From: Promethearchaeota archaeon
GTDB lineage: Archaea; Asgardarchaeota; Lokiarchaeia; Sigyniarchaeales; SOKP01
Assembly: GCA_016930515.1 (NCBI GenBank)
Contig: JAFGGO010000162.1
Location: forward strand, 1 to 57,396
DNA: 57,396 bases
Direction: 5' to 3'
The notes beneath the pieces are model-generated. The model made no database searches and was not told where the DNA came from. It worked only from the letters and a program-made list of their open reading frames with translations. Positions 1-57,396 of this stretch are shown here, piece after piece; within the stretch, counting starts at the first letter, position 1; each line of letters starts with the position of its first letter. A program made the position numbers and the translations under genes.

Positions 1-507
1 AATTTTCCAATCTATAGAATTATTCCTGAAGGGGACGACTCCGTACCTGACGATGGCAATTCCGTTCCTGACGAAGAGGATTCCCCTCCTGATGATAGCA
101 TGTTTGTGTTTATAATAATCGGGGTTTTTCTCGGAAGCGCCCTTTTTATTACATTTGGAATTTATAGGGGCATTAAAATCAAAAAATCTAAATCAATTGA
201 AGAACCAGTCTTAGGATCAACTCAAAAAATAAGCTCCAAAACAAAGTCCCAGGATGTCAAATTATACAACGAAAGTATTAGAAAAAATCCAACAATAAAT
301 CAATATCTTGAAAGCAATGTTTCTATTGACGAAATTCCTAACAGAGATAAGCTGATAGCAATTATTCTAAAAAAAAAGGAGATTCAGAAGATAAACGCCA
401 TTGATTTACCGACTGAAGACAAGAAGAAATTTATAATGGAAATTCTTTCATTAAGTTCGAAAGATAGAAAAGCAATGTTAAACGAGTTATTAAAAAAATC
501 CAAGTAA
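1..507 (+). CDS. 3' part (truncated at window edge) of a membrane-anchored surface protein, paralog of the 1209..5291 beta-helix protein
   Basis: Frame 1 is open from base 1 (NFPIYRIIPEGDDSVPDD...). Bases 1-29 are identical to 4431-4459. An acidic linker, a TM helix and a cytoplasmic tail align with the tail of the downstream 1360-aa protein. Confidence 0.85.
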   Translation, partial: NFPIYRIIPEGDDSVPDDGNSVPDEEDSPPDDSMFVFIIIGVFLGSALFITFGIYRGIKIKKSKSIEEPVLGSTQKISSKTKSQDVKLYNESIRKNPTINQYLESNVSIDEIPNRDKLIAIILKKKEIQKINAIDLPTEDKKKFIMEILSLSSKDRKAMLNELLKKSK

Positions 508-753
508 TTAAATTATAATAATCACTTTGGGTTCTTACTTTTTGCGTTAGGTCATAGTCAGAAGATTCATAATTCAATCTAAATCGCCTGCCACGAGGAT
601 TTTGTTAATATTTAACATTATTTTTTTATTTTTTCAGATGGTAATTCACGAAAAGGACCTTTTCTCATAAAATTTGATTAAAAAAATAAAAATTTCAAAC
701 TTGGTCCAATGGGGTTTATTACTACTCGCGTCCGTGAGTCTAGTAAATAAATA

Positions 754-1212
754 TTGATCGTGATAAATTTGATGATGAATAATTATATCGAATTAGAAGA
801 TGAGATTTTAAAACAAGTAAACCAGTTGCTAACAAAACAGTCTAATTTAACCATAAAAAGCATACTAAAAAAAATAAGTAAAAACATCAGTAAAGTTTTT
901 TTCGTAAAAATACAAGACATAGAAGCAATCTTAAAAACACTAATTAAAAAAAACAAGATTGTGATTACCATAGAACAGTCTCAGGACTCTTTTCAAAACC
1001 AGGTGGACAGAAAAAAATTATTTACTTATATTCATAACTACCCTGGAAAATCAATAGAAGAACTATGTCGAGCATTGAACTTGACTCGAAATCAGGTGAT
1101 TTGGCACCTCACATTTCTAAAAAAGATACAATACATTTGGGAATTAAAGAACAAGAAAGAAAGCTTTTATTTTCCAAACAATAACCAAATTGGAGGCGTG
1201 ATAATAAAATGA
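754..1212 (+). CDS. Tandem winged-helix (wHTH) DNA-binding protein
   Basis: C-terminal motif RKKLFTYIHNYPGKSIEELCRALNLTRNQVIWHLTFL is a wHTH. The stop overlaps the next start (ATGA). True start may be ATG 772 or 775. Confidence 0.75.
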   Translation: MIVINLMMNNYIELEDEILKQVNQLLTKQSNLTIKSILKKISKNISKVFFVKIQDIEAILKTLIKKNKIVITIEQSQDSFQNQVDRKKLFTYIHNYPGKSIEELCRALNLTRNQVIWHLTFLKKIQYIWELKNKKESFYFPNNNQIGGVIIK

Positions 1213-4200
1213 AAAACAAAAAATTAAAGACCAGGTTAATTGCTTTAATATCCTTATTTTTAATCGCATTTTTTTTTAATATTAATGCGAGAAATGAAAT
1301 GAGAGAAAACAGAAATATGAATGCCATCACTTTTGATTATAATTTATCTGATAATTGGTATATCGCAGGAAATATTATCATTAACGATACAAATCCTAAT
1401 TTCAATTGGACTTATACTAATATAACTTACGAATGGTGCAATGGAGCGGGTAGCTGGGACGATCCATATATTATAGAAAATGTTTCAATAGATGCAGGAG
1501 GGTCTGGAAGTGGCATTATAATCTTAAACTCTAATGTTCATTTTATAATAAGAAATTGTTCAATTTATAACACGGGTATCAACCTTCAAGATGCTGCGAT
1601 AAAACTTATTAATGTCAATAATAGTAAAATAATTGATAATTATTTCTTGGATATTGATGGACATGGAATTTGGTTAAAGGATTACTGCACAAACAATACA
1701 ATTTCGGATAATGATCTTCTCGAAACGGGCTCCTCAAGTTATAACTACATGAGGAATGGGATCTACTTGTATAATCATAGCAATAATAACACGATAGCAG
1801 GAAATTATCTGTATAGGGTTGGTTACTTAAGCGATCAAAGTGGAATTCAATTAGAAAATCACTGTAATTTTAATAAGATTAAAAGTAACATTATTGATCG
1901 AGGTCGTGAAAATGGAATTTTTATTGTAAACGATTCCATTTCAAATCAAATAAATAATAACACACTATTCCTTAATGAACTTCACGGAATTTATTTCAGA
2001 AATAACTGTAGCTATAATAATATTACGAATAATCAGATCTATAACAATGGCGGAAATGGGATTTTCGTGGAAGATAACTGCGATAATTACACTATTTTTA
2101 ACAATACTATAGACTACAATAATATTGGAATCGAACTTGGGTATACTCCATGTGATAATTTTCTGATTTATAATAATACATTTAATGAAAATTCCGAATA
2201 TGGGATTCACACCTATTATTCTACTAATATTCAGTTATGGGATAATAAATTCTACAATTGCGGGGTAGTAGTACAATCAGATAATATTACTCAATATCAA
2301 TCTTATTCAATACCAACATCTAATACCGTTAATGGAAAAAAAGTGTATTATTGTTTAGAACAATCCAATATGAATTCGTCTGATTTTCCTGACGCAGGTC
2401 AAATAATCTTAATCGATTCTAGCGATATAAATCTAACGGATCTTGATTTTACTTATTGTTCAACAGGAATTTATATCCGAAACACCAGATTTAAACCAGA
2501 TCTTCCGTGTTATTATATACTTTCAAATATAACTCTACAAGGAAATATCGAGGGAATTCATATAGGAAATATCAATTATGTCAATATTTCTGACATAATA
2601 GCAATTGGAAACCAAGAAGGTATCTATATGGAGGATTGTTTTGATATTAAGATTTCTAATATAAATTTAACTGGAAATATCAATGGAATTAGTTCATGGA
2701 GGAACGATCATATCAACTTCTTAAATATTACTGCAATTAGGAATTATAATGGTATCGAATTGCATTATAGTCATATTAATAATGTTATAAATTGTACTCT
2801 CAACGATAATACTAATTCTGGTTTATGGATGTCTGGTTGTCAAGGAAATAGCATATCAGATAATCAAATGCGGTTTAATAAAGGGAGCCAGGGAAGCGTA
2901 TATCTTAGCTACGGCAGAAATAATAATGTATTTAATAATTGTATAAGCGAAAACGCTCAATATGGAATATATGTCACTAACAATATTGGTCATAATTATG
3001 TCTTTAGAAACGATATATCAAATAACAATAAATCAGGGATATATGTAGGTTCTTATGAAAGCGATCTTCATATTGTTAATAATACGATTTCCTTTAACGA
3101 TGGATCTGGAATTGAATTTCGAAATTACTGTAATAATAACAACATAACTGGAAATGAAATTTATAATAATAGCAAAAACGGGATAATGACGCTTCAATGC
3201 AATGATATCTATGTAAATGGGAATCGAATCCATGATAATAGAGAAAGCGGAATTTATATTTCTGGTAGTCATGACAACTATATTTATTACAATTCCATTT
3301 ATGAGAACCAACAAAATGGGATATACATATATTATAATTCTTATAACAACATCGTTTTAGGAAATTTTATAATTGATAATAAGCAATACGGAGTTTTTAT
3401 CAGTGAAAGCACAAGCAACACTTTAGAATATAATAAATTTATATCCTGTGGTTTATATGTCATTGGTTACTATGGACATCATGGACATTACACTTCAAAC
3501 CAGATTGATACGACTAATACGGTAAACGATAAACGCCTGTATTATTTCGTGAATCAAGACGGATTAGACATAAACGCCATCATGGATCCTGGACAGATAT
3601 TTCTATATAATTGTAGCAATTCAAATATTTCAAATGTTAATGTTTCAGATTGCTCAATAGGAATCGTGCTAATTCTTTCTAATAACATTACTATAGCAAC
3701 CACGACCAGTTCAAATAATAAAATCCACGGGATTTATTTAAGAGATTCCTATAACTGCACTTTAATTGGTAATATCGTGAATTTCAATGGACAAGACGGT
3801 ATAAACTTGTATAGTTATTCGGTCGAGATTACTGGTAATATCATAAATTACAATTCAGACGATGGAATAGAGGCAAATTTTGGGGGTTATATGAATAAAC
3901 ATAATATTGATAAAAATGAAATTAATCATAATGGAGATAATGGAATCTATATATTACAGTCATGGAGAGCAAATATTACTGGAAATACAATTGAATATAA
4001 TAATAATGACGGAATTTTGCTGTTTTATACGTGTGAGGAGTTTGTAATATCAAATAATTCTTTGTCTTATAATTATGGAAATGGATTTAATTCATATGAT
4101 ATGGGATTTGATAATTATCTATTGAAGAATAAAATTGTTAGTAATCAAAAAAACGGTATTTATCTACAATTTGCTTTCGGGTATAATATCACCGAAAATG

Positions 4201-5291
4201 AAATTCATTCAAATTTACAGGGAGGAATATTTACATATTCATGGAATTGCACTATATGGAATAATAGTATCATTGATAATGGTATTAACGCAATTGATAA
4301 TGGAACGAACAATTACTGGGACAATGGAAGTATGGGAAATTATTGGGACGATTATTCGGGGCAAGACAATAACAATGACGGAATAGGAGATACGCCTTAC
4401 TACATCTCAGGCTCGGCACTTTCTCAAGACAATTTTCCAATCTATAGAATTATTCCTGACAATGACGATCATGTTCCTGACGATTACGTTCCTGACAATG
4501 AAGATTCCGTTCAAGATGAAGATGGTGATGATGACGATTCTCCTGGTGAAAATTTGCTTGAGAATAATACGATTATATTTATTGTAAGCGGAATTGCTAT
4601 CGGAAGCGTTTTTGCTACCGCATTTGGGGTTTATAAGGGCTCTGTTATCAAGAAATCCCGTTCCATTAAAGAACCGCTCTTGGGAACGCCTAAAAAAGAC
4701 ATGTATAAATTTAAGTCTCAGGATATTGAATTTTATGACGAGACTATTAAAAAAAACCCATTAATAACTCAATATCTTGAGACCGATATTTCAATCGATC
4801 ACATTCCCAAAGGAGATCAACTGATAGCAACAATTCTTGATAAAGACGAAATACGAAAGATTAACGCCGTCAATTTACCAACTGCGGATAAGCAGAGATT
4901 TATCGTGGAAATTCTTGGATTAGACTCAAAAGAACGGAGTTCAATATTGGATGAATTGTTAAAAGAATCGAATTCGCTCGATGTTTTAGGAATGGAATTC
5001 GTAGGCATATCTTCAATAAAGAACCATAAATTAAAGACCACGCCAAAATCTTTCATTGAAACCGAAGAACCGAAATTGGATGATATTTACAAAAAGCAAG
5101 AATTTGACAATACTGAATCCGAAATTGAGGTAAAAAAACCGGAATTTTTCTGTTTAGTTCATAAAGGTCAGGTAAAGGGGGAAAATGTGTATTTATGCCC
5201 CCATTGCAACGCTTTTTATTGCAAAGAATGCGTAGAGGTACTGAGACATAGGGGGGAGAAATGTTGGTTATGCAACAAGCCTCTTAATTAA
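1209..5291 (+). CDS. Large cell-surface right-handed beta-helix (NosD/CASH) protein with TM anchor and cytoplasmic RING-like Zn finger
   Basis: N-terminal signal peptide, many Asn-rich parallel beta-helix repeats (GIYL...NNTI), NosD-type end motif GNYWDDYSG.D.NNDGIGDTPY, acidic linker, TM helix, C-terminal C-x2-H-x11-C-x2-C-x4-C-x2-C-x10-C-x2-C. Confidence 0.88.
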   Translation: MKNKKLKTRLIALISLFLIAFFFNINARNEMRENRNMNAITFDYNLSDNWYIAGNIIINDTNPNFNWTYTNITYEWCNGAGSWDDPYIIENVSIDAGGSGSGIIILNSNVHFIIRNCSIYNTGINLQDAAIKLINVNNSKIIDNYFLDIDGHGIWLKDYCTNNTISDNDLLETGSSSYNYMRNGIYLYNHSNNNTIAGNYLYRVGYLSDQSGIQLENHCNFNKIKSNIIDRGRENGIFIVNDSISNQINNNTLFLNELHGIYFRNNCSYNNITNNQIYNNGGNGIFVEDNCDNYTIFNNTIDYNNIGIELGYTPCDNFLIYNNTFNENSEYGIHTYYSTNIQLWDNKFYNCGVVVQSDNITQYQSYSIPTSNTVNGKKVYYCLEQSNMNSSDFPDAGQIILIDSSDINLTDLDFTYCSTGIYIRNTRFKPDLPCYYILSNITLQGNIEGIHIGNINYVNISDIIAIGNQEGIYMEDCFDIKISNINLTGNINGISSWRNDHINFLNITAIRNYNGIELHYSHINNVINCTLNDNTNSGLWMSGCQGNSISDNQMRFNKGSQGSVYLSYGRNNNVFNNCISENAQYGIYVTNNIGHNYVFRNDISNNNKSGIYVGSYESDLHIVNNTISFNDGSGIEFRNYCNNNNITGNEIYNNSKNGIMTLQCNDIYVNGNRIHDNRESGIYISGSHDNYIYYNSIYENQQNGIYIYYNSYNNIVLGNFIIDNKQYGVFISESTSNTLEYNKFISCGLYVIGYYGHHGHYTSNQIDTTNTVNDKRLYYFVNQDGLDINAIMDPGQIFLYNCSNSNISNVNVSDCSIGIVLILSNNITIATTTSSNNKIHGIYLRDSYNCTLIGNIVNFNGQDGINLYSYSVEITGNIINYNSDDGIEANFGGYMNKHNIDKNEINHNGDNGIYILQSWRANITGNTIEYNNNDGILLFYTCEEFVISNNSLSYNYGNGFNSYDMGFDNYLLKNKIVSNQKNGIYLQFAFGYNITENEIHSNLQGGIFTYSWNCTIWNNSIIDNGINAIDNGTNNYWDNGSMGNYWDDYSGQDNNNDGIGDTPYYISGSALSQDNFPIYRIIPDNDDHVPDDYVPDNEDSVQDEDGDDDDSPGENLLENNTIIFIVSGIAIGSVFATAFGVYKGSVIKKSRSIKEPLLGTPKKDMYKFKSQDIEFYDETIKKNPLITQYLETDISIDHIPKGDQLIATILDKDEIRKINAVNLPTADKQRFIVEILGLDSKERSSILDELLKESNSLDVLGMEFVGISSIKNHKLKTTPKSFIETEEPKLDDIYKKQEFDNTESEIEVKKPEFFCLVHKGQVKGENVYLCPHCNAFYCKECVEVLRHRGEKCWLCNKPLN

Positions 5292-5842
5292 ATATCTTAA
5301 TAATTGAGACGATAACTCTCGTCATTTATTTTATCTTTTTATCTTTTTTTTAAATTAAGTTTTTCCAATAGATTCAGATCTAAATCCAATAAGAATTTCA
5401 AATGAGAAATATGATCTGACTATAAAGTAAAGAGAAAAGAAATCAAAAATGTCAAAAGGGGTGTTTTTTAAATTTCATAAAATTCAAAGAAGTCAAAAAA
5501 ATCGTAATAGAATGGTTCCAATAAAACCTCTGAAAGTGATGAAAAATACGAGGAGAACGTTTAAAGGATCACAATCATTATATCTCCTTAACTCTATTCC
5601 GAAGAATAGGGGGTAGAAAAAATGCTAAAAAAGTTCGAAAGTAATAAAAGGTCTGATACGATGACGCCTGAGATGAGGAAACAAAGAAGGATCTCGAAGA
5701 TTCAAGACAGGAGATCTATAATGGAACCTGAAACTGGGCTTGAAATCGAAGACGATTATTAATCTAAATCCTCTTTTTAAAGCATTTCGATAGAATTACT
5801 TCATCTTTTTTTTAATTTTTACTCTCGTTTTAAGTAAATTTG

Positions 5843-7345
5843 TCAATATTTAAGCTTGTTTTCCCATATTTTTCTTGTTTCCTCTTGAATTTTTTCTCTT
5901 ACTTTGCATTCTTCTCCAAGAATCATAGTGCTTCTTTTTTCAAGATCGTAAGGTGGCCATTCTGGGATATTGCTGTGGTTTGGATTACCCGTGTGAGCGA
6001 AAGAAATCCAAGCGTCCATTATTTTATCACTGATTTGCTTAACTTTAAGACCTGAGCCTGAAAATTTTGCGATACGACTATTTTCGTGAGTTCCAAAAAC
6101 GAAGGCTAATTCGAGAGCGTGGCAGGAACCTAGCTTTCCATCAAATAAGGGGGATTTCCACATAAAAAGGTAATTATATGCGTTTTTTCCGTACTTAACT
6201 TGAGCGCTCAACATATCAATGGAATACATACGAAACATGAGATCAGTAGCGACAGCATTTAAAATGTCCAGATTATTAGATGTATTCCACAAAGACTTAT
6301 ACATTTCCAAAATTGATGATAATTTTTCTTTTTCAACACCGTTCATCAAGAAATAGCCAAAAATGACTTTTAGATGCTCTTCATCGCTCATTTTAAGCAC
6401 TCGTTCAACAAGAGTGAATAATGTTGCCTCATTTAGGTTGGTACCTATGATAATATCGATATCCTTGCATTGACCGTTTCTAAATGCCTCAATAGGGTGA
6501 CAAGGTACGATTTTGCCGTCAATTAATGGTCTGAAAGTAAGACCCATTTCTTTTCCAAGGATTTCGTTCTGAACTTCGATTATCTTTTCGACAGGTATGT
6601 ATTGTATTTGCTCAAAATTTTCCTTCTTCACGCCTAATTTGCGCAAGATTGCTTTCGAGATTTTTTCGCTCGATGAAGGGTCGAAATAAGGCACGCTTTG
6701 CACTATAATTCTTCGAAAAAGACCTTTAGCAATTGGCATTACGGGATAGGTAGATACTGAAAGGGCACCTGCGGATTCTCCAAAGACCGTGATATTCTCA
6801 GGATCTCCGCCAAAAAATTCAATATTTTCTTTAACCCATTTGAGCGCTAGCACTTGATCGAGGAGCCCGTTGTTTACAGTAATTTCCTTGATAAATAAAA
6901 ATCCTAAAGCCCCGAGGCGATAATTTATTGTTACCACGACCACATCTCCACGATGAGCAAGATGAGTTCCATCGTAAAAAGGATCTCTTGCTCCCCCTAT
7001 GATGAAGGCGCCCCCATGAACCCAAAACATGACCGGGCGTTTTTTATTATCCGTTCCTGGAGTCCAGATGTTCAGAGTCAAGCAATCTTCGCTTTCTGGT
7101 ATGAGTTTACCAAACCATTCCTCTAAGTGAGTATATCCTTGAAACGAACAGGGACTAAATTTAGATGCATCTAACACAGAATTCCATGGTTTTTTTTCCA
7201 CCGGAGATTTAAAACGTAATTCTCCTATGGGAGGTTCGGCGTAAGGAATGCCTTTAAAAATTGTAATGTTGTTTTCCACATAACCTTTTACTTTTCCTAC
7301 TTTAGTCTCTACTATTTCAGACTTTTTTTCTTCTGTTATTGTCAT
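5843..7345 (-). CDS. Type-B carboxylesterase (p-nitrobenzyl esterase-like)
   Basis: FKGIPYAEPP, SEDCLTLNIW, HGGAF oxyanion hole, FGESAG nucleophile, GTNLNE and GSCHALEL triad motifs. Confidence 0.93.
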   Translation of the reverse strand: MTITEEKKSEIVETKVGKVKGYVENNITIFKGIPYAEPPIGELRFKSPVEKKPWNSVLDASKFSPCSFQGYTHLEEWFGKLIPESEDCLTLNIWTPGTDNKKRPVMFWVHGGAFIIGGARDPFYDGTHLAHRGDVVVVTINYRLGALGFLFIKEITVNNGLLDQVLALKWVKENIEFFGGDPENITVFGESAGALSVSTYPVMPIAKGLFRRIIVQSVPYFDPSSSEKISKAILRKLGVKKENFEQIQYIPVEKIIEVQNEILGKEMGLTFRPLIDGKIVPCHPIEAFRNGQCKDIDIIIGTNLNEATLFTLVERVLKMSDEEHLKVIFGYFLMNGVEKEKLSSILEMYKSLWNTSNNLDILNAVATDLMFRMYSIDMLSAQVKYGKNAYNYLFMWKSPLFDGKLGSCHALELAFVFGTHENSRIAKFSGSGLKVKQISDKIMDAWISFAHTGNPNHSNIPEWPPYDLEKRSTMILGEECKVREKIQEETRKIWENKLKY

Positions 7346-7823
7346 TTGAATTCATTTTTTCGTTTAAAAACCTGTTGATTGATAATTAAGATTTTATTCT
7401 TAATTAAGGTATATTTTGATTTTTAAAAGAAATGGAAAAAGAAGAGAAAAGTGTAGAAAAAGTTGGGATAGGGCGTAAATATCAAAAATGTACCAATATA
7501 ACAAAGTTGGGGGATTTTAAGAGATTAAAACATACTTGAAATGCATTTTCTAAGGTTAAATTTGAACCCTATAATTATTTTCTACACTTTTTTAAAATTG
7601 TGAATTTGAATATTGTTAATTGATCATTACTTTTAAAAGTTATCAATACTAGACATTGCTATTTATGGAAACCAAAGTGAGGATATTCCATTTGCTCGTT
7701 TTTTTTTGTTATGAGTCATTGGAATGATCGTATTCGTTGATTAATTGATCATTTATGTAAAGATCTTATTTCAAATCCTATAGAAGTATGACGGATAAAT
7801 GCTAATATTATGTATATAGGAAT

Positions 7824-8567
7824 TTATTTAAAAAGTTTTTGAATCCAACTTGGGTCATTTCTTAAACTTTCGTACTCCTTAATATTTCCAAAATCTCCCC
7901 TGAAGGCTCCTATCTCCATTTTAAGCACGCGAACCTTCCAATTGCGTAGTAAGATTCCTTGATTGAGGGCTTTCGTAAGCTCTAGTTCTCCTCTTTCAGA
8001 TACTTCAATTTCTTCTAATACACTAAAAATTTCCCTTGAAAGCACAAAAACACCGCAATTGTTTAATTTTGTGGTTCCAGTTCCTTTAGGCTCTTTTTCA
8101 ACGATTTTATGGCAGAAAGTATCAACACAATAAACAGCACCACCCTTAGAAAGATCCTCTTTATGGTTTGCAACCATTACATAATCGTACTTTTCAACCT
8201 CATGCAATTGACGCACCATCATATAGGTCCTAAAAGGAACCAAGATATCTCCCCAGACGAGAAATAAATGCGATTCACTTACAAAATCTTTACAAGCCAG
8301 TAAAGCACCGCCCGTACCATTAAGTTTTTCTTGTACAACATATGTTATATTGATCTTCCACCTGGATCCGTCTTGGAAATAATCTATAATTTGATTTTTT
8401 AGGTAATTTACAACTAAAATAAATTCCTTAAATCCTGCAAACATCAATGCCTTAATGATATATTCGAGTAAGGGTTGTCCATGTACGGGAATCATTGTTT
8501 TTTGAATAACATTAGTATAAGGCTTCATTCGTGTCCCATATCCTGCACAAAGAATGATTGCCTTCAT
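7824..8567 (-). CDS. Sugar-phosphate nucleotidyltransferase (NTP_transferase family)
   Basis: MKAIILCAGYGTRMKP...K, QEKLNGTGGA, WGD, ERGELEL motifs. Confidence 0.88.
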   Translation of the reverse strand: MKAIILCAGYGTRMKPYTNVIQKTMIPVHGQPLLEYIIKALMFAGFKEFILVVNYLKNQIIDYFQDGSRWKINITYVVQEKLNGTGGALLACKDFVSESHLFLVWGDILVPFRTYMMVRQLHEVEKYDYVMVANHKEDLSKGGAVYCVDTFCHKIVEKEPKGTGTTKLNNCGVFVLSREIFSVLEEIEVSERGELELTKALNQGILLRNWKVRVLKMEIGAFRGDFGNIKEYESLRNDPSWIQKLFK

Positions 8568-8776
8568 AACATTCTACCAAAAATCAAGTAGCTATATTGC
8601 ATTTTGTTCATTATGGATTATATTTGTATTGTTCATAAAAGTAGTTTTCTTTATTGTCAATACAAAATATTATGGCGATATTACAATCTTCTTTAATGTT
8701 ATTCAGATAATATTATCATGCTCAATATCACGAGTTATCTTAATTCAAGAAAATAATTTCTACTCTGCTGAGATTC

Positions 8777-9559
8777 ATGATTAGGGATATCGTTATCATA
8801 AAGGACGGCTTACCCTTGTTTTCGAAACATATTAACGACACTGAAGCAGTTTTATCGGATGTATTTACCGAGAACAACGATATCATCATGATGTCTGGAT
8901 TTTTTTCAGCCTTAAACTCGTTTTCAGAAGAGTTTGATAATTTTGGACCTATTCGAGAACTGAAATTACTAAATACTGAATTAAAACTATCGTTTTTAAA
9001 AGACAGTAAAATCTCAAATCTCATTTATCTGGCTACTTTCGACGAAAGTTCAAAGGGCGTAAATGTTCAACGAGTATTAAGAAAAATATCTCGTTCCTTT
9101 TTAGAGATCTATGGAGAAAAAAAGATAGAAAATTGGAGCGGCAAAAGCGACTCTTTTATAGCAATGAATGAAGTTGTCGACCAATTTGCAAGAGAAGAAA
9201 TTGTCGAGACGGAAATAGAATTTAAAGAAAAAGTCGTTGATCTTTTCAAGAATGTTGAAGATAAACTCAATTCTGGCAAACAAGAGAAAGAGGAAGATAA
9301 AAAAATTATAGAAAATCAGGAGATTAATAATCAAAAATTCAACAATTACTACTCGTTCGTTCCTTTTTTCAAGTCGTCAAGAAAGATTAATCCTCGTTAC
9401 TATCTTACGGGAGAAACATCACAAAAGGTATTCAGGCAAATTAATGGAGAAAAAACGATAGATCAAATTGCTCGGGAGTTACATTTAAACCAGGAACAAG
9501 TTTATAGCGTATGTAAAAATTTGATCAAGATCGGTTTTATATCCTTAAATATTTGTTGA
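8777..9559 (+). CDS. Longin-like domain protein with C-terminal winged helix
   Basis: N-terminus IVIIKDGLPLFS...MMSGFFSALNSFSEEF...IRELKL fits the longin fold. C-terminus INGEKTIDQIARELHLNQEQVYSVCKNLIKIGFI is a wHTH. Confidence 0.7.
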   Translation: MIRDIVIIKDGLPLFSKHINDTEAVLSDVFTENNDIIMMSGFFSALNSFSEEFDNFGPIRELKLLNTELKLSFLKDSKISNLIYLATFDESSKGVNVQRVLRKISRSFLEIYGEKKIENWSGKSDSFIAMNEVVDQFAREEIVETEIEFKEKVVDLFKNVEDKLNSGKQEKEEDKKIIENQEINNQKFNNYYSFVPFFKSSRKINPRYYLTGETSQKVFRQINGEKTIDQIARELHLNQEQVYSVCKNLIKIGFISLNIC

Positions 9560-9592
9560 GTGTCGTTTAAAAGTAAAAATCAAAAAGGAATT

Positions 9593-9904
9593 TTATCTGT
9601 GTTTTTTCTTTTGTTTTTGTTTTTTCCTTTGACGCTCTTTCTCTTTGACAGTTTCTTCCAATTTTTGTAATAATTTTTCGCTTTCTTCGCTTCCTTGAAA
9701 TTGAAAAACGCCTGAAATCTTACTATCTTCTTTTTCTCCTGATGTAGATATTTTTTCAAACGATAAAATAATGGGATTATCCTGTTTTAGAGCTTGATTG
9801 ACGAAATTAATGAATCCAAGGTGTTTAGACGGAGCGATGTTGAATTTAACGCTCATTTCCTTGTCGTTTTTTGTTTTCGTTTTGAGTATGAGTCGTAATT
9901 TCAT
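9593..9904 (-). CDS. Hypothetical protein with basic C-terminal tail
   Basis: 103-aa ATG ORF filling the gap between neighbours; no recognised motif. Confidence 0.6.
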   Translation of the reverse strand: MKLRLILKTKTKNDKEMSVKFNIAPSKHLGFINFVNQALKQDNPIILSFEKISTSGEKEDSKISGVFQFQGSEESEKLLQKLEETVKEKERQRKKQKQKKKHR

Positions 9905-10111
9905 AGAATGTTCACTTCTATTGAAAGAATTATAGATTAAAAATAATGTGGATAAAAAAAAAAATTTGCGCTTTTGGTAAAAAAATAAGGTCTAAATGAA
10001 AATGAAAAAACGATCTGGAAAAAGCCTGCATTAAAGCATACTCATGCAATTTTTTTAAAGCAATCAAAAATAATACTATCCTAATTGTTTAATAACTTAA
10101 AATACCATATC

Positions 10112-10726
10112 ATGCCATCAAGATTTAGAGTTAGATACATATTTCGACCACTAGTTAAACTTATTGCTAGGGGTGCAAATAAAATTGGACTTTCTCCAAA
10201 TATGGTAACTTGTCTCATGTTGGTTTTCGCTTGCATGAGTTTTATGTTCTTAGTGATATTTACGAATTATTTGCTTTTTTCCATTTTTGTATTTTGTACG
10301 GGAATTTTTGATGGCGTTGACGGTGCTTTGGCGCGAATGACAGGTAAAGCAACGAAAAAAGGAGCGTTTTTCGATTCAACAATGGATAGAGTTTCAGAGT
10401 TTGTCATTTTTTTTGCCTTGCTTCTTCATTTTTGGAACTTTCTTTTTCTAGGTATTGACATGAAATTATTCGTTTTTATCTTATTTCTCGGTTCGATAAT
10501 GATAAGCTATTCAAGAGCGAGAATTGAGAACTTTTCCGATGGAGATTTCGATATTGGGCTCATGGCTCGATCTGAAAGGTTATTTTATTTGGTTATCACG
10601 AGTTTAATTTCATTTTTTTTTGGTTATTTCGAGTTTTTTGTTTTTATTTTCATGTGGTTAGTAATTTTAACAGCCTTCTACCGATTTATTAATTTCAAGC
10701 GTATTTTAAAAAGCATGACTAATTAA
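10112..10726 (+). CDS. CDP-alcohol phosphatidyltransferase (archaetidylinositol-phosphate synthase-like)
   Basis: SPNMVT and the family signature DGVDGALAR...GAFFDSTMDR. ATG at 10112 preferred over TTG at 10085. Confidence 0.9.
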   Translation: MPSRFRVRYIFRPLVKLIARGANKIGLSPNMVTCLMLVFACMSFMFLVIFTNYLLFSIFVFCTGIFDGVDGALARMTGKATKKGAFFDSTMDRVSEFVIFFALLLHFWNFLFLGIDMKLFVFILFLGSIMISYSRARIENFSDGDFDIGLMARSERLFYLVITSLISFFFGYFEFFVFIFMWLVILTAFYRFINFKRILKSMTN

Positions 10727-10737
10727 ATCATAAACCT

Positions 10738-11436
10738 TCAAGATAACTCGATTATTAGTTTGTCTCCGTCTTTTAAGTCATAATAATCTCGTAAATACGG
10801 ACTTGCCAAGATTTCTATGATATTTTTCCCGTGATGAGTTCTTTGGATGTCCAATATAGCAGCTCTTATTTTATTTTTCTTGTCTTTTAACGGAAACACA
10901 TGACAAATAAAGCATTTAACTTCTCCATAGTTCCTGTTTTCATCCTTAAATCCCTCGATAATAACTGGTTTTTTATCCTCGAGTTTTTCTCTTAGAAGTG
11001 AGTTGTTTATTGCGTCTAAATTTAGGTTTAAAGTCCCTTTATATGGTTCAAAACCTAATTTATGTTCGAATTGTTCGTAATATTCCTTTATGGCAACATA
11101 ATAACCACCCTCGCCCATTCCTTCGCTAACCTCACCTGCAATCAAGACATTTTCAAGTATTAACTTTAAATTTCTATACATTTTTAACATTATTTCGGTT
11201 CCAAGTTCCGTGATGTCAATAATTTGTGTCTTTCCTTCGATTTTTCGTTTTATCCAATTTAGTTCTTCCAGATTTTGTATTCTTCGAGAGGCAGTTTGCT
11301 GACTAACGCCCATTGCATCTCCAAATTCAGTAGAATTGAGGCGAATGTTTTTTTTTTTCCCTAATCTCTGACATAAATAGAATAAGGCAAACCAATTTGC
11401 GTAATTGTCGGGATCGATATCAGTATTTTCAGTCAT
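10738..11436 (-). CDS. ribK: CTP-dependent riboflavin kinase with N-terminal HTH (RbkR type)
   Basis: HTH SQQTASRR; kinase motifs GEVSEGMGEGGYY, PYKGTLNL, RTHH, LRDYYDLKDGD. Confidence 0.93.
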   Translation of the reverse strand: MTENTDIDPDNYANWFALFYLCQRLGKKKNIRLNSTEFGDAMGVSQQTASRRIQNLEELNWIKRKIEGKTQIIDITELGTEIMLKMYRNLKLILENVLIAGEVSEGMGEGGYYVAIKEYYEQFEHKLGFEPYKGTLNLNLDAINNSLLREKLEDKKPVIIEGFKDENRNYGEVKCFICHVFPLKDKKNKIRAAILDIQRTHHGKNIIEILASPYLRDYYDLKDGDKLIIELS

Positions 11437-11891
11437 TTCTCATCACTTTCGTGATTTTTCACATATTGTTCAACAATTTTTTTTTTTATCAAGCTGGAAC
11501 TATGCAATTCATATTTATTGTAATATTTTTCGAGTCTCATGACTTTAACGTGTTCCATACCTTTCGATTTAAGAGCTTTAGAAAGCTTTTCAACGCTAAA
11601 CTTTTGATCTGGTCCTAAAAGAATCAAATCGGGATTAAATTCTTGAACAGTTTTGAGCGTGTCATTATCGTGCCTTCCAAGTTTTGCTGAAGCGACATTT
11701 TTAATATTAGAAACGACTTCTAATCTCTGTTGTTCAGGAATAATTGGTTTTGTTCCCGAATATAATTCTCGATTTTTGTCCGTTGCAACAATAACATGCA
11801 CTTCTCCTAATTTTGCAGCTTCGCTTATGAGATAAATATGTCCGGGATGCAATATATCGAAAGTTCCAGCAATTAATACTTTTTTAGGAAT
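11433..11891 (-). CDS. ribL: Archaeal FAD synthase (cytidylyltransferase family), probable ATT start
   Basis: The frame extends upstream of the tracked ORF to IPKKVLIAGTFDILHPGH (HxGH motif). Also LGPDQ and SSSLIK motifs. Overlaps ribK by ATGA. Confidence 0.88.
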   Translation of the reverse strand: MPKKVLIAGTFDILHPGHIYLISEAAKLGEVHVIVATDKNRELYSGTKPIIPEQQRLEVVSNIKNVASAKLGRHDNDTLKTVQEFNPDLILLGPDQKFSVEKLSKALKSKGMEHVKVMRLEKYYNKYELHSSSLIKKKIVEQYVKNHESDEK

Positions 11892-11923
11892 TTTATATCA
11901 CCTTAAGCGAAATATTATGGATT

Positions 11924-13483
11924 CTATCCTACTAAGTTAAAAGACAATCCAAGGAAGACAGGTCCTCTTATGTCAAACTTTTTTTGTTTTGAGTGAATGA
12001 ATTCCATAACTATATCTTCAAGTTCTAGATTGACTTCAGAGCCTCTATAGCACATTTTCACGCGGTGTTCATACGAATCTTTTCCTTGATCGAGTGCAAT
12101 TTCAATGTTATAGGCCATCTCGTTAGCAATCCCCTCTAAATATGTTTTTCCCGAATCCATGCCGCCCTCCAGAGTTTTATCGGGAGATAAGCCCAATACG
12201 GTGCCGTCTTTTATCCAAACTTTATTTAAACTCGCAGGCCCTAATAGGCTCACATTGTCGTCAGATTCCCATATATGGACCTCAATTTTCTTATCCTTAA
12301 TTAAACCTTCCCATACTTTAATTTTGATGGGTGATTTCGCGTCTTTATTCTTGATCGCACCATCAATAATTGCGTCCCTTATTTCCATGCCTTTGTCGGT
12401 TAAGGGGATATGTCGATATTTCAAGGACTTGCTTACTTCTTCGTCTGAGAATGTGATTTCCTCATAGAAATAAGGATAGACGAGTTTTCTAATGTCTTCA
12501 GTTCCAGTTTTTATCATGCAGATTCTTTCTACTCCAAAACCAATGTTAAAGACTGGATGTTGTATATCGTATTGAGAAAGGCTCACGGGACTGTAAAATC
12601 CACCATCTCCTATTTCAATCCACTCTTTCGTTTTAGGATGCTCGACAAATATCTCGAATTCCGTTTGTGGAGCGTAATATTTTGATGTTGCCTTTTTTAT
12701 ATCAGTCCTGCTGTTTTTAAACCCGAGCTTCAAACAAATATCCGAAGCTATCTTACGACAATCTTCAAGAGAGATTTTTTCAGTTAACACGACTAAAGAC
12801 AAGGTATTAGAATCGTATAAGTGTGTTGCATCGATTTTTTGCTCTCTCCTGAATTTTTTACAAATCGTAAAATATTGGAGAGGTAATTTTTTCTTTTTTA
12901 TAAGTTCCCCCAAAACAATAAACCAAAGCGCAGTGGTGTGGCTCCTAAGGGTCGTTCTCGTGGGAATGGGCTTGAGATTCTTGAGTTCAGGAAAAATTTT
13001 ATCGATTATTTCAGAAGCTTGAGTTTCTTCAACTCCGAGCTGTTCGATGAACACTTCTATGAGGTCGTCTGCTTCGATATCGCCTTTCTTGTAATCCCTA
13101 AAAATCTTCTTTAGTTCATCGACTTTATCAAAGTCTTTGACGATTTTTTTTAAGGAGGAGATTTTTTCGTTGGATATACCAATATCGGGTCTCGGAAGTC
13201 CAGCGAGATAGAATAGCCGATCTAGGATCAATGCTGCTTCAGGACCGTATTGCTTATAAACGTCTTCTTCTTCGACGAACATTGGCAATACTAATTCTTC
13301 AAAGCCCAGATCAAGCATGTGCTTTCTTGCTTCAAAAATGAAATCTTGTGTGGGGTGACTCCTTGCTTGTTTTTTAAGATCGAAAAGATGCCCTTCTAGA
13401 GTAAGTAATTTCTTGGTCTCCATCCAAGCTTTTTCGTAATTGGCTTTTGCGTCCCTTTTAATTTTTTCTGTATCGAATGGCAT
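11924..13483 (-). CDS. sepS: O-phosphoseryl-tRNA(Cys) synthetase
   Basis: DVYKQYGPEAALILDRLFYLAGLPRPDIG, TLRSHTT, FRREQKIDATHL, SKYYAPQTEFEI, GFGVER are SepRS-specific motifs. Confidence 0.93.
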   Translation of the reverse strand: MPFDTEKIKRDAKANYEKAWMETKKLLTLEGHLFDLKKQARSHPTQDFIFEARKHMLDLGFEELVLPMFVEEEDVYKQYGPEAALILDRLFYLAGLPRPDIGISNEKISSLKKIVKDFDKVDELKKIFRDYKKGDIEADDLIEVFIEQLGVEETQASEIIDKIFPELKNLKPIPTRTTLRSHTTALWFIVLGELIKKKKLPLQYFTICKKFRREQKIDATHLYDSNTLSLVVLTEKISLEDCRKIASDICLKLGFKNSRTDIKKATSKYYAPQTEFEIFVEHPKTKEWIEIGDGGFYSPVSLSQYDIQHPVFNIGFGVERICMIKTGTEDIRKLVYPYFYEEITFSDEEVSKSLKYRHIPLTDKGMEIRDAIIDGAIKNKDAKSPIKIKVWEGLIKDKKIEVHIWESDDNVSLLGPASLNKVWIKDGTVLGLSPDKTLEGGMDSGKTYLEGIANEMAYNIEIALDQGKDSYEHRVKMCYRGSEVNLELEDIVMEFIHSKQKKFDIRGPVFLGLSFNLVG

Positions 13484-13524
13484 GATAATCCAGACTAATT
13501 TTACTTCTTGATATCTTTTTATCT

Positions 13525-14130
13525 TTATTTAATGGATTCTTTGAATCTATTCATTTGGATCGTTAGTGAGATGTCTCCTCGAGTTTTTTCTATTAGAGAG
13601 CGAGCAATATCGGTTTTTCTTCGCAAATCCTGAGTTATACCTTTTGGATAATCTAGAGCGAATAAATACGAGTAGATATCTTCCATTACATTGAGAATTT
13701 CTTCGATATTTTGAACTTCCCCTATTCGAATCTTGTCTAGAACATTTCGTCTAAGTTCTCCTATAGTATCTGCTAAACCCAAGAGGTAATTTACTTCTGA
13801 AACGTTACAGTCTCCTGGTCCAGGAATTTCTTCTTTTTGGATGATTGAATACAAGGATAATGCTTCTACATACTCTTGTTCGGGCGTTTTTAAATAATTG
13901 CTAAAAAACGTAGGATTTTTTTCTACTAGAAGTAAGAGCTGTTGGTGTTTATCTCTAATTTCTTTGATAATCTCTCCATACGAGGTGAATTCTTTTCTAT
14001 GGATTGATTTAATTGCAACGCTGCAATCCCTAATCATCTGACGAGATAATTTTAATATTTCTTCTCTATTTTGATCAATTTCGTCCAAATTACTCGTAAT
14101 TCTTGAGAAAATGTTTTTTAGATCCATCAC
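13525..14130 (-). CDS. Translin/TRAX family protein (archaeal C3PO-like)
   Basis: REEILKLSR, QEYVEA, YLLGLADTIGELRR, LRRKTDIAR motifs. Confidence 0.9.
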   Translation of the reverse strand: MMDLKNIFSRITSNLDEIDQNREEILKLSRQMIRDCSVAIKSIHRKEFTSYGEIIKEIRDKHQQLLLLVEKNPTFFSNYLKTPEQEYVEALSLYSIIQKEEIPGPGDCNVSEVNYLLGLADTIGELRRNVLDKIRIGEVQNIEEILNVMEDIYSYLFALDYPKGITQDLRRKTDIARSLIEKTRGDISLTIQMNRFKESIK

Positions 14131-14240
14131 AATTCAAGATGTATTTTAAATATTATGTATAATCCATGTAGCAAAATATTTAGAATTTGTTAAAATTATC
14201 GAGATATTTTGATATTCCGCTCGGGCGTGGCTTAAAAAAA

Positions 14241-14444
14241 CTATAACATGAAAAAGAACGGAACGACCAACAATAAAAACGCAACCATCAATACGATAAA
14301 GTCTTTATAAAACTGTTTGAGGTGTTCCTTGGAAGTAGCATTTCTTTTTTTTCTTTTAAGCCAATTAGAAGCGCAATATAACAAGTATCCTGCGATCAAA
14401 ACGATAGAAAGGGAGATAATTATAATAGGTTCTTTATAAAACAT
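14241..14444 (-). CDS. Small two-TM membrane protein
   Basis: 67 aa, two hydrophobic helices flanking a basic loop. Confidence 0.55.
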   Translation of the reverse strand: MFYKEPIIIISLSIVLIAGYLLYCASNWLKRKKRNATSKEHLKQFYKDFIVLMVAFLLLVVPFFFML

Positions 14445-14752
14445 ATAAGATTCTTCAATGTTTTATTTATTTAATATTTTTTATAATCTCATTTTTTTAA
14501 ATATACTGCAAGTAGAATTATTCAACTCTAATCCCTTTTCTTCTTTAATTGTTCAATAACTTTTTTAGCACTTGAATTTAATTTATTTCCTGCGATCATT
14601 AAGAGTTTTAATGAAGGAAGGCATGTCATTTTTTTTCAATTTTAATTTAAAGGAAGACTGAAAATTATTTTTACGATAAATTCTTTTGAAGAATAATTCT
14701 CAATAATTTATTATTAGGAAATCAATAATATGAAAGCAAGTTGGTATGCCTT

Positions 14753-16828
14753 ATGAAAATCTTACTCATTCACTCGGACGGCGTTGAAGTTGTAAAAAAT
14801 AGGGAAGCAACCAGTACACCTCAAGAATTTAAAGACAAGATCATTAACTTGGAAGGTTTGGTATTAGTTGCGTTCGTTTCCGTCGAAGATCAAGACACTT
14901 ACGATGTAGATGTAATTGCAAAACAGGGTGCCACCGTGATCGAGGAAGCAATTCTTCAAATTACGCAATTTCCCGAAAAAATAGCGGAAAAAAACGAGGA
15001 AATTAGAAAACACAACGAAAAGATAGATTTGGGAAAATCGAAAGCAAAAAAGCGGAAATTAAATGAACTCATTGCAGACCGATCGAAATACAATGTGGAA
15101 AAAGTACTCGTTTATCCATGGGCTCACTTGAGCAAGTTTCTTAGCTCCGAATCGAGCGCCATGGATGTGTGTCCAAAGATAGCCAACTTGCTCAGCGAAA
15201 AGGGAATTGAATCTCATTATTCACCGTTTGGATGGTATAAAGCATTTAAAATAAATTGCATTGGACACGAAGTCGCAGAAATGTATCGGGATGTGAAATT
15301 ATACATTCAACCGGACGAGCATTCCGCCCAAGCAGAGTTTCGCGTTATACTTCCTAGTAAAAAAGAGATAAATCTCGTAAAAGAGGATAAAATGGGATTT
15401 AAATCCGTACCAGAGTTGAAGAAATACAAGAATTTTCAAGTTTTTCTAAAATCCGAACTAGGCTCTAGAAGAGTTGATCTAAGCGAGGAACCAGTGCATA
15501 TCAAGTTCATGAAAGAACAGGAATTGGCAGATTTCGAGCCAAATTCGGATAAAGGAATTTTACGCTGGTACACTAAAGGCGTTATCATGAAAAACCTCAT
15601 TAAGCGATATATGGAAGATATCATTATTGATTACGGTGCCGTGCTTATCGACACCCCCATAATGTACAGCGTGAAGAGTAAAAAATTAACTGCTCAAACA
15701 GCAAGATTCCCTGCTAGAACCTATTGGGTCGAGTCGGGTAGCGATCGGTTTTTATTGAGATTTGCGGGAGATTTCTTACAATTTGACATGGTAAGCGGCA
15801 TGAACCTCAAACTAAATTACTTGCCCTTACGGCTTTACGAATGGGAGCAATACGATTTCAGAAGGGAACAAGAGGGAGAGCTTACGGGATTAAGACGCTT
15901 ACGAGGATTTGTAATGCCTGACTTTCACACATTTTGTAAGGATCTCGATTCTGCAGTTGAAGAGTTCAAGCTTCAATACGAATTAAATAAAAAGATTGCC
16001 CATGACCTTGGTGTAAAAGATTACATCATATTTCGAACTACTCAAGCATTTTACAAGGAAAACCAACGGTGGATAAAGGATTTGGTTAAAAGAGAGAATA
16101 AACCAGCCTTATTAGAATTATGGGAAGATAGATATTATTATTTTGTTTTGAAATTCGAGCGAGGTGTACTTAGCGCTCAGGATAAAAGCGGTACCTTGGC
16201 AACCATCCAAGTGGATGTGGAAAGCACTTTGGAATATTTGGAAGACGAAAACGGCAAGAAGCGGGAAAAATATAATGTCAAGTTTACCGATGAAGACGGA
16301 GAGGTTAAACACCCCATCATCCTCCATAATTCGCCCTCCGGAGGGCTTGAAAGGATTTTATGGGGTTTAATAGAGACCGCTTATAGGGAAATGGACACAA
16401 TCGTCCCAGGATTTAAAACTTGGCTTTCTCCAATACAAGCGAGAATCATCACCGTAAGCAACAAGCAAAACGATATTGCAGAAAGACTCCTTGAAAGCAT
16501 GACAAGGGCGGGTTTCCGAGTGGATTTCGACGATAGAGACGAAAAGATAGGTAAAAAGATTCGACAAGCCGAAGTCGACTGGATCCCATATTCGATTGTC
16601 ATAGGAAAGTCGGAACAGGAAAAGGGGACCATTTCCGTACGAAAGAGGCTTATAGGGCAGGAGATCAAGAGAGATGAAAAAAATTATAAAATTACATCAG
16701 AACAGATTAACGACATTAGACTCGACGATTTACTGAAAATGATGGAGGAAGATTGTATGGGATATCCTCGCTACAAGCTTCCGATACCCTTCAGGCGCTT
16801 TTCAACAAAGGTATACTTCAGGCATTAA
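14753..16828 (+). CDS. thrS: Threonyl-tRNA synthetase, archaeal type with N-terminal editing domain
   Basis: MKILLIHSD, YPWAHLS and PFGWYKAF..C.GH editing motifs; LRFA, FRREQEGELTGLRRLRGFVMPDFH, HNSPSGGLER; anticodon-binding domain. Confidence 0.96.
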   Translation: MKILLIHSDGVEVVKNREATSTPQEFKDKIINLEGLVLVAFVSVEDQDTYDVDVIAKQGATVIEEAILQITQFPEKIAEKNEEIRKHNEKIDLGKSKAKKRKLNELIADRSKYNVEKVLVYPWAHLSKFLSSESSAMDVCPKIANLLSEKGIESHYSPFGWYKAFKINCIGHEVAEMYRDVKLYIQPDEHSAQAEFRVILPSKKEINLVKEDKMGFKSVPELKKYKNFQVFLKSELGSRRVDLSEEPVHIKFMKEQELADFEPNSDKGILRWYTKGVIMKNLIKRYMEDIIIDYGAVLIDTPIMYSVKSKKLTAQTARFPARTYWVESGSDRFLLRFAGDFLQFDMVSGMNLKLNYLPLRLYEWEQYDFRREQEGELTGLRRLRGFVMPDFHTFCKDLDSAVEEFKLQYELNKKIAHDLGVKDYIIFRTTQAFYKENQRWIKDLVKRENKPALLELWEDRYYYFVLKFERGVLSAQDKSGTLATIQVDVESTLEYLEDENGKKREKYNVKFTDEDGEVKHPIILHNSPSGGLERILWGLIETAYREMDTIVPGFKTWLSPIQARIITVSNKQNDIAERLLESMTRAGFRVDFDDRDEKIGKKIRQAEVDWIPYSIVIGKSEQEKGTISVRKRLIGQEIKRDEKNYKITSEQINDIRLDDLLKMMEEDCMGYPRYKLPIPFRRFSTKVYFRH

Positions 16829-16910
16829 TTTTTTTATTTAAGATATCTTTTTATTTTTCACGCTCCTATTTACTTACTATATACATTTTTTCAAATATGG
16901 TGAAAATAAA

Positions 16911-17315
16911 ATGGGAGAAGAGATTCAGAAGTTTACGAAATTAACCCTATTGATCCATTTGATTATTGGTTGTATCATGACCTTGTTGTTTTTTATACCC
17001 GAAATAACTTTTGGTTTACTTTCTATAGCCTATAACGGAACGGTTGGTGCCATAGCGATGGCTCTTGCATCTGCGATGCTAGGTCTTACAATTAGTTCTT
17101 TGTGTGGTCTCATGGCGAAAGAATGGATGAAAATAAAGATAGTCGTTATAAATGAATTAGTATGGCTTTTAGGACTATTAATTACGACAATCATTAATCT
17201 GGCTACTTTTGGAGCAATAGGAATCGTGATGATCGTCGTAAATATAATTTTATTATTATTATTTCTATTGAGCTTCCTACAACAAGAAGACAAAATGAAA
17301 GAACTTTTAAAATAA
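16911..17315 (+). CDS. Four-TM membrane protein of unknown function
   Basis: Four hydrophobic segments in 134 aa. Confidence 0.7.
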   Translation: MGEEIQKFTKLTLLIHLIIGCIMTLLFFIPEITFGLLSIAYNGTVGAIAMALASAMLGLTISSLCGLMAKEWMKIKIVVINELVWLLGLLITTIINLATFGAIGIVMIVVNIILLLLFLLSFLQQEDKMKELLK

Positions 17316-17542
17316 TCAGATTCTAAAAAATAAAAGTCATAATCTCTTTAACTTCTATTTAAATACTCCTTTTTTTTATTAATTAAAATGTATTTTTTAA
17401 CCTGGGAGTCAATTTCATATTATATTCCAGTGATTAATTGAAATATATTAATAACAGAAAATTCTATATAATTAGTAATAGATGTTAATTTAGGGGATTA
17501 CAGATCTTATCGAATAGGGATAAATTTTCAGAAACTCTTAAT

Positions 17543-18238
17543 TTGGAACATCCAACAGTTGCAAGCGTTTTAGAGATCGCCCAAGATATATTAAACCAAA
17601 ATAAATGCTTGGATGTTGAGACATTATATAATACAGCAAAACGGATTCTGAAAATTCCCAGAAAAGGTTTGATGAGAATTGTTAATTTTCTTTTTAGTAA
17701 TAAATATCTCCTTAAAGGAACAAAGTTTACAAAACAATCGGTTTTGTTTAATCCCAATAGGAAGTTAATTTATGATTTTATTAAAGAAAATCTTGGTGCT
17801 CATTATTCTTTTATCAGGAGAAGCGCTCCATTCGTAAGTACGAGTCCTGATATTGGTGGGGGTCAATTAGCCTGGCACCTTGAAATGCTCTTGAAATTTG
17901 ATTATGTGAAAAAGATAAGAATAAAAAACAAGTCTATTTTCATACCAAGCGAATTGCCTGAAGAAGTTGCCATCGTGCATTATTTCTTACGAGACAATCT
18001 GATAAGAACGATAATCGAATACATTAACCAAAAGACAAAAGCAGAAATAGTAGAAATATACAAGAATCTTGAAATTAGCAGGCATAAAGTCTATTATAAG
18101 GTCAACCTCCTCGTTGAAAACGAAATTGTAGTTTACAATGGTGGTGATGGAAAATTCCTATATTTGAATCCTGACAAAAAAATGCTTATTTCTAACATCT
18201 TGAAAAAAATCGAGTGCAAGGAGGTATTATTACAATGA
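17543..18238 (+). CDS. Multi-wHTH transcriptional regulator
   Basis: NRKLIYDFIKENLGAHYSFI...LAWHLEMLLKFDYV and a second HTH (EIYKNLEISRHKVYYKVNLL). Same family as 754..1212. ATGA overlap with the next gene. Confidence 0.78.
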   Translation: MEHPTVASVLEIAQDILNQNKCLDVETLYNTAKRILKIPRKGLMRIVNFLFSNKYLLKGTKFTKQSVLFNPNRKLIYDFIKENLGAHYSFIRRSAPFVSTSPDIGGGQLAWHLEMLLKFDYVKKIRIKNKSIFIPSELPEEVAIVHYFLRDNLIRTIIEYINQKTKAEIVEIYKNLEISRHKVYYKVNLLVENEIVVYNGGDGKFLYLNPDKKMLISNILKKIECKEVLLQ

Positions 18239-19539
18239 CAATCCTAAATTGGTCTCCCGAAGTCGTGTTAGACATGGTTTTAGGCGTTTTAGCATTGACG
18301 ATAGTTGCTTCAACCTTAATCATTGCGCGCATGAGAAATATACGATCAATTAAATTAATCGATCTGGGAATATCATTTATGGCGCTCATCATGCTCTTCG
18401 AAGCATTCTCTGTTTTATACATGGATGTATTTCTTTACATGATGTGCACCTTAAGCGTTTTTCTGAGCGTCTTTTTTCTCGCACTCGCCATCAATTACGT
18501 CACGAGGGAAAGCTTTATTTCTAAGGATTTAGTTTTCGTTGTATGCCTTGGAGCCCTACATTTGTATCTTACCTTCCAATCGGATCAATATGTTAAAGCC
18601 CTTGAAATGGGATTCCTTACCATCACTTGGACGGGAGCGTTGTTTTATGTTGGAAACTTAACGCAATTTCTTCTATTTATTTATTTCTTTTATTGGGGGC
18701 TCAAATCGTATTTAAACGCACCGTATTCGATTAAAAAGACAGCAGCTTTATTTTTCTTTGGAACTAACATATTATCTATTGTTCCCGTAAGTCTTATCGT
18801 CTTCACATTTTTTGAGCCCTTATTGATAGTTGTCATTGAAATTCTCATGATTGTAGGATTGATAACGATCCAATTTTCGGTTTTATACGATCCCAAGCTA
18901 CTTTATATCCTTCCGTTTAGATTACTTAACCTCATCGTGAGGGATAAGAAAGGTAATTTATTATTTGATCACAATTGGTCAGATATCGAACTTGACGCAA
19001 GCGTGTTTGCAGGGTTTTTAAACGCCTTAAAAATAATGAGCGAGCGAGTAATGAATGTTGGAGAACCGTTTGAAATAAGTCTAAAAAAAGGAATTCTAAT
19101 AATTCACGATTCCGATGACATTACTGTTGGACTTATCTCCTCAAAATCGTCGAAACTATTGCAAAGTGCTTTAGTAAAATTCACCACGGCGTTCCAAGAG
19201 CGATTTAGAGTGCTCTTACAGAAAGGCGTGACAAATCAAAAACAATATGAATCCGCCTTTGAATTAATCGAGCAATATTTCTCCAATTTTCCCTATTCTT
19301 TTATCAAGGACAAAAAAGAACAACTCTTATTACCCATATACATCCCCCCTCAACTCGAATACAAATTAAATGACGCTTTTAAAGGAGATCCAGATCTAGA
19401 CAATATTAAAAAAGAATTTGCCCGAGCTCCTACAGGAATTATTCGTGAATTTATTTCTCTTCATGAAGAGCTAGACCAAGAGTTTTTAGGGGATTCAACA
19501 GGCGAAGTCAAGAAATTTGAAAATAAGAAGGACTTATAA
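18235..19539 (+). CDS. Seven-TM membrane protein with cytoplasmic longin-like domain
   Basis: About 7 hydrophobic helices followed by LIVRDKKGNLLFDHNW...FAGFLNALKIMSERV...EISLKKGILII...TVGLIS...LVKFTTAFQERF (longin pattern). ATG 18235 overlaps the upstream TGA. Confidence 0.72.
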   Translation: MTILNWSPEVVLDMVLGVLALTIVASTLIIARMRNIRSIKLIDLGISFMALIMLFEAFSVLYMDVFLYMMCTLSVFLSVFFLALAINYVTRESFISKDLVFVVCLGALHLYLTFQSDQYVKALEMGFLTITWTGALFYVGNLTQFLLFIYFFYWGLKSYLNAPYSIKKTAALFFFGTNILSIVPVSLIVFTFFEPLLIVVIEILMIVGLITIQFSVLYDPKLLYILPFRLLNLIVRDKKGNLLFDHNWSDIELDASVFAGFLNALKIMSERVMNVGEPFEISLKKGILIIHDSDDITVGLISSKSSKLLQSALVKFTTAFQERFRVLLQKGVTNQKQYESAFELIEQYFSNFPYSFIKDKKEQLLLPIYIPPQLEYKLNDAFKGDPDLDNIKKEFARAPTGIIREFISLHEELDQEFLGDSTGEVKKFENKKDL

Positions 19540-19571
19540 GTTTTCAGAACGACGCTCAAAGAGATTTAAAA

Positions 19572-20093
19572 TCAAGAGTTTTCTAAATTGCTCAGACAAT
19601 CTATTGCAATTTGTTGGAACGCTTCTTCAACATTTTCCCCCGTTTTAGCGCTTGTTTCCATGTACTTGCATTCCATTTTTTCGGCCATTTTTTTAACCTC
19701 TTCCATGTCCACCTCACGTTCCAAGTCGTTTTTATTTCCCAAGAGGATCATGGGAATATTTTTCTTGACCGATTTTTTTATCGAACTAATCCAACCCGGA
19801 ATCTTTAGAAGACTTTCGGGATCGTCGAGCGCAAACACTCCAATCGCAGCGTTACTTCCCTTGAAGTAAATAGAACGAAGCTTGTGGAATTGAGCTTGTC
19901 CTCCAATGTCCCATAAAAGCAATCTTACGCTTTTGTCATTTAATTTCACATCTTTAATTAAAAAATTGCTTCCTATAGTTTTTTTCAAGCTATCTGAGAA
20001 ATAATCCTTGATATATCGAAGAAGCAATGAGGTTTTTCCCACTGAAGCAGGTCCGAATAAACATATCTTAAATTTGTAGTTTTGGGTAGACAT
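19572..20093 (-). CDS. Rab-like small GTPase (Ras superfamily)
   Basis: G1 GPASVGKTS, G2 TIG, G3 WDIGGQ, G4 NKND, G5 ETSAK. No C-terminal prenylation motif. Confidence 0.93.
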   Translation of the reverse strand: MSTQNYKFKICLFGPASVGKTSLLLRYIKDYFSDSLKKTIGSNFLIKDVKLNDKSVRLLLWDIGGQAQFHKLRSIYFKGSNAAIGVFALDDPESLLKIPGWISSIKKSVKKNIPMILLGNKNDLEREVDMEEVKKMAEKMECKYMETSAKTGENVEEAFQQIAIDCLSNLENS

Positions 20094-20226
20094 AGTACAT
20101 TCTTATTATACTATTTTTAATGCAAGTATTATAATTGCTTATTTGATAATATATTATTGAATCAATATATATATATTTAGAAACGAGTTTTGATAAATTT
20201 TTGTCAAATAAAAAAAACTAATAATT

Positions 20227-21477
20227 TCACTTCTTTTTTCTTTTAGCACCAATGCTAGTTGCCTTCGACATCAACCATTCAGGCGTTCCCTTGCCGTCCC
20301 AAAATTTATACCAAAAATAAAAAAGGAACCCTAACAATCCTATATAGGTAAGAACAAAATAGGGATAAACGAGAATTGACATGTAGGAACTATAAAATGG
20401 TAATAACAAGTAATGGAGCAAAAAGAGATTCAACGAAACCGTACCATAGAATTTTATCATATCAATGAAAATATTATCCTTTTTTTTTATATCAGTTACA
20501 TATAATCCCACGGCGACGATCAAGAAAGAAGCGCCCATTGTGTACCACATATTCGAAAAAGTTCCTCTAACTAAGAATTTCCACATACCAGGATAATGAA
20601 TAAAAGGTTGTCGTATTGCCGTGTAATATACATCAAATTTATAGAGCCTACCATTAATGTTGCCTAAGGTAGGGTTTACGGTTTCGATACCCGTGGTGAT
20701 CCCGAAAATTAAAAATATCCCACCCCAGAATATGAACAGGTTAAACAAACGCTTGTAAGCCTCGTCAGTCCCTTCCATCATGGCTTCGTATAGATATTCG
20801 CCAAATATTGTAGTTATAAAACAGATGGAAATCCAAGGCAAGACGGTTGTCGTAGCTTCGTCCGAATCAAGTATTAAAAACACGGTTTCAAAAAAAGGAT
20901 TATTTTGGGAAAGAATATATAGCGACTCTCTAATCATTTCCGAAGAAAATATAATAATTGTCCCGACAATCGCTCGAGCCGACCTACTCAGTTTTAAAGT
21001 AAAATAACAGACGATTTGAGACAAACCAATAAAGCTGATGATGTTCCACCCCCATAAACTTCGTGGGAAAGGGAGTTCGGACCCGTTCAAGGCGAAATTA
21101 ATCAAGGATCCGATAAAGAGCATCATCATGCCACGAGCGAAAATCATATTTCTTATCACGTTCTGAGGTAAAACGCCTTTTTTTCTATTGATGCTGAAAA
21201 CAACACTCAATGCCGAGAGGAATATGAACAAGGAGGGACCAAAGATGTCTAAAAAAGCATACACGATACCGTTTAAGAACACCCAATTTTCATCGAACCA
21301 TGCTGCTGATGTATGAGCGATGATGATAAAAATGATCGCAATCCCTTTTACGAAGTCTATGCTTGATAGACGCCTGGGAATGGCTTTTGTTGTTTCTATT
21401 TCAAGGGTAGAAACATCGATTTCCTCGTCAGGTATTGTTTCGCGAACTTCTTCTTTGAGAATCGTTTCAGCTGTCAT
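20227..21477 (-). CDS. HGSNAT-like / DUF1624 membrane acyltransferase-family protein
   Basis: RRLSSIDFVKGIAIIFIIIAH, PSLFIFLS; multi-pass TM. Confidence 0.75.
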   Translation of the reverse strand: MTAETILKEEVRETIPDEEIDVSTLEIETTKAIPRRLSSIDFVKGIAIIFIIIAHTSAAWFDENWVFLNGIVYAFLDIFGPSLFIFLSALSVVFSINRKKGVLPQNVIRNMIFARGMMMLFIGSLINFALNGSELPFPRSLWGWNIISFIGLSQIVCYFTLKLSRSARAIVGTIIIFSSEMIRESLYILSQNNPFFETVFLILDSDEATTTVLPWISICFITTIFGEYLYEAMMEGTDEAYKRLFNLFIFWGGIFLIFGITTGIETVNPTLGNINGRLYKFDVYYTAIRQPFIHYPGMWKFLVRGTFSNMWYTMGASFLIVAVGLYVTDIKKKDNIFIDMIKFYGTVSLNLFLLHYLLLPFYSSYMSILVYPYFVLTYIGLLGFLFYFWYKFWDGKGTPEWLMSKATSIGAKRKKK

Positions 21478-21527
21478 TAGATTATACCTGTAAATTTATA
21501 TAGTCAATTAATTATTATAAAATTGGA

Positions 21528-22859
21528 TCATTTAAATACTAAAAAGTTACGCTTTTTGAAGATTTTATAAATTTCATTGATTCTTTTTAACGACTTTTTT
21601 TGTGTTTTTTCTTTTGTGGAAATAAAGCACGAGTAATTGTGATCGCCACCATGGCCTAATTGTCTGTTAGAGATCGGGGGAGTCACGATCTCGGGAATAA
21701 GATTCATTAGGATAGGTATTTGGTCTTCGTATGGGTCAGTTTTGGAATTTTCACAGGAGTATTGCATTTCTATCCTGTAAAAAGTGGAATGATGGGTATA
21801 ACGAGGTTTTTTATATATTTCTTTTGATAATTTAGCGTCGTATATTAACTCAGCAGGATTGACATCAATGACATTTCTAATACCTACATAAGAAGTCGTG
21901 AGGCGGGGATTAATTTCGATGTAATAATTTTTACAAGTTTTGGATCTGACAAAATCAACTCCGTAATATCCACTCAAGGGTATGGGTGAATTTTCTGCTA
22001 GTTCAATTAAATCCAAATAAATTTTTTCTCCATGTCGTGCAGGTGTGCTTCCACCGATATATTCGGATTCTTCTTCAAATTCCTTTATTTGAATGGATTG
22101 CGAATTTATTCCCAATAGAATTGGTGTGGAAGCTATATTAGAACTATTTTGAGAAATTCCGATAAAAGAAGCGCTTAGATCAATTCCATTTATAAATTCC
22201 TGTAAAATATAATTCCTCTTTCCTTCCAATATATTTCCTTTCATATTGATAAAATCTTTTATTTTTTGCTCGTCATGAAGATAGAAAATATTTTCTGAAC
22301 CAATACCGTCTTCTGGTTTGATTATTATCGGGCAACTGAGCTCTTCGTATTTCTTGAGAATAAAATTATAATCGAGAAGCTCTTTTTTGCGAGGAATTGG
22401 ATATGTTCGCGGAGTTAAAATTTTTTGTCGATTGAAATAGTTAAAGGTCTTTAATTTTGATGTCCCTAACTCTATACCTGACAAATCAGCGCTTAAAACG
22501 ATTTTATTGAGGTTTAAAGCAAGTTTCGTGAGGTCGAAAAGGATGTTCGAAAATTCAGGAGCAATTATAAAACAATATTCGCATCTATTCACACCATCAA
22601 TAAAAACATCAATAAATGATTTATCGGAGCTTACAGATTCATATCTATCTACGCACAAATATTTAGAAAGAAATGTAATTCTTGCATCAATAATTGTAAT
22701 CACATTAAAGTTCATTCGCTTGAAATCTAACGCGATAGATCTCAGCATTGCGTATCCCTCACAAAATAAATGAGGGGGTACTTCAACATTATTAAATCCC
22801 CCTCCCGCAACAAATTCGAATATAAATAGGGTATTTTCTGTTAACATCACGCTTTTCAT
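21528..22859 (-). CDS. mfnD: ATP-grasp ligase, tyramine--L-glutamate ligase (MfnD)-like
   Basis: IFEFVAGGG...EGYAML, IIAPE, IIKPEDGIGS, GYYGVDF, IEINPRLTTSYVG. Confidence 0.75.
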   Translation of the reverse strand: MKSVMLTENTLFIFEFVAGGGFNNVEVPPHLFCEGYAMLRSIALDFKRMNFNVITIIDARITFLSKYLCVDRYESVSSDKSFIDVFIDGVNRCEYCFIIAPEFSNILFDLTKLALNLNKIVLSADLSGIELGTSKLKTFNYFNRQKILTPRTYPIPRKKELLDYNFILKKYEELSCPIIIKPEDGIGSENIFYLHDEQKIKDFINMKGNILEGKRNYILQEFINGIDLSASFIGISQNSSNIASTPILLGINSQSIQIKEFEEESEYIGGSTPARHGEKIYLDLIELAENSPIPLSGYYGVDFVRSKTCKNYYIEINPRLTTSYVGIRNVIDVNPAELIYDAKLSKEIYKKPRYTHHSTFYRIEMQYSCENSKTDPYEDQIPILMNLIPEIVTPPISNRQLGHGGDHNYSCFISTKEKTQKKSLKRINEIYKIFKKRNFLVFK

Positions 22860-22959
22860 TTCGATTTTAAGATAATAAAGATATAATACAATAAAGATAA
22901 AAAATGATGAGAAATTAAGTTAAAATAACCCCAATCTAAGCATAAAAAGTAATGAAATA

Positions 22960-24177
22960 ATGACTTTTTTTCTAGAAGAAACACAACAGAGAATTCGATA
23001 TCTTCACTTCAAGATCAAGCATATTGAAGAGGCTTTAGAAAAATCAGACGAGAAGTTCGACCTCGACGATTTAAACCTCATTTCCGAATATACCATGATC
23101 TTAAATGTTAATTATCACAATCAGGACCATAAAAAAATATTAAAAGAATTGGACATTACCCGAAATTTTAACGACATCGAAATAAATGACATGATGTTCG
23201 AATGCGCTCGTTCTTTATGGATTTTAGCGAGAGCCTACGCATATTTATCAGAATCGTTCGAAGAAAACGAAGAATGGGAAAATGCCATAATTGCCATGAC
23301 AAATAGCGCCAAGATTTACAAGACTGCGGCATATTTCAGTACGGCATCCGTTTTACAAGAGGAAAAGGGAAATACCCTCGATCCAGAAAATTTAGAGATG
23401 CTTTCTGAAGAAGCAAGGATATTAGCACAGAGTATTGGCGCACTTCGAGAAGAGCAGAGGAATAACCTTTATTTCTCTTCAAAATTATATGCAGGATTGA
23501 GCGCCTTGTCGAAAAGATTATTTTACTTGAGGAATCACGACGAAAAAAAGAAACAACAAATTCGCGCACAATTTCACTATGATATGGGAAGAGCATGCCA
23601 CCTGAAAGCTCTCGCTTCGAAGGAATCCTCGCTGACAGGCATTAATAAGGACAAAGTTACGAAACTGTTGCAAAAAGCAAACTTTTACTACACAAAATCG
23701 AGAGAGATATGGGAAAGCATGCTTGAAACCATCAAGGACATGTCAAGCGACGAGCAGGAAAACTTAAAAGAAAACATTTCCATCGTGAAGGATTATCTCA
23801 AAGAAAACGATGTAGAAACCCTGGATTACGACCAAATTAAAAAAATCCAAGATCCTGAACCGATTATCATCATCCCTGAAAATTTAGCTCCTTTCGTTCC
23901 AAAATCCACGATATATTTAACAAAATTCGTACCTAAGGATTTAAACCAGAAGAGGTTTAAAAGTTTCAAGAACAAGAAATTGGAAACAAAAATTCCTTAT
24001 TCTAAGAAGGAGAAGCTCTTAGATAAGAAAGCGGGTATTATTAGAACGATTAACGAACTCAAGGCCTTGGAACAAAATAAGGATATTGAAATAGAAAAAT
24101 TCACGGAACTCATGGAGAAATATACTACAAAATTAAACATGATCGATACCGCCTTGGAAAAACTCTCAAAAAACTGA
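22960..24177 (+). CDS. Hypothetical alpha-helical protein
   Basis: 405-aa ORF, helical or solenoid-like composition, no recognised catalytic motif. Confidence 0.7.
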   Translation: MTFFLEETQQRIRYLHFKIKHIEEALEKSDEKFDLDDLNLISEYTMILNVNYHNQDHKKILKELDITRNFNDIEINDMMFECARSLWILARAYAYLSESFEENEEWENAIIAMTNSAKIYKTAAYFSTASVLQEEKGNTLDPENLEMLSEEARILAQSIGALREEQRNNLYFSSKLYAGLSALSKRLFYLRNHDEKKKQQIRAQFHYDMGRACHLKALASKESSLTGINKDKVTKLLQKANFYYTKSREIWESMLETIKDMSSDEQENLKENISIVKDYLKENDVETLDYDQIKKIQDPEPIIIIPENLAPFVPKSTIYLTKFVPKDLNQKRFKSFKNKKLETKIPYSKKEKLLDKKAGIIRTINELKALEQNKDIEIEKFTELMEKYTTKLNMIDTALEKLSKN

Positions 24178-24332
24178 ATATTACCTCCTATTTTCTCCTT
24201 TTTTAACTCTTTCTCATTAAACCAGATTCCTTGTCTTGATTATGCTAAAATTTAAAAAATGGCGAGTTTTATTATACAATAAAAATTAATTCTAAGAAAT
24301 ATTCACTAATAATTTTATGAGGGTTTGATGAG

Positions 24333-26681
24333 ATGGCTAAAAAATCAAGCATTGATAAGAAAATAAAACCAATCGTGAAAGAAAGCATCGTATTATCCAC
24401 CAAGAAGCAATACACCGAAGCAATCAGAAAGTTAAGAGAAGTACTAAGCATTATTCGAGACAAGGTCAAAGAACCAGAAGAACAAAAAGAAGAACTTGAA
24501 AAAATTAAGGAAAGAATAAATTCAACCTACCTTCTCGAGATTGAAGATATTATTAAAAAAACTGAAGAGCTTGTTAACCAAAAAAAATTTAACAACGCCA
24601 TCGAAGAATACAACAAGGCGTCTACTATAACCATTAACATATCCGATCCTCACTTAAGCGAAACTCAAGCGAATAGGATAGAAAAGTTGAAGACCCTGAC
24701 CGAAGTCAAGATACTATTGGAGGAAGCCATTAAATCCTGTTCCGAAAAGCATTATGAAATCGCTCTTAAAACCCTCGAAAGAGCCCTTCAAAAAGCTTCT
24801 AATTTTTGCGATCAAATTGATAAAAATATCGTTATTATAAAAACCATTACCAATAAAATACGCTCCGCTCAAATTTCTACAATAAATCAGAAAAGCGACG
24901 AATTGCTTAACCAAGGAAAATACGAAGAAGCGTTGAATAATTTCAACGAAGCATTAGAAAATGCAAATCTCATGTACGACGACGACCTAAAAATAACGGT
25001 CATAAATAAAGCTAAAGATAACATAAATCGATCTTATTCAAGTATTATAGACTCGCTCATTAAGAAAAGAGAAAATTTACTAAAAGAAAATAAACTGGAA
25101 GACGCGGCTTCTCAACTCAAGACGATGATTGAAATACTTGATAAAATGCATGATTCGAATTTTAAAACAAAAAAGAGAGAAGAATTAAGCGAATTGATAA
25201 ATCCTAGCTACATCGAGTCGATAAAGAAGTTAATGGAGGAAGGGGAAAAGATTAAAACCCAAGAGGATTTCGTCGATTCAATTCAGGATATTACTAAGGC
25301 CCTTAGCAAGTTTCAGGAAGCATTGAAGATTGCAAATAAGATGATCAAATCGGAGATTAAAGATCGCAAAATCAAGGAAATTTCAAACATTATAAACGAA
25401 ACTTGCACCCTTACCATTGCTCCAAGAAAAAAGACGGGGATTGAGCTAATCAAAGAAAAGAAATACGAGGAGGCGATCAGAGAGCTATATTCGGTCATGA
25501 GTATTGGAAAAAACATGATATTTTCCGAAGGACAAGAGAACGAGGAAATTGAGGACATAAAAAGAACAATAAATAAGGTATACGAAGCCGAGGTTGAAGG
25601 AGTATTATCCATAGGAGAAAACCTTGTTATAGAAAAAAAACACGATAAAGCTCTTGAAACGCTAAATGAGGCCTTGAATATCACGAATAAAATGTATTTA
25701 TCGGAAGAAATGGACGCTATTGTCAATAAGATTAAAAATGTCATCTATGAAACGGAATTAAAACAAATCGTTCAAAAAGGAGACGTTTCAGAGAAAGAGG
25801 TTAAATTCCTAAAGGAAATCGAGTCGCTTCAGGAGTCGCTCCAAGTAGCAAGCAGCATGAAGGACGAGGACTTGAAGGCGGAGGAAATGGAACGATTGCG
25901 TAGGGAAATCGATCTTGTTCACGGCAACAGGATAAAACTATTAATTGAACAAGGAATAGAACTAACAGAAAAAAATCAATTTGAATCTGCGTTTGAGCGT
26001 TTTGAAAAAGCTATTGAAATAACCGATTCAATAGAATTGAGAGAAATTAAAAATCGAGAACTCAGTTCCTCAATAGAGAGCTACAAGCTTGCACTTAACA
26101 ACAAGGCTAGGCGTGATCTGAAAAATCAAAAATTCGACGACGCCATTGCGTCCTGTAATAAGGCAAATGAACTAGAAGAAAATGCAGAATCATGCTACAT
26201 TATGGGAAATGCATATAAGTATAAGGAAGAGCACGATCGTGCCATTCAGAACTATGAGCGTGCGATTCAATTGGACCAAAACCACGCAAATGCTTGGAAC
26301 GAAAAAGGACTCGTGCTTGAAATGAAATCAGAATATCAAAAAGCGATAGATAGTTTTCAAAACGCCCTAAACATCGACTCAAAACACGCTAGTGCATGGT
26401 ATAATATGGGAAATGCGTATAAATATGTTAATGCTCTTGACAAGGCGATAGATTCATACAATAAGGCGATTGAAATCGATCCGAGCTTTTCAAAAGCGTG
26501 GTTTTTTAAAGGAAGTGCTTATTTTGGCAAGAAAGATTATTACAACACCATTGAAAGCCTTTCAAAAGCGATAGAAATCAATCCAGAATTAGGTAAGAAC
26601 ATTGGAAATTTGCTGCAAGACCTTAAAAGGATATTTGCTTCAATTGGAGACCAATTTAATGAAGCGTTGGATAAAAAATAG
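24333..26681 (+). CDS. Tetratricopeptide-repeat protein
   Basis: Canonical C-terminal TPRs (AWYNMGNAYKYVNALDKAIDSYNKAIEIDP); degenerate helical repeats upstream. Confidence 0.88.
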   Translation: MAKKSSIDKKIKPIVKESIVLSTKKQYTEAIRKLREVLSIIRDKVKEPEEQKEELEKIKERINSTYLLEIEDIIKKTEELVNQKKFNNAIEEYNKASTITINISDPHLSETQANRIEKLKTLTEVKILLEEAIKSCSEKHYEIALKTLERALQKASNFCDQIDKNIVIIKTITNKIRSAQISTINQKSDELLNQGKYEEALNNFNEALENANLMYDDDLKITVINKAKDNINRSYSSIIDSLIKKRENLLKENKLEDAASQLKTMIEILDKMHDSNFKTKKREELSELINPSYIESIKKLMEEGEKIKTQEDFVDSIQDITKALSKFQEALKIANKMIKSEIKDRKIKEISNIINETCTLTIAPRKKTGIELIKEKKYEEAIRELYSVMSIGKNMIFSEGQENEEIEDIKRTINKVYEAEVEGVLSIGENLVIEKKHDKALETLNEALNITNKMYLSEEMDAIVNKIKNVIYETELKQIVQKGDVSEKEVKFLKEIESLQESLQVASSMKDEDLKAEEMERLRREIDLVHGNRIKLLIEQGIELTEKNQFESAFERFEKAIEITDSIELREIKNRELSSSIESYKLALNNKARRDLKNQKFDDAIASCNKANELEENAESCYIMGNAYKYKEEHDRAIQNYERAIQLDQNHANAWNEKGLVLEMKSEYQKAIDSFQNALNIDSKHASAWYNMGNAYKYVNALDKAIDSYNKAIEIDPSFSKAWFFKGSAYFGKKDYYNTIESLSKAIEINPELGKNIGNLLQDLKRIFASIGDQFNEALDKK

Positions 26682-26749
26682 AGCTCTATCAATAATTATT
26701 TTATAATTAAAAGAGTTGATAATTATTTTTTAAAAAAAGGGTTGTATAA

Positions 26750-26951
26750 TTTCTTCTTGCTGCAAGTAAGATAAGCGATCCTAATAATTTGACTAAGTGC
26801 TCTCAAATCCCCTGATACGATCATTCAAAAGATTGGGGCAGAAATATCGGGAAGCCAGAATAAAATCGTATAAAACACGCGAAAACAGACAAGAAATATG
26901 AGCGAATCTCGTGAATTTCAATATATATTTTCTTCCAACTTTTATCATCAT
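26750..26951 (-). pseudogene. Possible degraded paralog of the 16911..17315 membrane protein
   Basis: Minus-strand frames give KFTRFAHI.../VFYTILFWLPDISAPIF*, compared with KFTKLTLLIHLIIGCIMTLLFFIPEITFGLL. Requires a frameshift and a stop. Confidence 0.35.
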
Positions 26952-27110
26952 TAATTTACATGTAAATTTTATTTTTACCTATTCCTATTAAAAAGAACTT
27001 TAAGAACTATTATTTCCACGCTATTTAAAGAATAATTAACATCTCTTAATATCCACAAATTTTTTCCAGATAAAGCGCATTTTTATATTTCATGCTAGAT
27101 TACCAAATAC

Positions 27111-27392
27111 ATGCCAGACAATACTTCGGTTTTATTATACATAAAGCAAATGCTCGGAGATTTAATTTATATAAACGGCATCATTGCCACGGAACTAATT
27201 AACATCACCGAAAATACAGCCGCCATTCGCCACGGAGAAGAATTCTTGAATAATAGTCAATGCAAGCCCGAACACGAACAATTAAAAAAAAACATTGTGA
27301 ATATCGTAAAAACCTACAAAAGACAGCCCGAAGAGTTCTTAGAAATTTTAGATAAACACGTGCTAAAACACTTAGAAGAACCCAATGATTGA
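27111..27392 (+). CDS. Hypothetical protein, first gene of an operon with the IscU-like gene
   Basis: 93-aa ATG ORF ending 9 bp before the IscU-like start. Confidence 0.7.
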   Translation: MPDNTSVLLYIKQMLGDLIYINGIIATELINITENTAAIRHGEEFLNNSQCKPEHEQLKKNIVNIVKTYKRQPEEFLEILDKHVLKHLEEPND

Positions 27393-27401
27393 GTAGAGAA
27401 A

Positions 27402-27839
27402 ATGTCTAAGGATCCGTTTCATGAGTTTTGTGACGAGCTCGAAAAGCAGATCATCAAGAAAGATATCAAAGATCACAACGAGCGAATTGTTCAATTGTTT
27501 CGAAATCCTTTAAATTGGGGACGAATGCCCGAAAACGAATTGAGCATATCTCGAATTGAAAAAGGTAAGAAGGGGGAACTTCTTGAATTTTATATAAAAA
27601 TTGATTCTAATGGAATAGTACAGAAAACCAGCTTTTTTACAAATGGATGTGGGTGCATAGTGGCCGTGGCGAGCCAAGCAACGCTCTTGATTGAAGGAAA
27701 AAATATTATGGATGTTAAAGAAATTAGCCTTGAGGATATTAAAAATGCACTAGGTGGACTACCAGACGAAGAAAAGCATTGTGCCGAATTGGTAGTATTT
27801 ACTCTCAAAAAGCTCGTAAAAGATTATAATTCAAGTTGA
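27402..27839 (+). CDS. IscU/NifU-like Fe-S scaffold protein (first conserved Cys absent)
   Basis: FRNPLNWG, FTNGCGC, ALGGLPDEEKHCAEL. The usual CGD motif reads KKGE. Confidence 0.8.
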   Translation: MSKDPFHEFCDELEKQIIKKDIKDHNERIVQLFRNPLNWGRMPENELSISRIEKGKKGELLEFYIKIDSNGIVQKTSFFTNGCGCIVAVASQATLLIEGKNIMDVKEISLEDIKNALGGLPDEEKHCAELVVFTLKKLVKDYNSS

Positions 27840-27854
27840 TAATGTTGATTTTTC

Positions 27855-28581
27855 TTGGAAAAAAAAGAAGTGAAAATTCCTGTAGAACAGGGGATCTGTC
27901 TTAGGGGTTCTTTATATTATAGTAAAGAAACTCCATTGAAAGCCCCATTTGTTATAAATCTTTCGGGATTAGGGGAACATCGAGAAAGCGAATTTGTAAA
28001 ATATTTTTCAGAAAAATTTGCTCATGAGGGTTTTTATGTTTTAACTTATGATTATCGGGCTCATGGAGAGACTGCCAAGCAAACGGGAAAAAATATCACA
28101 AAAAACATGCCCAATATCTTTCGAGATGTCAATAAAGTGATTTCCTGGATAATCGAAAAACAAAAGAATAAATTATTAGATCAGAAAATCGCTTTATTTG
28201 GTCCGATCTCTTGGAGGTGTGATGACTCTTACAAAAGAAATTTTAGATGAAAGGGCGAAAGTCTTGATTTCTTTATGTGCAAGATACGACTATCACACTT
28301 ATACTGGACTCAAACTTTCAGAGGAGGTAATCCACGAGATTAGCCCAAGATATTATATTAAGGAATATCCTAATAACAAGAATCGAATTTTAATCGCACA
28401 TTGTCGAGACGATAAAATCATTCCTTTCTCAAATCTTGTTCAAATACAGCAAAAACTTCAATTGAGTGATGATAATGTGATTATTTACGATTCTGGAGGG
28501 CATTCTTTTAAGGGAGACAAAAGTGATTTGTTTACGAGAATCTTAAAATTTTTGAGAAACAATGAAGTAGATATCCTATAA
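27855..28581 (+). pseudogene. Alpha/beta hydrolase split by a +1 frameshift (or assembly error)
   Basis: YDYRAHG in ORF1; DDKII and GGH in ORF2. Removing one C at 28203/28204 restores the nucleophile elbow FG-RSLGG. Confidence 0.82.
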
Positions 28582-28630
28582 AAAATTAAAAAAAGAAGTA
28601 ACAATTTAATTAGTAAAAAGTCTAAATAAA

Positions 28631-29551
28631 GTGAACATGTTAATGGAAAAAATAATGGTTGTAGGACCCGCCTCTCAAATTTTAGGCGTCAAAATTGCTA
28701 AAGAACTAGGGATTAATCACATTTTAAGCACCCAGACAAAAATTTTTGCTGACGGAGAGAATTACTTGAGACTGGACCTCGAAGACGAGACCGTGGTTCA
28801 AGGGAGCGAGACCATCATCGTGCAATCAACAGGTCCAAGCGCCAGCGGGAATCAAAATGCTCGCTTGTTCGAGCTCCTCATGATGATATCGGCTGTAAAA
28901 CGGATGGGCGCCTCAAAGATCATTGTTGTCATTCCTTATCTCGCATACGCTCGTCAAGATAAAATATTTCGTCCTGGAGAATGCGAATTTGCAAATATTG
29001 TCTTGAAAACCATCGATCTCATGGAAATTAACGAATTATATGTTGTTGATGTCCACGCACCAGATGTTCTAAAGGAACTCATTACGAATAAGGTTGTCAA
29101 TATCGACTCCATGAAAGTGCTAGCGGACTACATCAAGGGATTGGGAGCTAAAGACATCGTGGTTGTATCTCCCGATAAAGGCGCCGTCGAAAGGTCAAAA
29201 GCTTTTGCCAAGCATTTTGGAGACGGCATACCCGTGGAATATTTTGAGAAAAAAAGGGACGTCAAAACCGGAGAGATCGAAATGCAGGGAAAATTAACCT
29301 TGGAAGGGAAGGACGTGGTAATTTCCGACGATATAATTGCCACGGGCGGTACAATGGCTAAGGCAATTGAGATATCAAAAAAAAGTGGAGCAAATAGGGT
29401 TTTTGCAGTTGCAACACACGCTTTACTGCTAGAGCAAGCAAAATTTAGGATCTTGTCTGCAGGTGCCGACGAAATCATAGGAACAGATTCTATTGACAAC
29501 GAAGTTAGCAAGGTCTCGCTCGCAAAGGCTATTGCCGATTATTTGAAATAA
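28631..29551 (+). CDS. prs: Ribose-phosphate pyrophosphokinase
   Basis: FADGE, PYLAYARQDK, VDVH, SPDKGA, DDIIATGGTM. Confidence 0.96.
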   Translation: MNMLMEKIMVVGPASQILGVKIAKELGINHILSTQTKIFADGENYLRLDLEDETVVQGSETIIVQSTGPSASGNQNARLFELLMMISAVKRMGASKIIVVIPYLAYARQDKIFRPGECEFANIVLKTIDLMEINELYVVDVHAPDVLKELITNKVVNIDSMKVLADYIKGLGAKDIVVVSPDKGAVERSKAFAKHFGDGIPVEYFEKKRDVKTGEIEMQGKLTLEGKDVVISDDIIATGGTMAKAIEISKKSGANRVFAVATHALLLEQAKFRILSAGADEIIGTDSIDNEVSKVSLAKAIADYLK

Positions 29552-29557
29552 AAAAAA

Positions 29558-30124
29558 CTATTGGTTTTTCTCAATTATCTCCAAAACTATTTTTTTCGTC
29601 TTTTTTTTTAGGTCATCTATGCTAGTATCATTAAATATTTTATATTCTGCGTTATCCAAAACTTCTTGAGATCCAAACTCAATCTCTCTCTTATCCCGTT
29701 CAATTATTTCTTGAATATTCGTTGTATCGTCACTCCTCCCTCGATTCATCATCCGGTTAATACGCTCAGTCTCATTCATTACTATCGCAATTATTGGGAA
29801 GGTTTGAATATGTTGTTTAAAAAAATTAACTTCGGACATTGATCGCAAGCCATCAATAAAAATTATCGATTCAGGAATTTCCTTAATTAAATCCAAGCAT
29901 TTTATTGCTATAATTTCAGGACCATTGTTAATCCGCAATTCTTTAGCTATTTTTCCAAGATTTTCCCCCGTAGGATCAACATTTCTAAGTCGAGCTTCGT
30001 TTCTAATAACATCTCCCATTGTAATGACCCGTCCAAGACTTCTTATGGCGTCTATTGCCGTGGATTTTCCTGATCCAGGTAGTCCCGCAAAACCTATGAT
30101 GTGCTTAAATTTATACTTGCTCAT
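29558..30124 (-). CDS. Archaeal P-loop NMP-kinase / dephospho-CoA-kinase-like protein (UPF0200)
   Basis: GLPGSGKS, MGDVIR, IDGLRS, RGRSDD, RDKRE. Confidence 0.85.
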   Translation of the reverse strand: MSKYKFKHIIGFAGLPGSGKSTAIDAIRSLGRVITMGDVIRNEARLRNVDPTGENLGKIAKELRINNGPEIIAIKCLDLIKEIPESIIFIDGLRSMSEVNFFKQHIQTFPIIAIVMNETERINRMMNRGRSDDTTNIQEIIERDKREIEFGSQEVLDNAEYKIFNDTSIDDLKKKTKKIVLEIIEKNQ

Positions 30125-30401
30125 ATTAATCTCCAGATCAAACCTGCTGTAATAAATGATTATGCATTCAAATGTACTTAATAGACATGTGTTATCATTA
30201 ACTCAATTAATATTTTCATAGTCTTTCTTGTCAAATCGTACCAATTGAAGAGAAAATGTTAATACAAAATAGATAAAAATATAAATCTTACCATTTTAAT
30301 AATGTAAGAGAGTTTAAAAAATATCATAAATTATCTTAAGCGGGTAATAGAGAAAGAAATTCAACATAGAAAATCAATAATCTAACAAACTAAATGCTCA
30401 A

Positions 30402-31652
30402 ATGTTGACGAAACAAGAAGATCTCGACGATGAAAAAGCGCGCAAACAGAAGAGAGAAAATATTGAAAAAAATATTGGTGTAAAATTGACAAGCAATAAC
30501 GAGGAAGAAAAGAAAACTTTCAGCGAACTACTAAAAGAATACGAAGATTCGCTTATAAAGCAAGGAAGCGATTCCTTTGATGCTGCAAGTTCTCCCGTAT
30601 ATTTAAGCTGGAAAGCTTACAAAAGAATTGCGGGATACGCACTACGTTATTCAAACGAGCAAATAGATCCAGCTGAATGGCGAGAAGTATACGGCCTTTT
30701 AATTGGTCATATTGAAGAAGGGAAGAGATTAATTGTTAGCGACGCCATCCCCATGACAGTAGGAGATGCTCATGGTGTGGAGTTTGAATATATTCACTAT
30801 GCTGATTACGCCGAAATCGACGGTAACGTCTTTCAAAGAAGTATAGAAGATGGAAAAGAAGAATTCACCGTTGGATGGTGGCATTCTCACCCAGGGATGG
30901 GACATTTTTTCAGCCCGACCGATACGGCGACTCAACTTTACTATCAAAGTCTGAATCCCTACGCAATAGCCATTGAGTTCGACCACCAGGAAAAATCCGA
31001 AGATAATTTAGGAATTAAAGCATTAAGATTAACCCGTGTTGAGGATGGCATGGAGAGCCCTTATGATTTCGTAGAACTTCGGTATTTTGTTGACAGCAAC
31101 AAGGAGATTCATGAAAAAATCAAAGCAACCATCGCTAAAATGAACGAAAAGATGCCTGAAGTATTAGGTGCGCTAGATTATATCGATAACACGATCGTAA
31201 AAAAAGAACTTCCAAATTTACAAAAGAAATTTAGCTTGTTATTGAATCCTGAAGAAGAAGACGAAGAAGAATATAAATACGAGGAGAAATCCTATATTTG
31301 GGATTCTGAATCAATAACATTAACAAAAGGAGCACCAAAATTTCGAGCAAAAATTGAGAGCGAAATAGAACAATGTTCAATTCAACTACAAGATCTCCAG
31401 AAAAAAAGCGCCACGGAAAAATATAATCAAAAAAAGGAGCAATTTAGGGAGAAAATCAAGGCTTTGCTTGATAAACCGAACGTACAACTTCATAAAGTAA
31501 TGGACGATTATGGAAAGGCTTACGAAGTTATTCTTCCCTTTCGAGACTTCTTGGACAGCAAGGAGAGAAAAGCACTCGAAAATTTTGAAGAATGGATATA
31601 CGGATATTTTAGGGTACTAGACAACTTAAAATTCGCCTTAGCAAATTTATAG
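30402..31652 (+). CDS. JAMM/MPN+ metalloprotease (Rpn11/CSN5-like) with coiled-coil C-terminus
   Basis: EVYGLLIG plus GWWHSHPGMGHFFSPTD gives a complete E...H-x-H-x7-S-x2-D motif. Confidence 0.88.
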   Translation: MLTKQEDLDDEKARKQKRENIEKNIGVKLTSNNEEEKKTFSELLKEYEDSLIKQGSDSFDAASSPVYLSWKAYKRIAGYALRYSNEQIDPAEWREVYGLLIGHIEEGKRLIVSDAIPMTVGDAHGVEFEYIHYADYAEIDGNVFQRSIEDGKEEFTVGWWHSHPGMGHFFSPTDTATQLYYQSLNPYAIAIEFDHQEKSEDNLGIKALRLTRVEDGMESPYDFVELRYFVDSNKEIHEKIKATIAKMNEKMPEVLGALDYIDNTIVKKELPNLQKKFSLLLNPEEEDEEEYKYEEKSYIWDSESITLTKGAPKFRAKIESEIEQCSIQLQDLQKKSATEKYNQKKEQFREKIKALLDKPNVQLHKVMDDYGKAYEVILPFRDFLDSKERKALENFEEWIYGYFRVLDNLKFALANL

Positions 31653-31809
31653 GTTTATATGAAGGGTTAAAATTTAATATAAAAAATCCAGAATTTGATG
31701 AAATTATTGTAAAAATTTGATAAGTTTTATATTGAGAAAGTCATTATACAATATAGGACTTCTTTTAATTCAATAATTTAGTCATCTTAGCTCAAGAAGA
31801 AGATAACTC

Positions 31810-32172
31810 ATGAAAAAAACTACAAATCCCAACTTTTCGAAAAGAAAATACAATAGGCGTCCTCCAAGAAGCAACAACGATAATCGAAACAACGACGCGA
31901 TCATTATCAGAAATAGGGACAATAAAAACCAGCTAATAAAAGACGCAATATTTGCCTTTACTGGTGGAAAAAAATCCTTGCTCATCAAGGGCGAAGGGAA
32001 CGAAATTTCAACCGCCGTAGAAGTAGCGGAAATCATAAAAAATCGCATGTACCCGAGCATAGAAGTGGCCAACATTTCGCTTGGGAGCAGGCCTTATTTT
32101 CAAAAAAACAATTCAAAAAATACCAAATCCGATATTGTATCAAAAATCGAAATATTACTAAAAACAACTTAA
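31810..32172 (+). CDS. Alba-family nucleic-acid-binding protein with basic N-terminal extension
   Basis: IKGEGNEISTAVEVAEIIKNR...ISLGS...VSKIEILL matches the Alba core. Confidence 0.8.
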   Translation: MKKTTNPNFSKRKYNRRPPRSNNDNRNNDAIIIRNRDNKNQLIKDAIFAFTGGKKSLLIKGEGNEISTAVEVAEIIKNRMYPSIEVANISLGSRPYFQKNNSKNTKSDIVSKIEILLKTT

Positions 32173-32184
32173 TAATTTTGTTGT

Positions 32185-32358
32185 ATGACATCCAATTTCA
32201 AAAATCTAGGTCCGATGTTAGACGAAACGAGAACTACTGCCGTCTGTGAAATTTGCCATAATTACATCTATAAAAGAGTATATATGCTTTTAGACGAGGG
32301 AAAAAACAAAACTAAGACCGTTTTTGTTTGCAAAACCTGCCTTGAAAATGGTGTTTGA
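32185..32358 (+). CDS. Small Zn-finger protein (57 aa; absent from the ORF track)
   Basis: MTSNFKNLGPMLDETRTTAVCEICHNYIYKRVYMLLDEGKNKTKTVFVCKTCLENGV has two CxxC pairs; starts 12 bp after Alba. Confidence 0.7.
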   Translation: MTSNFKNLGPMLDETRTTAVCEICHNYIYKRVYMLLDEGKNKTKTVFVCKTCLENGV

Positions 32359-32368
32359 TTGGGGAATT

Positions 32369-33169
32369 TTAATTTGTCAATTTCTTTTTTTTCCGATCGT
32401 CTAAGAACTTATTCCAGTTAAAACTCATGATAAAAAACATGACGGTAAGTGTAATGATGATCATGATAGTTTCAGTTACTACGCTTGATATATCATCGTC
32501 CGTTAATCCCGTAGCTATGACCCCCAACCGGAAAAGTATGGGCCATATACAATAGGCAATAGTAGTTACAGTCTTGCCGAGCCACCCAGGTATTATGCAT
32601 TTCCAAGCGGGATATTTTATCATGCCAAGTGGGAGGAATATTATGTCATCTGGAAGTGGCGTTAGAGCAAATAAAAAAACAAGCAATGGAGTGCGTTTTG
32701 GATTTTCAAGTATCAATTTTCCAAATCCATTAATATTCTGGACGACCGTAGAACTTTTTCCATTGATCATTTTCTTAGCACCGTATCCAACAACATATCC
32801 CGATAGTTCCCCTAACGCACATCCTAATCCACCAATTATAGCGATTCCGAGAATTGCGAACCAAAAAGGTGAAGAGCTTGTTGCGGCATTTATCGTGACA
32901 TAATTAGCCATTAAAGAAGAGGAAAGCGTGAATAGTACGAAAGGAAACGGCACTGGGAACGCTATCGAGGCGCTACCTATAAAACAGATTCCAAACGATA
33001 TTAAAAGCGCCCAATAATAATTCGAGCCTGAGGTCAGTCCAGCCATATTGGCCCTGACTAACACGATTGCTTCCTGAAAGGGATTGTAAAACAAGAAAAA
33101 AATCAAATAAACAATTACTGTAATGTAAAACACTAAAAAGGTAATTGTTAACTTTTTCGAAACTGCCAT
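32369..33169 (-). CDS. DedA/VTT-domain membrane protein (VMP1/TMEM41-related superfamily)
   Basis: FPVPF, GLGCALGELSGYVVGYG, FALTPLPDDIIFLPLG...GWLGK. Confidence 0.8.
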   Translation of the reverse strand: MAVSKKLTITFLVFYITVIVYLIFFLFYNPFQEAIVLVRANMAGLTSGSNYYWALLISFGICFIGSASIAFPVPFPFVLFTLSSSLMANYVTINAATSSSPFWFAILGIAIIGGLGCALGELSGYVVGYGAKKMINGKSSTVVQNINGFGKLILENPKRTPLLVFLFALTPLPDDIIFLPLGMIKYPAWKCIIPGWLGKTVTTIAYCIWPILFRLGVIATGLTDDDISSVVTETIMIIITLTVMFFIMSFNWNKFLDDRKKKKLTN

Positions 33170-33200
33170 ATTAATATCTTGCCATCGCTATTTAATTCAA

Positions 33201-33584
33201 TCATTTTTTTGATAACTTGCAATTCAGGCCGTTTCGAACTGTTTGAAAAAAGGTTACATTAGATACGAGTTTTCCTATACGATTAACATTGTTTGGCATT
33301 TCAATGTCCTCAATAGCGATAATTATTTCGTCAGATTTGGGATTATAAGCAAGATCACCTTTTTGAATCGTCTTGGTTGCTTTCGAATCAGGACCTTTTC
33401 GTATTCCAACATTCATTAACATCCAATATTTATTCGAACCAAATCCAAATCTCCCTCGAAGAACGAAAGGCATTTTATTTAAAATGGCGTCGGCACTGAT
33501 AGGACCTAAATGTCGAATGATCGTAGCGTCAACAGATCCCACTCCTAAAAAATCGATTTCGATTGGTATTTCTGCTTCAGACAT
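33201..33584 (-). CDS. Cyclophilin-like fold protein (DUF369/UPF0288-like)
   Basis: RHLGPISADAILNKMP...KGDLAYNP...VNRIGK. Confidence 0.65.
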   Translation of the reverse strand: MSEAEIPIEIDFLGVGSVDATIIRHLGPISADAILNKMPFVLRGRFGFGSNKYWMLMNVGIRKGPDSKATKTIQKGDLAYNPKSDEIIIAIEDIEMPNNVNRIGKLVSNVTFFQTVRNGLNCKLSKK

Positions 33585-33712
33585 GGCATTAAAGGATTAA
33601 ATTTGAAAACGTTAATGTAAATAAATAATAATATTAAGTTTTATTAAATAATGTTTTAGGAAAATTAAATTTTCGTTTAAAGAAACATAAAAATGTAGAG
33701 TATTAATGAAAA

Positions 33713-33877
33713 TTATTTCGTTAATTCACGTCGCTTAAGTCTTAGTTCCTTGCCGTGACATCTCCTGCATTTCTTTGCCTTTACGGGATTCAAGGCACCA
33801 CACCTGCGGCAAACACTCTTTTCTAAAAGGTGATATCGTGCTATTTTACGCTTGAAAAGGTCGTCTATAGGGGCCAT
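33713..33877 (-). CDS. rpl40e: 50S ribosomal protein L40e (absent from the ORF track)
   Basis: MAPIDDLFKRKIARYHLLEKSVCRRCGALNPVKAKKCRRCHGKELRLKRRELTK, the C4 L40e signature. Confidence 0.93.
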   Translation of the reverse strand: MAPIDDLFKRKIARYHLLEKSVCRRCGALNPVKAKKCRRCHGKELRLKRRELTK

Positions 33878-34153
33878 ATTCCATCGATTTGTTTAGAGTA
33901 ATTCCATGTGTATTATGAAAAGTATAAAAAGAATAATTAAGGCAATAAATTAAGTTTTTTGTTTTTGATGGTTGACTTTTTAAGGGTAATTCATAGTATA
34001 GAACTTTTAGAGACAACGGTATATTAACAGCAAATACTTGTAAAAAAATAAAGTATAATCCTTATTATGATATACCGATGTAAAAACAAAAAAATTAAAA
34101 TTCCATGTTTAATTGAAGTATATATTATAGAATCATTTTAGAACTTGAACAAG

Positions 34154-34348
34154 ATGCCGCGAGAAATATTTGACGAAAATAAATTTTTAGAATTATCTGA
34201 ATACGCCGTCCATTGTCGGGTAAAATCAACCAAGGAGTCGGTCAAGTTAAAATTAAGGACAAAAAAAAATTTATATACTTACAAAACCGACCCGCAATCC
34301 GCAGAACGCCTTTTGAAAAACATTAGTTGCGATGTTATAGAATTGTAA
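34154..34348 (+). CDS. rpl38e: Ribosomal protein L38e
   Basis: MPREIFDENKFLEL...VKLKLRTKKNLYTYK matches eL38 (MPxxI...KFKxR..YLYT). Confidence 0.88.
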   Translation: MPREIFDENKFLELSEYAVHCRVKSTKESVKLKLRTKKNLYTYKTDPQSAERLLKNISCDVIEL

Positions 34349-34422
34349 ATGAGCATACCGCTTTCTTTTGTCCCATACTATATATTGATTATCACCTTTC
34401 CTTCTCTAAAAGAAAGAAATTA

Positions 34423-34700
34423 TTAGTCTAACGGATTTTTACAAGTACAACATTTTTCTCCTTTCTGTTAAAGAGTAAGTAGGCAATTTTTGCAATAAAA
34501 AGCGTTACAATGAGGACATATACATGTTTCCCCTTTATTTGACCTTTATGAACTAAACACACGAATGATTTTTTCTGAACATCAATTTCAGATTCGATTC
34601 CTGTGAGTTCTTCACTTTAAGATTCTGTCTTTTTTTTTCAACTTCGATTTTAAGCGGTTTTTTGTGCAACTTTTCTTGTTTTTTATCGAGTATTTGGAAT
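34423..34700 (-). pseudogene. Decayed remnant of the RING-like cytoplasmic tail found in 1209..5291
   Basis: Reads IESEIDVQKKSFVCLVHKGQIKGKHV/(frameshift)CPHCNAFYCKNCLLTL*QKGEKCCTCKNPLD*, compared with TESEIEVKKPEFFCLVHKGQVKGENVYLCPHCNAFYCKECVEVLRHRGEKCWLCNKPLN. Confidence 0.85.
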
Positions 34701-34839
34701 TAAACAATTATTTAGGGTAATAATTTTTCAATTGAAACCTCAAAATCTCTGAAAGAACATGTTAAATTTAAAATATCATAAAACCTATATTAGAGCGTAA
34801 ATTAATGATCAACATACTCAAACCAAAGTTGATATAAAG

Positions 34840-35355
34840 ATGAAAGAGCTTCCTGCATGTCAAGCTTGCATAAGTAGCGAATTCCCGTGCAAAAGATGCC
34901 AGAAAAGGCTGGATTCGGGCGATCTAACACAGTTCGAAATAGACTTGGCCAAGGAGCTTGTTCAACTCGAGGAAGAAGAGCCGCAAAAGTTTGGATTCTT
35001 GAAGGATGTATCTTTTTACAAGGCAATTGATTACGAAGATGTTGTAATACTAGTTATTGGCAAAAAGGATAAAATTAAAATAACAAAGGAATTATTAGAC
35101 CTGCTCAAAAACGCTTACGAAATCGACAAGATCATTCTCATTGAAAAAACAAGCAAACCACGGCCGATCGTTGATAGTTTGATCGCCCCGAGCAAATTAG
35201 TGTCATTGAACGAGATATTTTTAGCCACGGGAGATATAGAATTTAAAGCGGTCATATCCAAGGAAGATAAGGATAATATTTTGTTTACGAAAGAAGAATT
35301 AGAAGAACTAATATTTGAACTGACTGGTAGCATTACAAGAGTGGAATTCGAATGA
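34840..35355 (+). CDS. Archaeal NusA-like protein (Zn-binding plus KH-like)
   Basis: N-terminal CxxC...CxxC followed by SGDLTQFEIDLAKEL; family typically found beside pth2/truD. Confidence 0.72.
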   Translation: MKELPACQACISSEFPCKRCQKRLDSGDLTQFEIDLAKELVQLEEEEPQKFGFLKDVSFYKAIDYEDVVILVIGKKDKIKITKELLDLLKNAYEIDKIILIEKTSKPRPIVDSLIAPSKLVSLNEIFLATGDIEFKAVISKEDKDNILFTKEELEELIFELTGSITRVEFE

Positions 35356-35429
35356 ATTACATGTTATGGTAGTGTTTAACGGTCTCTTTTTGTTTTTAAT
35401 ATTATACCTGGAAATAATTTCAAAAAAGG

Positions 35430-35792
35430 TTGATTAAATTGGAATATAAGCAAGTGATTGTTTTGAGAACGGATTTAAAAATGGGAACGGGAAAGAAATG
35501 CGCTCAGGCATGTCACGCAAGCGTTTCCGCTTCAGATTTAGTGAGAACGAAAAGTAAGAACGAGTGGAAGGCGTGGAAGAATAGTGGTCAGAAAAAAGTC
35601 GTTTTAAAAGTCGGTAGTTTAGAAGAAATGTCGTTAATCTACAACGAAGTAAGCAAAAAAAACATTCATTGTTTTATTGTAAGAGATGCAGGATTAACTC
35701 AGCTTTCTCCTGGAACAACCACAGCCTTAGGGATAGGCCCCGTTCTTTCAAGCAAAATTGACGAAATTACTAAAGATTTGAAACTATTATAG
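35430..35792 (+). CDS. pth2: Peptidyl-tRNA hydrolase Pth2
   Basis: [51 protein letters not shown]. Confidence 0.96.
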
Positions 35793-35803
35793 AAGGGATT
35801 TCC

Positions 35804-37177
35804 TTGTTCGACGATGAAAGTATCGATAAGATCGACGAAAGAATGGTTGAAAAACTCGTAGGAATCGAGCATTATCTGTCGTCTGACTATGAAGGCATAG
35901 GTGGAATATATAAAATCAGCCATAAAGACTTTATCGTAAAAGAAATCACATCTACAGGACACGTATTAGAAATAAGAGAGGATTCTGAAAGTCCACCTTT
36001 TTTGAAGGATTCAAAAGATAGATATACTACTTTTAACATTGTTAAAGTCAACCAAGATGCATTTCAAGCGTTTAAAGAACTAAGTTACGCATTAAAGATT
36101 CCCTTGGAGAATATTAGCTACGCTGGAATCAAGGATAAATGTGCAATTAGCGTTCAAGAAGCATCAATTCCTGGAAATCACATTGAGGCATTAAAAAAAA
36201 TCAAACTACGGGATATCTACATAAGAAACATTCATCCGACAAGAAAACCTATTAAAATTGGTGATCATCAAGGCAATAATTTTACAATCGTCATAAGAAA
36301 CATAGCAAAATCCGATCAATTAGAAAGAAATGTAAAGCAATTGATATCCTTTTTAGGGAAGAATGGTTTTCCAAATTATTATGGTTTGCAGAGATTCGGA
36401 AGCTTAAGACCAAATTCTCACAAGGTTGGGAGATTTCTGCTCCACGAAGATTACGAAAACGCATATAAAGAGTTCGTTACCTCCGTTTACAAAACAGAAA
36501 GCCTAAGTGCCCGACAAGCAAGAGAGAACTTATACTCCAACGGGGATCTTGAAAAAGCATTAGTAGAGTTTCCAAAAAGCCTCAAGTACGAGAGAAAGAT
36601 GATAAAGCACCTAATTAATAATCCTGGAGATTACAAGGGGGCTTTAAGAACCCTACCTCTTGGCCTTGAAACATTGCTAATTAGTGCCTTTCAATCATGG
36701 TTTTTCAATAAGATGATTTCAATTCGTGTTGAGAAAGGTGATTCCTTGCTTGAACCCATTAAGGGAGATGTTATTGGAATTTTGGACGATGTAAATGGTA
36801 ATCTTACCAAAATCACATATCTATTTGGTAACCGTTACGACAATTATTTAAAGCAAGCAATTGAACTAAATAGAGCAGTAATAGTTATGCCATTAATAGG
36901 ATATAACACGAATTTGGATGATTTTCCCGCCGTAAAAGATTTATTTTACGAAGTGATAGCGCGAGAAGGAATAGACAGGCGCATCTTTCAGGAAGAGACT
37001 TTAAAGAGCCACGATTTCAAAGGTTCGTTTAGGGCAATTACGTTAAAGCCAATCGGGTTAAATATCTTAGAGATAACCAACGACGACATGTTTCCAGACA
37101 AGAAGAAAATTAGGATCGAATTTTCCTTGAGTCGAGGGTGTTATGCGACCATGTTGCTCCGAGAGTTAATGAAGTGA
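35804..37177 (+). CDS. truD: tRNA pseudouridine(13) synthase
   Basis: DFIVKEI, YAGIKDKCA, GNNFTI, PNYYGLQRFG, SAFQSWFFN, FSLSRGCYATMLLRE. Confidence 0.95.
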   Translation: MFDDESIDKIDERMVEKLVGIEHYLSSDYEGIGGIYKISHKDFIVKEITSTGHVLEIREDSESPPFLKDSKDRYTTFNIVKVNQDAFQAFKELSYALKIPLENISYAGIKDKCAISVQEASIPGNHIEALKKIKLRDIYIRNIHPTRKPIKIGDHQGNNFTIVIRNIAKSDQLERNVKQLISFLGKNGFPNYYGLQRFGSLRPNSHKVGRFLLHEDYENAYKEFVTSVYKTESLSARQARENLYSNGDLEKALVEFPKSLKYERKMIKHLINNPGDYKGALRTLPLGLETLLISAFQSWFFNKMISIRVEKGDSLLEPIKGDVIGILDDVNGNLTKITYLFGNRYDNYLKQAIELNRAVIVMPLIGYNTNLDDFPAVKDLFYEVIAREGIDRRIFQEETLKSHDFKGSFRAITLKPIGLNILEITNDDMFPDKKKIRIEFSLSRGCYATMLLRELMK

Positions 37178-38701
37178 TTGTTTTATTTTAATTACCAGTT
37201 CTTGACGAGTTTCGATACCGCAAATGTCCACGACATGGATTTTAATTAATTGAGATCCTGGTTTATCGTATGTTTGTGTTTTGGAAATCATCTTAAGCGT
37301 TCTTTTTTTTGGGGTTCGAAAAGAGACCCAATCCAAGCAAAACTCTTGTTGCTCATCATGATTAAAATCAACGCTCCAATAATCTATCCAATCAGAAAAT
37401 TTTCTAATATTATTTCGAATTTCTGGTAAAACCAAGTTTTCGTAAGGAACGATATAATCCTTTATTTCAACTCTTACTTTATTTTCATTCACATGACTTA
37501 TTAATACTAATCTTGGTCTTTCAATCGAATGAAGATCAATTTCGCATTTGTCCTTATCTAAGAATAGAAATTGTTCTATAAGGGATAAAAATTTAATATC
37601 ACTTGATAGTCTCATGATCTTGAAAGGATTCGCCCTTAATCCGTATGCATTCTTCCACTCAAAAATGTGGTTAGTATTGGATATATCCAAAAGCCTTTTC
37701 TTTACCATGTGAAGGGAATTCTGGGATAAATCGCACCCAATCCAACGTCTTTTTAATTTTTCAGCAACTGCAAGAGTCGTGCCCGATCCACAAAAAAAGT
37801 CTGCTACAAGATCGTTTTCGCTCGTTGATGCTAATATAATCCTCTTGAGAAGTCTTTCGGGTTTCTGAGTTGAAAAGCCTTGATATTCGAGGGTATTTGC
37901 CCTCACATACGGAATATCGGTCCATACATCTCTTGGAAAAACTCCCCTCTTTTTTAAATACACTTTTTGAGCCAATTTCTTCCCGTCGTGGCTCCCACCT
38001 CGGTAGTAAAATATGCCTTTTTCGTCCTTGTTTAGAGCGTTCTTGACGCGATCGGAATATTCCATGTAAATGTTTGGATCGTCGTTAAATTCGTAATTAG
38101 CTGATTTTGTATAATATAAGATGATATCAAAAGATCGAACATAGTACTTTTTAGTATGGGCCGAAGCTGCAGGATAGGCCCATATTATCTCGTTTCGGAA
38201 ATTACTTGCTCCAAATATCTCGTCCATCATCAATTTCACATAATGTCCTGCGTGCCAGTCCAAATGAATGTAAATACTTCCATCATCGGATAAAAGATCT
38301 TTTGCAAATAACAATCGTTCGTACATGAAACTAAGATACGATTCAAGACCGTTCTTCCACGAATCGTTGTAAGCCTGCTTTCGTACCCATTTATGGGACT
38401 TCTTGGATTCATCTCCATCCCCGATCTGAATCTTGTAATTGAATTCTCCCCCAGTAGCGAAGGGCGGATCAATATAAATCAGCTTTAATTTACGAGCAAA
38501 TTTTTTTAATATTACGGCCATTATAAGCTTATTGTCCCCCAATAGGAGTAGGTTATACCAAGACTCCTTGGTTTGTTTAAAAGCGGGTGGCTGAAGGGTT
38601 TCGATTAATTGAAGGCCCTCTTTTCCATAGTTATCCCCAAGTAAAGATTCATAAACTTTATGGGCTTCTTCTTTTCCATTCCAAGCTAAAAAACTTGCCA
38701 T
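37166..38701 (-). CDS. Site-specific DNA N6-adenine methyltransferase, type III Mod-like (orphan)
   Basis: LIYIDPPF, FRNEIIW, TQKPERLL, DFFCGSGTT (beta class); C-terminal WIDYWSVDF domain. Confidence 0.9.
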   Translation of the reverse strand: MASFLAWNGKEEAHKVYESLLGDNYGKEGLQLIETLQPPAFKQTKESWYNLLLLGDNKLIMAVILKKFARKLKLIYIDPPFATGGEFNYKIQIGDGDESKKSHKWVRKQAYNDSWKNGLESYLSFMYERLLFAKDLLSDDGSIYIHLDWHAGHYVKLMMDEIFGASNFRNEIIWAYPAASAHTKKYYVRSFDIILYYTKSANYEFNDDPNIYMEYSDRVKNALNKDEKGIFYYRGGSHDGKKLAQKVYLKKRGVFPRDVWTDIPYVRANTLEYQGFSTQKPERLLKRIILASTSENDLVADFFCGSGTTLAVAEKLKRRWIGCDLSQNSLHMVKKRLLDISNTNHIFEWKNAYGLRANPFKIMRLSSDIKFLSLIEQFLFLDKDKCEIDLHSIERPRLVLISHVNENKVRVEIKDYIVPYENLVLPEIRNNIRKFSDWIDYWSVDFNHDEQQEFCLDWVSFRTPKKRTLKMISKTQTYDKPGSQLIKIHVVDICGIETRQELVIKIKQSLH

Positions 38702-38759
38702 TAATTAGATATTATTCGATATAAATATAAAATTGTTGTTAGGTCAATTCAGAAAAAAA

Positions 38760-40562
38760 TTAGTTGTGGGGATTTTCCTTTTTCTTTTCCAGTTGAAGCT
38801 TGGTCTCTGGAGTCAATTCAATACCCAAAACTTCTAATTGTTCATCGGTCGCTGGAGAAGGTGCGTCCCCCAAGGGTAAAACGGCCTTCTTTGTTTTTGG
38901 AAACGCAATGACCTCTCGAATGCCAGGTTCGTCGACCATAATCATGACCAAACGGTCCAAACCAATTGCCAAACCACCATGAGGAGGAGCACCATATTTT
39001 AGAGCTTCTATAAGGAACGAGAAGTTTTGCTCGGCAATTTCGGGGGGTATTTCGAGAGTTTTAAACACTCTTTCTTGAATCTCGGGTTTGTGAATACGGA
39101 TACTACCACCACCAATTTCGTATCCATTTAAAACGATATCGTAAGCGTTCGCAAGAGCATCCTCAGGATTGGTATCAAAAGTATCTAAGAATTCTGGTTT
39201 ACAAGAGGTAAACGGATGATGTACAGCCGTCCATCGCCTTTCTTCTTCGCTCCATTCGAATAGTGGAAAGTCAACAACCCAAAGAAAGTTAAATTTATCT
39301 TTTGGTACTAGGTTCATGTCGTTTCCCAACTTAATCCTTAGTTCACCCAATCCCCTGTACACATTAGAGCTTTTTCCACCAGCTAAGATCACTAAATCGC
39401 CGTCTTTGGCCTTTAAGCGCTTGAATATATTTTTTATCACGTCATCGCTGAGAAACTTCGTCAGTGGGCTGACAAATTCACCATTGATCAATTTAATATT
39501 AGCCAATTCCTTTGTCTTAAACTTTTGAACATAAGATCGCCACTTGTTAAACACCTTGTTAGAGATGTCTGCATTCTTTTCAATTTTTATTGCACTAATG
39601 ATTCCGTGTTTTTGTTCGAACACTTCCTTAAAAATTGAAACATCCTTGGGAATAAGATCGGTAATACCAACGAGTTCCAATCCAAAGCGCGTGTCAGGCT
39701 TGTCCACGCCAAAGCGGGACATTGCTTCTTTATATGACATCCGTGGAAATGGGGTCTTGATGTTCTTGTTCAGGATGACTTTAAATAAATGCTTGATCAA
39801 TCCCTCCACGACTGAAATCACATCGTCTTGGTTTACGAACGACATTTCTAGGTCAATTTGCGTGAATTCAGGCTGTCTTTCTGGCCGCAAATCCTCGTCT
39901 CGAAGGCATCGAGCGATCTGGTAATATTTTTCGAAACCAGATATCATTAACATTTGTTTAAACAATTGAGGAGATTGGGGTAATGCGTAAAATTTTCCCT
40001 GGTGCACCCTACTTGGAACGAGATAATCTCGGGCACCTTCAGGCGTACTTTTCGTCAATAAAGGTGTCTCGATTTCGAAGAATCCTAAATTATCAAAATA
40101 TTTCCTCGTTTCGGAGGTTATCTTTGCTCTCGTTTTAATGTTTTCCTGCAACTTGGGATGTCTTAAATCTATATAGCGATATTGCAATCTTACTTTATGT
40201 TTGGCCTTATCCTTATCTTTAAAGTGATACGGAAGGGGTTCTGCCGTGTTTAAAATTTCGAGCGTCTCAATTTCGACTTCTATATCGCCCGTTGCAAGAT
40301 CCTTGTTCTCCGTTCCCTCGGGACGATTTCTCACGAATCCACCAACCTCAATCACTGACTCGCGATTGAGCGCCTTGATCTTCTCGTTAAGTTCTTCGTT
40401 TATTTCGTCTCTCTTGGTAACAACTTGAGTGATGCCCTCCCAATCTCTTAAATCAATGAAATAAGTCGTCTTATGTTCCCTGATTGCGTGACACCACCCC
40501 GCCACGGTTACTTTTTTGCCCACATCGGATTTCCTTAACGCTCCACACGAAATTTGTTTCAT
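38760..40562 (-). CDS. aspS: Aspartyl-tRNA synthetase, bacterial type with GAD insertion, probably non-discriminating
   Basis: 600 aa; STPEGARDYLVPSR, ALPQSPQLFKQ, RDEDLR..RQPEFTQIDLE, GGGSIRIH, YGAPPHGG.A.GLDR; GAD insert present. Confidence 0.95.
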   Translation of the reverse strand: MKQISCGALRKSDVGKKVTVAGWCHAIREHKTTYFIDLRDWEGITQVVTKRDEINEELNEKIKALNRESVIEVGGFVRNRPEGTENKDLATGDIEVEIETLEILNTAEPLPYHFKDKDKAKHKVRLQYRYIDLRHPKLQENIKTRAKITSETRKYFDNLGFFEIETPLLTKSTPEGARDYLVPSRVHQGKFYALPQSPQLFKQMLMISGFEKYYQIARCLRDEDLRPERQPEFTQIDLEMSFVNQDDVISVVEGLIKHLFKVILNKNIKTPFPRMSYKEAMSRFGVDKPDTRFGLELVGITDLIPKDVSIFKEVFEQKHGIISAIKIEKNADISNKVFNKWRSYVQKFKTKELANIKLINGEFVSPLTKFLSDDVIKNIFKRLKAKDGDLVILAGGKSSNVYRGLGELRIKLGNDMNLVPKDKFNFLWVVDFPLFEWSEEERRWTAVHHPFTSCKPEFLDTFDTNPEDALANAYDIVLNGYEIGGGSIRIHKPEIQERVFKTLEIPPEIAEQNFSFLIEALKYGAPPHGGLAIGLDRLVMIMVDEPGIREVIAFPKTKKAVLPLGDAPSPATDEQLEVLGIELTPETKLQLEKKKENPHN

Positions 40563-40720
40563 TTACGACACGCTTCTGTTATTGATTAGTTCTATTACAA
40601 TCTTTTAATTTTCTAAATGCTAAAGTGGTGTTTAGTAAAAATAATTTTCGATTCAACCTTTAAAAACAAAGGCACATAACATATTATAAAAGAGACTATT
40701 TTTTCGATTTTGATCGTATC

Positions 40721-41647
40721 ATGACGGAAGATTTCAAGATTATATTGGAGTCCTATATTAAAGCGGGAAAAGCGGTTGTTGCCGCTAAAAAGTTGGCTAA
40801 AAAACTCGTTGAGCCAGGTGCCAAGTTCTTGAATATCGCAGAGGAATGTGAAAGCGAAATTCTAAAGAACGGCACGGAACTAGCGTTTCCAATTAACATG
40901 TCCCTAAACGAACACGCCGCTCACTATAGCCCGACTATCGGGGATCAAACAATCGTGCCCGAAAAAGGACTACTTAAAATTGATTTAGGTGCACATTACA
41001 ACGGTTATATCGCAGATTCTGCGTTTACAATAAATCTAGACGAAGATCCAGCCCTTCAGAACTATATTGACGCTGCCAACGAGGGACTTGAAGCAGCTAT
41101 CGAAAGATTCACGCCAGGCACGCTCTTATACGAGTTAGGGGAGGCTATAGAAGATAAGATTTTAAAAAGAGGTTTAAAACCCATCACGAACTTAGGAGGA
41201 CATCAACTCAAGCAATACGACTTGCATGCCGGGCCTTTCATTCCAAACCACAAGGACACACACCACGATAAAATGTTAGAACCAGGAGACGCTTACGCGT
41301 GCGAACCATTTTCGACATCTGGAGCGGGTTTGGTCGTGAACGGGAAGCATTCTTATATTTATAGACTCGATAAAAAAGTAAAAAAAAACATGAGCTACGA
41401 AGACAAAAATTACATGAGCAAGATAGAGAAAATCTGCGGGAGACTCCCGTTTTCTCCCAGGATCTTGGCAAGCACGGACACAATTCCAAGGGCAAAAATA
41501 GATCGAGTAATTAATAATTTCGTCAGGAAACAAGTTCTCGCTCATTACCCTATTTTAATCGAGCGAACAGGTGCCTTGGTGGCACAACAAGAGCACACTA
41601 TCGTGTTGGACATGAATGGTAATACAATTGTCACCACCAGGGAATGA
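40721..41647 (+). CDS. map: Methionine aminopeptidase type II
   Basis: AFPIN, AAHYSP, KIDLGAH.NGYIADSA, NLGGH, LHAG, CEPF, QQEHT. Confidence 0.95.
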   Translation: MTEDFKIILESYIKAGKAVVAAKKLAKKLVEPGAKFLNIAEECESEILKNGTELAFPINMSLNEHAAHYSPTIGDQTIVPEKGLLKIDLGAHYNGYIADSAFTINLDEDPALQNYIDAANEGLEAAIERFTPGTLLYELGEAIEDKILKRGLKPITNLGGHQLKQYDLHAGPFIPNHKDTHHDKMLEPGDAYACEPFSTSGAGLVVNGKHSYIYRLDKKVKKNMSYEDKNYMSKIEKICGRLPFSPRILASTDTIPRAKIDRVINNFVRKQVLAHYPILIERTGALVAQQEHTIVLDMNGNTIVTTRE

Positions 41648-41688
41648 AAATTAACCGCTGGTGATTTGATAGAAAGAAGCGATAATAA

Positions 41689-42528
41689 ATGGAAGAAAAA
41701 GACTTGTCTCAAGATAATTTCTTAGCTATCGTGCTCTGTGCAGGTCTTGGTTCGAGAATGGGCGAACTTGCCAATATCTGCCCTAAACCCCTATTAAAAC
41801 CTGAATCATTAAATGGAAAATCTATATTGCAGGTATCGATAGAGAACCTCTCAAAATTCGATTTTAAGGAAATATTCGTTGTTATAGGCCATCTAAAAGA
41901 ACAGATAACGAATTTCGTTAAAGAATTAAGTTTGAAAGTTAATATAGTCGATTCCAAAGAAGAATATAAAAAGGGACCATTAGATTCGCTTCTTTCAGCA
42001 CTAAAATCGTGTAAAATAAGCGAATATCGTAAAGAAAAAGAAAAAAAAAAACACATTCTTGTTCTTCCAGGCGATACTATATTTGACGAGGCTTTAATTA
42101 ACGCAATAATATCCAAGTTACAACGGACAAGCACGAATTCAAAAGAAAAACCAACTCTTTTTTTTAGAGAAATTACGACTAATTATTTGCGTGAGAGCCT
42201 TAAATGTCACAAACTTCCGTTTTTATTTTCAACGATCTCGTTTAAAAAAGACCAAGATATAATCTTTGTGGATACCATCAAGCAATTGTCGCTTGAAAGC
42301 TTAAATAAATCCGAATCGCAAGTTCAACAGGTGATACCCATTTTTGCGTTTCCCATATCGTTTATAGAGAGAATTTTGGCATTAGAACCTAAATTAAAGG
42401 AACGAACATTAGTTGCATTAATCAACCACTCTTTATCGAATGGCGAAGAGATCTTGGGTTTAAAGCTCGATCCTAATCTCCACTTTTACGATATTGACGA
42501 GAAAGGAGATTTGAACGCAATTCATTGA
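41689..42528 (+). CDS. Nucleotidyltransferase-family protein (divergent)
   Basis: AIVLCAGLGSRM...PKPLL, LPGD, C-terminal FYDIDEKGDL. Confidence 0.75.
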   Translation: MEEKDLSQDNFLAIVLCAGLGSRMGELANICPKPLLKPESLNGKSILQVSIENLSKFDFKEIFVVIGHLKEQITNFVKELSLKVNIVDSKEEYKKGPLDSLLSALKSCKISEYRKEKEKKKHILVLPGDTIFDEALINAIISKLQRTSTNSKEKPTLFFREITTNYLRESLKCHKLPFLFSTISFKKDQDIIFVDTIKQLSLESLNKSESQVQQVIPIFAFPISFIERILALEPKLKERTLVALINHSLSNGEEILGLKLDPNLHFYDIDEKGDLNAIH

Positions 42529-42570
42529 TTTACAAATCCGAACAATGTTTTATTTCATATCACATTTTTC

Positions 42571-42586
42571 AAAAAAAGAAAAAAAG
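42571..42586 (-). terminator. Oligo-T terminator
   Basis: Plus-strand AAAAAAAGAAAAAAAG gives a minus-strand T tract directly after the 3' arm of the terminal helix. Confidence 0.55.
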
Positions 42587-42951
42587 AGGACAATAGTAAT
42601 TCAATGATGTGCTGAATTACTATCTTTAACGCTAAAATTCACCTGTCATACTGGTGAGTTCCAACCGCAAGAGCTTGTTTCAAGACCTCAACACGCGTAC
42701 ATTAAACCACTTAACCGTGTCAATGTTTATCGAGCCGTGGTCGGATCAGGTTGTCACTGCTTCAAGTATCAGAGAACTTCGGCGCGATGACGAAATAAGG
42801 TCTTTTATCGTACGATAAAAGGGCTGATGGAAGTAAAAATGAATTTAGAGACTGATAATCCAAAAAAATATCAAATACTGGTTATTCCTTAACGGATATT
42901 AAAATTGTATTTATGGTTTTAACCAATGCATTACTTTTTACTATTGTCCAC
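42586..42951 (-). ncRNA. Candidate structured ncRNA of about 365 nt, family unknown
   Basis: ORF-free, locally more GC-rich gap. 12-bp terminal inverted repeat (42588-42599 / 42938-42949), several internal hairpins, TATA box about 23 nt upstream, oligo-T run immediately downstream on the minus strand. Confidence 0.62.
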
Positions 42952-42971
42952 TATACTAATCGTAATTCTCC

Positions 42972-42986
42972 TATATAAATCTTCGG
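42972..42986 (-). promoter_or_regulatory. Archaeal BRE/TATA promoter for the candidate ncRNA
   Basis: Minus strand reads CGAAGA-TTTATATA, with the 5' arm of the terminal helix (GGAC) about 23 nt downstream. Confidence 0.6.
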
Positions 42987-43049
42987 TTGATAGTTTATTA
43001 CTGATTTCTTTCACGAGATAGGATTAGACAAAAGTGTGAATTAGAACTA

Positions 43050-43886
43050 TTACTTGACGAAATCTGAATAACGAGGTTTTACCAACAAGCCCGCAAATAC
43101 TACTAGAAAAATCGACAAATCCACGATTTCGCTAAAGACAATATAGGTTGCCGTGAGTCCAAGCAGTGTCTGGGCCACTGGGCGTAATATTTGGGACATT
43201 AGATACAATAAAAAAGAAACGCAGAGCAAGAGGGAATGAACTTGGGTCAGAAGCTTGTTCCTGTAAGTAAAGGCAAATATTAAAGCTATCATGAGAATGG
43301 AAGGAATCACGATCAAGGGCAGGATGTAGCGAGACGAGTGCACATCCAAAAAAAATACGACCACAAGAAGCTCAAGGGTAACGACTAGACCAAGGATAAC
43401 GGCTTTTACTTTATTACGGCTCCTTTTTGATTCGAGCTTGACCTTAGTTTTATAGGATGTAATAGCGTATAAGATAACTTCGAGACTTAACACGTATAGC
43501 GGAACGAGATCAAGAACGGCAACAATGTAACGAAGCTTGTATACGAGATCAAACGCGCTAGTAGTTGCCGTGAAAAAGATGAGATTATAAAGCAAGTCGA
43601 GCGACTTTCCAAACACGAGAATTGCGAAAAATATTCCAAATAAGAACGGAATGTCGTCGTAAAATTGCTTTTCGGCTTTAAACCACCGCCTGAACATTGT
43701 CAAAGCCATGAAAGCCAACACGAGCATCCGGAGAGTGATGATGAGAACCACGAAAAAGCCGCCCTCTATGGTTTGATACGCATAGATGATAGCTTGAGCA
43801 TTAATTAAATATAAAATTAATACGCCAAAACATCCAAATATACTGGTAACAGCAATGCTGACCTTTTTGACAACAACCGAGTTCAT
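43050..43886 (-). CDS. Multi-pass (7-8 TM) membrane protein of unknown function
   Basis: Hydrophobic helices throughout 278 aa. Confidence 0.78.
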   Translation of the reverse strand: MNSVVVKKVSIAVTSIFGCFGVLILYLINAQAIIYAYQTIEGGFFVVLIITLRMLVLAFMALTMFRRWFKAEKQFYDDIPFLFGIFFAILVFGKSLDLLYNLIFFTATTSAFDLVYKLRYIVAVLDLVPLYVLSLEVILYAITSYKTKVKLESKRSRNKVKAVILGLVVTLELLVVVFFLDVHSSRYILPLIVIPSILMIALIFAFTYRNKLLTQVHSLLLCVSFLLYLMSQILRPVAQTLLGLTATYIVFSEIVDLSIFLVVFAGLLVKPRYSDFVK

Positions 43887-44018
43887 ATTTGATAATTTTA
43901 TTTCATTATTTTAAAGGGCACTAATATATCTGCATTAAAATCTAAAGCACCCTCTTGCAGAAAAACATAATAAACACATCTTTATTAATTAGGATCAAAA
44001 AATTCAACTTCTATACCA

Positions 44019-44567
44019 ATGGGTTTTATAAAACATATCCAGATACTCATAATTACCATAATTAATTTGATGAAAATCGTAATTGGGAAAAAATTACACT
44101 CTAGCTTTATAGGAAGCATTATAGAAATAATTGGAGGGTGCCTCCCTATTGCCGCTAGAATGACATTAGTTACCATCGGACCACTACCCATACATGCTCG
44201 GTTGTTAGTTTGGGGATTTGGGTATTTAAGTATTAGCGCAGGATCAACTTCGGTTTCGATTAATATCTTTGACGCCTCTTCTGTACGATTCATTCTCTTA
44301 GGATTTGTTTCCAGCGTTTTAATAATCGCATGTACTATACTAGGGAAAAAAGAGAAAATCAGTTCCAAGGTTCTTGGAATCTTAATGCTCCTTTTTGGCG
44401 TTCTGATCATGCTCGCTCCGATCCAGTTCTAAGCGTTCAATCCCGAATTCTTTAGTAGTGGATATGGATTTGACGCGTTAACCCTTAGCATTGGAGCTTT
44501 TGTGATGATTATTGGCGGAGCATTAGGTGTCATTGCGGGCGCAATCATAGTTGCTAAAAAGAAATGA
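44019..44567 (+). pseudogene. Membrane protein interrupted by an in-frame TAA
   Basis: After TAA 44430-44432 the frame continues AFNPEFFSSGYGFDALTLSIGAFVMIIGGALGVIAGAIIVAKKK*, a clean final TM helix with a basic end. Confidence 0.65.
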
Positions 44568-44844
44568 ACATGATTGTATTTTCTTGCGAAAAATCATTTA
44601 AATCTGTTTTTTGTTCATCGTTTAAAATTCAAACAAAAACTTTATAGAATTAAATTAACCAATTTGATTACATTCTTGAGTCCTTGATAGAAATGGTTTT
44701 TTTGCTAACACCATCAGCACTCTAACTATATTGGATTTTTTAGAAAATATTTCACTTTTCTGCCAAATGATTTTTTATTATACCTAAAATTCGATTAACC
44801 CAATAAATCAATATTGCTTATAAATGACTTTTAGGTAAAAAAAG

Positions 44845-46110
44845 ATGGGAAAACCTTTTAAAATACTATTTGCAATTATCTTGGTCGTATCTCTTGCTCT
44901 TGGAGGGCTATTAATATATTTTTTAAGCACCCTACAGTCTCCAGAGAATCCTCCATTAATTGACAATATCGATCCAACGGTTCAGATAATTAGCCCAGAA
45001 GATGGGAGAATATATGCAGACTCCACGCAATTAGTAATTATAGAAGCAACAGACGATGGTGTGATTGATGCAATCTGGTACGAATGGAATGGAGTTAACG
45101 AGACATACACGACATCAATAAACATTACTTTCAACGAGGGTTTAAACACCATTAATGCGTGGGCAAACGATACTTCTGGAAATGTGGCTAAAGAATCCAC
45201 GACTTTTACGATTTATATCCCTAGCGGGGGCGATTTCATATCCCGTTGGGACACAACTCATTTTGGAGCGAGTAATAGCACCCAGATCTTGCTCCCCTTA
45301 GAGGAATCCGGTATTTACGATTTTATGGTTTACTGGGGAGATGAAACCCAGGACCACATTACGGAATGGGACCAGCCCGAAGTAAATCACACCTACGCTG
45401 TAGGAGGTGAGTATTCGATACGAATCAACGGAACTATTGTCGGATGGCGCTTTGGCTGGGGAGGCGATTGCCTGAAATTGCTCGAGATCGAGCAATGGGG
45501 ATGCTTGCGCTTGGGAAACAACGGATTGTACTTCGCAGGGTGTGGATATTTAGAAGTTACTGCAAGTGATATCCCCGATTTGACGGAAACTACAAACCTC
45601 CATGGAATGTTCTTCCTTTGTCAGGAACTCTATGTGGAAGGTATTAACGATTGGGACCTATCAAGAGTGACTAACACGAGTTATATGTTCTATCAGGCAT
45701 CCATGTTTGACCAAGATATAAGCGGCTGGAACACATCGAGCGTCACGGACATGAGATGGATGTTTGAAGGTACCGTGTTTTTCAACCAAGACATCAGTAA
45801 TTGGGATGTGTCGAGCGTAACGACTATGAACCACATGTTTGAAAGTGCAATAAGCTTCGATCAAGATCTTGGCGCTTGGAACGTGTCGAATGTTTCAGAC
45901 ATGGCTAGCATGTTCGGATTCATTACTCTTTCAAACGCAACATACGATAGCATTCTCATTGGATGGGCGAACTTTTCACCCAACTTACAAACGGGCGTTT
46001 ACTTTAGTGCGGGAAACTCCTTACATTCAATTTCAACGGAAGTTTTAGCTGCGAAAGCCGTACTTGAGGGAACCCACTCTTGGACTATTTCAGATGGAAT
46101 GCCACCCTAA
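44845..46110 (+). CDS. Membrane-anchored surface protein: Ig-like domain plus DUF285/BspA-type repeats
   Basis: N-terminal TM, DPTVQIISP...GLNTINAWANDTSGN, repeats FNQDISNWDVSSVTTMNHMF. Confidence 0.88.
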   Translation: MGKPFKILFAIILVVSLALGGLLIYFLSTLQSPENPPLIDNIDPTVQIISPEDGRIYADSTQLVIIEATDDGVIDAIWYEWNGVNETYTTSINITFNEGLNTINAWANDTSGNVAKESTTFTIYIPSGGDFISRWDTTHFGASNSTQILLPLEESGIYDFMVYWGDETQDHITEWDQPEVNHTYAVGGEYSIRINGTIVGWRFGWGGDCLKLLEIEQWGCLRLGNNGLYFAGCGYLEVTASDIPDLTETTNLHGMFFLCQELYVEGINDWDLSRVTNTSYMFYQASMFDQDISGWNTSSVTDMRWMFEGTVFFNQDISNWDVSSVTTMNHMFESAISFDQDLGAWNVSNVSDMASMFGFITLSNATYDSILIGWANFSPNLQTGVYFSAGNSLHSISTEVLAAKAVLEGTHSWTISDGMPP

Positions 46111-46383
46111 TTTCTTGAATAGAAGCATGAATTAAACAAAAATAACCACTTTTTTTATTAGATCTTATTTTTTCTTTTTTAATCGTATTGATCACATATA
46201 TTTTTATTATTTCAATTCTTTACCATTCGCCTTTATATATGCAGGTGGAATCTATTTAATTGTAGAGAAACAAACCATGAAACGCAAAAATCTGGGTTTC
46301 TCAAAGCTGTAAAAAAAATCCAAAATTAAATAAGATACAAAAAGCAAAACTTGATAAAAAAAAGCAATGCGCCAAACCCAAGG

Positions 46384-47178
46384 ATGGAAAGTTCCAGCAG
46401 GAGAATTGAAGATTACACGCTTCAAGAGATCCAATATCCTCACGCGTGCGTTATCTGCCACTCTTTGACTTGTCCCACGTGTGGTGGGAGCATTTCAGGA
46501 GAGGACCAATGCCGCGAGGATTGTCCTCATTGTAATTATGCGTATCATCGCCATTGCTGGGAAAAGACCATTCAATTCATGGGAAAATGCGCGCTCTGCT
46601 TAAGAGATCCCCTTTATCAAGCGAAACTTAAACTAAGCTTGCGCAACGCGTTAGCCTTAATTGAAGAAAAAGCGAAAAAATACGAGCGCATCATGCAAGA
46701 GCTTGAAAGTCCCTCAATAACGCGCTATCAATCCCCAATCCCTTCCATGGATTCAGAGAGATTAATTAGCGTTTTTCACTACGACCGATGCGATCAAAAA
46801 GAATTGGAAGGCTTCATCAACGGGAAAATATATTTAAGAAGGGATTTGAAGAAATGTGGGAGTCTTGATGGAAAAACGATTGATTTTGGAAACGAACAAC
46901 ACATTCTAAGAGACGATAACACGATTTTTGTAAGATATAAAGACGACGAGGAAGGAAAGATATGGGAGGCGGGATACATCCAAAACAACGTGATATACGC
47001 ACGGGGAATGTTTTATGGAATAAATTACGATATTATCAAAACGATATTTTCGAAAGAGAGAGGCGAGTTCTACGACGAGAATGGAAGGTTGCTGCTCAAG
47101 CTAGAAGGAAACTTGAGTGCGCTCGAAACCATCGATTATTTCGGGATCGCATGTCGTTTCCTTGAAATATTTCTATAG
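46384..47178 (+). CDS. RING-like Zn-finger protein (prokaryotic RING type) with coiled coil and C-terminal beta domain
   Basis: CVIC...CPTC...CPHCNYAYHRHCW...CALC. Confidence 0.7.
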   Translation: MESSSRRIEDYTLQEIQYPHACVICHSLTCPTCGGSISGEDQCREDCPHCNYAYHRHCWEKTIQFMGKCALCLRDPLYQAKLKLSLRNALALIEEKAKKYERIMQELESPSITRYQSPIPSMDSERLISVFHYDRCDQKELEGFINGKIYLRRDLKKCGSLDGKTIDFGNEQHILRDDNTIFVRYKDDEEGKIWEAGYIQNNVIYARGMFYGINYDIIKTIFSKERGEFYDENGRLLLKLEGNLSALETIDYFGIACRFLEIFL

Positions 47179-47309
47179 ATAATTTGATTGAATCTATCAT
47201 CGATTAGTAAAAAAGTATATTGTACCATTGTTTATTTTAATACCTCTAAAAGTCCTATTCCATAATAGCTTTAAGCTAATTATTAATAAATTCCCCTTTT
47301 AATAGAAAA

Positions 47310-47402
47310 TAGAACACTTAAAGCGTAGCTAATATGTGGGGAATTTTGAGGATGATATATCGTTCAACCAAGACATTGGAAATTTAAGCGTATTTAATGT
47401 AA
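47310..47402 (+). pseudogene. Eroded DUF285 repeat remnant
   Basis: Reads *NT*SVANMWG/..DISFNQDIGNLSVFNV, compared with WNTSSVTDMRWMFEGTVFFNQDISNWDVSSV at 45727-45820. Shares ttcaaccaagacat exactly. Confidence 0.55.
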
Positions 47403-47525
47403 TATATTATAGACTTAATACTAGGTATTTTCAAAAAAATCGTAAAGTTTTTTATTTTTATGACATAGAGATCTTTAAATAGAAAATAAAATGGTAACAA
47501 AAAACAAGTTTAGAGTGAACAAAAA

Positions 47526-49205
47526 ATGGCACAATTAGGCGGTCAACCCATCTTCATCATGAAGGAAGGCACCGAAAGAACCCGTGGCAAGGACGCCATG
47601 GAAAACAACATCGCTGCCGCAAAAGTCATCGCAGAAGCCGTGCGAACCTCCCTCGGACCTCGGGGAATGGACAAGATGCTCGTCGACCAGTTCGGAGATG
47701 TCGTCATCACCAACGATGGCGCCACGATCCTCAAGGAAATCGACGTCCAGCATCCCGCAGCCAAGATGATGGTAGAAGTTGCCAAGACGCAAGACTCCGA
47801 AGTTGGCGACGGAACCACCACCTCGGTCATCCTGGCTGGAGAGCTACTCAAGAGAGCCGAAAAGCTCCTCCAGCAAAAAATACACCCCACCGTCATCACG
47901 GAAGGGTTCAGGAAAGCGGCAGACAAGGCGGTCGAGATCCTCGACGCAATGTCCATCAAGTCGGGCATTGACGACAAGAAGGGCCTCAAGAACGCCGCAA
48001 TGACGTGCATGTCCTCGAAGATCGTCGTCGAGTCGAAAGACAAGCTCGCCGACATCTGCATCGGCGCCATCGAAGCCGTTGCCGAAAAGGACGGAAACGG
48101 AAAATGGGTTGCAGATATCGATAAAATTCAAATTCAGAAGAAACAAGGAGACATGATTGACGATACCAGCCTCATCAAGGGTATCATCCTCGATAAAGAG
48201 GTAGTCGCGCCCGGCATGCCCAAGAGCATCAAGGACGCCAAGATCTTGCTCACGCAGTCGGCGATCGAGATCGAAAAGACCGAGTTTGACGCCAAGCTCC
48301 AGATTACCAGCCCGGAACAGATCCAGCAATTCTTGGACGAAGAAGAAAAGATGCTTCGCGATATGGCCGAGAAGATCGTGAAATCTGGCGCAAATGTGGT
48401 CATCTGCCAGAAAGGCATCGACGACATGGCACAGCACTTTCTCGCTCGAGCGGGCATAATGGTCGTGAGGAGGGTAAAGAAATCTGACCTTGAAAAGCTT
48501 TCGAAGGCCACCGGCGGCATGATCTTGACTAACCTGGACGACGCAAAACCCGAGAATTTGGGATACGCAGGACTCGTTGAGGAGAGAAAGGTCATGAACG
48601 ATTCTTGGGTCTTCATCGAGGAGTGCAAGAACCCGAAATCGGTCGTCATCCTCATTCGGGGAGGTACCGAGCTCGTCATTGACGAGGTAGAGAGGGCGTT
48701 GCACGACGCACTCTGCGTGATCAGGGACGTGGTAGAAGACCAGAAGATCGTGGGTGGTGGCGGTGCTCCCGAATTGGAGACGGCCATTCAGCTCCGAGAA
48801 TATGCTTCCACATTAGGCGGCCGTGAACAGCTGGCGGTCGAGGTGTTCGCAGACTCCTTGGACATCATCCCGAAAACACTCGCCGAGAACGCGGGTCTCG
48901 ATCAGATCGACGTGCTCATGAAGCTCAGGGCGGCGCACCAGAAGGGATACAAGTTCGCCGGGCACGACATGGAAACGGGCGAGGTAGTTAACAACATGAT
49001 GGAAGTTGGCGTTGTCGAGCCGACGTCCGTGAAGATTCAAGCCATCAAGAGCTCCACCGAAGCTACTTGCATGATCCTGCGCATTGACGACGTAATTGCG
49101 GGCGTAAAATCCGCAGGACCTCCCGGCGGTGGAATGCCACCTGGCATGGGAGGCATGCCGCCTGGCATGGGAGGCATGGGAGGCATGCCACCTGGCATGA
49201 TGTAG
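47526..49205 (+). CDS. ths: Thermosome (group II chaperonin) subunit
   Basis: [37 protein letters not shown]; GGM-rich tail. Confidence 0.97.
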
Positions 49206-49206
49206 A

Positions 49207-49260
49207 ATTTTACTTTAATTTACTTTCTTTTTTTATTATCTTTTTATCCAATTCTTTATT
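49207..49260 (+). terminator. T-rich archaeal terminator after the thermosome gene
   Basis: Multiple oligo-T tracts directly after the TAG. Confidence 0.5.
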
Positions 49261-49380
49261 ATCACTAATCTTATCCAGGATAATATCATTTTGGTAAATC
49301 TTTTTCATCATATATGATTCTCTCTAGAATATCACTTTCTCGAGGTTTAATAGGTTACTTTCTAACTAAGTTTATAAGAA

Positions 49381-51228
49381 TTGGTTCCCAAGAAAATGAA
49401 AGATTCTTATAATGAAAACTCCGATATTAAAGGCAAACCTTATGGATATATCTATAGGATTACGAACGATATAAACGGTAAAGTTTATATTGGCAAGGTT
49501 GAATGTGAGCGATTCGGAGAAGAGGATCCCCTGGAAGGTCGATTTGGTGAACATGTGAACATTGCCGAAAAGCTTCAAAAAAAGCGAGATAATAATCCTA
49601 GCGAGAAATTCTACGGCACGCACTTGAATAACGCAATCAATTACTATGGTGTCGAGAAATTCAACATAGAAATGATTGACAATGCGCAATCCTTGGAAGA
49701 ATTGAACTCCAAAGAAAAACATCACATTAAAGAACACGATTCAATGGATCCGAACAAGGGATACAACATGCGAGAAGGTGGAGAAGGTGGAAGATTACAT
49801 CCAGATACTATTGAGAAATTAAGAGAGATTAGTCTTGATAAATGGCAAGATGAGAAATATCGAGAAAAAGTCCTTGAGAGCTTAAAGGATGCAATGAGCG
49901 ATCCAACTTATCATAAAAATATGAGCGAAGCTATCACGAATAAATGGCAAGATGAAAAGTATCGGGAAAAGCAAGAAAAGGAAAGACAAGAACGTATTCA
50001 AAATAAACCCGAATGGAGCAATACTATGAGCGAAGTTATCAAGGATAAATGGCAAGATGAAAAATATCGGGGAAAACAAATAAAAGAAAGGCAAGAACGA
50101 GCTCTGAAAAATCCCGAATTTAAAGATATTATGAGTGAGAGAAATCAGGATCGAGCCAAGGATCCAAATTGGAGAGAAAAAATGACCAGGATAAACCAAG
50201 AACGAGCCAAGGATCCAAATTGGAGAGATAAAATGAGCGAAGTCATCTCAGAGAAATGGCAAGATAAAGAATATCGGGAAAAAATGGATAAATACCACGA
50301 ACAAATGAAAAAACACATAAATCTTAAAGAAACTCTCAATGACATCAAGGCAGGTGCGACAAAGAGCGAAATTCTCAAGAAACAAGACATTGGCAAAACT
50401 GCCTTTTCTAAAAGAATAGAAGAGCATTTTGGATATCAAGACATACACAACTTTACCGAGCTCAAGGAATCGCTCAAGAACAAAAGCGTGGAAGACGCAA
50501 TCCGAGAGCTGGAAGAACACTCCAAGGAAAAGGAACTCAAGCAATCCGAACACCCTGACGCTAAGCTCCCAGACGCTTCTAGAAATACAGATATCAAGGG
50601 AGACGTCCCTGAAAAATCAAGCGAAAAACTCCATCCGAAAGAAAATCTTGTTCCCGATCAACCAAGCCTGGAAGGTTCAAAGGATCTCCAGCAGGATCGA
50701 GAGCAAGAGCAGGAACTAAAGCAAGAGGAAACTCCAAAAATAGTTGAACCGACGCCAATAGTAGACGATTTCCAATGGTTAGAGGATGAACTAACACCAG
50801 AAGCTTCTCAAGAGAAGCAGCCAATCGTTTCAGACGAGGTTATTCAAGATGAAAAGGGAATTCGTGAGCAGCTAGATATTCCAAACGACGACAAGAAAAA
50901 GCAACCAACTAATTCCGAAAAAAATCAGGATACAAAGACCAAGGATGGGAACAAAAAGGACAATACCCTCAAGAGCGGCCATTACGCGAGGCACGACAAT
51001 TCCAATCACGCTAAAAGAGCCCCTTACTGCGTTCCCTACGAGCGGCTCGAAGTTGAGGATCGACCAACGGCGATTAACGATTTCGACTTTGATGGGATAT
51101 CGGCTCAATGCGACGATTCCTTGGATACGAGCCTGTTCGAAGACTCTGACGATTCTAAAGAAAGCGACCTTGGGGGTCTGGGGAACTTTTCCGGCTCGGA
51201 GGGAAGCTCGTCCGAGTTTTTCGACTAA
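49381..51228 (+). CDS. GIY-YIG endonuclease with NUMOD3-like helical repeats and an acidic disordered tail (in frame with the downstream ATPase)
   Basis: YGYIYRITNDINGKVYIGK, R..EH, LNSKEKHHI, GYNMREGG; repeated KWQDEKYREK and RAKDPNWREKM. Confidence 0.85.
   Translation: MVPKKMKDSYNENSDIKGKPYGYIYRITNDINGKVYIGKVECERFGEEDPLEGRFGEHVNIAEKLQKKRDNNPSEKFYGTHLNNAINYYGVEKFNIEMIDNAQSLEELNSKEKHHIKEHDSMDPNKGYNMREGGEGGRLHPDTIEKLREISLDKWQDEKYREKVLESLKDAMSDPTYHKNMSEAITNKWQDEKYREKQEKERQERIQNKPEWSNTMSEVIKDKWQDEKYRGKQIKERQERALKNPEFKDIMSERNQDRAKDPNWREKMTRINQERAKDPNWRDKMSEVISEKWQDKEYREKMDKYHEQMKKHINLKETLNDIKAGATKSEILKKQDIGKTAFSKRIEEHFGYQDIHNFTELKESLKNKSVEDAIRELEEHSKEKELKQSEHPDAKLPDASRNTDIKGDVPEKSSEKLHPKENLVPDQPSLEGSKDLQQDREQEQELKQEETPKIVEPTPIVDDFQWLEDELTPEASQEKQPIVSDEVIQDEKGIREQLDIPNDDKKKQPTNSEKNQDTKTKDGNKKDNTLKSGHYARHDNSNHAKRAPYCVPYERLEVEDRPTAINDFDFDGISAQCDDSLDTSLFEDSDDSKESDLGGLGNFSGSEGSSSEFFD
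49841..50283 (+). repeat. Intragenic imperfect tandem repeats
   Basis: aaatggcaagat...tatcg occurs 4 times (about 49841, 49943, 50048, 50254); cgagccaaggatccaaattggagaga occurs twice (50152, 50203). Confidence 0.85.
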
Positions 51229-53406
51229 AAATCCAATGACATTCAAGGGAGGTTTGGAACCATCGCGAATAACACTCATCGAAAAGAAAAACCACAAACC
51301 CAAGGAAGTTCTCAAGCTCACGCAGTTCAGGAAGCTCACGGGAGCGATCAACGGACATGGCAGGTAAGGATTTCCCTCACGCAAGCACCCCACCCATACC
51401 AACAAGACCTGCTCATACGCGAATACGAGGAAGAATGGCAAGAATCCGAACCGTGGCGCAGTTTCTTGTACGATCCAACGTTAGGGGAACCCCCAGGGAC
51501 TTACGGGCTCGAACTCGAGGCGGGAAGGACATTCAGGGCAACATTTTACACCAGTGCGAACTCCGAAGAGCAAGCTTGGCAAGTCGGTCGCTCGTGGTTG
51601 GCAAGCCTGAGGTACAAGTTCCTCGGTCTGGACGGTTCCCTGGAAGTATTCCCGCGCTCTGATCAGTTAACAACGCAAGAGGTCGAAAATCTACTTAGAG
51701 ATGATGGACTCGAGAACTTGAGTAATACTTGCGAGGATCGTAAAAATTCAAAACAAGAGAAATTGTTCGAAATATCGTTTCCTAACGGTCTGTTAAGAAA
51801 AAAAATTAACCCGGTAGAAAAGTTCGTGAACCTGTTCTATCAAAAATCTAGCTCTCACGTTCACGCGTTCCTTGCGTGGCAGCGAAGCAAGACCAGTTTC
51901 GGTCCGATAGAAGAAGTTGGCCAAAGGCTATCTCGCGCCTTTAAGATAAGAATGTTCTTCTGGCAAGAGATGCATAGAGGGAACGATCTCTTCCTCGCCA
52001 ACTACATCAACGATCAAGTCCAGGATAAGAACAATTTTCCCGGCTTGTTATCGTTCATGACATTAAACCTTGAAACCTGCGACGGTATACCTGCTAAAAT
52101 CATAAAAGTTCGAAATCTTTCTCGGGATAACATGTATCGCTTGAGATTCTTTGACGATCCAAAGGCAGAATTCTTTTTGCTTAACGAACGAGAGCTGTCG
52201 TTTGACTTCCCGGAAGATATGCCCCTCCCGCGCTTCCCCATCGTTCAAGGGGAAAATGTGCGATACATCGATCTTTCTAACCAGTTCGTCGAGAAGGCCG
52301 TGAGCGTTGGAACTCATCTCAAGGACGGCGTGGTGACCAATCACGAGGTTTACGTGCCCATTGACAAGCTTCCCCAGGACGTCGCCATTTTCGGCAAGTC
52401 GGGCAGTGGCAAGACATTTTTCCTCGCACGGTTCGTTCAAGAACTGGTGAGAAAAGCCAAACAAGTCGGCATCCTCGTGCTAAACCTATCTAAAACATCC
52501 CAAGAGATATTTTATCCTGACTTTCGAATCGTTCGCTATTCCGACGATGGTTTTTCGCTTCCATATCATTTCGAACCGCCCGGAACGCCTCGAGAAAAGC
52601 TACTCCAAGAAACAGCCACCTTCATATGTGCTTCGCTCGGTCTCAAGAATGTGTTCGAAAAGATCCTGTATCGCACGCAGGTTGGTTTTTACCGCAAGCT
52701 CGGCAGTCTTCCCGAGCATTTTTTCCAGTTACTTTCTGGTGTCGAGAACTACATTCGCAACAACCCCTACGGTCCCGAAGAGCAAGCAAACCTGCTCCAA
52801 GTATTTCGGAATCGTAAGAATGTCTTTGACGAGGAAAAGATCAACGAGGTTCTGAAAAAATGTAATTCCTTGCCTGAATGGCTTAAAAACTGGTTTAATG
52901 GAGAGAACATCTTCCTCGACCTCGCCGAGTGCAGCAAATTTGTCAAGCCACTGCTGGTCAACTGCCTGTTTCAAGTGGTTCGAACGGTGACAAAGGACGA
53001 GATTTTCGAGCGCCTAAAGCACCTGATCGTCATCGACGAGGCGCACGCCATACTGGAAAAACCAATCACAAACAACAGCGACGACTCCGATTTCATTGTC
53101 AAGGAACAAATGAGCAAGATCTTTTCCAAACTACTGAAGGAGTATCGAAGTCGTGGTGTTGGATTTGTTCTGGCCGATCAATCCCCTTCAACCCTATTTG
53201 GAGATGTGGTTACTCAACCAAGCGTGAAAGTCATATTTCGGCAGGATTATCCCAATAATCTCTTATTTTCGGAATCATCTGATGAACGTCAATCTATAAC
53301 ACAATTTCCTAATAGGATTGCACTTATACTTAATGGTGCCACAGGTGAGAAATATCTTATAAAGACGATAGATATTAATATATTTAGGTTAATAGAAAAA
53401 AATTAG
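51229..53406 (+). CDS. HerA/FtsK/VirB4-superfamily ATPase (DUF87-like); start uncertain
   Basis: Walker A FGKSGSGKT, Walker B LIVIDEAH, EYRSRGVGFVLADQSPS. The frame is open from 51229; the tracked start is TTG 51466. Confidence 0.82.
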   Translation, partial: KSNDIQGRFGTIANNTHRKEKPQTQGSSQAHAVQEAHGSDQRTWQVRISLTQAPHPYQQDLLIREYEEEWQESEPWRSFLYDPTLGEPPGTYGLELEAGRTFRATFYTSANSEEQAWQVGRSWLASLRYKFLGLDGSLEVFPRSDQLTTQEVENLLRDDGLENLSNTCEDRKNSKQEKLFEISFPNGLLRKKINPVEKFVNLFYQKSSSHVHAFLAWQRSKTSFGPIEEVGQRLSRAFKIRMFFWQEMHRGNDLFLANYINDQVQDKNNFPGLLSFMTLNLETCDGIPAKIIKVRNLSRDNMYRLRFFDDPKAEFFLLNERELSFDFPEDMPLPRFPIVQGENVRYIDLSNQFVEKAVSVGTHLKDGVVTNHEVYVPIDKLPQDVAIFGKSGSGKTFFLARFVQELVRKAKQVGILVLNLSKTSQEIFYPDFRIVRYSDDGFSLPYHFEPPGTPREKLLQETATFICASLGLKNVFEKILYRTQVGFYRKLGSLPEHFFQLLSGVENYIRNNPYGPEEQANLLQVFRNRKNVFDEEKINEVLKKCNSLPEWLKNWFNGENIFLDLAECSKFVKPLLVNCLFQVVRTVTKDEIFERLKHLIVIDEAHAILEKPITNNSDDSDFIVKEQMSKIFSKLLKEYRSRGVGFVLADQSPSTLFGDVVTQPSVKVIFRQDYPNNLLFSESSDERQSITQFPNRIALILNGATGEKYLIKTIDINIFRLIEKN

Positions 53407-53487
53407 GATCGATGAATCTTTAGAAAGATTTAAATCATTAATATAACAAAAATTATTAATTTAATAAATGTAATACTACTCTTTAAA

Positions 53488-54852
53488 ATGAGTTCTACAA
53501 ATTCCAGTAACTTATATATATCAAAAATCATCGTTGAAAAGCTATTTGGTAAATATTCGTATGAAATACCTAATCTCAAAGAAGAATTTGTTGATTATTC
53601 AAGTATAATGATCTTATATGGATTTAATGGATCAGGGAAAACAACAATTTTAAATTTGCTATTTAATCTATTATCATACGCTGAAAGAAGCGGACATAAA
53701 TCGTATATTTCAAATGTTGTTTTTGAAAAATTTGAAGTTCAGTTTAGTAATAATATTATAATAATTGCAAAAAGAAAACCTGGTAAACTTATTGGCGCTT
53801 TCGACATTATTGTTAATCATAAAGGAGAAAAAATTATTAAGTGTAAATTTATTGCAATAAAAGAAGATAAAGATCGTTTTTTTATTCCTGCTATGCAAGA
53901 AAGAATCTTGTATTATGCTCGAAAAGAAAAGTCTGAAAAAGATTATAGAGAACTAAATGAATACCTTTATAATCTTAACTTATCTCTTTATTATCTCACG
54001 GATGAAAGAAAAATTCTAAATATAAAGAGTACTTCTTTGGAAGAAGATTTGCTAAATAATAAAATCGATGAATTAGAATTGCTTAAACATTATAGAAGTG
54101 TAAAGAGTGATGGAAAAACAATTAAACAATCTATTAGAAGAGCTGAAGATTATTTACATAAACAAATAACTGAAACATTAACTAAGGTTGAAATTGACGT
54201 AAATAATATTTATTCTGAAATTATAAGCTCATTTGAAAAATCAACTTCAATCAAAGATGGAGATTTTGATGATATTAAAAATTTAAAAAAGGTTTTAGAA
54301 GATTTGTCAATTCAAAGTGAAAAATATGCGAAATTTAATTTAATGCCTCCTTTATCAATGAAAGATATAATTAAATCTATAGATAAAACATCAAAAGAGA
54401 ATTATCACACAATTATCTCTATTTTAAAACCTTATATAAATGGAATAAAATCTAAATTTTCTTCCTTAGAAAAATTATATAATATTTTAAAGCTATTCAC
54501 AGATTATTTAAGTAATTTTTTTTTTGATAAGGAGGTAGAGTATCGATTAAATGAAGGTATAGTTATTTCAGATAGAGGAATTATTTTAAATCCAGAAAAA
54601 TTATCCTCTGGTGAAATACAATTGCTAACATTATTTTGTAATATTTTACCTGCTCGAAAACATTCAAGTATTTTTATAATTGATGAACCAGAAATATCGT
54701 TAAATGTTGAATGGCAAAGAGAATTAATTCCTGTTTTACTTGAATTAACAAAAGGAAACCAGATTCAATTCATTTTCGCAACACATTCAATTGAATTCTT
54801 AACATTATATAGTGAGAAAGTTGTTGATCTAGTTAATAATGCTGAAAGTTAG
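53488..54852 (+). CDS. ABC-type ATPase (AAA_15/AAA_21), AriA-like
   Basis: GFNGSGKTT, LSSGEIQ signature, IIDEPEISL, ATHS H-loop; no TM partner. Confidence 0.88.
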   Translation: MSSTNSSNLYISKIIVEKLFGKYSYEIPNLKEEFVDYSSIMILYGFNGSGKTTILNLLFNLLSYAERSGHKSYISNVVFEKFEVQFSNNIIIIAKRKPGKLIGAFDIIVNHKGEKIIKCKFIAIKEDKDRFFIPAMQERILYYARKEKSEKDYRELNEYLYNLNLSLYYLTDERKILNIKSTSLEEDLLNNKIDELELLKHYRSVKSDGKTIKQSIRRAEDYLHKQITETLTKVEIDVNNIYSEIISSFEKSTSIKDGDFDDIKNLKKVLEDLSIQSEKYAKFNLMPPLSMKDIIKSIDKTSKENYHTIISILKPYINGIKSKFSSLEKLYNILKLFTDYLSNFFFDKEVEYRLNEGIVISDRGIILNPEKLSSGEIQLLTLFCNILPARKHSSIFIIDEPEISLNVEWQRELIPVLLELTKGNQIQFIFATHSIEFLTLYSEKVVDLVNNAES

Positions 54853-54863
54853 AGGTATATCTG

Positions 54864-55757
54864 TTGATTAATGGAAAACTCCGTAAACCAGAAGAAATAA
54901 TACAGAGATATAAAAAACATCCAAATTTTAGAGATATCTATTGTGAGGGGCCAACAGATAAAAATTTCTATAATTTAGTTTTAAAAGAGCTAAATATCAA
55001 TGTAAAAATTTATCCGATATCTACATTAAATATTCAAGAAAGTATTGCTGAAAATCTAGGATTAAAACTTAAGTTAGAAGAAGGTGCTAAAAAGAATGTA
55101 ATTATACTTTCAAGGTTTCTGGAATCAAAATTAGAGAAGAAATATCTTACAAATTATCGTTGCATAATAGATAAAGATTTTGACTTTTATTTTGGTCTTG
55201 ATTATTCTTCTTTAACTTTATATACTACAGATTACAACTGTGTTGAGATGTATGTTTTTAATGAATTAGCAGTAAATAAATTTATTACACCATTTTCGAA
55301 TGTTCCATTTGATTCTAAAAAAATAATAAAAGAATTAAAAAATGTTTTAGAAAAGATGTTTTTAATAAGACTTGTTGATAAATCAATGAATTTATGTTCA
55401 GAATGGAAGAATTTTATTAATAATTGTAAAATTAAAAAATGTAAAATATATTTTAATTGTAATTCATTCTTGGAAAAATATTTTAATCAAAACAAGATAA
55501 CAGGAGAAAGAAGAAAAAGATTTTTAGAAGAGTTTAAAACATATAGACATCATATAACTAAAGATTGCCGAAATCAGATTCATAAGCTTGATCTCAGAAT
55601 GTTATTCATAAAATATATAAGAAGTTGTTGTAAAACAAGTGATTATAATAAAAATTCGGAGTTTTTTCCTCTATTTCAGAGTGTAGAAATCAACGATATA
55701 AAAAAGGAGAATTTATTTATAAAATTAAATACTTGGTACTTTAATTCGAATCATTGA
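54864..55757 (+). CDS. TOPRIM-like nuclease (DUF4435), AriB-like
   Basis: IYCEGPTD, IIDKDFD, YNCVEMY; GAGGT Shine-Dalgarno 11 bp after the ATPase stop. Confidence 0.78.
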   Translation: MINGKLRKPEEIIQRYKKHPNFRDIYCEGPTDKNFYNLVLKELNINVKIYPISTLNIQESIAENLGLKLKLEEGAKKNVIILSRFLESKLEKKYLTNYRCIIDKDFDFYFGLDYSSLTLYTTDYNCVEMYVFNELAVNKFITPFSNVPFDSKKIIKELKNVLEKMFLIRLVDKSMNLCSEWKNFINNCKIKKCKIYFNCNSFLEKYFNQNKITGERRKRFLEEFKTYRHHITKDCRNQIHKLDLRMLFIKYIRSCCKTSDYNKNSEFFPLFQSVEINDIKKENLFIKLNTWYFNSNH

Positions 55758-55990
55758 AAACAAATGTTTTCAAATTAAATCCCTTGAATTTATTTATTTT
55801 ATAAAATTGAATAAATTGATTCATTGTTTAATGAAGATAAGTATAGTGTTTAAAAGGACATTACCTTCGATAAAATATTGTTTTTTTATATAGAATTTAT
55901 AAACCTTTGGTAACAAAGTTATTGCTAATTCAAATTTACCATCCAAAATAATACTTACAACTTTTTATAATCTTTTTCGTGTTATTTATT

Positions 55991-57310
55991 TTACATAATA
56001 ATTTTTATTTGATCCAAAATCTTTTTTTTAAATATTTTTTGATTCATTTCAAATTTCATTAATCCTTGAATTAGATGGAACTTTTTGAATATCCATCTAT
56101 TTGGTAATTCCGTTTTTTCTAAATAAATAGGTAATATTGTTTTATGTTTCTGTATGGCTAATTCGATTTCGTTATTTACACCCTCAGATTCTATTGAATT
56201 AAGAGAAACAAATACTAATATCAATTTAGAATTGATCAACTTCTCAATTATAAAATCTTCATAATCAAGCGTTAGTTGGATTCCTTCATCATACCATAGA
56301 TTGAATCCTTTCTTATAAATATCATTTATGATTGGAAATACAAGGTTCAAATCTTTATGAGCATAACTAACAAAAATATAATCATTATCTCCATTATAGG
56401 CTTCAAAAGGAGGTGTCAAATTAAATAACGATTTTTCTTCTTGATTTATTTTATGTTTAGATATTAATTGATCTGATTCATAACGCTCTATTATATTATT
56501 TTCAGTACCAATTATTATGTATCTTCCTCTATTAACAATAAACAGAAATATAATTCTCTTTTCAAATTCTACAATTGATTCTAATTCCATTTTTTTCAAG
56601 TCCCAGCAATATAATAAATTTTCACTTGTTCCAAAAAGTTGTTTCTCATTAAAATTAATAGATAGATTGTCAATTTTTTTTTGAAAAGTATCAATTTCTC
56701 CAATAATATCTTTTAAATTTACATCCCAAATATAGATCTTTTCTTTTGAGTATGAAACTATATAATCTTCAAAAGAAATTATACTCAAAATAGGGCTTTC
56801 ATGTTTTTCTAATGTATGAATTAAATTACCTGTTTGGAGATTCCAAATTTTTATATCATAATCATCTGATCCACTATATATGTGCATATCATCTATAGCT
56901 ATAGTATTAACTCCTGCCGAATGTCCATCAAGTTGATGTAGTAAGATTTTTGATTTCAAATCCCAAATTTTAATGGTATTATCTTTCGAAGCAGATATTA
57001 ACTTATTGCTATTCTCAAGTAGCTTTAATGCTGTAATATTATGTCTATGTGCTGTCTTTTTCATAATATTGTTATTTGATTTAAGATCCCAAATATTAAT
57101 AGATTGGTCTTGGGAAAAACATACTAAATAATTATTGAGATCTACTATAATATGATTAACATTCTCTAAAATAAATTGAAATTCTAATTGATTTGAAAAA
57201 GTTTCAATATCGAGTATTTCTAAAATATTGTTGTTTAGAAGAAGTACTAATTTAGTATGATCTAAACTCATACACGCAGAATGGATCCCAATATTCCTCT
57301 CGATCTTCAT
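55991..57310 (-). CDS. WD40-repeat plus TIR-domain protein
   Basis: WD40 units (AHRHNITAL...SASKDNTIKIWD; GHSAGVNTI...SGSDDYDIKIWN). TIR: YIFVSYAHKD...WYDEGI...FVSLNSIESEGVNNEIELA...ILPIYLE. Confidence 0.88.
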   Translation of the reverse strand: MKIERNIGIHSACMSLDHTKLVLLLNNNILEILDIETFSNQLEFQFILENVNHIIVDLNNYLVCFSQDQSINIWDLKSNNNIMKKTAHRHNITALKLLENSNKLISASKDNTIKIWDLKSKILLHQLDGHSAGVNTIAIDDMHIYSGSDDYDIKIWNLQTGNLIHTLEKHESPILSIISFEDYIVSYSKEKIYIWDVNLKDIIGEIDTFQKKIDNLSINFNEKQLFGTSENLLYCWDLKKMELESIVEFEKRIIFLFIVNRGRYIIIGTENNIIERYESDQLISKHKINQEEKSLFNLTPPFEAYNGDNDYIFVSYAHKDLNLVFPIINDIYKKGFNLWYDEGIQLTLDYEDFIIEKLINSKLILVFVSLNSIESEGVNNEIELAIQKHKTILPIYLEKTELPNRWIFKKFHLIQGLMKFEMNQKIFKKKILDQIKIIM

Positions 57311-57396
57311 TGTTTGACCTGATTATGTATTTCAATTTAATTTTAAATTATTATTAATATACTAAATTGGAATAAATTTATATATGTATGTTGTTA

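Follow-up and report, generated by a model that had tools for sequence, protein, structure and literature searches.

An RNA gene in the gap between two convergent genes of this lokiarchaeial genome is very likely real, and it very likely represents a previously uncatalogued family of large RNAs belonging to one Asgard lineage, whose function is inferred. The minus strand of the window (the whole 57,396-nt stretch of DNA that was analysed) carries this gene as an independent unit, with a TATA promoter and a U-tract terminator of its own; it is present as a single copy and is vertically inherited. The elements that define the gene and its flanks are the following.

42985–42980, minus strand: BRE-like purine-rich element CGAAGA, seen in the sequence; the consensus before TATA is AAGA across 39 homologues
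42979–42972, minus strand: TATA box TTTATATA, 30 nt upstream of the first G
42588–42949, minus strand: RNA gene, 362 nt, its ends inferred from promoter spacing, the closing helix P1 and the U-tract
42949–42938, minus strand: P1 5' strand, 12 bp of perfect pairing with 42599–42588
42599–42588, minus strand: P1 3' strand, pairing with 42949–42938
42587–42571, minus strand: terminal U-tracts, an archaeal terminator, seen in the sequence and also in homologues
41689–42528, plus strand: flanking NTP-transferase gene (Pfam NTP_transf_3), convergent with the RNA gene
40721–41647, plus strand: map (methionine aminopeptidase, Pfam Peptidase_M24), a conserved neighbour by synteny

The RNA gene and its boundaries

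The first G of the RNA gene is at position 42949 of the minus strand. The TATA columns are nearly invariant in the homologue alignment, and the distance from the start of TTTAWA to the first G is 30–31 nt in 76 of 90 homologues, which is the usual archaeal spacing between TATA box and start (PMC12817955). Termination at U4-tracts is known in archaea, including that by the Loki aCPSF1 (PMC8716108). The gap is bordered by the convergent reading frames 41689–42528 (plus strand) and 43050–43886 (minus strand), of which the latter is membrane-protein-like and has no Pfam match. No ORF of at least 60 residues in the ORF list of the window overlaps the gap, and the longest ATG-initiated ORF in the homologues has a median length of 18 codons, with no conserved ORF among them. 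An earlier note, made from sequence alone, had placed CGAAGA, TTTATATA, the perfect pairing of the ends and the U-tract at these minus-strand places, in an ORF-free gap between two convergent genes, and all of this held.

The gene is present once in the 4.0-Mb genome. Its folding z-score is −2.05 with flanks and −3.8 for the exact RNA (12 shuffles). The reverse strand folds equally well or better in several homologues, so that folding energy cannot be used to assign the strand, and the assignment rests on the promoter, the U-tract and the wobble pairs of P1.

Homologues, synteny and the closing helix

BLAST finds full-length relatives in the same genus only, at 68–72% identity, and the wider homologues were traced by following the neighbouring genes. 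In total, 90 homologues from 13 genera were delimited; they are 345–632 nt long, with a GC content of 24–37% in the first 32. Every family locus examined has the same layout: a TATA box, a GG or GA start, an end-to-end helix, a CAWUGG motif and a U-tract. The 5' promoter and start pattern matches 109 of the family's 134 genomes, with some chance matches among them.

The two ends of the RNA pair with each other (P1) around an interior of variable length. Pairs 1–9 of P1 form in 90/90 delimited homologues, a count that is partly circular because the pairing was used to set the 3' end. An independent control is provided by the 114 matches to the 5' pattern in the database that are followed by sufficient DNA: the complementary 3' strand and U-tract are found in 52 of the 54 matches next to map or the NTP-transferase gene versus 3 of the 60 located elsewhere, and two of these three look like further homologues on contigs that lack the flanking genes. 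Both strands of P1 change together, for example at position 1 (G-C to A-U) and at position 4 (C-G to U-A or G-C), the divergent copy of genome G068 retains pairing with several positions changed, and the G-U wobbles of P1 agree with one RNA strand. In one genome, two contigs carry identical 5' starts of the RNA gene (G137:C57 and G137:C117), perhaps a duplicated contig.

In 13 genera, all of one Promethearchaeota (Lokiarchaeia) family, the RNA gene has map and the NTP-transferase gene as neighbours; map and aspS adjoin the two genes that border the gap. In genus g4 the NTP-transferase gene is gone from the locus and the RNA gene is retained. This persistence, together with changes of the upstream gene, argues that the RNA is neither an antisense RNA nor a 3' UTR.

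Several observations were made on the surrounding genes. In most relatives, a cyclophilin-like gene is directly upstream of the RNA gene and divergently transcribed; here it is found at 33201–33584 (minus strand), about 9 kb away, which implies a local rearrangement. The aspartyl-tRNA synthetase at 38760–40562 (minus strand; aspS by Pfam) contains a GAD domain, i.e. it is of the bacterial type, and is only ~22% identical to the aspS found beside map in relatives, suggesting that aspS was replaced in this genus. Two short ORFs, 33713–33877 (minus strand) and 34145–34348 (plus strand), which resemble ribosomal proteins eL40 and eL38, are near Alba-, Pth2- and TruD-like genes. At 49381–51228 (plus strand) there is a 615-residue ORF whose N-terminal part is a GIY-YIG (SegE-like) endonuclease domain, with repeats and a low-complexity tail behind it.

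The class is apparently limited to one Lokiarchaeia family; this is possible rather than established, and a diverged copy elsewhere is not excluded. The gene was not found in other Lokiarchaeia families or in the other Asgard genomes searched, with searches that are insensitive. It is missing from the map/NTP-transferase loci of G055, G050 and G044, all outside the family; G055 and G050 are complete genomes, in which map and the NTP-transferase gene stay together without it. Loci of the cyclophilin-like gene outside the family have no such gene either, and patterns and two models produced nothing convincing there. The 3' model fails to recover genera g1, g3, g4 and g8 as well, and no more than 51–62 candidates were scored per genome, so absence outside the family is not shown. 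Eight viral matches to the 5' pattern were rejected, as the closing helix is missing. At the order level, the distribution is patchy.

Conserved elements of the interior

The interior is lineage-specific; what is kept in most genera is P1, CAWUGG, an A-U(5–12) tract and a UCRDWG motif. The interior elements, all on the minus strand, are listed from the 5' end of the RNA.

42923–42928, minus strand: CAWUGG motif, present in 89/90 homologues at nt 14–28
42861–42869, minus strand: internal A-U7-G tract, a candidate Sm/Lsm site or internal pause/terminator; no binding data
42749–42769, minus strand: 5' side of an inner arm (AUACU and CAACC strands), paired in 4/4 same-genus sequences with little variation
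42648–42666, minus strand: 3' side of the inner arm (GGUUG and AGUAU strands), genus-conserved, pairing with 42749–42769
42645–42647, minus strand: GAC, first half of a split internal copy of the P1 5' strand; homology to this position is inferred
42613–42623, minus strand: internal AUAG-UAAUUCA strand, which forms an alternative 3' hairpin with 42603–42593 in competition with P1
42602–42607, minus strand: UCRDWG motif, present in 71/90 homologues, 18–20 nt from the 3' end

The U and G of CAWUGG are its only invariant columns in an alignment of 39 homologues, and a search of the homologues for a partner found no consistent intramolecular one. A run of 5–12 U at nt 55–135, mostly at nt 80–105, is present in 78/90 homologues versus 79/269 control windows. 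It is preceded by A in 65 of the 78 and followed by G in only 20, it is missing in genera g8, g5 and g10, and its unpaired probability is mixed, i.e. the tract is only modestly predicted to be single-stranded.

In genera g1, g2, g6, g10 and g11, an internal strand containing AUAG, with GAC at a distance before it, is a second copy of the P1 5' strand, able to pair with the P1 3' strand in its place. The resulting alternative hairpin has 12 bp in 4/4 same-genus sequences; in the RNA described here, the two folds are 0.3 kcal/mol apart, and the alternative end fold is as stable as P1 in most g2, g6, g10 and g11 sequences. The GAC is invariant in 25 sequences of g2, g6, g11 and g13 and reads AAC in two same-genus sequences. 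A competing copy is not evident in g3, g4, g8 and g9.

The helices of the 3' domain in g2, g6, g11 and g13 are 85% paired versus 38–47% in slid controls. Their covariation is not significant: four pairs show two-sided change, and 123 of 500 shuffles score as high. Covariation analysis, which the earlier note had suggested as a check, thus gives compensatory changes for P1 and nothing significant for the inner helices. The same note had described a 20-bp palindrome (42802–42821) and several smaller helices. All are present in this sequence, and GAG-CTTG/CAAG-CTC, whose conservation in same-genus homologues was not scored, is among them; the palindrome, TCACC/GGTGA, ACACG/CGTGT, TATCAG/CTGATA and ACTTC/GAAGT are not in register in three same-genus homologues and are species-specific.

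Evidence of transcription

The sequence of the RNA was recovered almost end to end from RNA libraries. Contigs from four metatranscriptome runs of four studies, selected because they contain the stretch, were mapped on 40600–44000. Near-identical contigs cover 42611–42927, 42609–42934, 42673–42927 and 42694–42904, all inside the predicted ends, and diverged relatives of the RNA are also found among the metatranscriptome contigs. No contig from this organism maps on map, the NTP-transferase gene or the upstream ORF, and the sole match in the flanks is a 40-nt partial alignment by an unrelated contig. This confinement to the RNA gene argues against carry-over of DNA and for a discrete RNA. Assembled contigs carry no information on strand, exact ends or level. 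Three same-study RNA runs contain next to none of the RNA's words, which is not evidence of absence.

These data bear on the possibility that the locus is a mobile-element relic (MITE-like) or a DNA-level signal with incidental transcription. Short terminal inverted repeats (9–12 bp), a fast-changing interior and the patchy order-level distribution would be consistent with it. It is all but excluded by the single copy, by the same locus in 13 genera, by the lack of a transposase or reverse transcriptase beside the RNA gene, by G-U wobbles that fit an RNA strand, and by the conserved promoter and the RNA contigs. A MITE was likewise rejected as an identity, given the single copy and the locus fixed in 13 genera; the many dispersed copies that the earlier note had said would refute an RNA gene were not found.

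Comparison with known RNA families

Rfam searches gave no meaningful match for this RNA (E up to 10) or for 20 homologous loci (E up to 5); this check, which the earlier note had proposed, returned chance matches only. The RNA is not RNase P RNA, SRP RNA, 5S rRNA or a piece of 16S/23S rRNA, since the same genomes have these at other places. Archaeal RNase P RNA (RF00373, P4 pseudoknot) does not match, and the true copy is located at G000:C72 of this genome with 107.7 bits. Archaeal SRP RNA (RF01857, helix 8 motif) does not match, and a normal SRP RNA stands alongside this gene in genomes G003 and G005; the 94%-complete assembly analysed here (G000) yielded no SRP RNA. An rRNA or rRNA fragment is ruled out by genome G012, which contains full SSU (1–1478) and LSU (1–2987) rRNAs and a weak 5S match in addition to the RNA gene, and which also carries SRP RNA; in G000, 5S rRNA is encoded elsewhere.

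Like RNase P and SRP RNAs, the Loki RNA is a stand-alone archaeal RNA with paired 5' and 3' ends, comparable to their 300–400 nt, but unlike them it has no covariance-model match, lacks their conserved cores and ranges from 345 to 632 nt. The earlier note's second option, a divergent RNase P or SRP RNA, is therefore not supported. A paralogue of RNase P/MRP or SRP RNA that has diverged strongly, or else a ribozyme of unknown kind, would resemble it in size, end-to-end helix and stable-RNA behaviour, and the MRP RNA of eukaryotes is itself the product of an RNase P RNA duplication. Such an origin is very unlikely: there is no meaningful Rfam match, normal RNase P and SRP RNAs coexist with the gene, and no conserved catalytic-core motifs are seen in the alignments.

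Other families were rejected on their own features. Telomerase, retron and group II intron RNAs have no support, since no RVT_1 match was found in the carriers G012 (100% complete) and G081, and no reverse transcriptase or transposase is adjacent to the gene. For an rRNA antisense guide (C/D, H/ACA or U3-like), the longest complementarity to rRNA is no better than in shuffles; the complement of CAWUGG is absent from the G012 SSU and LSU rRNAs. K-turn and H/ACA readings of the 3' hairpin fail on inspection because the tandem G-A pairs are not conserved. A search for La found nothing and, lacking a positive control, is uninformative.

A tmRNA was rejected (no G3-U70 pair, no encoded CCA, no tag ORF and no SmpB found in this genome), as was a Y RNA (no Ro60/TROVE, PF05731, found in G000, which is 94% complete). 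A looser relation, in which the RNA mimics the end and elbow of tRNA as bacterial Y RNA or the tRNA-like domain of tmRNA does, is unlikely. Here P1 (9–12 bp) would imitate the acceptor/T stack, the GG of CAWUGG and the UC of UCRDWG would make contact in the manner of D-loop and T-loop, and the RNA would engage tRNA-handling enzymes or the ribosome. In its favour, the ends are joined in a short conserved helix with GG and UC at tRNA-like spacing: in 57 of 71 motif-bearing homologues, the UC stands exactly 18 nt away from the final base of P1, where tRNA has U55-C56. Translation genes are also nearby (aspS by Pfam; Pth2, TruD and small ribosomal proteins by inspection). Against it, there is no T-stem or T-arm and no conserved A58, UCRDWG is usually inside a helix, and the missing G3-U70 pair, CCA, tag ORF, alanine identity, SmpB and Ro60 count here as well.

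The novel class of large noncoding RNA that the earlier note had inferred holds, given the lack of an Rfam match, the syntenic homologues with a covarying end helix, the gene-confined RNA contigs and the single copy; its assignment to Asgard archaea is narrowed to apparently one Lokiarchaeia family. No description of such an RNA was found in the open literature searched, including that on Lokiarchaeia; most subscription papers were not covered.

Observations on the 5S rRNA and other RNA genes

The 5S rRNA gene of the family appears to be circularly permuted, in this genome at G000:C70 ~19890–20045 (locus L175 1500–1670, plus strand) and also at loci L177, L195, L200 and L205. Its parts are ordered as loop C and the 3' half, a 2–3 nt link, the 5' strand of helix I, CAUAG or CAUGG, and the 5' strands of helices II and III, all enclosed by an 11-bp outer stem. 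These genes score 22–33 bits with Rfam versus 50–69 bits for the canonical 5S of the sister family. In L205 (G036:C233:9598–9746), the 3' arm has an extra insertion of ~30 nt. In the literature searched, permuted 5S rRNAs are described only for organelles (PMC4267664). In the 94%-complete assembly G000, 16S rRNA was not found, and on G000:C72 the RNase P RNA is 0.8 kb downstream of the 3' part of the 23S rRNA.

A possible Sm/Lsm-bound switchable particle

Since the RNA matches no catalogued family, it is taken, by inference, to be part of an undescribed RNA-protein particle. Our best guess, which we hold with slightly more doubt than confidence and without binding data, is a switchable RNA particle bound by Sm/Lsm proteins. 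The RNA would be stable and form the core of a ribonucleoprotein, like a small nuclear RNA of the Sm class or 7SK. An archaeal Sm/Lsm ring would load on the A-U(5–12) tract behind the first domain and would protect and organise the RNA, and the joined ends with CAWUGG and UCRDWG would make up a recognition site. In several genera, the split internal copy (GAC...AAUAG) would take over the 3' strand of P1, switching the RNA between a closed state and an open one that frees the first ~27 nt, CAWUGG among them. These freed nucleotides may bind a partner RNA or protein; the target has not been identified.

This reading draws support from the A-U tract being held at one position, from the 3–5 Lsm-family matches encoded per genome, with three paralogues at G000:C111, C186 and C166 in this one, from the binding preference of archaeal SmAPs for U-rich RNA (PMC12817955) and from the isoenergetic alternative end fold of this RNA. 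However, the tract is missing in three genera and the closing G of an Sm site mostly so, U-runs also serve as aCPSF1 terminator signals (PMC8716108), Lsm proteins are equally present in families that yielded no such RNA, no competing copy is evident in four genera, and the inner helices lack significant covariation.

The Loki RNA shares with the Sm-class snRNAs (U1, U2, U4, U5, U7) its own promoter, a short conserved motif close to the 5' end and a genome that encodes Sm-family proteins; its A-U-rich tract, lying between folded domains as theirs does, is only a candidate for an Sm site. Unlike them, it has no sequence match or known target, mostly lacks the closing G and has no binding data. 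As for 7SK, that RNA is about 330 nt or longer, starts with GG, ends in oligo-U and has a fast-evolving interior, and its 5' end has its pairing partner close to the 3' end, with an alternative fold; the likeness lies in these features, and the Loki RNA has no homology to 7SK. A bolder reading, possible and likewise inferred without binding data, is that an snRNA-type RNA bound by an Sm ring and equipped with a 5'-exposing switch is a prokaryotic counterpart of snRNPs or 7SK.

The alternative end fold can also be read as that of an RNA polymerase decoy like 6S RNA or Ms1, which we consider unlikely. The closed form would mimic an open promoter, and the polymerase would initiate a short product at the near-invariant U-G of CAWUGG, which gives a C-A initiator step in the product RNA. 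As it copied the 5' end, it would unwind P1, and the freed 3' strand would snap onto the internal copy and release the polymerase. Bacterial 6S RNA and mycobacterial Ms1 are likewise stand-alone RNAs from a conserved locus with a closing stem and an alternative 3' hairpin (PMC8414754), and the isoenergetic switch, the invariant U and G and the ready assembly of the RNA from RNA libraries also speak for a decoy. Against it, P1 is only 9–12 bp, the length ranges over 345–632 nt, some genera lack the competing copy, and archaea have no sigma factor; identity with 6S RNA itself is not met, as there is no long rod with a central bubble and no Rfam 6S match. No archaeal polymerase-binding RNA of the 6S kind is known to us, and a literature search found none. 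Functions other than the Sm/Lsm-bound particle and the alternatives named here are also unlikely.

Significance

The RNA was assembled from four metatranscriptomes in which the neighbouring mRNAs were not, and it is thus a sensitive marker of activity for its uncultured carriers. To our knowledge, archaea have no large conserved housekeeping-type RNA beyond rRNA, tRNA, RNase P, SRP, guide and mobile-element RNAs. Eukaryotes have many fast-evolving scaffold RNAs (snRNAs, 7SK, MRP and telomerase RNA), whose prokaryotic roots are unknown. Asgard archaea are close relatives of eukaryotes and encode several Lsm paralogues. A family-wide RNA of that build in these archaea provides a definite molecule for testing whether particles of this kind are older than eukaryotes.
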